Below, piece after piece: positions 1-36,008 of a stretch of DNA of 36,008 nucleotides. The number at the start of each line of letters is the position of its first letter. Within the stretch, counting starts at the first letter, position 1. Position numbers and translations under genes: made by a program. The stretch is from Candidatus Nomurabacteria bacterium. GTDB taxonomy: Bacteria; Patescibacteriota; Minisyncoccia; Phycocordibacterales; UBA9973. The DNA lies in NCBI GenBank assembly GCA_943354645.1, contig CALRCO010000002.1:1-36008 (forward strand). Direction: 5' to 3'. The notes beneath the pieces were generated by a model. That model was not told the DNA's origin. It made no database searches and saw only the letters and a program-made list of their open reading frames with translations.

Positions 1-434
1 CTGAGAGGTTCTATCACTGCAAGGAGAACATATTTTCCAAAAGCAAGTTTATCAGATGAGTTCTTTTTCTTGTCAGTGGCATTGTTTTTTAAACACTCGA
101 TGGTAAAAGGGAGTTCATAGTTAGGATATTTTTCTCCTTTTGAAACTTTTTCATAGGACCAATTTTCTACGGCATAACCCCCCATACCAAATGTAATAGG
201 AGAACCGTAGGCCTTGATAAGAAAATCTTGTAAGAAAAGCTCTGTATGTGATGAATTCTTACTGTGGACTAAAACATAACCTTGTTCTCGAGCTCCATAC
301 CGTCCTTCATTTGTATCAGGATGCGCACTTACTTTGAAAAGGGTTATTGCTTCTTGCGTTTTTTCCGAAGCGTTTGCGTATGCGTTAATTGCTTCAAGGA
401 CTTCTTCTTCTGAGAGGAAATTGTAGGGCTTCAT
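1..434 (-). CDS. hypothetical protein, N-terminal 144 codons; the gene runs off the left edge
   Basis: Hand translation of the reverse strand from the ATG (complement of 432-434) gives MKPYNFLSEEEVLEAINAYANASEKTQEAITLFKV... It stays open to position 1. It is missing from the ORF track because the window truncates it. No family recognised. Confidence 0.55.
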   Translation of the reverse strand, partial: MKPYNFLSEEEVLEAINAYANASEKTQEAITLFKVSAHPDTNEGRYGAREQGYVLVHSKNSSHTELFLQDFLIKAYGSPITFGMGGYAVENWSYEKVSKGEKYPNYELPFTIECLKNNATDKKKNSSDKLAFGKYVLLAVIEPL

Positions 435-545
435 TTGTTTAAATTTTTCTCCATTATACACCATATACATATATTGTCAATATTCTTTTTTCACTTCATC
501 CCACTATAAAAGATGATATGATATAAGCACTCGTTTTTTGTGTCC

Positions 546-558
546 CTACTTACTACTA
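546..558 (+). repeat. CTACTTACTACTA leader motif, copy in the nrdB 5' leader
   Basis: Exact 13-mer in sense orientation, 35 nt upstream of the nrdB ATG. The same 13-mer lies upstream of uppP, rsmE and trxB. A partial second copy, CTACTTACTAA, is at 580-590. Confidence 0.7.
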
Positions 559-560
559 TC

Positions 561-576
561 TCCGCCAGCTGGCGGA
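561..576. promoter_or_regulatory. perfect 16-bp GC-rich palindrome TCCGCCAGCTGGCGGA in the nrdB leader (hairpin or operator)
   Basis: Perfect self-complementarity read directly. It is flanked on both sides by CTACTTACTA-type sequence and ends 17 nt before the nrdB ATG. Confidence 0.5.
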
Positions 577-593
577 TAACTACTTACTAATTT

Positions 594-1595
594 ATGGCTG
601 ACAAAAAAATCCTCAATAATTCTTCTACTGACCCGAACAAAATTCTCCCGATGACATATAAGTGGGCGCGTAAGCACTACAAAGATGGTGTGTCTAACAA
701 CTGGACACCTGATGAAGTGAGCATGCAGAAAGATGTGGAGACATGGAAAGCGCCAAACGGCCTCTCCGATGATGAGCGTCGGCTTATTATGTGGAATATG
801 GGATTTTTCTCTACTGCAGAATCGCTGACCGCAAACAATATCGTCCTTGCGATTTATCGCCACATTACCAATCCTGAATGTCGCCAGTATTTATTGCGCC
901 AAGCATACGAAGAAGCAGTGCACACGGATACGTTCATTTATTGCTGTGATAGTTTGGGACTCAATCCGGATGAAGTCTATTCGATGTACCAGACGATACC
1001 GTCCATCAAAGCAAAAGATGATTTTGTGGTGGATATGACCAAATCTATTTTTGATGATAATTTTAAAACTGACTCGGTAGAAAATATTCAAAAATTTGTG
1101 CATGACTTGGTGGGGTACTACATCATCATGGAAGGTATTTTCTTTTATGCAGGATTTGTCATGATGCTTTCATTCTTGCGTCAAAATCGCATGACCGGTG
1201 TCGCAGAACAATTCCAATACATCTTGCGCGATGAATCAGTCCACTTGGCATTCGGTGCGGATCTCATCAATACCATTATTGAAGAAAATCCAACTATTTG
1301 GACCAATGAATTAAAAACAACGATCACAAATAATATTAAAAAAGCAGTTGATCTCGAAGTTGCCTATGCAAAAGACTGTCTCCCGCGCGGTATCTTAGGA
1401 CTTAATGCAGATGCAATCAAAACATATATTGAATACATCGCTGATCGACGTTTGGAACGCATTGGTCTTGAAAAAGTATACGGCAGTGAAAACCCATTCC
1501 CATGGATGAGTGAAATTATTGACCTCCGCAAAGAAAAGAATTTCTTTGAGACACGCGTTACCGAATACAAATCTGGGGGTACGCTTGAATGGTAA
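594..1595 (+). CDS. nrdB: ribonucleotide reductase beta subunit (R2), class Ic-like: Phe at the radical-Tyr position and Glu as the first metal ligand
   Basis: 333-aa ORF with the R2 ferritin-like metal motifs FFSTAESL, EEAVH, IMEGIFFYAGF and RDESVH. The C-terminus NFFETRVTEYK is typical of R2. Phe114 (933-935) sits four residues after His110. Confidence 0.93.
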   Translation: MADKKILNNSSTDPNKILPMTYKWARKHYKDGVSNNWTPDEVSMQKDVETWKAPNGLSDDERRLIMWNMGFFSTAESLTANNIVLAIYRHITNPECRQYLLRQAYEEAVHTDTFIYCCDSLGLNPDEVYSMYQTIPSIKAKDDFVVDMTKSIFDDNFKTDSVENIQKFVHDLVGYYIIMEGIFFYAGFVMMLSFLRQNRMTGVAEQFQYILRDESVHLAFGADLINTIIEENPTIWTNELKTTITNNIKKAVDLEVAYAKDCLPRGILGLNADAIKTYIEYIADRRLERIGLEKVYGSENPFPWMSEIIDLRKEKNFFETRVTEYKSGGTLEW

Positions 1596-1610
1596 AAAAA
1601 TAGGGAATAG

Positions 1611-1640
1611 AAAAACCACCGTTTTAACGCGGTGGTTTTT
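1611..1640. terminator. bidirectional intrinsic terminator shared by nrdB (+) and rnpB (-)
   Basis: AAAAACCACCG-loop-CGGTGGTTTTT: a GC stem flanked by an A-run and a T-run, lying between convergent genes. Confidence 0.8.
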
Positions 1641-1645
1641 CATAT

Positions 1646-1989
1646 TGTTGCTTCGTATCGATAAGCCGAATTCTGTATCCATCTTGCGACAGACGACAAT
1701 CATTTATCTAGCCCCTCGATTACTCTCGGGGTCAAGCAGCACTCTCATCTTGCGATGAGCACGGCCTTGCACAGGGGTAAGGATTTTGCCGTTTCAATCT
1801 CATGTCACCATGAGCGTCATCTTATCTTTCGACAAGAGCTTCTGTCTTTCGACTCGAGCGTCTCTGCTCGCACCTCTATGATTGCTCGCGACGGGCGTTA
1901 CCCGCTACCTTGCTGTGTACTTGCGTACACCTGTGTTCGGACTTTCCTCATCTACCTTTCGGTAAACGCAATTGTCTGATACGAAACAA
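1646..1989 (-). ncRNA. rnpB: RNase P RNA (bacterial type A-like), about 340 nt
   Basis: The reverse strand carries the conserved P4 strands GAGGAAAGUCCGAAC (complement of 1935-1949) and ACAGAAUUCGGCUUAUCG (complement of 1659-1676). It also has GGUAACGCC and AGAUAAAUGAUUGUC blocks. The 5' UUGUUUCGUAUC (1978-1989) pairs with the 3' GAUACGAAGCAA (1648-1659) as P1. The region is a GC-rich island in AT-rich DNA. Ends are good to about 5 nt. Confidence 0.9.
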
Positions 1990-1993
1990 AATT

Positions 1994-2021
1994 ATTATAC
2001 CTATTTTTTTCTTTTTTGCAA
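1994..2021 (-). promoter_or_regulatory. sigma70-type promoter for rnpB (TTGCAA-16-TATAAT)
   Basis: On the reverse strand, TTGCAA is at 2016-2021 and TATAAT at 1994-1999. The predicted start falls at about 1987-1989, matching the 5' strand of P1. Confidence 0.7.
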
Positions 2022-2062
2022 ACTATGGATATGACAAGAAAATTCTATGCTAAAATAATCAC

Positions 2063-2473
2063 ATGGTTGAATGGTATAAAAAAGTAAATACATTTTTTGA
2101 TAAATTCGAAGACAAGATTCGCGGATGGTTGTCGCATCATCCTATTTTGTATACATTTATCGCCGGCGTCGCGATTGTCTTATTTTGGCGCGGTGTCTGG
2201 CATACCGCAGATACTATTCCATGGCTCACTGGCCCTGTCTCTATGATCATTGCTATCGTCATACTGCTTGCGATTGGTGTATTCGTTTCTGAATTCGTAG
2301 GAGATATGATCATCATGTCGGGTATTAAAAAAGAAAAGAAGGTGATTGATAAGACAGAAGATGAAGTGAAAGAAGAAATGTCGCGCATTGATAAGATTGA
2401 AACGACACTCGAAAAAATCGAAGAAAGTATAGACACTATTCGTGAAGAACAAGATATCCACCACGGCAGATAA
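2063..2473 (+). CDS. hypothetical membrane protein with two TM helices and an acidic coiled-coil tail
   Basis: 136-aa ORF with hydrophobic stretches ILYTFIAGVAIVLFW and VSMIIAIVILLAIGVFV and a C-terminal K/E-rich heptad-like region. An extended -10 (TGcTAAAAT, 2048-2056) ends 6 nt before the ATG, so the mRNA is probably leaderless. Confidence 0.75.
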   Translation: MVEWYKKVNTFFDKFEDKIRGWLSHHPILYTFIAGVAIVLFWRGVWHTADTIPWLTGPVSMIIAIVILLAIGVFVSEFVGDMIIMSGIKKEKKVIDKTEDEVKEEMSRIDKIETTLEKIEESIDTIREEQDIHHGR

Positions 2474-2480
2474 ATTTTAT

Positions 2481-2509
2481 TTGACAATAGATGAGCTATC
2501 TGATATACT
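2481..2509 (+). promoter_or_regulatory. near-perfect sigma70 promoter (TTGACA-17-TATACT)
   Basis: TTGACA at 2481-2486, a 17-nt spacer, TATACT at 2504-2509. It starts 8 nt after the stop of the preceding gene. Confidence 0.75.
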
Positions 2510-2515
2510 GTGTTG

Positions 2516-2590
2516 GTGAGTGAATGGCCCGCAGTTTTAAACAACACAAACATTGGCACAACTTCCCCGCAAGGGGATTTTGTGTTTTTG
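2516..2590 (+). ncRNA. candidate small RNA (~75 nt) bounded by the consensus promoter and an intrinsic terminator
   Basis: The promoter is at 2481-2509. The terminator is stem TCCCC-GCAA-GGGGA (2564-2577) followed by TTTTGTGTTTTTG. The only ORF (27 aa, 2524-2607) reads through the terminator. No known family recognised. Confidence 0.4.
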
Positions 2591-2597
2591 TACTTAC

Positions 2598-2653
2598 TAA
2601 ACCCTAAACCCTAAACCCTAGACCCTAAACCCTAAACCCTAGACCCTAACCCC
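2598..2653. repeat. tandem heptamer array (TAAACCC)n, 8 units, telomere-like (TTTAGGG on the other strand)
   Basis: Units read directly: TAAACCC x3, TAGACCC, TAAACCC x2, TAGACCC, TAACCCC. A shorter array with the same lead-in, TACTAAACCC, is at 16611-16638. Confidence 0.9.
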
Positions 2654-2675
2654 TCCTTTTGCTATACTCTTTATG

Positions 2676-2796
2676 CAGTCGTTGTCGTGGTACATGGCTC
2701 TCGGCTGCACTCACTCAATGTTTGTGGTGGAGCTAGCACCCGAGAGCTTTGCATCACGATAATCAAAAAACACCGACAATTGTCGGTGTTTTTTGA
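2676..2796 (+). ncRNA. candidate small RNA (~115 nt): long imperfect hairpin plus intrinsic terminator
   Basis: An extended -10 (TGcTATACT, 2660-2668) lies upstream. Stem TCGTGGTACATGGCTCTCGG (2684-2703) pairs with CCGAGAGCTTTGCATCACGA (2740-2759). The terminator AAAAAACACCGACAATTGTCGGTGTTTTTT is at 2765-2794. The base of the stem is paralogous to the hairpin at 3021-3063. Confidence 0.45.
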
Positions 2797-2886
2797 TAGA
2801 ATTTTTATAAACCTGGATCCCTTATAAATTTTTCAATATTTTATTTTTTTTAAAAATTTATTTTGTTGAGAGAAAATATTATTTAT

Positions 2887-2926
2887 AAAAATTAAAATTT
2901 ATTTTTAAAAATAAATTTTAATTTTT
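2887..2926. repeat. perfect 40-bp A/T-only palindrome inside a ~150-bp stretch of <10% G+C
   Basis: AAAAATTAAAATTTATTTTT (2887-2906) is the exact reverse complement of 2907-2926. Confidence 0.9.
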
Positions 2927-2951
2927 TATTTCCAAAAAATATTTTCGTGAG

Positions 2952-2960
2952 TTATCCACA
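2952..2960 (+). promoter_or_regulatory. consensus DnaA box TTATCCACA
   Basis: Exact 9/9 match to the E. coli-type DnaA box consensus, directly next to the extreme AT-rich tract. Confidence 0.5.
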
Positions 2961-2978
2961 CATATGATGAAAAAAATA

Positions 2979-3007
2979 TTGTATTGCGATACGAACTATT
3001 ACATAAT
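2979..3007 (+). promoter_or_regulatory. sigma70-type promoter (TTGTAT-17-CATAAT)
   Basis: The hexamers and the 17-nt spacer were read directly. The promoter precedes the 3021-3063 hairpin and the 3093-3158 micro-ORF. Confidence 0.5.
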
Positions 3008-3020
3008 GTATTTGTAAGTC

Positions 3021-3063
3021 GTCGTGGTGATACACACAGTTGTGTGTGCGGTCGCATCACGAC
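3021..3063 (+). promoter_or_regulatory. 5' leader hairpin paralogous to the 2684-2759 hairpin
   Basis: GTCGTGGTGA...GCATCACGAC pairs at its base, with an inner ACACACA/TGTGTG stem. Both copies share AGTCGT(T/C)GTCGTGGT on the 5' side and GCATCACGA(T/C)AA on the 3' side. Confidence 0.45.
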
Positions 3064-3092
3064 AAATTAATTATTGTAATAAAAAAATTATT

Positions 3093-3158
3093 ATGGCAAA
3101 GAAAAAAGCAGCAAAGAAGGGAAAGAAAAAGGCAGCAGCAAAGAAAAAGCGAAGCTAG
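3093..3158 (+). CDS. possible micro-ORF encoding a 21-aa Lys/Ala-rich basic peptide (MAKKKAAKKGKKKAAAKKKRS)
   Basis: ATG to TAG, translated by hand. A promoter and leader hairpin lie upstream and a weak hairpin plus T-run downstream. It is below the ORF-track size cutoff, and AAG/AAA-rich sequence can give such an ORF by chance. Confidence 0.3.
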   Translation: MAKKKAAKKGKKKAAAKKKRS

Positions 3159-3205
3159 TCCTTCTCATGTCCACACAAAAGACTCCTCCTATCAAGGGGT
3201 TTTTT

Positions 3206-3257
3206 GTTTACCCGCCTAAGTTTTTAAAGCTGCGCTTAAAAATTTTGGCGGGTAAAC
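3206..3257. repeat. TTTACCCGCCTAA hairpin module, copy 1
   Basis: GTTTACCCGCC (3206-3216) pairs with GGCGGGTAAAC (3247-3257). An inner stem TTTTTAAAGC/GCTTAAAAA lies between them. The 13-mer TTTACCCGCCTAA recurs at 13824-13836 and 19082-19094. Confidence 0.75.
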
Positions 3258-3262
3258 AGTCC

Positions 3263-3290
3263 TTCAAAAAAGTGCCAAATATGCTATAAT
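3263..3290 (+). promoter_or_regulatory. secA promoter (TTCAAA-16-TGcTATAAT), near-leaderless
   Basis: The extended -10 ends at 3290 and the secA ATG is at 3301, 10 nt later. No Shine-Dalgarno sequence is present. Confidence 0.6.
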
Positions 3291-3300
3291 CAGCATTCAT

Positions 3301-5742
3301 ATGGCATTTTTGGGAATAAAACTATTTGACGCGGACGCGAAATTTGTGGCTAAAATCCAGCCACTCGTCAAAAAAATAAATACACTCGAACCAGAGATGG
3401 TGGCACTTACTGATGCTGATTTTCCTATAAAAACAGCCGAACTCAAAGAGCGCCTTTCTAAAGGTGAATCTCTTGACGCTATTTTGCCAGAAGCATTTGC
3501 GCTTGTGCGTGAAGCATCTAAACGAACCTTGGGTCAACGCCACTATGACGTACAACTTACCGGTGGAATTATTTTGCATAAAAATAATATTGCAGAAATG
3601 CGCACAGGGGAAGGAAAAACATTGGTGGGAACATTGCCCGTGTATTTACATGCGCTTGTTGGGCGTGGTGTGCATGTAGTGACGGTCAATGATTATCTCG
3701 CACGTCGCGATGCGGATTGGATGGGACAGATCTACGCATTTCTCGGTCTCTCTGTTGGTGTCGTGAACGGTCAAAATATCTCGTACCTCTACGATAAAAA
3801 TAATAAAAATGAAACGCAAGATGAAACTCGCGATGAGACCGGCAGTTTCAAAGTCGCGTATGAATTTCTTAAACAATGTTCACGCCGCGATGCGTATGCC
3901 GCAGATATTACGTATGGTACGAACTCAGAATTTGGGTTTGATTACTTGCGCGATAACCTCGTCTCTCAAAAAGAACAGTTGGTGCAGCGCGATCACTACT
4001 TTGCATTAGTAGATGAAATCGACTCTATCTTAATCGATGAAGCTCGCACTCCGCTTATTATTTCCCAAGAATCTGCAGATAGTGAAAAACTCTATGATAC
4101 CTTTGCGCGTATCGCAAAACAACTTGTAAAAGATACCGATTATACGGTTGATGAAAAATTTAGCTCTATCAGCATGACGGATGCAGGTATTACTCGCGCA
4201 GAAAGTTTACTCGGTATTGATAATATTTATACAGAAAAAGGTATTAAGTACGTACATCATTTAGAAACAGCGGTTCGTGCTGAGGCGCTCTACCACAAAG
4301 ACAAAGAATATGTTGTCAAAGATGATGAAATTATTATTGTCGATTCTTTTACAGGACGCTTACAACCAGGTCGCCGGTGGAATGAAGGACTTCACCAAGC
4401 AATTGAAGCAAAAGAAGGGGTGAAGATTCAAAAAGAAACACGAGCTGCTGCGTCTATCACGTACCAGAACTTTTTCAAACTCTACGATAAACTCGCGGGA
4501 ATGACGGGTACCGCAAAAACATCTGAAGAAGAATTTTTGAAAGTATATGGACTTGCGGTGGTAGTTGTACCAACAAATAAAAAAATTGCACGTACCGACC
4601 GTACGGATCTCATTTTCCAAACAGAACAAGGGAAGATGAAAGCAATTGCAAAAAAAGTAAAAGAACTCCATGATGCTGGCCGACCCGTGCTTATCGGTAC
4701 TATTTCTATTGAGAAAAATGAATTGCTCGCTGCCTACCTTGCAAGCGAAGGGGTGCCACATGTATTACTCAATGCAAAAAATCACGAGCGCGAAGGTGAG
4801 ATTATTGCAAATGCCGGTAAAAAGGGCGCAGTAACTATTGCTACCAACATGGCAGGTCGCGGTGTGGACATCAAACTTGGTGGCACGGAAGCAACTCCCG
4901 AAGAATCTACATTTGTTCGAGACACGAACGGCTTGTTTGTGTTGGGTACCGAACGGCATGAAGCGCGCCGTATCGACAACCAGCTCCGTGGTCGCGCAGG
5001 ACGTCAAGGCGATCCTGGAGAGACGCAATTTTTCGTATCGCTCGAAGATGATCTTATGCGCGTCTTCGGCGCAGATCGGATTAAGCATATGATCGGCAGA
5101 TTTAATATTCCTGAAGATGAGCCAATTGTGAACGGATTAATTTCAAAGACTTTGGAATCTGCACAAGCAAAGATCGAAGGTTTCCACTTTGATTCTCGAA
5201 AATACACATTTGAATACGACAATGTCCTAAACCATCAGCGCAAGACAATTTATGAACGTCGCCGAAAGCTTCTCTTCGGAGATGAATCAACGATCCGAGC
5301 ATTCTTGGATAAAGTAGGGGAGGAATATCCTGAGACCGCAACTATTGTCGCTGAAAAAGAACAAGCGATTGGGGCCCCGTCATTCCTTGAAACTGCTCGT
5401 CGCGTCATTCTCTACTCTACAGACATTCTTTGGTCTGAGCATTTAGAAAGCATGGAATATCTTCGTGCGTCTGTGAACCTCCGTGCCTATGGCCAACGCG
5501 AACCGCTCGTGGAATACAAGAAAGAAGGCCTCCAATTCTTTAAGCAACTCGAAGCATCTATCCGTGGACAGGTGTTTGAACTCATTAAAACGATAGATAT
5601 TTCTAAAAAAGGGGTAGTACAAGAAGAAACTCCTTTGCAAAGTATCAATTTAGGAGGGGATGTTACCAAAGTTGGTCGCAATGACCAGTGTCCTTGTGGC
5701 TCCGGCAAGAAGTATAAGAATTGCCACGGTAAGGGTCTATAA
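3301..5742 (+). CDS. secA: preprotein translocase ATPase SecA
   Basis: 813-aa ORF with Walker A MRTGEGKT, DEAD-like VDEIDSILIDEARTPLIIS, and the blocks TGTA, NMAGRGVDIKLGG and RIDNQLRGRAGRQGDPG. The C-terminal zinc motif is CPCGSGKKYKNCHG. Confidence 0.97.
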   Translation: MAFLGIKLFDADAKFVAKIQPLVKKINTLEPEMVALTDADFPIKTAELKERLSKGESLDAILPEAFALVREASKRTLGQRHYDVQLTGGIILHKNNIAEMRTGEGKTLVGTLPVYLHALVGRGVHVVTVNDYLARRDADWMGQIYAFLGLSVGVVNGQNISYLYDKNNKNETQDETRDETGSFKVAYEFLKQCSRRDAYAADITYGTNSEFGFDYLRDNLVSQKEQLVQRDHYFALVDEIDSILIDEARTPLIISQESADSEKLYDTFARIAKQLVKDTDYTVDEKFSSISMTDAGITRAESLLGIDNIYTEKGIKYVHHLETAVRAEALYHKDKEYVVKDDEIIIVDSFTGRLQPGRRWNEGLHQAIEAKEGVKIQKETRAAASITYQNFFKLYDKLAGMTGTAKTSEEEFLKVYGLAVVVVPTNKKIARTDRTDLIFQTEQGKMKAIAKKVKELHDAGRPVLIGTISIEKNELLAAYLASEGVPHVLLNAKNHEREGEIIANAGKKGAVTIATNMAGRGVDIKLGGTEATPEESTFVRDTNGLFVLGTERHEARRIDNQLRGRAGRQGDPGETQFFVSLEDDLMRVFGADRIKHMIGRFNIPEDEPIVNGLISKTLESAQAKIEGFHFDSRKYTFEYDNVLNHQRKTIYERRRKLLFGDESTIRAFLDKVGEEYPETATIVAEKEQAIGAPSFLETARRVILYSTDILWSEHLESMEYLRASVNLRAYGQREPLVEYKKEGLQFFKQLEASIRGQVFELIKTIDISKKGVVQEETPLQSINLGGDVTKVGRNDQCPCGSGKKYKNCHGKGL

Positions 5743-5777
5743 ATAGCACATATTTTAGCAGTTTTTGTCAAAGGCCA

Positions 5778-5818
5778 AAATAGAAAATACCCTTATTTTA
5801 TAAGGGTATTTTCTATTT
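5778..5818 (+). terminator. intrinsic terminator after secA
   Basis: AAAATAGAAAATACCCTTAT-loop-ATAAGGGTATTTTCTATTT forms a long perfect hairpin. Confidence 0.75.
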
Positions 5819-5846
5819 GACACCCCCTATTTTTATGGTCTAACCA

Positions 5847-5875
5847 TTGACTTTTATATCCAAGTATGCTAGTAT
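5847..5875 (+). promoter_or_regulatory. sigma70 promoter (TTGACT-17-TAGTAT with extended TG)
   Basis: TTGACT at 5847-5852 and TGcTAGTAT at 5867-5875. It leaves an ~85-nt leader before the 5962 ATG. Confidence 0.6.
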
Positions 5876-5961
5876 ATTGGTAGATCCGCTGTGATAAGGT
5901 TTACCTTAAAAACAGAGGGTCTTTTGCTTTCTAAGGGCAACTTTGGAAAGTTTCAGCTTTT

Positions 5962-6597
5962 ATGTTCGGCGGAGCAAAACCGCTACTTATGCAAAACACA
6001 ACAATAAAAACCGTGCTCCAGAACTTTGTCGTATTTCCTATTTTGGCGACAAACTTCCTTTTCTCTCCTTTTGGAGCGGCGGGAAGCTTCCAACTGGCAC
6101 TACTTACTCCGGATCTAAATCAGGCAACTGTCTCTGCTGAAACTGTTAACCTACAGAAACTTCAGCAAGAACAGGCTAAGAAGATTGACGCGTATTTCGC
6201 TAAATATGATATGCCCCTTGAAGGATATGGTATGGAATTCGTTAAGGCTGCATACGAGAACAATATTGATCCGTTCCTCGTTCCTGCAATCGCCGTCCGT
6301 GAATCTACTGGTGGAATTCATGCGTGTCAATCTGACAAGTTCAACGCTTATGGTTGGGCTTCATGTCACAGAAAAGTACCGTTTATGTCTTACAATGATG
6401 CTATTGAAACTATTGCGTTAAACCTTGGGGGAAATAACCCTAAGACTGAGCACTATTACAAAGGAAAAACAACGTTTCAAATTTTACAAACGTTCAATCC
6501 TCCTCATGTCGTAGAGCGATATGCGCACCAAGTTATAGACATTATGGATACTATGGCAACAATGGAAGTTTCTTCCGAAGTTGCAACGAATAGTTAA
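5962..6597 (+). CDS. secreted lysozyme-like / lytic-transglycosylase-like protein (putative)
   Basis: 211-aa ORF with an N-terminal hydrophobic segment. NIDPFLVPAIAVRESTGG resembles the SLT catalytic Glu-Ser block. An alternative start is at 5989 (MQNTTIK). Confidence 0.7.
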   Translation: MFGGAKPLLMQNTTIKTVLQNFVVFPILATNFLFSPFGAAGSFQLALLTPDLNQATVSAETVNLQKLQQEQAKKIDAYFAKYDMPLEGYGMEFVKAAYENNIDPFLVPAIAVRESTGGIHACQSDKFNAYGWASCHRKVPFMSYNDAIETIALNLGGNNPKTEHYYKGKTTFQILQTFNPPHVVERYAHQVIDIMDTMATMEVSSEVATNS

Positions 6598-6609
6598 TCT
6601 AAAAAGGAG

Positions 6610-6641
6610 ACCGCATACTCACGAATGAGTATGCGGTTTTC
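6610..6641. terminator. bidirectional intrinsic terminator
   Basis: ACCGCATACTCA-CGAA-TGAGTATGCGGT followed by TTTT. It lies between convergent ORFs. Confidence 0.8.
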
Positions 6642-6839
6642 TTATTTTTCCTTTTTGACCAAGGAGCGTATTTTTCCTGGAGCAGGAACGAATTGGTTGT
6701 CTTCACTGCAGCCGTCATTTGAGAATACATCCCAGTAAGTGTAGACCATTGCAGGACTGTAACGAGAAGCCTCTTCGGCTTGTTCTTTTGTCATGCCCAT
6801 GCTTTTATCTGGGGTAAAAAGAGCTTCTTGTGTGTACAT
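6642..6839 (-). CDS. small hypothetical protein (65 aa)
   Basis: The ORF is bracketed by a terminator just after its stop and by a TTTACA-17-CATAAT promoter on the reverse strand at about 6865-6893. No family recognised. Confidence 0.55.
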   Translation of the reverse strand: MYTQEALFTPDKSMGMTKEQAEEASRYSPAMVYTYWDVFSNDGCSEDNQFVPAPGKIRSLVKKEK

Positions 6840-6904
6840 GAGTTTCAGTATTTGAGCCCTATTATGCCCTTATTTTGTAAGCTTGTAAAGCTCATTGAGG
6901 GGGC

Positions 6905-6933
6905 TTGACTTTTGTATTTGGGTAGTGTATAAT
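6905..6933 (+). promoter_or_regulatory. consensus sigma70 promoter (TTGACT-17-TATAAT)
   Basis: TTGACT at 6905-6910 and TATAAT at 6928-6933. The leader to the 6964 ATG is A-rich and lacks a Shine-Dalgarno sequence. Confidence 0.75.
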
Positions 6934-6963
6934 GGTGCTAAATAAACAAAAAAAGAATAAACT

Positions 6964-7746
6964 ATGAAAGAGATAAAATTTTTGTTACTAACCGCGATGT
7001 TCGCCGTTATAACCTCTGTCTCGTTTGCCCAAGGGCAACCCGACATTAAACAAACTGTTGGCGAAAGAACTTACGCCGATCTTAACCCTGCAACTGTTGC
7101 AGAAGTGATGTCCGGTATGCGTACTTATCAAGCATGGAGACAAAGTCCTACTACGGGAAATTATTTTTATTTAGTTTCCACGCAGGATGAAATTTTTAGC
7201 TTGATGCAAGTCATTATGGATTCATTGATTAAGAAAGGCGAACATTTACAGGATTATGCACTTGTTATGGAGTGTGCTCCCTTGAATGTAGTCTTTGTTA
7301 AAGAATTAATGAATTCTTACAAAAATTCTGAACGGATTACCAATGAAATTCAGAAAGAAAAAGATGATATTGCAAAAGCGCGCGAAACCATTAGTACCGG
7401 AAAAGGATCAGTAAAGCGTCAAGCAAAGAAGGATTTAAAATCCGCATTGCAAAAACAAATTGCTGGTGAAGCAAGAAGAAGTGAAGAATTTCAAGAAGCG
7501 CTTAACTTGCTTACTGAAATGAAAGGACTAGGATTTGGCTATTTGAAAGGAATCGCACTGGTTAAGATAACTGATATCATTACCAACGGATTACCGAACA
7601 GAGAGTACAATACACCTTCGACTAAGACTTCTCCGCAGACAAATAACTCTGGTCAAAATAACCAGCAGTATGTGCCTCCACAGAATCAGTCCGGAAATGG
7701 AAATAATGGGCAGACGAAGCCAAAAAGCAAGTTGAGTCCAAAGTAA
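6964..7746 (+). CDS. secreted hypothetical protein with a Q/N/P-rich low-complexity C-terminus
   Basis: 260-aa ORF with signal-peptide-like MKEIKFLLLTAMFAVITSVSFAQG and the tail TSPQTNNSGQNNQQYVPPQNQSGNGNNGQ. Confidence 0.8.
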   Translation: MKEIKFLLLTAMFAVITSVSFAQGQPDIKQTVGERTYADLNPATVAEVMSGMRTYQAWRQSPTTGNYFYLVSTQDEIFSLMQVIMDSLIKKGEHLQDYALVMECAPLNVVFVKELMNSYKNSERITNEIQKEKDDIAKARETISTGKGSVKRQAKKDLKSALQKQIAGEARRSEEFQEALNLLTEMKGLGFGYLKGIALVKITDIITNGLPNREYNTPSTKTSPQTNNSGQNNQQYVPPQNQSGNGNNGQTKPKSKLSPK

Positions 7747-7777
7747 GATTTAGTTGTTGTTTTAGTGTTTTGAGTTT

Positions 7778-7810
7778 AAAAGCTCCCGATCTTATCGGGG
7801 GCTTTTTTTT
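7778..7810. terminator. bidirectional intrinsic terminator
   Basis: AAAAGCTCCCGAT-CTT-ATCGGGGGCTTTTTTTTT. It abuts the uppP stop codon. Confidence 0.8.
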
Positions 7811-8571
7811 TATATAAAAATCACCATCAACAACACAATCGCAAGCGCAATTCGATACCATCCGTATACACCGACACCTGTCTTTTTCATGTGCGCAATA
7901 AACCACTTCGCAGAAAAATACGCAACGATAAATGAAACGATACCACCAACAAGAAGGAGTGGAATACTACCTGATGTAAGGACATCACGTGCTTTATAAA
8001 GGTCGTACACTGTTGCTGCGGCAATCGTTGGCACCGCAAGCATAAATGAGAAATCAATCACAGACGCTTGTTTATATTTTTGTAATAAACCACCGATGAG
8101 TACTCCTCCAGATCGGGAGACGCCAGGAATGAGTGCGAGTGCTTGAAAACAGCCGAGAGAAAATGCACCCCCGAGTGTGAGTTCTTTTTCACCGGGGTTT
8201 TTTATTTCTCTCTTTTGCATAATAAGCAAAAGGATACCGCCGATGCCGAGGGCAAGTGCTATCACGGTAAGTGATCCACCGAGCAAACTTTTGACGAACG
8301 GATAGAGCACAAATCCAGCAATAGCCGTTGGGATAAATCCGATTGCCAATTTTGGGAAATTTTCTTTGGTAAAAAATCGCTTTACACCAAACAATGCGAC
8401 AACGGCGATGATTGCGCCAAGTTGGATGGCGATGGTGAATGTTGTTTCAAATGCAGATGGCGATATGTGTAATATTTTTTCGACAATAAGTAAATGCGCG
8501 GTCGAAGAAACCGGAATAAATTCCGTAAGTCCTTCGATGATGCCTAAAATAATGACGTGGATGAATGACAT
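7810..8571 (-). CDS. uppP: undecaprenyl-diphosphate phosphatase (BacA/UppP)
   Basis: 253-aa polytopic ORF with the UppP N-terminal signature GIIEGLTEFIPVSSTAHL and the later PGVSRSG motif. Confidence 0.93.
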   Translation of the reverse strand: MSFIHVIILGIIEGLTEFIPVSSTAHLLIVEKILHISPSAFETTFTIAIQLGAIIAVVALFGVKRFFTKENFPKLAIGFIPTAIAGFVLYPFVKSLLGGSLTVIALALGIGGILLLIMQKREIKNPGEKELTLGGAFSLGCFQALALIPGVSRSGGVLIGGLLQKYKQASVIDFSFMLAVPTIAAATVYDLYKARDVLTSGSIPLLLVGGIVSFIVAYFSAKWFIAHMKKTGVGVYGWYRIALAIVLLMVIFI

Positions 8572-8593
8572 AAACTAGTAAGTAGGAAGTAGT

Positions 8594-8606
8594 TAGTAGT
8601 AAGTAG
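8594..8606 (-). repeat. CTACTTACTACTA leader motif, copy in the uppP 5' leader
   Basis: The exact 13-mer on the reverse strand, 22 nt upstream of the uppP ATG. The whole rsmE-uppP spacer reads TTTTTTGTCCTCCTACTTACTACTAACTACTTCCTACTTACTAGTTT in sense. Confidence 0.7.
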
Positions 8607-8618
8607 GAGGACAAAAAA

Positions 8619-9302
8619 TTAGAACAGATCCGAGAGCCAGGCAGATCCGACAATTGCTGCAGTTTCAGCACGAAGGATGCGAGTACCAACACTGCCGATA
8701 CTAATACCAGATTCTTGTGCATGTGCCAGCTCTTCAGTATGCCAGCCACCTTCGGGACCGATAAAAATTGTTTCCACCGAAGTGTTTTTTTGAAGTGCTT
8801 GGCCCGATGGGTCAAGGAGAATTGCATTGTGACCAAAGAGTTCACATGCACGAGCAAATGACATATATTCAACGCTCGGTATTCTACCGCGACCTGATTG
8901 CTCGGCTGCTTCTTTTGCAATAAGGCGCAGTCGTGGCAATGGTGCGCCTTTTTTGATGGTGTGTTTTGTCTCTAGTAGAATAATATGCGACATGCCGAGC
9001 TCTGTTGCTTTTTGGATGACGAGTTCGGTATTCTCACGTTTCAATACTGCAACACAAAGGGTGAGTGGGGTTGCAGATTCACTCGCCACGGTGCGATGAC
9101 CGCTCAGTATAAATACACCTTCTTTTTCTGAGAGGGAACTGATGAGTGCGTCCGCTTCACATGCGTGTTCATTTACAAATACAATCGCGTCACCGACTTT
9201 TTTACGGAGGACATGTTTTAGTTGATGGAGGAGTGGTTTGTCAGCAATAGTGAGTGTGGTTGCAGTATTTTCAAATGGTATAAAAAATCTATCGATTCGC
9301 AT
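8619..9302 (-). CDS. rsmE: 16S rRNA (uracil1498-N3)-methyltransferase RsmE
   Basis: 227-aa ORF with N-terminal MRIDRFFI, HVLRKKVGD, GPEGGW and a C-terminal LGxRILRAETAAI block typical of RsmE. Confidence 0.88.
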   Translation of the reverse strand: MRIDRFFIPFENTATTLTIADKPLLHQLKHVLRKKVGDAIVFVNEHACEADALISSLSEKEGVFILSGHRTVASESATPLTLCVAVLKRENTELVIQKATELGMSHIILLETKHTIKKGAPLPRLRLIAKEAAEQSGRGRIPSVEYMSFARACELFGHNAILLDPSGQALQKNTSVETIFIGPEGGWHTEELAHAQESGISIGSVGTRILRAETAAIVGSAWLSDLF

Positions 9303-9325
9303 GCGGGTAGTAAGTAGTTAGTAGA

Positions 9326-9338
9326 TAGTAGTAAGTAG
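9326..9338 (-). repeat. CTACTTACTACTA leader motif, copy in the rsmE 5' leader
   Basis: The exact 13-mer on the reverse strand, 23 nt upstream of the rsmE ATG. Confidence 0.7.
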
Positions 9339-9483
9339 AAGCGAAACATGTATAAAACATCTCCTTATAATACAGGAGAATCTGATTTAATCCACAGTGG
9401 TGATTTTTTTGATGTAATAAGTCATTGTGCAGGGTGGTATAATAAACGTATTATTACTAGTTCCGTTTAACGGTCTCATTATT

Positions 9484-12400
9484 ATGCAATTTTTCAAAAA
9501 TCCCGAGTATAACGCCCTTAAGATGGTGTTCATGCTCTTTTTCTTTATTTTGGTTGGCGTGTTCTCACTTGGCAATATGGTAGATCGACAAATGGGAAAT
9601 ACAGCAAGTGTGTTACCATCTACAACCACGGTAAAAAAAGATCGTCCATGGCGGGATTTTACGGCACTCAAAGCGGATGGAAAATTGAACGGGCTTGAGC
9701 TTGCTGATATGCTCGAAGTTACCCTTTCGTATGACACGACAAAACCAGGAACTGTTTTGTTGGACAATCTTGTTGTCAAAAAAGGATTTTCTCCACGTGC
9801 AAAATCTGATACCGCAGGATTACGAATACAAACAGTCAACGCAGGAGGAAAAGTGCTTACCTCACGTTCGTTTAAAGCAGAAAAAAAAGAGATTCGTGTG
9901 GTGCCACCACAAAATGGAACAACAACACCTAGTGCTGATGTGGTAACAACAAAAGGAAGTGCTGTTGTGCTCGTGCCGTTTGATCAAACAGCAACAACTG
10001 TGCAAATAGTTAATGCGCAAAATACTGTGCTTACCTCAAAGACACTCGTTGGTGTTGAGCATTTAAATAATACACCGACTTTCAAAGGGCTTGATGGTAA
10101 AGAATTTCAAAAAGGAGCGCGTATATATGAACAAAAAATACAGAGTTCTTTGTTTGCAAAATCAGTTTTTGCTGCAGGCGACGCAACAAAGTATGAGTTT
10201 GTCTTTATTGGTAATGGCTACTCAAGTGCGCAACTCGCCCAATTTCATACTGATGTAAATAATTTTACCAATAAAATACTTTCGATGGAGCCGATGCGTT
10301 CACGTGCCCCGCAACTGTATTTCTCTTATGTAGACAATACAACTGATCTTAGTTGCGTACACCAAGCATCTCCATCAGACGGAAGACTTGTTATTTGTAA
10401 CAATACTCTGGCAACACAGCTTGTGAATACATCTGGTGCTTCTTACGATAAAATTGTCATCATAAATAATGAGCCAAACTATTACGGAGGTTCTGGTGGG
10501 ACAATACCTGTTGCATACAATGGAAGCGATGGTCCAATTATGATTATTCATGAAGCTATAGGACATTCTCTTGGACAACTTACCGATGTGTATTCATATG
10601 GGACGGCAGGAGTTATTGATAACCTCGTGCATGCTAATAACTGTTATGCAGGAACACCTCCTGCATCAGCGTGGAGTGGTCTTGTCGGTAGTGCAGATTA
10701 CACTGCTATTTGTCAGAATACAAACTGGTATGACGCAGGAACCAGTGTTATGGATACTCTTGGGGTTGCGTATTTTACTGCCCCTGAACAAAAAAGCATA
10801 AATACACAGCTTGATATATATGCTGGTGCATTTTCAGACGTTTCTAATCCAACAGTTTCCATTACAAGTCCTGCAAACAATACTATTGTCACCACTGAAG
10901 ATTTTGTAACTGTCTCAGCAACCGCTTCAGATAACTTAGGAGTAGCACGTGTTGCGTTCTCTCTAGATGGAACACTTATAAAAAATGTATATTTACCATC
11001 ATATTCATTTACATTCTTTAATTTCCCAAGTGGAACACACTCAATCCAGGCTCGTGCATATGATGCCCAAAATAATGCTACAACGTCGACTATTTCAGTT
11101 ACTCGTAGTGCAAGTAGTGGTGACACAACCGCACCGACAGCGCCGACAAATCTAACTTCTTCCAATGTGACTGCATCGAGTGTCGTGCTTACATGGGGGG
11201 TCTCAAGTGATAATATTGCAGTGTCTGCATATGATGTGTATCAAAACGGAACATTGCTTACTTCAACACAGCAAAATACGTATACCCCAACTGCACTTAC
11301 TGGAAGTACTACGTATAGTTTTTATGTGAAAGCACGTGATGCTGCAGGTAATATATCTTCTGCAAGTAATACAATAAGTGTGACGACACAGTCAATAAAT
11401 AACGGCACAACCGTGATTACAAATCCAACACAAGGACAAGTGATTGCTCCTGGAGTGGTAACAGCAATCAATGTTAGTGCACCAGCAAATGCAACAAGTG
11501 TTCGTTTTTATCAGCAGTTCAATTCGTTTAGTGTATTTGATATTGGAGGAGATATTACATTGCCATTTAGTACAAACTGGACACCTCAATCTCAAGGAAC
11601 ATATACTTTTACTGCAAATTCATACGCAGGGAGTACGCTTATTGGTACAAGTAATCCTGTAGTGGTCACTGTAGGATCAGTTAGTGCTGATGTAACAGCT
11701 CCAAGTACTCCGACAAATCTTATATCACCATCAAAGACGGCGTCTTCCGTTTCGCTTTCATGGAATTCATCAACAGATAACTCAGGAGGAAGTGGTATGG
11801 CTGGATATTATATTTATCAAAATGGCAGCAGTACCCCCGTTAATACTACGGTAAGTACAGGGACATCATATGTTGTTTCTGCACTCACTCCATCGACCGC
11901 ATATACATTTACTATCAAAGCAAAAGATGTTGCAGGAAATTATTCAGCATCGAGCAATAGTGTGTCTGTTACTACAAACGCTCTTGCTGACACGACAGCA
12001 CCAACTGCACCGACAGGACTTAGTATGCTCTCCAAGACAAATAATTCAGTTGCTATGAGTTGGAATGCATCTACAGATGCTGTTGGCGTCACTGGATATG
12101 ATATCTATAAAAATGGAACACTCGTAAACAGTACAACAAGTGCAACTTCTCTCACTGTCTCTGGTCTCACCGCATCAACAACATATTCATTTACCGTAAA
12201 AGCAAAAGATGCAGCAGGAAACGTTTCCGGAGCAAGTAACACACTTACAGTCACCACAGATGCACCACCAGATACAACGGCACCAAGCGCACCGACTAAT
12301 CTCAGTGTCGTGTCAAAGACCAGTAATTCCGTTTCATTTGCATGGACTGCATCGACCGATAATGTGGGCGTAACCGGCTATAAAGTGTATCGAAGCACAA

Positions 12401-19631: not shown

Positions 19632-19877
19632 TTAACGGCGGCGCTTTGGATCGATAGTGACCTTGCCGAGTTTCTGGAGGCGAGTAAATTCTTTTGCACG
19701 TACCAATTTCTTAAGTGCAGATTTCTTGCCAGAGAGCTTTGATTTATCGCGTTCGTTGTAGCGATTTTTCTTAACCTTTTGCAAAAGACCTGTTTCTTGG
19801 ACACGGCGAGTAAAACGGCGGAGGACACTCGCGCTGTTTTCTGTTGCTCCTTTTTTGATTTCTATTACGATAGCCAT
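19632..19877 (-). CDS. rpsU: 30S ribosomal protein bS21
   Basis: 81-aa basic ORF. ENSASVLRRFTRRVQETGLLQKVKKNRYNERDKSKL fits bS21 (RRF.R......G.....+....Y.+). Confidence 0.85.
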   Translation of the reverse strand: MAIVIEIKKGATENSASVLRRFTRRVQETGLLQKVKKNRYNERDKSKLSGKKSALKKLVRAKEFTRLQKLGKVTIDPKRRR

Positions 19878-19884
19878 GGGTCAG

Positions 19885-19913
19885 ATAGTAGCATGGAAAC
19901 AGAGGATTTGCAA
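19885..19913 (-). promoter_or_regulatory. rpsU promoter (TTGCAA-17-TACTAT), leaderless geometry
   Basis: On the reverse strand, TTGCAA is at 19908-19913 and TACTAT at 19885-19890. Only 7 nt separate the -10 from the ATG. Confidence 0.65.
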
Positions 19914-19993
19914 CCCGGTAGTAGATTTCGGTAAAGCACTTCGTGCGCTCCGACATTAGTCGGAGCATTGCCAAAATTCACTACCGGGTAAAG

Positions 19994-20028
19994 AAAAAGC
20001 CCTGCCAGATGAAATCTGGCAGGGCTTG
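19994..20028 (-). terminator. intrinsic terminator after the 20036..20857 gene
   Basis: The reverse strand reads AAGCCCTGCCAGATTTCATCTGGCAGGGCTTTTTCTTT. Confidence 0.8.
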
Positions 20029-20035
20029 CTGGTCG

Positions 20036-20857
20036 TTAATCTCCATAACATCTGTTACCATCAAAAAGTAGATAGAGCGATTCTCCTAACAGGTATTGCT
20101 TCGATGATTGAAATTCTCTGCCAAAAAGCGAGCGTATCCAATCGTCATCAAATTCAAGAAGCATGTGACGGATAAGTTTCGCGCATGCATCCTCTGTTGT
20201 TTTGGGTATCTTCTTTTCGATTTTGAAGAAGTCCTTATCCAAGCAAAGATGTTCGAATTTTATACCCTTTGCATGGACAAAGAATTCGTTGAAATATGCC
20301 CATAAAATAATGATAATATCCTCCACTACTTTATGGCCATGTTTTTGAAGAAACACTGTTATCATAGTTCCAAAACATATTGATTGCTGGTCATCAAGCA
20401 TTTTACCGGTGCGCTCCCCACCGCCTACTACGATTGCTTGCTTAATCAGTAGTTCAACATCAAAAACAAGAAGTGATTGTTTTTGATGTAATCTATACGC
20501 ATCCAATCTTTCTGGTGTTTGTAAACTTTTTTTGAATTCGTTTCGTTTTAAAAAAGATGTCTCGCTTAATGTGCATTCCACTACTTTAGAATCGAATCCT
20601 GCGTGTATTTCTAAGTGGTTAATTAATGAAGTCCCGTGTCGGTCACGGGCTTTTTTAATTAATTTAAGAAAGCATGTTTGTGCAAATTTTGCTTTTTCTT
20701 GTGCGGTCTTATTTCTTTCGACATGCACACACAAAAGTGATGCGCGCACCATACTTTCTAAAATTGCGATCTGTTGCTTTTCCGGAAGAATTACTTCTTT
20801 CAGTTTGTCAGGGAAATTGACCCTTGGGTTGTAGAGGTTGGTTTTTAGATTATTCAT
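20036..20857 (-). CDS. hypothetical protein (273 aa)
   Basis: A long ORF with its own promoter and terminator. No family recognised by eye. Confidence 0.75.
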   Translation of the reverse strand: MNNLKTNLYNPRVNFPDKLKEVILPEKQQIAILESMVRASLLCVHVERNKTAQEKAKFAQTCFLKLIKKARDRHGTSLINHLEIHAGFDSKVVECTLSETSFLKRNEFKKSLQTPERLDAYRLHQKQSLLVFDVELLIKQAIVVGGGERTGKMLDDQQSICFGTMITVFLQKHGHKVVEDIIIILWAYFNEFFVHAKGIKFEHLCLDKDFFKIEKKIPKTTEDACAKLIRHMLLEFDDDWIRSLFGREFQSSKQYLLGESLYLLFDGNRCYGD

Positions 20858-20872
20858 TTGTAATTTTTGCTC

Positions 20873-20900
20873 ACTATACGCTCTATCCTCACTTTGTCAA
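20873..20900 (-). promoter_or_regulatory. sigma70 promoter (TTGACA-16-TATAGT) overlapping the priA stop
   Basis: On the reverse strand, TTGACA is at 20895-20900 and TATAGT at 20873-20878. The leader to the ATG at 20857 is about 9 nt. Confidence 0.7.
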
Positions 20901-20901
20901 T

Positions 20902-22818
20902 TTACAACAGCGATGTCGGATGGACGGTAATATCAAAGGATTGTGGGAGGGAAGCGAGTTTTTCAGCAAGGACAGTGTCGGCGACGACCGATTTGAAACT
21001 GCCAGTTACACAAAAACTTTTGCGAGGGACTTTTAGGAGCATGCTCATTTCATGGCGACCATTGGGACGACGAATCGGATTATAGATAAAGGCAGGATTG
21101 TAACTGGCATAATGCTCAGCAAGCTCTGTCTCGGTTGCTTGTAAGTTTTCTTTTAATCCTGCAATGGTTACTTTGATGAGCTCGGTGTATGGCGGATAAC
21201 CAAGTATTTTTCGGAGGGAGAGTTCTTCTTTTATTGTTTCAAACAACGTGCCTTGTTTTATTGCTCGCACCAGACTATCCGTCGTTTTGCGAGTTTGGAT
21301 GATGAGATTTTCTTCCGTGAGTTCATCAAGACTGTTATAGAGTGCAATTACTTTGTCGGTGATACTGTGACTTGGGATGAGTAAAAGTGTATCGAGCGAA
21401 CTGATGACTACGGTCGGAACCGCATCGAGCAAATAATAGAGCGCCATTTCTGTGCCGACAAGTACACCTCCTTTCGTAGCATAAAATGCGTCCACGATTT
21501 GTTTTGCTTCTTTATGTGTTTTTGCATGTTCTTTATCGAGTAAGAAAATATTTTTTGGATCAACAAATGCTTTTACTTCAGCAACGACTTTTTGGGTACC
21601 ACTCCCGACAGGATAGAGATTCCAACTCGCGCAATTTTCACACACGACATTTGCCGTTTTTGTGGTGCCACAATGCGTGCACATAAACAGTCGCTGCATG
21701 AGGCCATTCGCATTTTCTTTTTCAAACAAGGAGAGCGCTTTTTTGCAGGTAGCACAATGCACGATGCGGCCACAGTCACGACAAATGGTAACGCCTGCAA
21801 CACCTTTTCTGCTTGCCATGATGAATACTTGTTCACCACGAAGCACGGTACGGGTGATGCTATTTTTCGTTTCCTCCATCAGTGCGTCATCGCCTTTGGA
21901 TTCAATCCAGACTTCTTTGTACTGTTTTGTAATGCGAAACGTGATAGGCGCTGCTTCAGTAAGCTCTCGTTCAAGGACACGATTGTAGGTTTCAATACGG
22001 AGTGTGGTGTCTGCCAAAATAAATCGTGCATGACGTTCTTCTGCGACAAGCTCGACCATGACGCGAATATCTGCGTGTGGCCGGCCGATGGTAATATAAA
22101 TGTCACGATTTTCTTTTTCGACGATATAGGTGGCGATATCAGCTCTGTCGAAAGAAATAAATGAACCCGTTGCAATAAATAAAATAGGGTGCTCGTGGTC
22201 GCGAGCCTCTTGCAATCGCTTTGCTATTTTTGTGTCAGATTCTTCGCCAGAAAATGCGAAGACATGTTGCTCAACTCCTTTACCAAGTACCTGCAAGAAA
22301 AATTGTACGTCGCGATGGCTTGGACAGCAAAGGAAGACAGATTCTTTTTTTGCAAATGAGGTGCGGACGATTGTTTTGTAATACGACATGCGCTCTAGAA
22401 GTGATGCTTGATAGGCTATTTTTTCGGAAATCAAAGTGGTACTTTCGGGTAGCGCAGCTGTAGGCTGCGCTGCTGCTTTTGTATAGGCAAGTAATAATGC
22501 ATTTGGGACAAAAATATCGATAAGGGTGCCTGTGGTTGTGACAAAATAAGTCTTTGCGCGGGCACACGCGCGCATAAATGCGAGAGGGAAGCCGGAAGGT
22601 CCTTGCACAGAGATTATTTTTTTGAGATTGAAGGCAGCGTTTTTTACCTCTGTTTTGACATCACTCGCTTTTTCTATGTCGACAACAAGTGCTTTTATTT
22701 GCTGTTTACGGACCGGAACGGTGACAATATCACCAAGAGCCACTTCTTTTTGGGTGAAGTAGGTGAGCTGCTCCTTTTGCACTTTTTTGGAGAGGGGAAG
22801 GACAGTGATGACGTGCAT
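20902..22818 (-). CDS. priA: primosomal protein N' (PriA) homologue lacking canonical Walker A/B motifs
   Basis: 638-aa ORF with PriA architecture. It has the N-terminal GDIVTVPVRKQQIKALVV and the Cys-rich region CRDCGRIVHCATCKKAL...CTHCG...CENCAS. LGYPPY lies in the C-terminal domain. There is no GxGKT and no DExH at the expected positions. Confidence 0.85.
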   Translation of the reverse strand: MHVITVLPLSKKVQKEQLTYFTQKEVALGDIVTVPVRKQQIKALVVDIEKASDVKTEVKNAAFNLKKIISVQGPSGFPLAFMRACARAKTYFVTTTGTLIDIFVPNALLLAYTKAAAQPTAALPESTTLISEKIAYQASLLERMSYYKTIVRTSFAKKESVFLCCPSHRDVQFFLQVLGKGVEQHVFAFSGEESDTKIAKRLQEARDHEHPILFIATGSFISFDRADIATYIVEKENRDIYITIGRPHADIRVMVELVAEERHARFILADTTLRIETYNRVLERELTEAAPITFRITKQYKEVWIESKGDDALMEETKNSITRTVLRGEQVFIMASRKGVAGVTICRDCGRIVHCATCKKALSLFEKENANGLMQRLFMCTHCGTTKTANVVCENCASWNLYPVGSGTQKVVAEVKAFVDPKNIFLLDKEHAKTHKEAKQIVDAFYATKGGVLVGTEMALYYLLDAVPTVVISSLDTLLLIPSHSITDKVIALYNSLDELTEENLIIQTRKTTDSLVRAIKQGTLFETIKEELSLRKILGYPPYTELIKVTIAGLKENLQATETELAEHYASYNPAFIYNPIRRPNGRHEMSMLLKVPRKSFCVTGSFKSVVADTVLAEKLASLPQSFDITVHPTSLL

Positions 22819-22979
22819 AATTTCAGACTAGCACGCTTGAGCGGTTTTATAAAAAATACTCAAATTACAACACCGTAATGTATAGTTGTGGATATGCACC
22901 GTTGTTCTATATATATGCGTGATACAATTTAGATACTATTAGCAGCTAAGTAATTCTGCGTACGCGCATATATAAATTT

Positions 22980-24944
22980 ATGATGGATAAACCAGCGAAA
23001 GATTTTTTTAACAGTGCGACGGTTATTGCACTTGTTATGGTTGTCGGTGCCTTTGTCCTTTTTAATGCAGGAAATTCTGGAAACGGAGCTCAAGTTTTAA
23101 ATCAAGATACAACACCACCAACAGTAGCAATTATTGCCCCTGCGCCTGGTCCTATCTCAGGTACGGTTACTATAACGGTCGCTGCAACTGATGCAAGTGG
23201 CATTGCTCGCGTAGAAATCCGTCGCGGGTTTAATGCATTTACTGCAAATGCTGTTTGCGGAAATTGTGCAAAAAATGCAAACGGACAATACACGTATGCA
23301 TTTAATACAGACACATATGGTAATGGCACGTATACGTTCCAAGCTATTGCATACGATACTGCTAACAATACAGCCACATCTCTTCCTGTTGCGTACACAA
23401 AAGGAGCGACAGGGACTACAACAGGTGGTGGTACAACTACTGGTGGAGGTACAACTGTTTCAAGTAGTGGTGTTTCAAATTTGCGCGTGACCTCTGCACA
23501 ACCAACTTCTCTCGCACTTGCGTGGGCAAATGGATTGGGTGGCGAAGGTACTGCTGGATATAATCCGTACGGTTACACGCTTTATGTAAACGGTGTATTG
23601 AAAGCTACTAACAACACGACAAATTATATGATTAGTGGTCTTACCGCAAATACAACATATACGATTGCTGTAAAATCAAAAGATTCTACTGGTGCTGAAT
23701 CAGTGGCGGCAACAATTTCTGCAAAGACAAGCGCTGGTGACACACAAGGTCCAAGTCCTGTGTATAATTTCCTAGTTACTTCAAAAACAATGACAAGTAT
23801 TACCGTGTCATGGTCTCCATCAACAGACAACGTAGGTGTTGCAAATTATCGTCTGTACAAAAATGGTGCGCTCGCTGGCACAGCAACAAGTACAAGTTAT
23901 ACGTATACTGGTTTGACCGCAGGCACCACCTATACACTTTCTGCTCGAGCATTTGATACAGCAGGAAATTTCTCTGATGCAAGTGCAACAATTTCAGCAA
24001 CAACAAGCACCACAACAAATACTGGTCCTGATACACAAGCACCAAGTGCTCCTGGCGCCGTTAAACTTAATGGTGCAATGGGAGGCACCGCGGATATTAG
24101 TTGGGGAGCATCGAGTGATGATCGTGGTGTCGCTGGATACAAAATATATATAAATGGTGGTGGTGGTATTTATGACAATCGAAATTTGATTATTGATGCA
24201 CAAGGGCAAGGCACCAACGCTGGTGTTCCTGGTTGTAGTATTGGTAGTTATAACTATTATTTCACTGTTCGAGCATATGATGCAGCAGGAAATCTTTCTG
24301 CGCCAAGTAATACCCTTCGCGCTGGTCCTTCAGGAACACTTTCACTCGGTACAGATACAACAAATCCAACGCAAAGTGGTTCGATGGCGCTCTCACTTTC
24401 TACAGTAAACGCACTTACTCTCAACTGGAATGATGCAGCAGATAATATTATGGTTGCAGGATACGATGTGTATATGAATGGCGTATGGAAGACAAGTTCT
24501 AAAACATCTGATATCGCAATCGGTGAACTTAGTGCAAATACAACATATAAAATTTCAGTACGCGCACGTGATACTGCTGGTAATCTTTCATCTGCAATTA
24601 CTGGCACATTCACCACCATGGCAGGGGGCACCGGAGTTGATACAACAGCACCAACAGTAAGTATCGTGTCTCCTCTAAGTGGAACAGCTACGTCGACACC
24701 TGTTACTATAAAAGTATCTGCAACAGATGCTGGTGGTGTGGATCACGTTGAACTCTATCGTGGTTTTAACAACAATTACTTCTATTCAGTATGTCAAAAT
24801 TGCACCAAGGGAAGTGATGGCACCTATCAATATACATGGGACCCATCAGGATATGGTGCGGGTAAGTTTAACTTCTACGCAAAAGCATATGATAAGAATA
24901 ATAATGTAACGACATCATCAACCATCTCGGTTATTAGACAATAG
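22980..24944 (+). CDS. membrane-anchored surface protein: Ig-like, 4 FN3-like and Ig-like modules
   Basis: 654-aa ORF with TM anchor ATVIALVMVVGAFVLF. Terminal Ig-like modules (TTPPTVAIIAPAPG..., TTAPTVSIVSPLSG...) flank FN3 modules (VSWSPSTDNVGVANYRLYKNG...). A -10-like TATATA ends 5 nt before the ATG, so the mRNA is probably leaderless. Confidence 0.85.
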   Translation: MMDKPAKDFFNSATVIALVMVVGAFVLFNAGNSGNGAQVLNQDTTPPTVAIIAPAPGPISGTVTITVAATDASGIARVEIRRGFNAFTANAVCGNCAKNANGQYTYAFNTDTYGNGTYTFQAIAYDTANNTATSLPVAYTKGATGTTTGGGTTTGGGTTVSSSGVSNLRVTSAQPTSLALAWANGLGGEGTAGYNPYGYTLYVNGVLKATNNTTNYMISGLTANTTYTIAVKSKDSTGAESVAATISAKTSAGDTQGPSPVYNFLVTSKTMTSITVSWSPSTDNVGVANYRLYKNGALAGTATSTSYTYTGLTAGTTYTLSARAFDTAGNFSDASATISATTSTTTNTGPDTQAPSAPGAVKLNGAMGGTADISWGASSDDRGVAGYKIYINGGGGIYDNRNLIIDAQGQGTNAGVPGCSIGSYNYYFTVRAYDAAGNLSAPSNTLRAGPSGTLSLGTDTTNPTQSGSMALSLSTVNALTLNWNDAADNIMVAGYDVYMNGVWKTSSKTSDIAIGELSANTTYKISVRARDTAGNLSSAITGTFTTMAGGTGVDTTAPTVSIVSPLSGTATSTPVTIKVSATDAGGVDHVELYRGFNNNYFYSVCQNCTKGSDGTYQYTWDPSGYGAGKFNFYAKAYDKNNNVTTSSTISVIRQ

Positions 24945-24950
24945 TAAATA

Positions 24951-24989
24951 AAAAAAACACGCTGGCCACATGGCCAGCGTGTTTTTTTT
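24951..24989. terminator. bidirectional intrinsic terminator
   Basis: AAAAAAACACGCTGGCC-ACA-TGGCCAGCGTGTTTTTTTT. Confidence 0.85.
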
Positions 24990-25000
24990 ATTGCATTGTC

Positions 25001-25753
25001 TTATTTTGTAAGATATGAGATGGAAGATTCTATTTGATCGATTATTGATTTTAATGTTGTCGCACCATAGATATAGATAATATGTTTTTCAGGAGTCATA
25101 AAAAGAAATCCAACAGTATCATTGTCTTGCGATATTTCTAACATGTCGATACCTTGGGGATTTTTTGTAATTATTTGCGTGAGTAGATTTCCTTGTACGG
25201 TTGGCGTCATTTTTGGAGCACCAACAAGCTCTTCAAAATTGAGGATGTCGTTATTTTTGAGATAGCTGTTGACGAAGAGGGTACCTTCTGGAATTTGAAT
25301 TTTTGATGCACGCAATCGGTCATCATCGTCGACGTCAATCACATTGTCTGCGGTAATCATTGCCTTTTCTATCTTGAAGGTAATCCCCGCAAGAGGATTC
25401 GCATATACACCAGAGGAGCGTAGTGTTGATGTGGGAATTTTGTCGCCATTAAAATCAAAGCCGTTTTGGTAGAGACATTGACGGTAGTAACTGTAGTACC
25501 AGAATCCTTTTAGACCGTTGATTGATTTTTTATCAAATGGCGGAGGATTTAAAAATTTTTTAGCGACAAGAATATCTGTCTCTTTTCCGCATTCAAATCG
25601 GGTAGAAATAGGCGCACCCCAACCTCCAACAACATAGAGTGCAATACTACTACCTCTATTTGTCTTCATAAAAAATACATAAAGAGAAGTCAGTATAAGA
25701 ATACTGATTCCGCTGACAATAAGAATTTTCTTTTTCTTTTTAGATAATTGCAT
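25001..25753 (-). CDS. membrane-anchored hypothetical protein
   Basis: The start is taken at MQLSKKKKKILIVSGISILILTSLYVFF (25753), a basic N-terminus plus TM helix. The ORF track extends to 25807. No family recognised. Confidence 0.7.
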   Translation of the reverse strand: MQLSKKKKKILIVSGISILILTSLYVFFMKTNRGSSIALYVVGGWGAPISTRFECGKETDILVAKKFLNPPPFDKKSINGLKGFWYYSYYRQCLYQNGFDFNGDKIPTSTLRSSGVYANPLAGITFKIEKAMITADNVIDVDDDDRLRASKIQIPEGTLFVNSYLKNNDILNFEELVGAPKMTPTVQGNLLTQIITKNPQGIDMLEISQDNDTVGFLFMTPEKHIIYIYGATTLKSIIDQIESSISYLTK

Positions 25754-25837
25754 AGGTAATGTGCAGTATAGCAAAATACACAGGTTTGTATTCCACAGGG
25801 ATTGCAACAGATTCTTTGTGATATCATATAAGTATAT

Positions 25838-28800
25838 ATGATGCCTGAAGGAGGATTACAATTTATGCCGTCTGCTTCTCCTGGAATACAACGGTTCGCG
25901 CCTGTTTTTATACGTCTCGCAATGGGTGCGGTTTTTTTGTGGTTTGCAATGGCGCAATTACAAAATCCATCCGGATGGGTTTCGTATTTACCTGAATTTT
26001 TACAAAAGCTTACTTTTATAAGTCCTGTTACTATTATTTTATTAAATGGTGTATTTGAATTACTTGCTGGTACTTTTTTGATAATCGGTATGTACATTCG
26101 AGTGTCCGCTATTTTGCTCGGGGTTCATTTATTTGGTATTGCTTTTGCGATGGGTATGACGGCAATCGGCGTGCGAGATTTTGGATTATCTTTTGTCACC
26201 ATCGCGGTAGGTATTGCGGGGAACGACTTCTTTTCTTTAGATGGTTTTTTGGAACGAAAAGGATGGCTCATGACAAGCACGTGGGCGAATTATTTTTATA
26301 GATTATTACAGTTAGCGATTGCCGTTGGTGTTTCTTTTTATGCATTTTATATATTTGAAACAGCATCTATTGCTCCGGGAATAATTAATGAAGGATCAAC
26401 CCAGATACTTGGCGGGTCTTCGGGGACATCATCGGATATGCCGATTACTCTTTCTCTTGATACCGTAAGTAAACACATAACAAAAAATGATTGTTGGATT
26501 GTGGTGGATAATAAAATCTATACTGTTGGTGCCTATGCACCGTTTCATCCAGGAGGTGAAGATCGAATTAGTTCGATGTGCGGTAAAGACGCAACGGTTG
26601 CATTTAAGACAAAGGGTGGTATAGGAAATGATCACTCAAGTGGCGCACGAACGACTCTTGAAAAATATTATGTTGGCACTATCGGGCAAACAATTGGAGG
26701 AAATAAACCTGTGCCCGCAACACCAACAACACCAACAATAAGTGCTGGTGGTACGACAACAACCCCAGCTATAAAACCAGTAATTCCTTCTAAGTCAGTA
26801 GTGGTTACTCCTCCAAAACCAACATCAACACCAGTTCCTGCTACGGGGTTAACGGCAAGTGTTGTTGCTACTCACAAAACACAGAGTAATTGTTGGATTA
26901 TCGTGAGCGGAAAAGTCTACAACGTTACTGCATATATTAATTTCCACCCAGGTGGTGCGAATGTAATCATTGGTCAGTGTGGCAAAGATGCAACGGTTGC
27001 ATTTAATACGAAAGGAGGTGGCGGAACACATTCGACGAGTGCAAAAAATTTACTTGCTGGGTATTTAGTAGGGACACTCGGATCTACTGTTGTTCCTCCG
27101 ACAACACCTCCAGTTGTTGATACAACTGCACCTACGGTTACTATTTCAACGCCAGTAAACAATGCCACGGTTACCAATACAATTACCATTTCAGCAACGG
27201 CGACAGATACAAAAGGGGTTGCGGGGGTAGTATTCACTATTGATGGAGACAACATTGGAAGCGATATGATGTCGCCGTATTCAGTTACGCTTAATACAAA
27301 AAGTTATACTAATGGCAATCACACGATAAAAGCAGAAGCATCTGATATAAGTGGCAATAAAGCATCGAAATCTATTACGATAAAAATAAATAATGCCGTT
27401 GTTGCGACAGGCATCACTGCGGCAACTGTTGCTACACACAAGACATCGAGTAATTGTTGGATTATCGTGAGTGGCAAAGTATATGATGTGACCTCGTATA
27501 TCTCTATTCACCCTGGTGGTACAAGTACAATCATCAATCAGTGTGGTAAAGATGCAACGAATGCATTTAATACAAAAGGTGGCACTGGAGGATCTCATTC
27601 ATCATCAGCAAAAAGTACACTCACCGGTTTCTATCTTGGAGATTTAAGTGGTGCAACGGTTACTGATACCACAAATCCAACGCTTACAATTAGTGCACCA
27701 ACAAATGGTGCAACCGTTGCTGCTGCGGTTACTTTTTCAGCAACAGCGTCTGATGCAAGTGGTGTTGCGAATGTGGTATTTAGTATGGATGGGGCGACAC
27801 TCGCTACTGATACATCGTCACCGTACAGTACTTCAATCAATACACTCTTAGAGACAAATGGAAGTCACACGCTTACTGCAAAAGCAACTGACACAAATGG
27901 AAATACGACGACAAAATCAGTGACCGTAACGATAAGTAATACTGGTCCTCAAGATACAACACCTCCGGTCGTTTCTATTACTGCGCCAGCAAGTGGTGCT
28001 ACTATTTCCGATACGGCAAGTATTTCTGCGACCGCGACCGATGTAGGAGGCATGACGAGTGTTACGTTTAAAATAGACGGCGCAACGATCGCAACAGATA
28101 CAGTATCTCCGTATACAACTTCATTTAATACGGTAAGTTATACAAATGGAAGTCACACTTTGACGGCCGTAGCAACAGATACAAGTGGTAACACAGCAAC
28201 AGCAACAAGAACAGTTACCATTTCAAACACAGGGGGAACATATACGACAGCACAAGTTGCTACTCATGCATCAGTAAGTAATTGTTGGTTTATCATTAGC
28301 GGGAAAGTATACGATGTCACTTCCTATATTTCAGTACACCCAGGTGGTACAAGTACAATCATCAACCAATGTGGCACAGATGCAACAACTGCATTCAATA
28401 CAAAAGGTGGTGGTGGAACACACTCAACAAGTGCGAAGAGTATATTGAATACATTTTATATTGGTGATCTAGCAGGTGCACCTCCTTCTGATACAACAGC
28501 ACCAAGTGCTCCTACAGTTACGGCAACAGGAACAACGCAAACAATAACAAATCTTTCTTGGACTGCATCTACGGATAACGTTGGGGTAACCGGGTACAAT
28601 ATATATCAAGATGGAGGCCTTTGGGATATTGCAACAGGGACATCAATGCAAATAACAGGATTAACTCCATCTACCACATATATATTCACCGTAAAAGCAA
28701 AAGATGCTGCGGGTAATATGTCTGCACCTTCGAATGCCCTTTCGGTCACCACCACTGCTCCTCCAAGCGATACAACGCCACCAACTGTTTCCTTTACCAC

Positions 28801-30712
28801 ACCAACAAATGGTGCAACTATTTCTGGTGCAGCAACGACGCTTTCTGCAACAGCAACAGATGCAAGCGGTGTGGCAAGTGTCGTCTTTAAAATTGATGGG
28901 ACCGCTATTGCAACAGTGACAACGGCTCCTTATACAACATCACTCAATACAACAAGTTATACAAATGGCAGTCATACATTAACTGCGGTTGCAACTGATA
29001 CAAAGGCAAACAGCGCAACGGCGACACTAAGCATTATTGTAAGTAATACTGTTACTGATAGTACTCCTCCGAGCGTGCCAACAGGTCTTTCTGCAACAGC
29101 AATTTCATCTTCAGTTATCAATCTCTCGTGGACTGCATCAACAGATAACGTTGGGGTAACTGAATACAGAATTTATCGCGGGGGTGTTCAGATTGCGACA
29201 AGCACAACAACGTCATATTCAAATACTGGGCTCAGTGCAGGAACTCCATATTCATACACAGTGGCTGCATATGATGCTGCGGGGAATAATTCTGCACAGT
29301 CAACAGCGGCTTCTGCAACGACACAAAATGCTGCAGATGTTACCGCACCAACTACTCCAACAAATCTCACAGCAACAGCAACATCGTCGTCACAAATTAA
29401 TTTGTCATGGACCGCATCAACAGACGCAGTTGGGGTGACAGGATACAAGATTTATCGAGGAGGTACGTATTTAGCGACAAGTACGACAACGCTTTATAAT
29501 AATACAGGCCTCACCGCATCTACTGCATACACCTATACTGTCGCAGCTTATGATGCTGCGGGGAATAATTCTGCACAATCATCGTCTGCAACAGCAACAA
29601 CACAAGCACCAGCCGGTGATGCAACACCACCTTCTGCACCAACAGGATTAGCATCAAGTAGTATTACGCAAACATCCGCTGTTATTTCTTGGACTGCATC
29701 AACGGATAATGTCGGCGTAACTGGGTATGATATTTATAAAAATGGATCACTTGCTGGTTCATCTGCGGGTACGTCATATACTGCTTCTGGTCTTACCGCT
29801 TCTACTACCTATTCATTTACCGTAAAAGCAAAAGATGCTGCGGGAAATATTTCAGCGTCATCTACTGCACTTTCCGTTGTTACCATTGCAGCTCCAGATA
29901 CAACACCGCCAACTGTTTCCTTTACCGCACCAACAAATGGCGCGACGATTTTAGGCACAGCAGCAGTTCTCACTGCAACAGCAACAGATGCAGGAGGTAT
30001 TGCAAGTGTTGTGTTCAAAATTGACGGGACAGCAATCATAACTGATACGACAACTCCGTATACGACAACGTTAAATACTACGTCGTACACTAATGGAAAT
30101 CATACCTTAACCGCTACAGCAACAGACACGAATGCAAATATTGCAACCGCAACTATTACCGTTTCTATAAATAATCCTGTTGCTGATGCCACTGCACCAA
30201 GTGTTCCAACAAATCTTTCTGCAACAGCAACATCATCTTCTCAAATAAATCTCTCATGGACAGCATCAACAGATAATGTCGCAGTGACTGGCTATAAAAT
30301 TTATCGCGGAGGAGTATTTCTCACCAATAACACAGGCACAACCTATAGTAATACTGGTCTCACTGCTTCAACTGCGTACTCGTATACCGTGGCCGCATAC
30401 GATGCTGCAAATAATAATTCTGCACAATCAACATCTGCGAGTGCGACGACACAAGCAGCTATCAGTGGGTATACCGCTGCTCAGGTTGCGACACACGCAA
30501 CTGCAGCTGATTGTTGGTTTATCGTGACTGTTACTGGAAGTACTGCAAAGGTGTACGATGTTGATTCATATATCAATAGTCACCCAGGGGGTAAGAATGC
30601 AATTTCTTCAAGATGTGGACAAAATGCATCAACAGCATTCAATAATCAAGGACATTCAAATAATGCAAAAAATATCTTGAATGGACTCTTTATAGGTAAT
30701 CTCATTCCATAA
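25838..30712 (+). CDS. giant surface protein: DoxX-like 4-TM anchor, five cytochrome b5-like modules, five Ig-like modules, five FN3 modules
   Basis: 1,624-aa ORF. The N-terminus RFAPVFIRLAMGAVFLWFAMAQL...LLNGVFELLAGTFLIIGMY is DoxX-like. HPGG motifs lie at 26546, 26945, 27509, 28337 and 30581. Each is followed by CG.(D/N)A(T/S).AF(K/N)..G....HS. FN3 modules carry LSWTASTDNVGVTGY.IY. Ig-like modules begin DTT(A/P)PTV(S/T)(I/F). Confidence 0.9.
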   Translation: MMPEGGLQFMPSASPGIQRFAPVFIRLAMGAVFLWFAMAQLQNPSGWVSYLPEFLQKLTFISPVTIILLNGVFELLAGTFLIIGMYIRVSAILLGVHLFGIAFAMGMTAIGVRDFGLSFVTIAVGIAGNDFFSLDGFLERKGWLMTSTWANYFYRLLQLAIAVGVSFYAFYIFETASIAPGIINEGSTQILGGSSGTSSDMPITLSLDTVSKHITKNDCWIVVDNKIYTVGAYAPFHPGGEDRISSMCGKDATVAFKTKGGIGNDHSSGARTTLEKYYVGTIGQTIGGNKPVPATPTTPTISAGGTTTTPAIKPVIPSKSVVVTPPKPTSTPVPATGLTASVVATHKTQSNCWIIVSGKVYNVTAYINFHPGGANVIIGQCGKDATVAFNTKGGGGTHSTSAKNLLAGYLVGTLGSTVVPPTTPPVVDTTAPTVTISTPVNNATVTNTITISATATDTKGVAGVVFTIDGDNIGSDMMSPYSVTLNTKSYTNGNHTIKAEASDISGNKASKSITIKINNAVVATGITAATVATHKTSSNCWIIVSGKVYDVTSYISIHPGGTSTIINQCGKDATNAFNTKGGTGGSHSSSAKSTLTGFYLGDLSGATVTDTTNPTLTISAPTNGATVAAAVTFSATASDASGVANVVFSMDGATLATDTSSPYSTSINTLLETNGSHTLTAKATDTNGNTTTKSVTVTISNTGPQDTTPPVVSITAPASGATISDTASISATATDVGGMTSVTFKIDGATIATDTVSPYTTSFNTVSYTNGSHTLTAVATDTSGNTATATRTVTISNTGGTYTTAQVATHASVSNCWFIISGKVYDVTSYISVHPGGTSTIINQCGTDATTAFNTKGGGGTHSTSAKSILNTFYIGDLAGAPPSDTTAPSAPTVTATGTTQTITNLSWTASTDNVGVTGYNIYQDGGLWDIATGTSMQITGLTPSTTYIFTVKAKDAAGNMSAPSNALSVTTTAPPSDTTPPTVSFTTPTNGATISGAATTLSATATDASGVASVVFKIDGTAIATVTTAPYTTSLNTTSYTNGSHTLTAVATDTKANSATATLSIIVSNTVTDSTPPSVPTGLSATAISSSVINLSWTASTDNVGVTEYRIYRGGVQIATSTTTSYSNTGLSAGTPYSYTVAAYDAAGNNSAQSTAASATTQNAADVTAPTTPTNLTATATSSSQINLSWTASTDAVGVTGYKIYRGGTYLATSTTTLYNNTGLTASTAYTYTVAAYDAAGNNSAQSSSATATTQAPAGDATPPSAPTGLASSSITQTSAVISWTASTDNVGVTGYDIYKNGSLAGSSAGTSYTASGLTASTTYSFTVKAKDAAGNISASSTALSVVTIAAPDTTPPTVSFTAPTNGATILGTAAVLTATATDAGGIASVVFKIDGTAIITDTTTPYTTTLNTTSYTNGNHTLTATATDTNANIATATITVSINNPVADATAPSVPTNLSATATSSSQINLSWTASTDNVAVTGYKIYRGGVFLTNNTGTTYSNTGLTASTAYSYTVAAYDAANNNSAQSTSASATTQAAISGYTAAQVATHATAADCWFIVTVTGSTAKVYDVDSYINSHPGGKNAISSRCGQNASTAFNNQGHSNNAKNILNGLFIGNLIP

Positions 30713-30776
30713 ATGTAATATTGATGCTCAAATAACTCGATGCTTACATCGGTTATTTGAGCACAGGAAAGGGGGT

Positions 30777-30960
30777 CGGGGAATGAAAATGAAACTGCTT
30801 TCATTTTCATCCGATTCCGCAAAGCGGAAATGGCCGTTGCGCAAGCAGGTCATAGGCATAGAGTTTTCCCCGTGGCGGAGAGCAGGCGCTAGCCGTTGCG
30901 AACCGAGGGGTTCGCAAAGAACGATACCCCGTGTGCTTGCGCCGGGGTTCGTTCATTTAT
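30777..30960. ncRNA. candidate structured RNA: GC-rich island with nested hairpins; strand and family unknown
   Basis: There is a 14-bp hairpin at 30780-30812, TTCCGC-AAA-GCGGAA at 30815-30829, and a long-range pair GCGCAAGCA (30839-30847) with TGCTTGCGC (30934-30942). That pair encloses the 9-bp hairpin TTGCGAACC-GAGG-GGTTCGCAA (30896-30917). G+C is clearly above the surroundings. The only ORF here is Arg-rich and implausible. Confidence 0.4.
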
Positions 30961-31039
30961 CCACTCGTCATAATGCTTGATCTGTAGTTCATGGTAGAAT
31001 AGAAGGGTGAGTATTTATTAGGTTAATTTATTTTATTGT

Positions 31040-31276
31040 ATGAAGTTACACATGATCGCGTTTATTCTCCTTGTTGTTGGTGGTCTCAACTGGCTCTGTT
31101 TTGGTATTTTTGGATGGGATATTGTTGGTAAGATTTTCGGTGGTATGGAATCGACTATCTCACAAATCGTGTATATTCTTGTCGGACTTGCTGCTGTTTA
31201 TGAAATTATTACCCACAAAAAGAATTGCAATTGTTGTTCAGTTGCAAAGACATCTGGAGCTTCAACAGGAATGTAA
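31040..31276 (+). CDS. DUF378-family small membrane protein with a Cys-rich C-terminal extension
   Basis: LLVVGGLNWLCFGIFGWDIV..IFGG...SQIVYILVGLAAVYEI matches the DUF378 pattern. The tail is HKKNCNCCSVAKTSGASTGM. Confidence 0.8.
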   Translation: MKLHMIAFILLVVGGLNWLCFGIFGWDIVGKIFGGMESTISQIVYILVGLAAVYEIITHKKNCNCCSVAKTSGASTGM

Positions 31277-31290
31277 TATTCTATTGAACA

Positions 31291-31322
31291 AAAAAACCTC
31301 GATTACTGTCGAGGTTTTTTTA
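31291..31322 (+). terminator. intrinsic terminator
   Basis: AAAAAAACCTCGA-TTACTG-TCGAGGTTTTTTT. Confidence 0.85.
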
Positions 31323-31389
31323 TTTTTTACTCACACATATCCTTATCTATTATTTTTAAAAAAGTAGATGTAGGGAGTATACTTTGTAT

Positions 31390-32385
31390 ATGAAATATCT
31401 TTGGACTGCGATTATTATCCTTGCTTTAGTAGGTGGTGGATTTTATTATAGTACTACTCATAAGACACTAAAAGGAGAGCAAGTGGGCGGCTCTCTTTTT
31501 CCTGTAGAAAATCAAGTTGTGCCAGTAATTACTCCAACTCCAATTCCATCACAAAATCAAAATCCGCTACCGACGACACCATTTGATGTTACAACAACAT
31601 ACAAAACATCTTCAAAAACAAATCTTGCATATGCAAATGATGGTATAGCAATGCACGCATTTGATTTGTATACACCTTTAGACGGGAAAACAGTTCGTCC
31701 ATTTGTTGTGTTTATTCACGGTGGTGGTTTTATTACTGGTGATAAAAAAGAAACAAAAGCATGGGCGCAACAAATGGCAACGCATGGATTTGCGGTGGCA
31801 ACTGTGAATTATCGACTGGAAACACAAGGTGCAATCTGGCCAGAACCATTGTGCGACATACGCACTGCAACAAAATATTTAGTTGATAATGCAGCGACGC
31901 TTGGACTCGATGGTACACATTTTGCAATTGCTGGCGTTTCTGCAGGTGGTATTTTGACGGCACAAGCAACACTTTCTGCAAATGATAAAAATCTTTGCGG
32001 ATTTGTCGCACCATTTCCTCGGGGAGGTGTCGTTTCATCAGGTTCGTTTATGAAGCAAGATATTCCATTATTTAAAAAAGCGGAATTGACTATGGTATCA
32101 GGATTATTAGGGTGCGCCTCATGGGCAGATGCAAGTTGTGCACCTAAACTCGCCGTTTTTTTACCGGAAACCTATGCCGACAAAAATGACCCACCGATGC
32201 TTTTATTGCACGGCGAAAAAGATACCACCGTACCGACACAACATGCTCGTGATTTTTATCCATTTTTACAAGGGAAGGGAATTGACGTGTCTCTTAAACT
32301 TGCCCCAGACCTTGGTCACCCAGGATTATTTGATCGATTTAACACCGAAACGATTCAATTTTTCGCAGGAGTACTCTCTAAGTAG
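31390..32385 (+). CDS. secreted or membrane-anchored alpha/beta hydrolase (esterase/lipase, HGGG type)
   Basis: It has the oxyanion motif VVFIHGGGF, the nucleophile elbow GVSAGG, then LLLHGEKDTTVP and GH. The ATG at 31390 is preferred over the TTG at 31384 because TATACT (31378-31383) ends 6 nt before it. Confidence 0.85.
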   Translation: MKYLWTAIIILALVGGGFYYSTTHKTLKGEQVGGSLFPVENQVVPVITPTPIPSQNQNPLPTTPFDVTTTYKTSSKTNLAYANDGIAMHAFDLYTPLDGKTVRPFVVFIHGGGFITGDKKETKAWAQQMATHGFAVATVNYRLETQGAIWPEPLCDIRTATKYLVDNAATLGLDGTHFAIAGVSAGGILTAQATLSANDKNLCGFVAPFPRGGVVSSGSFMKQDIPLFKKAELTMVSGLLGCASWADASCAPKLAVFLPETYADKNDPPMLLLHGEKDTTVPTQHARDFYPFLQGKGIDVSLKLAPDLGHPGLFDRFNTETIQFFAGVLSK

Positions 32386-32468
32386 CTTTTTGAACCACAG
32401 AGACAAGATAGATATGCACATTTAGAGGAGTAATTCAATAATGTGTCAATAATTAGGTGCTACACTAG

Positions 32469-34370
32469 ATGTATATTAAACGTAGTATTTATTTAAGTAT
32501 GCAAACTATGATTACCCATTTTTCAAAATTTACGCAATGGCTTGCCGATTCTTTTGTGTTTGTTGTTATTTTTATCATAGGAGCGACTTTTATTATAATC
32601 AATGTAGTTGCCGCTCCAGCAGAAGGAGCTCCTACTGTTTCAAATTTAGGATCCGTAGAATTTGTTGCTGGTGGGCATACCGCAAATACACAACCAACGC
32701 TCACTTTTGATGCAACAGGAGCAGATCCTCTAGACGAAATGGCCTATGAGATAGGTATCTTTAGTGATGCTGATTTCCTTGTTCCTGTTTTAGAATTTAC
32801 CTCGAATAATCTTCCTGCAGAAACAACTTCTTTTTCCTATCAAGTAGGACAGAGTGGTGGTACATACACAACAGGAGAAGAAGCAATGATTCTTTCAGAA
32901 GGGTCCTATTATTGGCGAGTACTAGGAATTGCGTTGCATGAAGTATCAAGTGAGAGAGGCCCTGTGATTTCCCGGCTTCCTTCGGCATATGCATTTGCAA
33001 ATAATCAAGATGTTGCCTTTATTGTTGATTTAACAGGGCCGCTTATTACTACTGTTGCTGCAGATGTTTCTTCTGACTCAACGCGAGGTATAGGTACTGA
33101 TTATACTATTGCAATCACGTGGGTGACTCGTGGAGAGAGTGGCTCATCAACCGTTGAATATGGTATGACTGATGCGTATGGAGAAACCGCTGATGGTGAC
33201 GCTGGGTTCACTCATGGTGTTTCTGTTACTTGTAACACAGAAGATGCACCAACGCTGTCTTTTGCTTGTACCGAAGATGCCACGATACACTATCGGGTGA
33301 TTTCAACAGATAATGCTGGTAATGAGTCTGTAAGTGAAGACTATACGTTTGATTTAACTTCTAGCGGGCGTGGTAATAGTGCGCCAGTAATATCTGCACT
33401 TGGACCCGATGCGTCTATTTCCAGGATTACGTATACAAGTTCGGACGAACTCACATTTTCCATTACCGCAACAGATCCTGATGCAGATGATCAATTGCAA
33501 TATCATATTCAAATAGATGATTCAGAAGATTTTTCATCTCCTGTTGTTGATTATACTTCCGCACTTGGACTGGTTGAGGGGGGTATTATCGTTGTTCCTG
33601 TAGAGATTATTCCTGTAGAGGTTGTTCCTGGAGAGGTATTAAGTCAAGAAGTACAGCGAGGACTATTTAAAGGAGTAATAAAAAAAGCAAGCGCAGCGCC
33701 GTTAGGGACAACCATTGAAGAACTATTTCGCATTGGACAAGATGACGCAGTAAGTGGTGGTTCTTATACTGAAGGAGAAGTTGGACAAGTGCTTTCTCGA
33801 GGAAGTTATTATTGGCGAGTTGAAGTAATAGATGCTGCTAGTGCTACAAGTGGTTTTTCAAATGCTTCAGAAAGCTTCGCCTTTGCTATTTCCGGCGCGG
33901 CTGCTTCTTCAGAAGCGAGGGGAGGTCATGGACGAATTGAAGCAATAAAAACAGTAACGAAATTAACAAAAACAGAAGAATTAACAGAGACGGAAAATGT
34001 GGTAGAACAAATAATTGCTTCTATAGCAAATCTTGCGCCAGAAGACATTGAACGAAATAATGGGGCTGTTATTCTTGGTAACACAAATGCCGAACCCGCG
34101 AAGGTTGTCTTTAGTCAAGATTTGAAAAAAGGAAAATTTAATAATGAGGTAAAAGTGTTGCAACAATATCTTAATCAGCACGGATACGTTATTTCAGAAA
34201 GCGGACGTGGTTCACCTGGAAATGAGACAAAATATTTTGGGCGAAAGACACAAGCTGCACTTGCCAAATTTCAATTAGAAGTGATAAAAAATAAGAGCGG
34301 TATTATCCCCGTTGAACCTATTGGCCAGTTTGGACTGACGACTCGTACGTATATTAATATTGTGAAATAG
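32469..34370 (+). CDS. surface protein with N-terminal TM anchor, FN3-like modules and a C-terminal peptidoglycan-binding (PG_binding_1-like) domain
   Basis: 633-aa ORF with a TM helix FVFVVIFIIGATFIIINVV. The internal repeat GG(T/S)YT.GE......S.GSYYWRV occurs twice. The C-terminus is VKVLQQYLNQHGY...YFGRKTQAALAKFQ. Alternative starts are at 32499 and 32508. Confidence 0.8.
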   Translation: MYIKRSIYLSMQTMITHFSKFTQWLADSFVFVVIFIIGATFIIINVVAAPAEGAPTVSNLGSVEFVAGGHTANTQPTLTFDATGADPLDEMAYEIGIFSDADFLVPVLEFTSNNLPAETTSFSYQVGQSGGTYTTGEEAMILSEGSYYWRVLGIALHEVSSERGPVISRLPSAYAFANNQDVAFIVDLTGPLITTVAADVSSDSTRGIGTDYTIAITWVTRGESGSSTVEYGMTDAYGETADGDAGFTHGVSVTCNTEDAPTLSFACTEDATIHYRVISTDNAGNESVSEDYTFDLTSSGRGNSAPVISALGPDASISRITYTSSDELTFSITATDPDADDQLQYHIQIDDSEDFSSPVVDYTSALGLVEGGIIVVPVEIIPVEVVPGEVLSQEVQRGLFKGVIKKASAAPLGTTIEELFRIGQDDAVSGGSYTEGEVGQVLSRGSYYWRVEVIDAASATSGFSNASESFAFAISGAAASSEARGGHGRIEAIKTVTKLTKTEELTETENVVEQIIASIANLAPEDIERNNGAVILGNTNAEPAKVVFSQDLKKGKFNNEVKVLQQYLNQHGYVISESGRGSPGNETKYFGRKTQAALAKFQLEVIKNKSGIIPVEPIGQFGLTTRTYINIVK

Positions 34371-34374
34371 ATAC

Positions 34375-34608
34375 ATGCATAAGGCGCCAAAGGACTTACG
34401 AGAAGCTATCAGTTCAACACCGAAAGCGTTTGTTGTATGGGAAGATATAACGCCACTCGCACGCAATGAATGGATATGTTGGGTGATCTCCGGAAAGAGA
34501 GCAGAAACGAGAAATATTCGCATACAAAAAGCAATTTCAAAACTCTCGGGTGGCATGCGCCGACCGTGCTGTTGGGCGGGATGTACGCATCCCTTGGGTC
34601 GTTCATGA
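34375..34608 (+). CDS. YdeI/OmpD-associated family protein (small)
   Basis: 77-aa ORF. P.DL..A......F..W..ITPLARNEWICWV.S.KR.ETR..RI.KAI..L..G.RRPCCW.GC matches the family pattern as I recall it. Confidence 0.7.
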   Translation: MHKAPKDLREAISSTPKAFVVWEDITPLARNEWICWVISGKRAETRNIRIQKAISKLSGGMRRPCCWAGCTHPLGRS

Positions 34609-34709
34609 GTTCCTAATATGAGAGGATATTTAAAACTATCTATTTCTCAACATAGGTATACAATAAAGATATATCGTACGCCCCATATTATTATATAATT
34701 TTTATTTTT

Positions 34710-34934
34710 ATGAAGACAAAAACACTTTTGATTCTATTAGGGATTGCTGCGATTATTATAATCATATTCGTTGTATCAAAAGATTCTGTTCAGAATCCAG
34801 ATGATACCGGTACTGTTGTAGAGACACCTGTCGTGACACCAGTGAAGCAGCCAGTAGTAACTGCACCAATAACAACTCCTGTCACCCCTACAAATCCAGC
34901 GTTCCCAACAACAGGATTTGAACCAAAAAACTAA
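34710..34934 (+). CDS. small membrane-anchored Pro/Thr/Val-rich protein ending in FPTTGFEPKN
   Basis: 74-aa ORF with TM helix LLILLGIAAIIIIIFVV and a PT-rich tail. TATAAT (34694-34699) lies 10 nt before the ATG, and a terminator follows the ORF. Confidence 0.6.
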   Translation: MKTKTLLILLGIAAIIIIIFVVSKDSVQNPDDTGTVVETPVVTPVKQPVVTAPITTPVTPTNPAFPTTGFEPKN

Positions 34935-34945
34935 TACACAGAAAA

Positions 34946-34983
34946 TAAAAAATAAGCCATTTTACTAAATGGCTTATTTTTTA
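34946..34983. terminator. bidirectional intrinsic terminator
   Basis: AAAAAATAAGCCATTT-TAC-TAAATGGCTTATTTTTT. Confidence 0.85.
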
Positions 34984-34990
34984 TTGCGCA

Positions 34991-35602
34991 TTATTGTTGC
35001 AATAATGGAATTTTGTCGGTGAAAATTACTAATCGTGATACGTGAGATTTGAGTAGTGCATCCCATAATCCATCGCAGGTGATGAGGTTCACATGGGCCA
35101 ACCCATCATCTGAAGAAAAAACCTCGTTCGTGTCAGCATATAATGGATAGTCTTTAATTTTGGTTACCGAAAAATAAATAATGGATCCATCGCTGTTGGT
35201 GACTGTTATCATATCGCCGATTTTTATTTTCTTTAAATTAGTAAATACTGCATTGGGGCTGTCTTTCCAATTGACGTGTCCAGCGAATACCGCACTCCCA
35301 ATATCTCCTGGGCGAGTGCCTAAGTCGTACCACCCGACATTTTCTGGAAGGATTGGTACACCCATTGCACCATTTACCACACCTACCAGCTCAATCGATG
35401 CCTTGACCCCTATACTCTCAATAGAGAGCTCTGTGGGGATGCTTGCTTCTACAGTGGGTATTTCTATTGGGTCGACTATTGTTTCAGAGGATTCAGTCGG
35501 TATATCTTCCTTTGCGATGGTGGTTATTTTTGAGGTTGTCAAAATAAATCCGCAAATAATTACGAATGCAAGTACAACGATGTGTCTTAAAATATCTTTC
35601 AC
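34991..35602 (-). CDS. sortase (class E/F-like transpeptidase)
   Basis: 203-aa ORF with an N-terminal TM anchor. It has LSIESIGVKASI, VGWYDLGTRPGDIGSAVFAGHV (catalytic His), LITCDG (catalytic Cys) and SRLVIFT (Arg). It has a GTG start with TATACT ending 6 nt upstream. Confidence 0.85.
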   Translation of the reverse strand: MKDILRHIVVLAFVIICGFILTTSKITTIAKEDIPTESSETIVDPIEIPTVEASIPTELSIESIGVKASIELVGVVNGAMGVPILPENVGWYDLGTRPGDIGSAVFAGHVNWKDSPNAVFTNLKKIKIGDMITVTNSDGSIIYFSVTKIKDYPLYADTNEVFSSDDGLAHVNLITCDGLWDALLKSHVSRLVIFTDKIPLLQQ

Positions 35603-35802
35603 GTGGTTAGTATAGCGTAATAGACCGGATTAAATCCAATTTTTTATTGTGATTACGGAGAATACCCTGAGAGCTTTGTCTCAGGGATGAATCCGTAAAG
35701 ACAAAATGCATGTGCGGAGCACATATATCTTCAACAAAGAAAACCCTGTTGTTGTGTCGAATACCTAGATGCTTGCATCTGGGATGAGGACACAACTTTT
35801 CT

Positions 35803-36008
35803 TTATTTCAACAAAAACCGTAGCGATGAGACGAGTCGAATCTTTTTGTATTCAGGTGAGCCAGGATCTTTATCGGTGATGTCAAATATCCCTTGGTCAC
35901 CTCGGGTGACACTTCCTAGAGATGAACCAGAATTCTGAGTAAAGAGGGTAGCAGTGCTTTGTGCGTTTTTGATTGCCTCAGCCAACATTTCGGGTTTAAT
36001 ACTCATGA
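35803..36008 (-). CDS. C-terminal part of a hypothetical protein (possibly SIMPL/DUF541-like); the 5' end may lie beyond the window
   Basis: The ORF reaches the window edge. AEAIKNAQSTATLFTQNSGSSLGSV...KKIRLVSSLRFLLK loosely resembles the C-terminal half of SIMPL-domain proteins. The assignment is weak. Confidence 0.4.
   Translation of the reverse strand, partial: MSIKPEMLAEAIKNAQSTATLFTQNSGSSLGSVTRGDQGIFDITDKDPGSPEYKKIRLVSSLRFLLK

Follow-up and report, generated by a model that had tools for sequence, protein, structure and literature searches.

Among the longer simple repeats of prokaryotes, heptanucleotide repeats form the most abundant class, and to our knowledge they have been noticed beside start codons since 1990 and left without an explanation. 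The STRR sequences of Cyanobacteria, reportedly described by Mazel et al. in 1990, are heptamer repeats. Leaders that are G-poor and independent of a Shine-Dalgarno (SD) sequence are known from TMV omega and from S1-dependent A/U-rich leaders, e.g. that of E. coli rpsA.

Direct repeats of the heptamer TAACTGA occur in marine Beggiatoaceae, some Cyanobacteria and Bacteroidetes; they are mostly in forward orientation, and their largest class ends 1 nt before a start codon, without a ribosome-binding site (RBS) (MacGregor 2015, PMC4679880). A heptanucleotide repeat excess in prokaryotes was reported by Mrazek 2007, as cited in PMC4679880. In Nostoc PCC 7120, heptamer repeats are found at recF and recO; at recO an array extends over the first bases of the start codon, and a translational role has been suspected (bioRxiv 10.1101/2022.06.06.494920). 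Intervening sequences (IVS) of 23S rRNA that carry an S23p/PF05635 ORF, as in Coxiella burnetii and Leptospira, are bounded by terminal inverted repeats with a stem of ~28 bp (PMC4990558).

Four arrays of the unit CTACTWA were analysed here in a window, i.e. the whole 36-kb stretch of DNA under study (36,008 nt), from a tiny, uncultured lake bacterium of the CPR. Like the TAACTGA repeats (PMC4679880), which come in sets of 2-6, they consist of dispersed intergenic 7-nt units, and the two share a lack of predicted RNA structure, a lack of functional theme downstream, a patchy spread across phyla and occasional reverse sets directly after a stop codon. They differ in unit, which here is G-free, and in host, and the TAACTGA paper (PMC4679880) reports neither a fixed inverted-pair architecture nor a link with PF05635. 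The cyanobacterial STRR and Nostoc heptamers are likewise tandem heptanucleotides with many intergenic copies, but their units, copy numbers and hosts differ from those of the window arrays. The preliminary description of this DNA had stated that no described element was known with this sequence, which was too strong given that SD-less heptamer repeats at start codons have been published (PMC4679880; bioRxiv 10.1101/2022.06.06.494920).

The IVS comparison concerns cassettes that were found here in other genomes and that have arms of 21-35 nt or longer around the same PF05635 family. Classical IVS lie in helix 25 or 45 of 23S rRNA and are cut out by RNase III, whereas these cassettes are intergenic, running from stop codon to start codon, and their arms are heptamer arrays; the window has solo arms only, without an ORF. 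TMV omega and S1-type leaders are alike in being unstructured, G-poor and built with short direct repeats, and in SD-free initiation, a function that the window arrays probably share by analogy, but they have no sequence relationship to these arrays. REP, BIME and REPIN elements are also short, dispersed intergenic repeats, often in hairpin-capable inverted doublets and with solo copies; unlike the heptamer arrays, REPs are palindromes in themselves and not tandem heptamers, are tied to RAYT transposases rather than PF05635, and follow no rule of abutting stop and start codons.

Composition and position of the arrays

Exact matches to the 13-mer CTACTTACTACTA were found four times in the window, at 546-558 on the forward strand and at 8594-8606, 9326-9338 and 15947-15959 on the reverse strand. 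The earlier judgement that these copies are not due to chance was borne out by dinucleotide shuffles of the window (n = 100), which gave 0 matches. Allowing up to 2 mismatches raised the count to 12, against 0.55 expected, all within the same four tracts. Each copy stands at the head of an array of period 7, (CTACTWA)4-5, which is G-free and in mRNA sense; TRF reported period 7 with 4.4-4.6 copies at three sites, and the nrdB array is split by a palindrome. The arrays and one flank are as follows.

546-593, forward strand: nrdB leader array, made of CTACTTA CTACTAT CT (546-561), the palindrome CCGCCAGCTGGCGG (562-575) and CTACTTA CTAATTT (580-593), with ATG 594 adjoining.
8572-8606, reverse strand: uppP intercistronic array, CTACTTA CTACTAA CTACTTC CTACTTA CTAGTTT, followed by ATG 8571.
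8607-8618, reverse strand: T-run and GTCC flank ttttttgtcctc, just 5' of the uppP array.
9304-9338, reverse strand: rsmE leader array, CTACTTA CTACTAT CTACTAA CTACTTA CTACCCG, followed by a single c and ATG 9302.
15930-15959, reverse strand: trxB leader array, CTACTTA CTACTAT CTACTTA CTACTTA CT, with ATG 15929 adjoining.

The distance from the 3' end of CTACTTACTACTA to the ATG is 35 nt at nrdB, 22 nt at uppP, 23 nt at rsmE and 17 nt at trxB, in agreement with the 17-35 nt and the uniform sense orientation first described. The arrays themselves reach to 0-8 nt from these four start codons, and all are sense to the downstream gene. G-free runs measure 36 nt (uppP), 37 nt (rsmE) and 42 nt (trxB). 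As had been described, the leaders are SD-free: no GGAG-type SD was found at the four genes, nor was a GGAGG-type word present 5-10 nt upstream. All four copies thus share the traits of heptanucleotide direct-repeat leaders, i.e. tandem 7-nt units that are dispersed, forward, near a start codon and without an RBS.

The nrdB and rsmE products correspond to PF00268 and PF04452, the BacA match (PF02673) in the uppP product begins at residue 7, and the rsmE stop codon TAA (8619-8621) lies 12 nt upstream of the uppP array. At trxB, the ORF list runs to a GTG at 15989, an N-terminal extension already suspected to be spurious; Pfam, with a Pyr_redox_2 match from residue 1, and orthologues place the start at ATG 15929, which gives a product of 306 aa. 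The sequence 5' of the trxB array has an extended -10 element, TGgTATACT, and gctttctgtcccctttt.

Flanks resembling ttttttgtcctc also lie ahead of the arrays at nrdB (ttttttgtgtcc, 534-545) and trxB (ctgtccccttttc), and a T-run/GTCC flank of this type is also present in a relative (L124). From these shared flanks, the sequence suggests that the array copies may have spread as a unit longer than the 13-mer.

G-poverty as such was considered as the signal and rejected: in this window of 41% G+C, G-free runs of at least 24 nt are common (83, vs ~58 in shuffles), so the non-chance signal is the heptamer array.

Turnover between strains and relatives

In a strain comparison covering the 36-kb window and ~40 kb of strain contigs, the four arrays showed no difference between contigs of the species from eight samples. 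Relative L124, at 91-93% identity, keeps the uppP array in position and length, built of different units, and lacks the arrays of rsmE, nrdB and trxB. A TrxB orthologue of 94% identity conserves the promoter and the flank gttttctgtcccctttt, but its array reads (TTTTCTA)n, and in a 68% relative trxB has TATAAT-N6-ATG and reads as leaderless. Since arrays are lost in close relatives, none of the four genes needs its array. The preliminary description had named loss of the motif from orthologous leaders of close relatives as the outcome that would count against it; with three of the four arrays absent or replaced at 91-94% protein identity, conservation does not hold, and a sequence-specific conserved function fails by that test. 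A metagenome scan with UppP found no relatives, and an exact look-up of the FtsZ sequence matched no record.

A cross-phylum family at gene borders

The preliminary description overlooked that the arrays are members of a family that spans phyla and has a fixed polarity at gene borders. Matches to the 19-mer CTACTTACTACTAWCTACT were obtained in at least 118 stretches, and among the matches listed the array was present in CPR, Bacteroidota, Nitrospirota, Omnitrophota, Firmicutes and Cyanobacteria, the last with two loci carrying a CTACTWA array (Rivularia and Heteroscytonema). Throughout, the C-strand adjoins a start codon and the G-strand, (TWAGTAG)n, adjoins a stop codon. In one placement, 0-20 nt separate the 3' end of the C-strand from a start codon of like orientation; in the other, the G-strand adjoins the stop of a gene on the opposite strand. 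A gap of 10-250 nt lies between the other side of the array and its neighbouring gene. The stop-adjoining class comprised ~36 clean cases, after one case of '--' orientation (L029) was dropped as a mis-called antisense ORF over atpA, and the stop codon of the gene is often the first unit of the G-arm. The genes downstream of arrays are genuine, varied and often highly expressed, and their Pfam matches begin at residues 1-30; examples are those for S10, L7/L12, AtpA, ClpP, SerRS, AspRS-type, Pth, PyrG and Rpe. A scan of viral contigs gave 12 hits and added nothing.

All 48 unique inverted pairs had the order G-arm, spacer, C-arm, and the reverse order occurred 0 times. Solo arrays make up about 60% of those in other genomes, and arrays may therefore spread or arise without a cassette. 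Unit order in paired arms showed no covariation (0.416 vs 0.422 +/- 0.025 in shuffles), so perfect pairing is under no detectable selection, and selection for a hairpin between paired arms was rejected on this ground.

PF05635 cassettes

Also overlooked at first was that arrays elsewhere form the arms of hairpin cassettes, in which a PF05635 gene can be enclosed. Loci selected by the array pattern contained five PF05635 genes (E values of 1e-35 to 1e-38), four of which were bracketed exactly by a G-arm and a C-arm. Independently of these, 71 loci were chosen by PF05635 similarity alone and set against 120 control windows. Period-7 arrays were present upstream in 45, downstream in 48 and on both sides in 40 of the 71 loci, vs 7 of the 120 control windows. 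Among the 40 both-sided loci, 34 had a G-rich arm upstream and a C-rich arm downstream, and in 32 the units of the two arms were each other's reverse complement at 0-1 mismatch. A co-oriented start codon followed the outer end of the downstream arm within 40 nt in 32 of 43 cases (median ~7 nt), and a co-oriented stop codon came before the upstream arm in 33 of 46.

CTACTWA units serve as arms of ORF-bearing cassettes at four loci (L005, L028, L052 and L223), and TAACTGA is the downstream arm of a PF05635 cassette at another (L221). Many cassette arm types, e.g. GTGAGGC, GGGACTA and GTGAGTG, have no stop codon. The PF05635 family is weakly related to bAvd. Our literature search found no paper that links heptamer arrays with PF05635, and a search on the sequence itself brought up nothing but unrelated primers.

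Within the 36-kb window, only C-arms of the CTACTWA type are present; no G-arm of this type and hence no pair of complementary inverted arms was found there, and the 3' arms adjoin start codons at the 0-8 nt given above. No window ORF had a PF05635 Pfam hit, and a motif scan returned only a 127-aa ORF that is not PF05635. With neither G-arm nor PF05635 gene in the window, a cassette origin of the four copies rests on family resemblance. From the polarity of the pairs and the PF05635-locus data, the window arrays are read as solo 3' arms of an IVS-like cassette family.

Structure and transcription of the leaders

The predicted probability of being unpaired between -20 and +6 was 0.63-0.84 at the four array genes vs 0.23-0.60 at most other genes. 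The suggestion of an unstructured translational leader fits these modelled values, which are highest around the start codons of the array genes. Six tandem units had a predicted fold of 0.0 kcal/mol; arrays lacking G, a start codon and any SD-like word cannot fold. No Rfam match to the arrays was obtained, RNase P being the sole Rfam hit in the window. Putative transcription starts were read by eye from extended -10 boxes, and a strict sigma-70 scan called no promoter for the three promoter-proximal arrays. The locus was present in 13 DNA runs from lake metagenomes, and no RNA runs with the locus were found. Most likely the arrays act passively as unstructured, SD-free leaders, and they may in this way contribute to translation initiation.

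Origin and function of the arrays

We put the probability at roughly 55% that the four tracts are solo 3' arms of a dispersed heptamer element that were inserted and are now passive SD-free leaders. In this model the complete element, as seen elsewhere, would be a hairpin cassette consisting of a G-arm (TWAGTAG)n, a spacer or a gene for the PF05635 '23S rRNA IVS protein', and a C-arm (CTACTWA)n, placed so that the G-arm comes right after the stop of one gene and the C-arm right before the start of the next. A Paceibacterota-like CPR host would have gained C-arms by insertion or copying between a transcription start, or an upstream stop codon, and an ATG, and the arrays would now form nearly the whole 5' UTR of nrdB, rsmE and trxB as well as the rsmE-uppP intercistronic spacer. 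Each array would offer a passive, single-stranded ribosome landing region independent of SD sequences, in a genome in which many other genes look leaderless; composition and position would count, and the exact letters would not.

The arrays could instead be neutral or selfish heptanucleotide simple-sequence DNA, or dead cassette remnants, that persist only at sites and in orientations where they are harmless, the genes being translated despite them. The turnover reported above, without visible compensation at rsmE and nrdB, argues for this account, as do the leaderless trxB of other relatives, the patchy, genome-specific distribution across phyla and the share of period 7 among the TRF rows of the loci (388 of 1130, where it is dominant among tandem repeats), which matches the heptanucleotide excess reported for prokaryotes. 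Randomly tolerated insertions, however, would not sit 0-20 nt from a start codon yet 10-250 nt from the other neighbour, the arrays precede essential, highly expressed genes, the trxB array was swapped in place for another G-free heptamer array and not merely lost, and the position and length of the uppP array were kept across species; we regard the account as rather doubtful. That the arrays are binding sites of a dedicated trans-acting protein (a PF05635 four-helix-bundle protein, ribosomal protein S1 or a cold-shock protein) and mark a post-transcriptional regulon is unlikely. Arrays of 4-5 phased units do recur beside PF05635 genes in many phyla, the relation of that family to bAvd points the same way, the first two units and the T-run/GTCC flank are kept in 4/4 window copies, and the same proposal has been made for the TAACTGA repeats (MacGregor 2015, PMC4679880), but the downstream genes have no functional theme, the unit is not the same from cassette to cassette or even in orthologues of 94% identity, the window has no PF05635 gene, and the unit order of paired arms does not covary.

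Pairing of the leader with a changed 16S tail or an sRNA (GUAGUAAGUAG), or slipped-strand phase variation, is hardly credible. The four exact 13-mers and the complementary arm present in cis in other genomes would suit pairing, which the preliminary description had listed among the possible roles, and the results speak against it. E. coli 16S and 23S rRNA, taken as a proxy for the host rRNA, contain no exact complement of any unit, and the best leader duplex with E. coli rRNA (-17.9 kcal/mol) falls within the range of shuffled leaders (-16.3 +/- 1.8). No complementary copy of the array lies within the 36-kb window, (TTTTCTA)n stands in its place in the near-identical TrxB orthologue, and CTACTWA arrays are also found in Omnitrophica L002 and Bacteroides, whose 16S tail is canonical. 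The single 16S 3' end among the loci examined is that of Omnitrophica L002, none being from CPR, and a literature search on the anti-SD of CPR bacteria found nothing. Phase variation was rejected, as contigs from the eight samples showed no array-length polymorphism, with copy number the same throughout; the units are also imperfect. A very improbable role is that of an all-frame stop barrier, in which outward-read (TWAGTAG)n would halt read-through at the 3' end of a gene and antisense translation at its 5' end. The opposite strand of the arrays does carry stops in all frames and antisense ORFs of the window terminate there, both as first described, and the polarity rule holds for both placements, with the stop of the gene often the first G-arm unit; even so, the gain from stopping antisense translation at the 5' end of a gene is doubtful. 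Given the many stop-free arm types listed above, and since TAACTGA has its stops on the opposite, i.e. sense, strand, the stop content looks incidental.

The reading of the four tracts as inserted solo 3' arms can be widened, tentatively and as a possibility only, to a single pan-bacterial class of IVS-like cassettes, of which STRR, TAACTGA, CTACTWA and dozens of other unit types would be the arms. Autonomous members would encode the PF05635 four-helix-bundle protein, insertion would be precise, from stop to start codon and into 23S rRNA helices, and ORF-less and solo derivatives would arise. The 3' arm would be shaped as an SD-independent leader so that insertion spares the downstream gene, and the window arrays would be such derivatives driving translation of nrdB, uppP, rsmE and trxB.

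What is new here is a G-free heptamer unit type in a CPR bacterium largely without SD sites, together with a testable origin: the arrays may be the arms of cassettes that enclose PF05635 genes in the manner of 23S rRNA intervening sequences. Should these arms act as SD-free landing pads, they would constitute a natural, portable, structure-free leader module, open a way to study ribosome initiation in CPR and Bacteroidota, and provide a reason for start codons mis-placed by gene callers, as at trxB. If they are only selfish DNA, they would still be a widespread mobile element so far undescribed as such.

Other heptamer arrays in the window

Two further heptamer arrays were noted in the window.

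16610-16639, reverse strand: (GGGTTTA/GGTTTAG)4, starting 7 nt past the ftsZ stop codon (16646-16648), with a terminator hairpin beyond the array.
13228-13246, forward strand: (AAATCAA)~3, adjoining ATG 13247 of a 174-aa ORF.

The ftsZ-side array obeys the same border rule, with the G-containing strand after the stop codon, and (AAATCAA)~3 is another repeat-built, SD-free leader.

Heptamer arrays in four gene leaders

The 13-mer CTACTTACTACTA was matched exactly four times in the window, at the sites reported in the preliminary description, and not at all in shuffled sequence; with up to 2 mismatches it was matched 12 times against 0.55 expected, every match lying within the same four tracts. 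By sequence reading and TRF, the tracts are tandem arrays of period 7, (CTACTWA)4-5, each on the sense strand of its downstream gene.

546-593, sense of nrdB: nrdB leader array, split by a palindrome
562-575 (+): palindrome CCGCCAGCTGGCGG in the nrdB array, perfect, 14 nt, single copy in the window
480-453, minus strand: perfect TTGACA-16-TATAAT promoter near nrdB
8572-8606, sense of uppP: uppP array
9304-9338, sense of rsmE: rsmE array
15930-15959, sense of trxB: trxB array

The gap from array end to ATG is 0-8 nt in the four genes, and these ATGs are the true starts according to Pfam coverage and orthologues. At trxB the true start is 15929 and GTG 15989 of the ORF list is wrong, so that the N-terminal extension was rightly called spurious, and the reported absence of Shine-Dalgarno (SD) words was borne out, none being found in the four array leaders. 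The uppP array occupies the gap behind the rsmE stop codon, which places at least that copy inside an mRNA. G-poverty was rejected as the signal in favor of the repeat, because G-free runs are frequent across the window (83 versus ~58 in shuffles). The first two units are common to all four copies and a T-run/GTCC flank to three, which points, as we infer, to spread by copying and not to independent slippage. Palindrome CCGCCAGCTGGCGG looks like a secondary insertion into the nrdB array and supplies the sole predicted stem in that leader.

Turnover between relatives

All four arrays were unchanged in same-species contigs from eight samples. The preliminary description had raised conservation of the motif in orthologous leaders, which does not hold in a relative at ~91-93% protein identity: at uppP an array of the same place and length is built of other units (CTACTAT x3), rsmE is without an array, nrdB lies directly behind nrdA without one (locus L124, 14659-17185), and trxB has a near-leaderless promoter. 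In a 94% TrxB orthologue the promoter and flank gttttctgtcccctttt are conserved and the array is (TTTTCTA)n, with TTTTCTA TTTAATA TTTTCTA TTTTCTA (L119, 185-223) replacing the CTACTWA array between unchanged flanks; at 68% identity, trxB has TATAAT-N6-ATG. Over short times the arrays are thus stable, while over slightly longer ones whole arrays are gained, lost or exchanged. Their exact sequence is not required.

Gene order around nrdB differs among close relatives. The nrdA-nrdB gap of this species (window 1-600) holds a divergent ORF, the TTGACA-16-TATAAT promoter and the array-bearing nrdB leader.

Distribution and placement at gene borders

One genome per species was scanned with CTACTTACTACTAWCTACT, a 19-mer query built on the CTACTWA array. 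At least 118 stretches were matched, the rough chance expectation for the whole collection being a few tens, and the matches listed span many CPR lineages, Bacteroides, Hymenobacter, Flavobacteriaceae, Nitrospirota, Omnitrophota, Firmicutes, Acidobacteria, two heterocystous cyanobacteria and further groups; a single genome often has many copies. This genome is not alone in carrying the CTACTWA motif. Period 7 dominates the tandem repeats of the listed loci (388/1130 TRF rows). One Uhrbacteria MAG (L018, L020, L046, L073, L084, L101, L113, L114) carries many copies of a fixed 30-mer, CTACTAACTACTTACTACTATCTACTAACT, a genome-specific array form that points to spread by copying within that genome.

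Border distances were taken from simple ORF calls among the matches listed. There, the 3' end of the C-strand, (CTACTWA)n, is nearly always 0-20 nt from a gene border, and on the opposite side of the array the neighbor is 10-250 nt away. Either the C-strand lies immediately 5' of a co-oriented start, the commonest placement in CPR, or the G-strand, (TWAGTAG)n, lies immediately 3' of a stop codon, the commonest in Bacteroidota, with the stop codon often forming the first unit of the array. On re-checking, ~36/43 of the listed stop-side cases have a long ORF (140-1202 aa) without a competing sense ORF; L029 was rejected as a mis-called ORF. Genes behind the listed start-side arrays include S10, L7/L12, AtpA, ClpP, two aminoacyl-tRNA synthetases, Pth, PyrG and Rpe; they share no functional theme, and arrays in this position are compatible with high expression.

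Inverted pairs and PF05635 cassettes

Among the matches listed, at least 48 unique inverted pairs consist of a G-arm, a spacer of 3-136 nt and a C-arm, in that order in 48/48 and in reverse in 0; the unit order of the paired arms showed no covariation beyond shuffles in these 48. Five ORFs of PF05635, the 23S rRNA-intervening sequence (IVS) protein, were present in the listed pattern-selected loci (E 1e-35 to 1e-38), and in four cases the ORF lies exactly between G-arm and C-arm. An independent set of 80 metagenome loci was picked by PF05635 similarity only, 71 of which had enough flank. A period-7 array lay within 130 nt of the PF05635 gene upstream in 45/71, downstream in 48/71 and on both sides in 40/71 (control windows, 7/120). 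In 34/40 of the both-sided loci the upstream arm is the G-rich one and the downstream arm the C-rich one (2/40 reversed), and the arm units are reverse-complementary at 0-1 mismatch in 32/40. Beyond the outer end of the downstream arm, a co-oriented start follows within 40 nt in 32/43 PF05635 loci (median ~7 nt), and a co-oriented stop codon precedes the upstream arm in 33/46.

Cassette units vary widely, from CTACTAA (L223) and TAACTGA (L221) to a CTACTTT/TTTTCTA mix opposite TAGTAAG (L158). The TTTTCTA unit of the L119 trxB leader thus recurs in the downstream arm of cassette L158, whose upstream arm is (TAGTAAG)n. In a Flavobacteriaceae MAG (L035, ~4770-5300) the PF05635 gene has (AAGGAGC)n on its upstream side and (GCTCCTT)n on its downstream side; since its unit is AAGGAGC, this G-arm consists of SD-like words.

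The classical Coxiella IVS has a 28-bp stem cut by RNase III (PMC4990558). A terminal inverted-repeat stem around a PF05635 ORF is common to both, whereas the cassettes described here sit between protein genes. The closest published description of the window arrays is that of the TAACTGA repeats of Beggiatoaceae, Cyanobacteria and Bacteroidetes, which lie forward a few nt before starts without RBS, structure or functional theme, and occasionally in reverse directly behind stop codons (PMC4679880). Heptamer repeats at recF and recO of Nostoc are another case (bioRxiv 10.1101/2022.06.06.494920), and among the longer simple repeats of prokaryotes, those of seven nucleotides are reported to be the most abundant (Mrazek 2007, as cited in PMC4679880). 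No link between heptamer arrays and PF05635 cassettes was found in searchable papers. Heptamer-repeat leaders were known and unexplained; the window arrays add a new unit type, CTACTWA, in a new phylum, where they occur as solo arms.

Interpretation of the array leaders

Six tandem units of any of the heptamers have a predicted fold of 0 kcal/mol, and the predicted unpaired probability around the start is 0.63-0.84 in the four array leaders, among the highest in the window. Neither G nor an SD-like word is present in the arrays, and neither of their strands has a start codon. We favor, with a probability of roughly 0.55, the reading that the four arrays derive as solo 3' arms from the heptamer-armed cassette family and now constitute the entire leader of their genes, where, being passively single-stranded, they would serve as ribosome landing regions independent of an SD; the role in translation is the inferred element. 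The cassette connection gives the arrays a testable origin. That they are neutral remnants is unlikely but deserves weight, while sites for a dedicated binding protein or regulon are improbable and an all-frame stop barrier is more improbable still.

Pairing with rRNA or an sRNA, also proposed earlier, is together with phase variation as improbable as the stop barrier. E. coli rRNA, used as a proxy for that of the host, contains no complement of any unit, its best duplex falling inside the shuffled range; organisms whose 16S tail is canonical carry the same array, and the window holds no complementary copy. CUACUUA is one base off the 16S 3' tail CUCCUUA, and UAAGUAG one base off the consensus SD UAAGGAG (chance over rotations and strands ~2%, post hoc), a likeness that is probably coincidence because other cassette unit types are without it. 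The observation of the preliminary description stands, and its interpretation is supported in part, an unstructured leader fitting the data.

Host and other leaders in the window

Protein relatives carry the names Candidatus Paceibacterota or Nomurabacteria, and the locus was found in DNA runs of lake-water metagenomes and in none of the RNA runs. SD-like words are rare in the window. A TGnTATAAT-type extended -10 box lies 6-10 nt before several starts, that of secA among them, at window 3301, 14465 (-), 2063 and GTG 35602 (-), and at 10001 of retrieved locus L121; read as leaderless, such genes suggest that leaderless mRNAs may be widespread in the lineage. The trxB gene of the relative at 68% identity belongs to this type.

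An (AAATCAA)~3 array at 13228-13246 (+) abuts ATG 13247 of a 174-aa ORF without a Pfam match, forming an SD-free, repeat-built leader. Telomere-like (CTAAACC)n heptamer arrays occur at 2597-2654 (+) and 16610-16639. The former opens with TACTTACTAAACC, a hybrid with the CTACTTA unit; this array has a terminator on one side and the promoter-like box TGCTATACT on the other. The latter, (GGGTTTA)n on the minus strand, begins 7 nt behind the ftsZ stop codon, ahead of a terminator hairpin, and fits the border rule because its G-strand follows a stop codon.
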